The translations under genes were made by a program, and so were the position numbers. Below are positions 1 through 259 of a stretch of DNA of 259 bases, one piece after another; the stretch's first letter is position 1, and the number at the start of each line of letters is the position of its first letter. The notes beneath the pieces are model-generated. The model did not search any database, had not been told where the DNA came from, and was given only the letters and a program-made list of their open reading frames with translations. Origin of the DNA: Escherichia coli (GTDB lineage: Bacteria; Pseudomonadota; Gammaproteobacteria; Enterobacterales; Enterobacteriaceae); NCBI RefSeq assembly GCF_003334385.1, contig NZ_QOWN01000217.1, one strand, 5' to 3'.

Positions 1-259
1 CCAGCGCTTCAATCTCTTTTTTCATCGTGCGCTGTCTGACATGAATTTCCAGACCTTTGGTAAACATCGCCTGCTCTGCAGCAGCACTCAGAGCAATCAG
101 TGTTTCAGCGTCCATCGGTACGTCATTATTGTCCGCATCCGTCCAGAAAAACGCCTCCGGCAGTTTCCCCGCTTTCGCTGCCGCCACCGACGGCTCAAGA
201 CGCGTCTGCGTTGACTTCCCGTAGTCCCATTTACGCCCATTGTGCTCAAACGTGTAGTT
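1..259 (-). CDS. Partial CDS, both ends outside the window; hypothetical protein, possibly a phage tail-fibre-assembly-like (Tfa-like) accessory protein (functional call is low confidence)
   Basis: Seen in sequence: the reverse-complement reading frame starting at position 259 is open for all 86 codons (plus positions 259 down to 2), with no TAA/TAG/TGA. The translation has a balanced, protein-like composition, while the other two minus frames hit stops quickly (one at the fourth codon, the other after about 53 codons) and the mirror plus frame gives an Arg/Cys/His-rich product typical of antisense noise. Third-position G/C bias and codon choice fit enterobacterial coding sequence. Functional hint is from memory only: the segment E5-W39 (EHNGRKWDYGKSTQTRLEPSVAAAKAGKLPEAFFW) loosely resembles the lambda Tfa region EDHRGKTVYD...GPLPENVTW. 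The confidence value refers to the existence of the CDS, not to the function. Confidence 0.8.

Follow-up and report, generated by a model that had tools for sequence, protein, structure and literature searches.

The window, the whole 259-nucleotide stretch of Escherichia coli DNA analysed here, is an internal piece of an already annotated E. coli prophage gene and lies in the conserved DUF4376 half of that gene. By analogy with Tfa, the encoded 193-aa protein is probably a Tfa-like but non-homologous intermolecular tail-fibre chaperone, a reading to which we assign a probability of roughly 80%. It is preferred because experiments have demonstrated a fibre-chaperone role for distant DUF4376 proteins, namely V22 gp27 and the CJIE1 protein. 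What this analysis observed directly is the coding status and boundaries of the gene, its synteny, its domain architecture, and the shuffling and co-variation of its modules.

Gene identity and occurrence

The window corresponds to codons 92-177 of an intact 193-codon gene at 100% identity, the fragment occupying window 1..259 on the minus strand, as judged by the open frame, sequence identity, the Pfam match and dN/dS. The reference copy is that of strain 2013C-3033 (locus L001), where the CDS spans 7728-8309 (582 nt) and the window corresponds to 8001-8259. Its protein, WP_106894450.1, is named 'DUF4376 domain-containing protein', and some phage records use 'tail fiber assembly protein' instead. 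In the 100%-identical copies examined, the gene starts 273 nt beyond window position 259, at an ATG preceded at a distance of 7 nt by an AGGAG Shine-Dalgarno sequence, and its TGA stop codon ends 50 nt beyond window position 1.

The original prediction, made from the window alone, held that the window is wholly internal to one minus-strand gene, and this is confirmed, since both gene ends lie outside it in every 100%-identical copy examined. It had also proposed extending the sequence on both sides; this was done on the 100%-identical copies, which carry an intact 582-nt gene, although the window's own flanks are not among them. The frameshift, stop or pseudogene adjoining the window that it considered was not seen, and the listed matches of at least 99.6% identity are all annotated as intact CDSs.

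Identity of 100% to the window is found in at least 17 E. coli chromosomes and in phages PhiR5_1, PhiR12_2_star and PhiR12_4, while orf-191A of prophage P-EibA is 99.2% identical. When 5,426 complete E. coli genomes were searched with blastn, the whole gene was present in 29, and about 210 further genomes contained only nt 241-579 of it. Matching genomes hold a median of 2-3 copies, with a maximum of 9. The sequence is therefore not new: it has been in GenBank since the P-Eib prophage records, is annotated in RefSeq, and belongs to a family with characterised members.

In phage PhiR12_1 (L003 1142-4309), an insertion that bears a transposase/integrase together with an ATP-binding transposition helper, an IS21-like pair, interrupts the DUF4376 gene. 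A fragment of 126 nt is left on the 5' side and an ORF of 519 nt on the 3' side, each under the annotation 'tail fibers'; despite this split, PhiR12_1 was recovered on K-12. The same arrangement is present in PhiR12_2.

Module architecture

On the full protein, Pfam DUF4376 matches residues 73-183 against model positions 2-102 of 106 with an E-value of 4.4e-20, and a Pfam search of residues 1-72 returned no domain. Aligning 13 copies revealed at least four unrelated N-modules joined to one conserved C-module, with a fixed junction just before 'EINAWRNAME'. These N-modules are type A, of about 79 aa, which is found in the gene of the window; the P-EibA type; type C, of about 110 aa; and the O104:H4 type. 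The window begins 11 codons past the junction and lies entirely inside the conserved C-module.

The C-terminal 100 aa of the preceding fibre co-varies with the N-module, with a Spearman rho of 0.47 (p 7e-5, computed over non-independent pairs and therefore indicative only), and shows no co-variation with the DUF4376 module (rho 0.004). Type-A fibres end in ...GLFQRAY and are 94-99% identical where the N-module is 95-100% identical, and locus L013 is intermediate in both fibre C-terminus and N-module identity. The co-variation is weaker in type-C loci, where an extra ORF separates the fibre and DUF4376 genes.

Predicted fold

An AlphaFold2 monomer, built from a 116-sequence alignment of diverse representatives, presents a mean pLDDT of 97.3 and a pTM of 0.78. 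The part encoded outside the window comprises the N-module, with predicted strands 3-11, 18-25 and 32-37 and a helix at 43-53, followed by a helix at 70-90. The window itself encodes, on the minus strand, a first predicted beta-hairpin, YTFEH / KWDYG (codons 93-104, window 221..256; strands 93-97 and 100-104), a middle helix (codons 106-120, window 173..217), the consensus signature LPxGFFWTDADNxDVP (codons 124-139, window 116..163), which would form a second small beta-hairpin with strands 129-131 and 137-139, and a long C-terminal helix (codons 142-175, window 8..109). The last of these carries the IHxRQRxMK motif (window 20-46) and pairs in the model with helix 70-90 as an antiparallel helical hairpin. 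The DUF4376 module, aa ~70-185, is thus predicted to be a long hairpin of antiparallel helices, with two small beta-hairpins as its cap.

Conservation is concentrated in a few residues of these elements. W102 and D103 are conserved, 'GRxWD' being kept in the 116-sequence alignment; W130 is conserved at 90% or more, as is K171 in that alignment; and R166, Q167, M170 and K171 are invariant among 18 diverse sequences.

When three DUF4376 domains were joined by linkers and modelled with AlphaFold2, the result presented a pTM of 0.68 and domain pLDDT values of 81-93, and was confident in only two of five models. This model is compatible with self-association of DUF4376. A Foldseek search against the PDB gave no match at E<=1e-3. 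In BFVD, fold matches were obtained to DUF4376 proteins of Aeromonas, Pseudomonas, Synechococcus, Bacillus, Enterococcus and crAss-like phages, one of them named 'tail assembly chaperone'.

Sequence searches of the PDB with the protein and with the 116-sequence profile returned nothing meaningful. The top match, to the colicin I receptor Cir, covers 17 residues at an E-value of about 1 and is at chance level; in it, residues 92-108 (window 209-259, NYTFEHNGRKWDYGKST) resemble Cir residues ~250-266 (NYSVSHNGR-WDYGTS), probably by chance. A match to HflX, with an E-value above 1, is not meaningful either.

The DUF4376 family and the proposed function

The protein matches PHROG 1141, of category 'tail', with an E-value of 2.5e-78, and a search of NCBIfam with it gave no match. 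Among 150 family representatives, most are 120-260 aa long and have the DUF4376 match at the C-terminus. Here, likewise, DUF4376 forms the C-terminal half of a small protein whose gene comes immediately after a fibre gene.

The characterised members are distant. Gp27 of V22, a 195-aa protein with DUF4376 at 92-184, is required for the gp26 fibre to bind cells (PMC7289586), and function of the Campylobacter CJIE1 H-fibre needs the DUF4376 gene downstream of it (PMC7882524). For A5 gp9 and related Alteromonas proteins, both homotrimers and 3:3 complexes with the fibre knob have been predicted, and these chaperones were proposed to act as transient caps (PMC10579305).

The protein studied here resembles the chaperones of the V22 gp27/A5 gp9 type in several respects: the same Pfam domain makes up the C-terminal half of a protein of ~190-240 aa (here 193 aa, with the domain at 73-183), the gene lies immediately downstream of a fibre/RBP gene, and a helical body with beta-hairpins comes after a small N-region of beta-strands. 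It differs from them in its host, E. coli, in serving a lambdoid siphovirus side fibre with collagen repeats, and in its N-module. The comparison with the nearest tested relatives (Alteromonas, Campylobacter) is made through the common Pfam domain alone, with no direct alignment.

For the E. coli protein, we infer binding of the N-module to the fibre, the oligomeric state, chaperone activity, and release or retention after assembly. The N-module (~aa 1-65; a three-stranded sheet and a helix) would be fibre-specific and would dock on the C-terminal knob of its cognate fibre, for example WP_106894451. The DUF4376 module would act as a conserved 'engine', self-associating and bringing three fibre C-termini into register, so that trimerisation would start at the distal tip and zip toward the fibre N-terminus. 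After assembly, the chaperone would be released or kept as a transient cap. The logic would be the same as that of Tfa of Mu, P2 and lambda, with a C-module that has no detectable homology to that of Tfa.

The strongest alternative, which we nevertheless consider unlikely, is that the protein stays in the fibre tip permanently and itself contacts the host receptor, as a distal adhesin or cap comparable to gp38 of T2/S16 or to the Tfa retained by Mu. It is not fully exclusive of the chaperone reading. In its favour, TfaMu stays bound to its fibre, and a 'transient cap' has been proposed for DUF4376 chaperones (PMC7289586, PMC10579305). An N-module that varies with fibre type also agrees with it, as do PHROGs and several GenBank records in naming the family 'tail fiber protein', although such database names are automatic labels and not tests. 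However, V22 gp27 separates completely from the active gp26 fibre on size-exclusion chromatography (PMC7289586). Furthermore, DUF4376, which is both the largest part of the protein and the best conserved (dN/dS ~0.1), is common to fibres with unrelated tips, and a surface that contacts the receptor would be expected to behave in the opposite way. In PB1-like virion structures, gene numbering differs and the distal fibre is unresolved.

Prophage neighbourhood

The locus is the right end of a lambdoid E. coli prophage of the P-Eib type. In the reference locus, tail genes L, K-like peptidase, I and gpJ are followed by a 496-aa side tail fibre and then by the DUF4376 gene, which begins 17 nt after the stop of this collagen-like fibre gene; lom is present in some copies of the locus. 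The order gpJ-(lom/hok)-fibre-[small ORF]-DUF4376 gene is kept in 12 lambdoid loci, and the DUF4376 gene also directly follows a fibre gene in phiSTEC1589-Stx1c and phiP27. Operon context and any undescribed system had been said to need flanking sequence. The context is now known, the gene being the last of a prophage tail-fibre module, and the notion of an undescribed system does not hold.

The 496-aa fibre comprises a Pfam 'prophage tail fibre N-terminal' domain, four collagen-repeat blocks and a Phage_fiber_2 repeat, and its C-terminal ~90 aa lie outside these Pfam domains. In the classification of Ghosh et al. (PMC3368898), it falls into the EPclC class.

On the 3' side of the DUF4376 gene, about 700 nt of intergenic DNA precede the cargo genes eib, orf-156 and eaaA. 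This cargo (L001 9002-15029; L002 3918-9939) comprises a YadA-like immunoglobulin-binding adhesin (eib), orf-156 and an S6 autotransporter (eaaA). Virulence-type cargo thus stands directly downstream of the tail-fibre module; in other copies, potB/ykgJ or dinI closes the module and cargo is absent. A G+C-rich hairpin lies 8 nt past the stop of the DUF4376 gene (L001 8317-8334). Its A-run is on the same strand as the gene and its T-run on the other one, and by its score it is a terminator solely for transcripts arriving from the cargo. Another hairpin of this kind is present at L001 8446-8463.

The proximity of the cargo raises the alternative that the gene is itself lysogenic-conversion cargo working with eib and not with the tail fibre. 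An eib/YadA-like gene does lie about 0.4-0.8 kb downstream in loci L001, L002, L005, L006, L007 and L009, but the DUF4376 gene occurs without eib in L004, L008, L010-L014 and phiP27, and E217 likewise has no eib. In addition, a fibre gene always lies directly before it, across a gap of 10-20 nt or a small ORF, and the intergenic gap and hairpins lie between it and eib. This alternative is therefore highly improbable, the distribution of the gene having already largely refuted it.

Some loci hold further small genes beside the fibre. Between the fibre and the type-C DUF4376 genes of L010 (2444-2656) and L012 (2447-2671) there are ORFs of 70-74 aa that match only an N-terminal portion of PHROG 188, 'tail fiber assembly protein', at positions 43-108 of 207. 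They may be either truncated Tfa remnants or stand-alone fibre-binding domains. In L011 (526-2660), two genes come after the fibre: a 170-aa ORF that matches PHROG 1121, 'tail fiber adhesin', and then the DUF4376 gene. The end of that fibre (…LDRLEALTGYLYEI…GLIAQDAQKALPELV…) looks like a candidate intramolecular chaperone (Peptidase_S74) domain. If so, the locus would hold three different fibre-maturation devices.

Coding evidence

Minus-strand frame 1, read from window 259 to 2, runs through 86 codons without a stop, while the remaining five frames have one to seven stops each; its translation reads NYTFEHNGRKWDYG...KKEIEAL. Only one of the 86 codons is rare in E. coli, against 12 and 18 in two other minus frames, CTG accounts for five of the six leucine codons, and G is enriched at codon position 1. 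The stop-free frame with good codon usage that was originally described is therefore confirmed.

Its length, in turn, had been said to arise by chance only a few percent of the time. This holds for one named frame, for which the analytical expectation is 1.4% and shuffling leaves the frame stop-free in 1.2% (mononucleotide) to 2.0% (dinucleotide-preserving) of cases. It is overstated for the window as a whole: because six frames are available, one or more fully open frames turn up in 19% (mononucleotide) to 44% (dinucleotide) of the shuffled windows, and ORF length alone is not significant.

Coding status rests instead on comparative evidence, i.e., dN/dS and the Pfam match. Pfam DUF4376 (PF14301) matches the 86-aa window fragment with an E-value of 1.9e-15. 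Over the 86 window codons of 12 paralogous or orthologous copies, variable sites at codon positions 1, 2 and 3 number 43, 35 and 74, and pairwise dN/dS is 0.09-0.2. These values bear out the claim that the translation is protein-like and unlikely to be due to chance, and the Pfam check suggested with it yielded DUF4376. The least probable of the alternatives, that the frame is a chance ORF or a decaying pseudogene fragment, can draw on the open frames of shuffled windows, on the related copy in PhiR12_1 split by an IS element and on gene intactness being read from identical copies rather than from the window's own flanks, but is opposed by a low dN/dS with changes mostly at the third position, by the Pfam E-value, by 1210 representative clusters at E<=1e-3 among 1.84 billion proteins, and by every identical copy examined being intact with an RBS.

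Two antisense ORFs, at window 41-214 (+) and 57-224 (+), encoding 57 and 55 aa, were rejected as genes. Although both are open in most homologues, they have stops in some copies, their starts are not conserved (ATG/GTG/ATT and TTG/TTA/TTC), and the substitutions fit the minus frame. They were judged to be by-products of the codon bias of the sense frame. An Rfam search of the window at E<=1 gave zero matches, and a repeat search of it found nothing beyond one weak 17-nt inverted repeat.

Comparison with Tfa and other chaperones

According to the passages on Tfa in PMC9608196 and PMC7882524 (citing North et al. 2019), the variable N-domain of Tfa binds the fibre tip; the conserved C-terminal helical domain is there thought to trimerise and to start assembly at the fibre C-terminus. 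The gene studied here has the same position as lambda tfa (J-lom-stf-tfa in lambda, J-(lom)-fibre-DUF4376 here), the same strand and the same size, and it follows the fibre gene just as orf-194 follows orf-314 in lambda. It also has the two-module plan of the Tfa family, a variable N-domain and a conserved C-domain, with fibre binding presumed by analogy.

No detectable homology accompanies this likeness. The Caudo_TAP (PF02413) HMM does not match the protein, and BLASTP against lambda Tfa and Mu U found no similarity, with E-values of 0.07 or worse over at most 12 residues. Profile comparison with hhalign gave 0.2% for the type-A N-module against Tfa and 0.1% for DUF4376 against the Tfa C-domain, the Tfa profile being shallow (Neff ~2), while the positive control, a paralogue N-domain against Tfa, gave 99.3%. 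Hence the assertion that DUF4376 is a homologue of the TfaMu C-terminus (PMC7882524) is unsupported, within the reach of this shallow profile. That the protein works like Tfa is an analogy, not homology.

The paralogue with the type-C N-module connects the two systems. Its DUF4376 module is up to 91% identical in DNA to that of the window, and its N-module matches residues 26-112 of Mu U and P2 G at 45% identity (E 5e-24), as well as residues 27-110 of PDB 5YVQ chain B (TfaMu) with an E-value of 1.8e-19. Such natural chimeras join a Mu/P2 Tfa N-domain to DUF4376. Given that this N-module is of the Mu/P2 Tfa type, DUF4376 stands where the Tfa C-domain stands.

The type-A N-module recurs in gp47 of E217 (hhalign 97.4%, E 1e-11), a 142-aa 'tail fiber protein' encoded by a small gene directly after the long tail fibre gene (L019 4501-4929). 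The C-half of E217 gp47 is without DUF4376, and its likeness to the Tfa C-region is weak (phrog_188 E 5e-4, hhalign 9%, no Pfam match) and suggestive at most. By tblastn, the first ~61 residues of the E. coli protein have 44-49% identity with the gp47 start in about 300 PB1-like Pseudomonas myophages. The N-module is therefore common to lambdoid coliphage and Pbunavirus fibre accessory genes.

Both accessory types coexist in phiP27 (L020 956-4564), where the pair of fibre L54 and Tfa L55 is followed by the pair of fibre L56 and DUF4376 protein L57, each presumably fibre-specific. L57 is 36% identical to the 193-aa protein over its full length.

Among other chaperones, those of the Peptidase_S74 type (T5 pb1, K1F endosialidase) are intramolecular and have a helical core with beta-hairpin 'tentacles' capping the distal tip of the trimeric fibre, and a likeness to them has been claimed for the Alteromonas DUF4376 chaperones (PMC10579305). 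Domains of that type are covalently joined to the fibre C-terminus and cleave themselves off, whereas the DUF4376 protein has a CDS, an RBS and an ATG of its own. Prefoldin beta subunits and Skp/OmpH-like holdase chaperones are also counted among the closest known systems.

Recombination within the window

A per-codon difference map places two approximate breakpoints in the window. The first is at codon ~134 (window 131..133): copies L004, L009 and L010 hardly differ from the reference on its upstream side and diverge on its downstream side. The second is at codon ~157 (window 62..64), where L007 and L008, nucleotide-identical to the reference over codons 81-156, become about 25-30% divergent up to the stop. 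These sharp switches from 0% to ~25-30% divergence mark recombination breakpoints inside the conserved DUF4376 module. Conserved DUF4376 DNA among co-resident prophages would also serve as a homology arm, and recombination through it would exchange a host-range cassette made of the fibre tip and the N-module.

Discussion

The modular principle has already been set out for Tfa proteins. What is added here is a reasoned function for the E. coli lambdoid clade, the finding of natural chimeras in which DUF4376 takes the slot of the Tfa C-domain, and breakpoints within the window.

A wider reading, which we put forward tentatively and which may well prove wrong, is that DUF4376 is an independent, non-homologous 'assembly engine' swapped freely with the Tfa C-domain, that its prefoldin-like fold of coiled coil and hairpin works at fibre tips as a trimeric clamp or cap, and that its DNA doubles as a right-hand homology arm for exchange between co-resident prophages. 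If so, all four pairings of the two N-modules (Mu/P2-Tfa; PB1/E217) with the two C-modules (Tfa C-domain; DUF4376) would exist, and the breakpoints inside the window would be footprints of host-range cassette exchange.

The analysis provides a reasoned function for a DUF gene that about 240 of the 5,426 complete E. coli genomes carry, frequently with copies in several prophages of one genome. For the engineering of lambdoid fibres, i.e., host-range retargeting, it suggests the cognate N-module should be carried along with the fibre, while the DUF4376 half appears interchangeable. The gene is ordinary, yet it presents a clear example of the shuffling of phage gene modules.

Follow-up and report, generated by a model that had tools for sequence, protein, structure and literature searches.

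The start-like ATG on the minus strand of this stretch (the window, 259 nucleotides in full) is almost certainly the codon of Met170, an ordinary internal residue of a DUF4376 protein and likely fibre chaperone, at which Met or Leu is probably kept for helix packing. This methionine is a structurally conserved internal residue of a gene that had been annotated before. The features discussed below are the following, all on the minus strand.

1..259, minus strand: internal segment of the DUF4376-protein gene, codons 92-177 plus one base of 193 (100% identity, translation, Pfam)
8..109, minus strand: codons 142-175, single long alpha-helix of the helical body, modelled to hold Met170 (AlphaFold2 and DSSP)
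17..22, minus strand: AAA AAA, encoding Lys171-Lys172, of which Lys171 is nearly invariant in the family and Lys172 is lineage-specific (column and codon counts)
20..55, minus strand: codons 160-171, family signature G-[FWL]-x-I-H-x-R-Q-R-x-M-K (column counts, alignment consensus)
23..25, minus strand: ATG, codon of the conserved hydrophobic helix residue Met170 and almost certainly not an initiation codon (homologue columns, anti-SD energy, helix model)

Source gene and its surroundings

The whole window is 100% identical to part of NZ_CP027323.1, where it falls within the coding sequence of WP_106894450.1. Sequence 100% identical to the window is also carried by the phages PhiR5_1, PhiR12_2_star and PhiR12_4 and by E. 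coli chromosomes such as that of strain 2013C-3033, and in every matching record checked the window lies within one annotated gene. The gene goes under the names of "DUF4376 domain-containing protein" in RefSeq, ORF-191A in P-EibA and "tail fiber assembly protein" in PhiR5_1. In locus L001 the coding sequence occupies 4728..5309 (193 codons and the stop) and the window corresponds to 5001-5259. The coding sequence of a tail fibre ends at 4711 of the same locus, and the DUF4376 gene starts directly downstream of it on the same strand; P-EibA and PhiR5_1 have the same arrangement of the fibre gene followed by the DUF4376 gene. In gene order, J and (lom) come first, followed by a collagen-repeat Stf-like tail fibre, the DUF4376 gene, eib (encoding an immunoglobulin-binding adhesin of YadA-like type), a small ORF and an S6-family autotransporter.

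Several other observations were made in this region. The translation of the 496-residue upstream tail fibre (L001 3221-4711) contains long collagen-like Gly-X-Y tracts (GPxGxxG...). The cargo downstream (L001 6002-10259; L002 3918-7186) consists of a YadA-like trimeric autotransporter of the Eib family and an S6-family, EaaA-like autotransporter peptidase, with an AT-rich spacer of about 700 nt between the tail genes and the cargo; this is a classic moron arrangement. Among 5,426 complete E. coli genomes, 141 contain the window sequence; the number of places per genome has a median of 3 and reaches 7, and the identity is mostly 80-90%. Such multiple matches per genome indicate that several co-resident lambdoid prophages carry paralogous copies of a conserved module, which would be a ready substrate for recombination. 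Two overlapping plus-strand ORFs, at window positions 41..214 (57 codons) and 57..224 (55 codons), are antisense to a well-supported conserved coding sequence and were rejected as spurious.

The ATG and the start of the gene

The 12-mer ATGAAAAAAGAG lies on the minus strand at window positions 25-14 and is made up of the ATG (plus 25-23), the A6 run (22-17) and GAG (16-14); around it the minus strand reads ...GTC AGA CAG CGC ACG ATG AAA AAA GAG ATT GAA GCG CTG. A preliminary description of this DNA had placed the ATG and the A6 run correctly, and its interval of 16-25 for the motif is trivially short of the 14-25 that the 12-mer spans. It had also given the frame as open for 78 codons upstream of the ATG and, indeed, the minus-strand translation is open from 259 to 26 and across the whole window, while the other two minus-strand frames contain stops. 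Beyond position 259 the in-frame coding continues as far as the annotated start, an ATG that lies 273 nt upstream of the window and has AGGAG eight bases before it. The flagged ATG is the codon of residue 170 of 193, with 24 codons left before the stop, this Met included.

The two ATGs differ in their pairing with the 16S anti-Shine-Dalgarno (anti-SD) sequence, at -7.4 kcal/mol for the annotated start versus +0.4 kcal/mol for the 20 nt upstream of Met170. The latter value is weaker than that at 96% of the positions of the gene, and no Shine-Dalgarno sequence is present before Met170, as had been noted from the letters of the window. Translation would thus start at the ATG with the AGGAG Shine-Dalgarno, 169 codons upstream of Met170, and would neither start, end nor shift frame at Met170 itself.

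The ATG-AAA-AAA motif as such is unremarkable, because it is expected in frame a few tens of times per E. coli genome from amino-acid and codon frequencies. The exact 12-mer had 0 occurrences in 200 shuffles, though almost any 12-mer would behave likewise. What does go beyond chance is that Met-Lys is conserved in the protein, which appears from the alignments to reflect protein structure and not initiation.

Conservation of Met170 and Lys171

Homologues were compared at three depths. The close set comprised the 120 nearest database homologues (54-98% identity), and all of those listed but one carry PF14301. Met170 and Lys171 are invariant in the 116 of these proteins that occupy the columns (116/116), and the Lys172 column holds Lys in 113 and Arg in 2. 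The N-termini of 94 of the 120 align at or just before query residue 1 and the latest aligns at residue 81. No homologue has its N-terminus aligned with Met170, either among the 120 close homologues or among 150 diverse representatives, the latest aligned stretch of the latter beginning at residue 132.

At the nucleotide level, the Met codon is ATG in 81/81 related viral loci, down to 37% identity; this set is partly biased, as TMKKEIEA, one of six peptide patterns by which it was gathered, includes the motif. The close-homologue search is free of this bias, and so is a phmmer search against 1.84 billion cluster representatives, which gave 125 mutually diverse proteins covering the Met170 column. 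Residue 170 is Met in 104 of these and Leu in 15 (12%), with 6 having another residue; Lys171 is present in 123/125 and Lys172 in 12/124. Homologues therefore align across this methionine (116/116 in the close set, 81/81 in the viral loci, Met 104 plus Leu 15 of 125 in the diverse set) and none begins there, which bears out the ordinary internal methionine favoured in the preliminary description.

The two residues close a family signature, G-[FWL]-x-I-H-x-R-Q-R-x-M-K, whose columns have the following counts among the 125 diverse representatives: G160, 108; I163, 110; H164, 108; R166, 106; Q167, 116; R168, 113; M170, 104; and K171, 123. Further along, residue 174 is V, I or L in 125/125 and residue 177 is L or M in 105/122. 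Positions 163, 167, 170, 174 and 177 are spaced 4-3-4-3 and all are conserved (I; Q; M/L; V/I/L; L/M).

Predicted structural role of Met170

An AlphaFold2 monomer model was built from a 105-sequence alignment (mean pLDDT 97.4), with secondary structure assigned by DSSP. The model has strands at residues 3-11, 18-25 and 32-37, helices at 43-53, 70-90, 106-120 and 142-175, and a hairpin at 93-97/100-104. Met170 is near the C-terminus of the 34-residue helix 142-175, for which the pLDDT is about 98.

In this model, Met170 would sit on a conserved seam (I163, Q167, M170, I174, L177) with a spacing of 3-4 residues. Because the seam positions are conserved with 4-3-4-3 spacing and lie inside helix 142-175, we infer that Met170 is a packing residue, a reading drawn from conservation, heptad spacing and the monomer model. 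Met or Leu would be retained at position 170 for helix packing on the hydrophobic seam that runs along the chaperone body's main helix, and Met170 may possibly fall within the trimer core proposed for DUF4376 chaperones. The neighbouring Lys171 is conserved family-wide, with the second Lys and the choice of AAA codons being probable accidents of lineage.

Slippage at the A6 run

The preliminary description had also raised the possibility of slippage at the A6 run. A programmed ribosomal or transcriptional slippage site at A6(G), giving a C-terminally altered protein, is very unlikely. Runs of the A AAA AAG type can be slippery in E. coli, as in dnaX, and the +1 frame stays open for 37 more codons after the run here. 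However, the 0-frame phase is AAA-AAA-G, as opposed to the canonical A-AAA-AAG, and the run is broken in 59 of the 81 related loci by synonymous AAG or other codons. The lysine codon pairs in these 81 loci are AAGAAG in 31, AAAAAA in 22 and AAGAAA in 14, with a non-Lys second codon in the other 14, and Lys172 itself is found in merely 12/124 diverse relatives. A slip into the -1 frame meets a stop after 5 codons and would yield only a truncation, while the 37 codons of the +1 frame are unremarkable and run through the hairpin region that follows the stop. Moreover, efficient transcriptional slippage usually needs runs longer than A6, so the run is too short by that measure as well. No match at E<=1, and no stimulatory element, was found in Rfam on either strand of the window. 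The A6 run thus looks, from the codon counts, like an accident of synonymous codon choice.

For the AAAAAAG sub-lineage, which includes the window, one could imagine low-level +1/-1 slippage, or weak SD-independent initiation at Met170, yielding a minor product; we consider this extremely improbable. If it were true, fibre assembly might be modulated by this minor product, either a chaperone altered at its C-terminus or a helical peptide of 24 residues.

Right after the TGA stop (L001 5310-5340) there is an A7 run and then a G+C-rich hairpin (AGGGGCGCTCCAGCCCCT). A terminator scan scored this hairpin on the opposite strand, where it has a T7 tail; on the coding strand the T tail is weak. In PhiR5_1, a 55-codon 'hypothetical protein' (L003 4306-4473) has a GTG start overlapping the stop codon and spans the post-TGA hairpin; this ORF is probably not a real gene.

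Internal initiation at Met170

Initiation at this ATG would release a separate 24-residue C-terminal peptide (MKKEIEALDDAEAILAYKVGMADR). Many bacterial N-termini look like this, with A-rich Lys codons after the ATG; A-rich sequence downstream of a start can favour initiation, and Met170 is highly conserved. The position nevertheless has no Shine-Dalgarno sequence, its anti-SD energy (+0.4 kcal/mol) being below that of 96% of the gene's positions, and the product of only 24 amino acids would be the severed end of helix 142-175. In addition, Leu replaces Met at residue 170 in 15/125 diverse relatives, as would suit a structural hydrophobic residue. The lack of any database protein with its start at or near Met170 is a weak point, since gene callers would skip 24-aa ORFs. 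With no Shine-Dalgarno, 24 codons remaining and homologue N-termini elsewhere, the internal initiation site that had been offered as an alternative has next to no chance of being correct, and the ordinary internal methionine is retained.

Family and likely function of the protein

The protein belongs to Pfam DUF4376 (PF14301), which was the single domain found in a Pfam scan (residues 73-183, model positions 2-102 of 106, i-Evalue 4.4e-20). PHROG "tail" families match it end to end (phrog_1141, E=2.5e-78), and the Foldseek matches among viral predicted structures are DUF4376 and tail assembly chaperone proteins. No NCBIfam family matched. In the PDB, a Foldseek search by fold gave nothing at E<=0.001 (best E 0.33), and a search by sequence gave no match at E<=1 other than a chance hit to the colicin I receptor Cir. 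The latter joins residues 85-108 (NAMEAANYTFEHNGRKWDYGKST; minus strand 187-258, with residues 92-108 within the window) to Cir 245-267 at E=0.95; this similarity is not significant and is probably due to chance.

DUF4376 proteins encoded directly after tail-fibre genes have been described as intermolecular fibre chaperones (PMC7289586, PMC10579305, PMC7882524). For example, gp27 of the Alteromonas phage V22 is needed for active fibres (PMC7289586), and the H-fibre of Campylobacter CJIE1 needs the DUF4376 gene downstream of it (PMC7882524). For A5 gp9 and V22 gp27, models show trimeric helical "caps" in which the N-terminal beta-strands are paired with the fibre head (PMC10579305). Because the gene studied here is directly downstream of a side tail-fibre gene, its product most likely acts as an intermolecular tail-fibre chaperone of a lambdoid E. 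coli prophage.

Comparison with known systems

The closest functional parallels are the V22 gp27 and A5 gp9 chaperones (PMC7289586, PMC10579305), with which the protein shares the DUF4376 match and a gene position immediately 3' of a tail-fibre gene. Its model has the architecture of V22 gp27-like proteins, with three beta-strands at the N-terminus together with a helical body and a beta-hairpin, the comparison with the published description (PMC10579305) being qualitative. A further likeness is that its N-terminal part and the fibre tip co-vary. The host and phage type differ, the present case being a lambdoid prophage of E. coli whose fibre is Stf-like with collagen repeats, and the beta-hairpin is short. 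By position, architecture and co-variation, the DUF4376 protein would work like the V22 gp27-type fibre chaperones in its putative role.

The nearest described locus is that of the P-Eib prophages of E. coli ECOR-9, which carry ORF-191A/C/D/E (AF151091, AF151674-6). Identity of the window to orf-191A is 99.2% and to orf-191C/D/E 96-97%, and the gene order is the same: J, lom, an orf-401-like fibre, orf-191, eib, orf-156 and an eaaA-like autotransporter. P-EibA, in contrast, diverges strongly in two stretches, the N-terminal 80 residues encoded by the DUF4376 gene and the ~100-170 residues that end the fibre. The exact allele of the window is that of strain 2013C-3033 and phage PhiR5_1, not that of P-EibA.

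Members of Caudo_TAP (PF02413), namely lambda Tfa, Mu U/TfaMu and P2 G, share the position after a fibre gene and the same presumed role in fibre folding. The protein here, however, matches only DUF4376. Because neither the Caudo_TAP HMM nor a solved Tfa structure matches it, it can be regarded as Tfa-like in its presumed role while not being a member of the Tfa/Caudo_TAP family. DUF4376 has been said to correspond to the conserved C-terminus of Mu TfaMu (PMC7882524); this equivalence is not supported for the present protein, for which Pfam gave no Caudo_TAP match and neither the sequence search nor Foldseek gave a relevant match to a solved structure.

Mosaicism of the fibre and chaperone genes

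Relative to P-EibA ORF-191A, identity is about 98% over residues 81-193 and 10-45% per 20-residue block over residues 1-80; in the DNA of the gene it rises abruptly at nucleotide 241, from about 50% to 93-100%. The fibre has the opposite pattern, with residues 1-320 at least 95% identical to those of P-EibA and residues 400-496 only 15-37% identical. The divergence is thus complementary in the fibre and the chaperone, which suggests that the fibre tip and the chaperone N-terminus were exchanged together as one cassette. Recognition of the cognate fibre by the N-terminal strands would lead one to expect such an exchange.

The same region can be followed outside the window in the alignment of L001 3221-4967 with L002 1208-2900, where identity falls to 10-47% over the final ~100-170 fibre residues and the initial ~80 residues encoded by the DUF4376 gene. 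The remainder of the fibre and DUF4376 genes is 95-100% identical to P-EibA, and the breakpoint is at the point where the DUF4376 domain begins.

Tail-fibre and chaperone genes of phages have a mosaic make-up, which this DUF4376 gene shares, but a domain junction at Met170 itself, as had also been suggested, with a C-terminal module starting there, is hardly credible, as Pfam DUF4376 runs uninterrupted over 73-183, one continuous helix (pLDDT about 98) spans 142-175 and the actual recombination or module boundary is near residue 80.

Significance

For the ATG itself, the outcome is that a false lead is removed: the start-like string of codons is an internal, conserved Met-Lys motif of an annotated prophage gene, and it matters very little. 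A mildly useful by-product is the description of the protein as two modules, a variable N-terminal region of ~80 residues that would be swapped together with the fibre tip and a conserved C-terminal DUF4376 body that carries the I-H-x-R-Q-R-x-M-K signature. This two-module organisation fits the published model in which DUF4376 proteins are fibre-specific chaperones.
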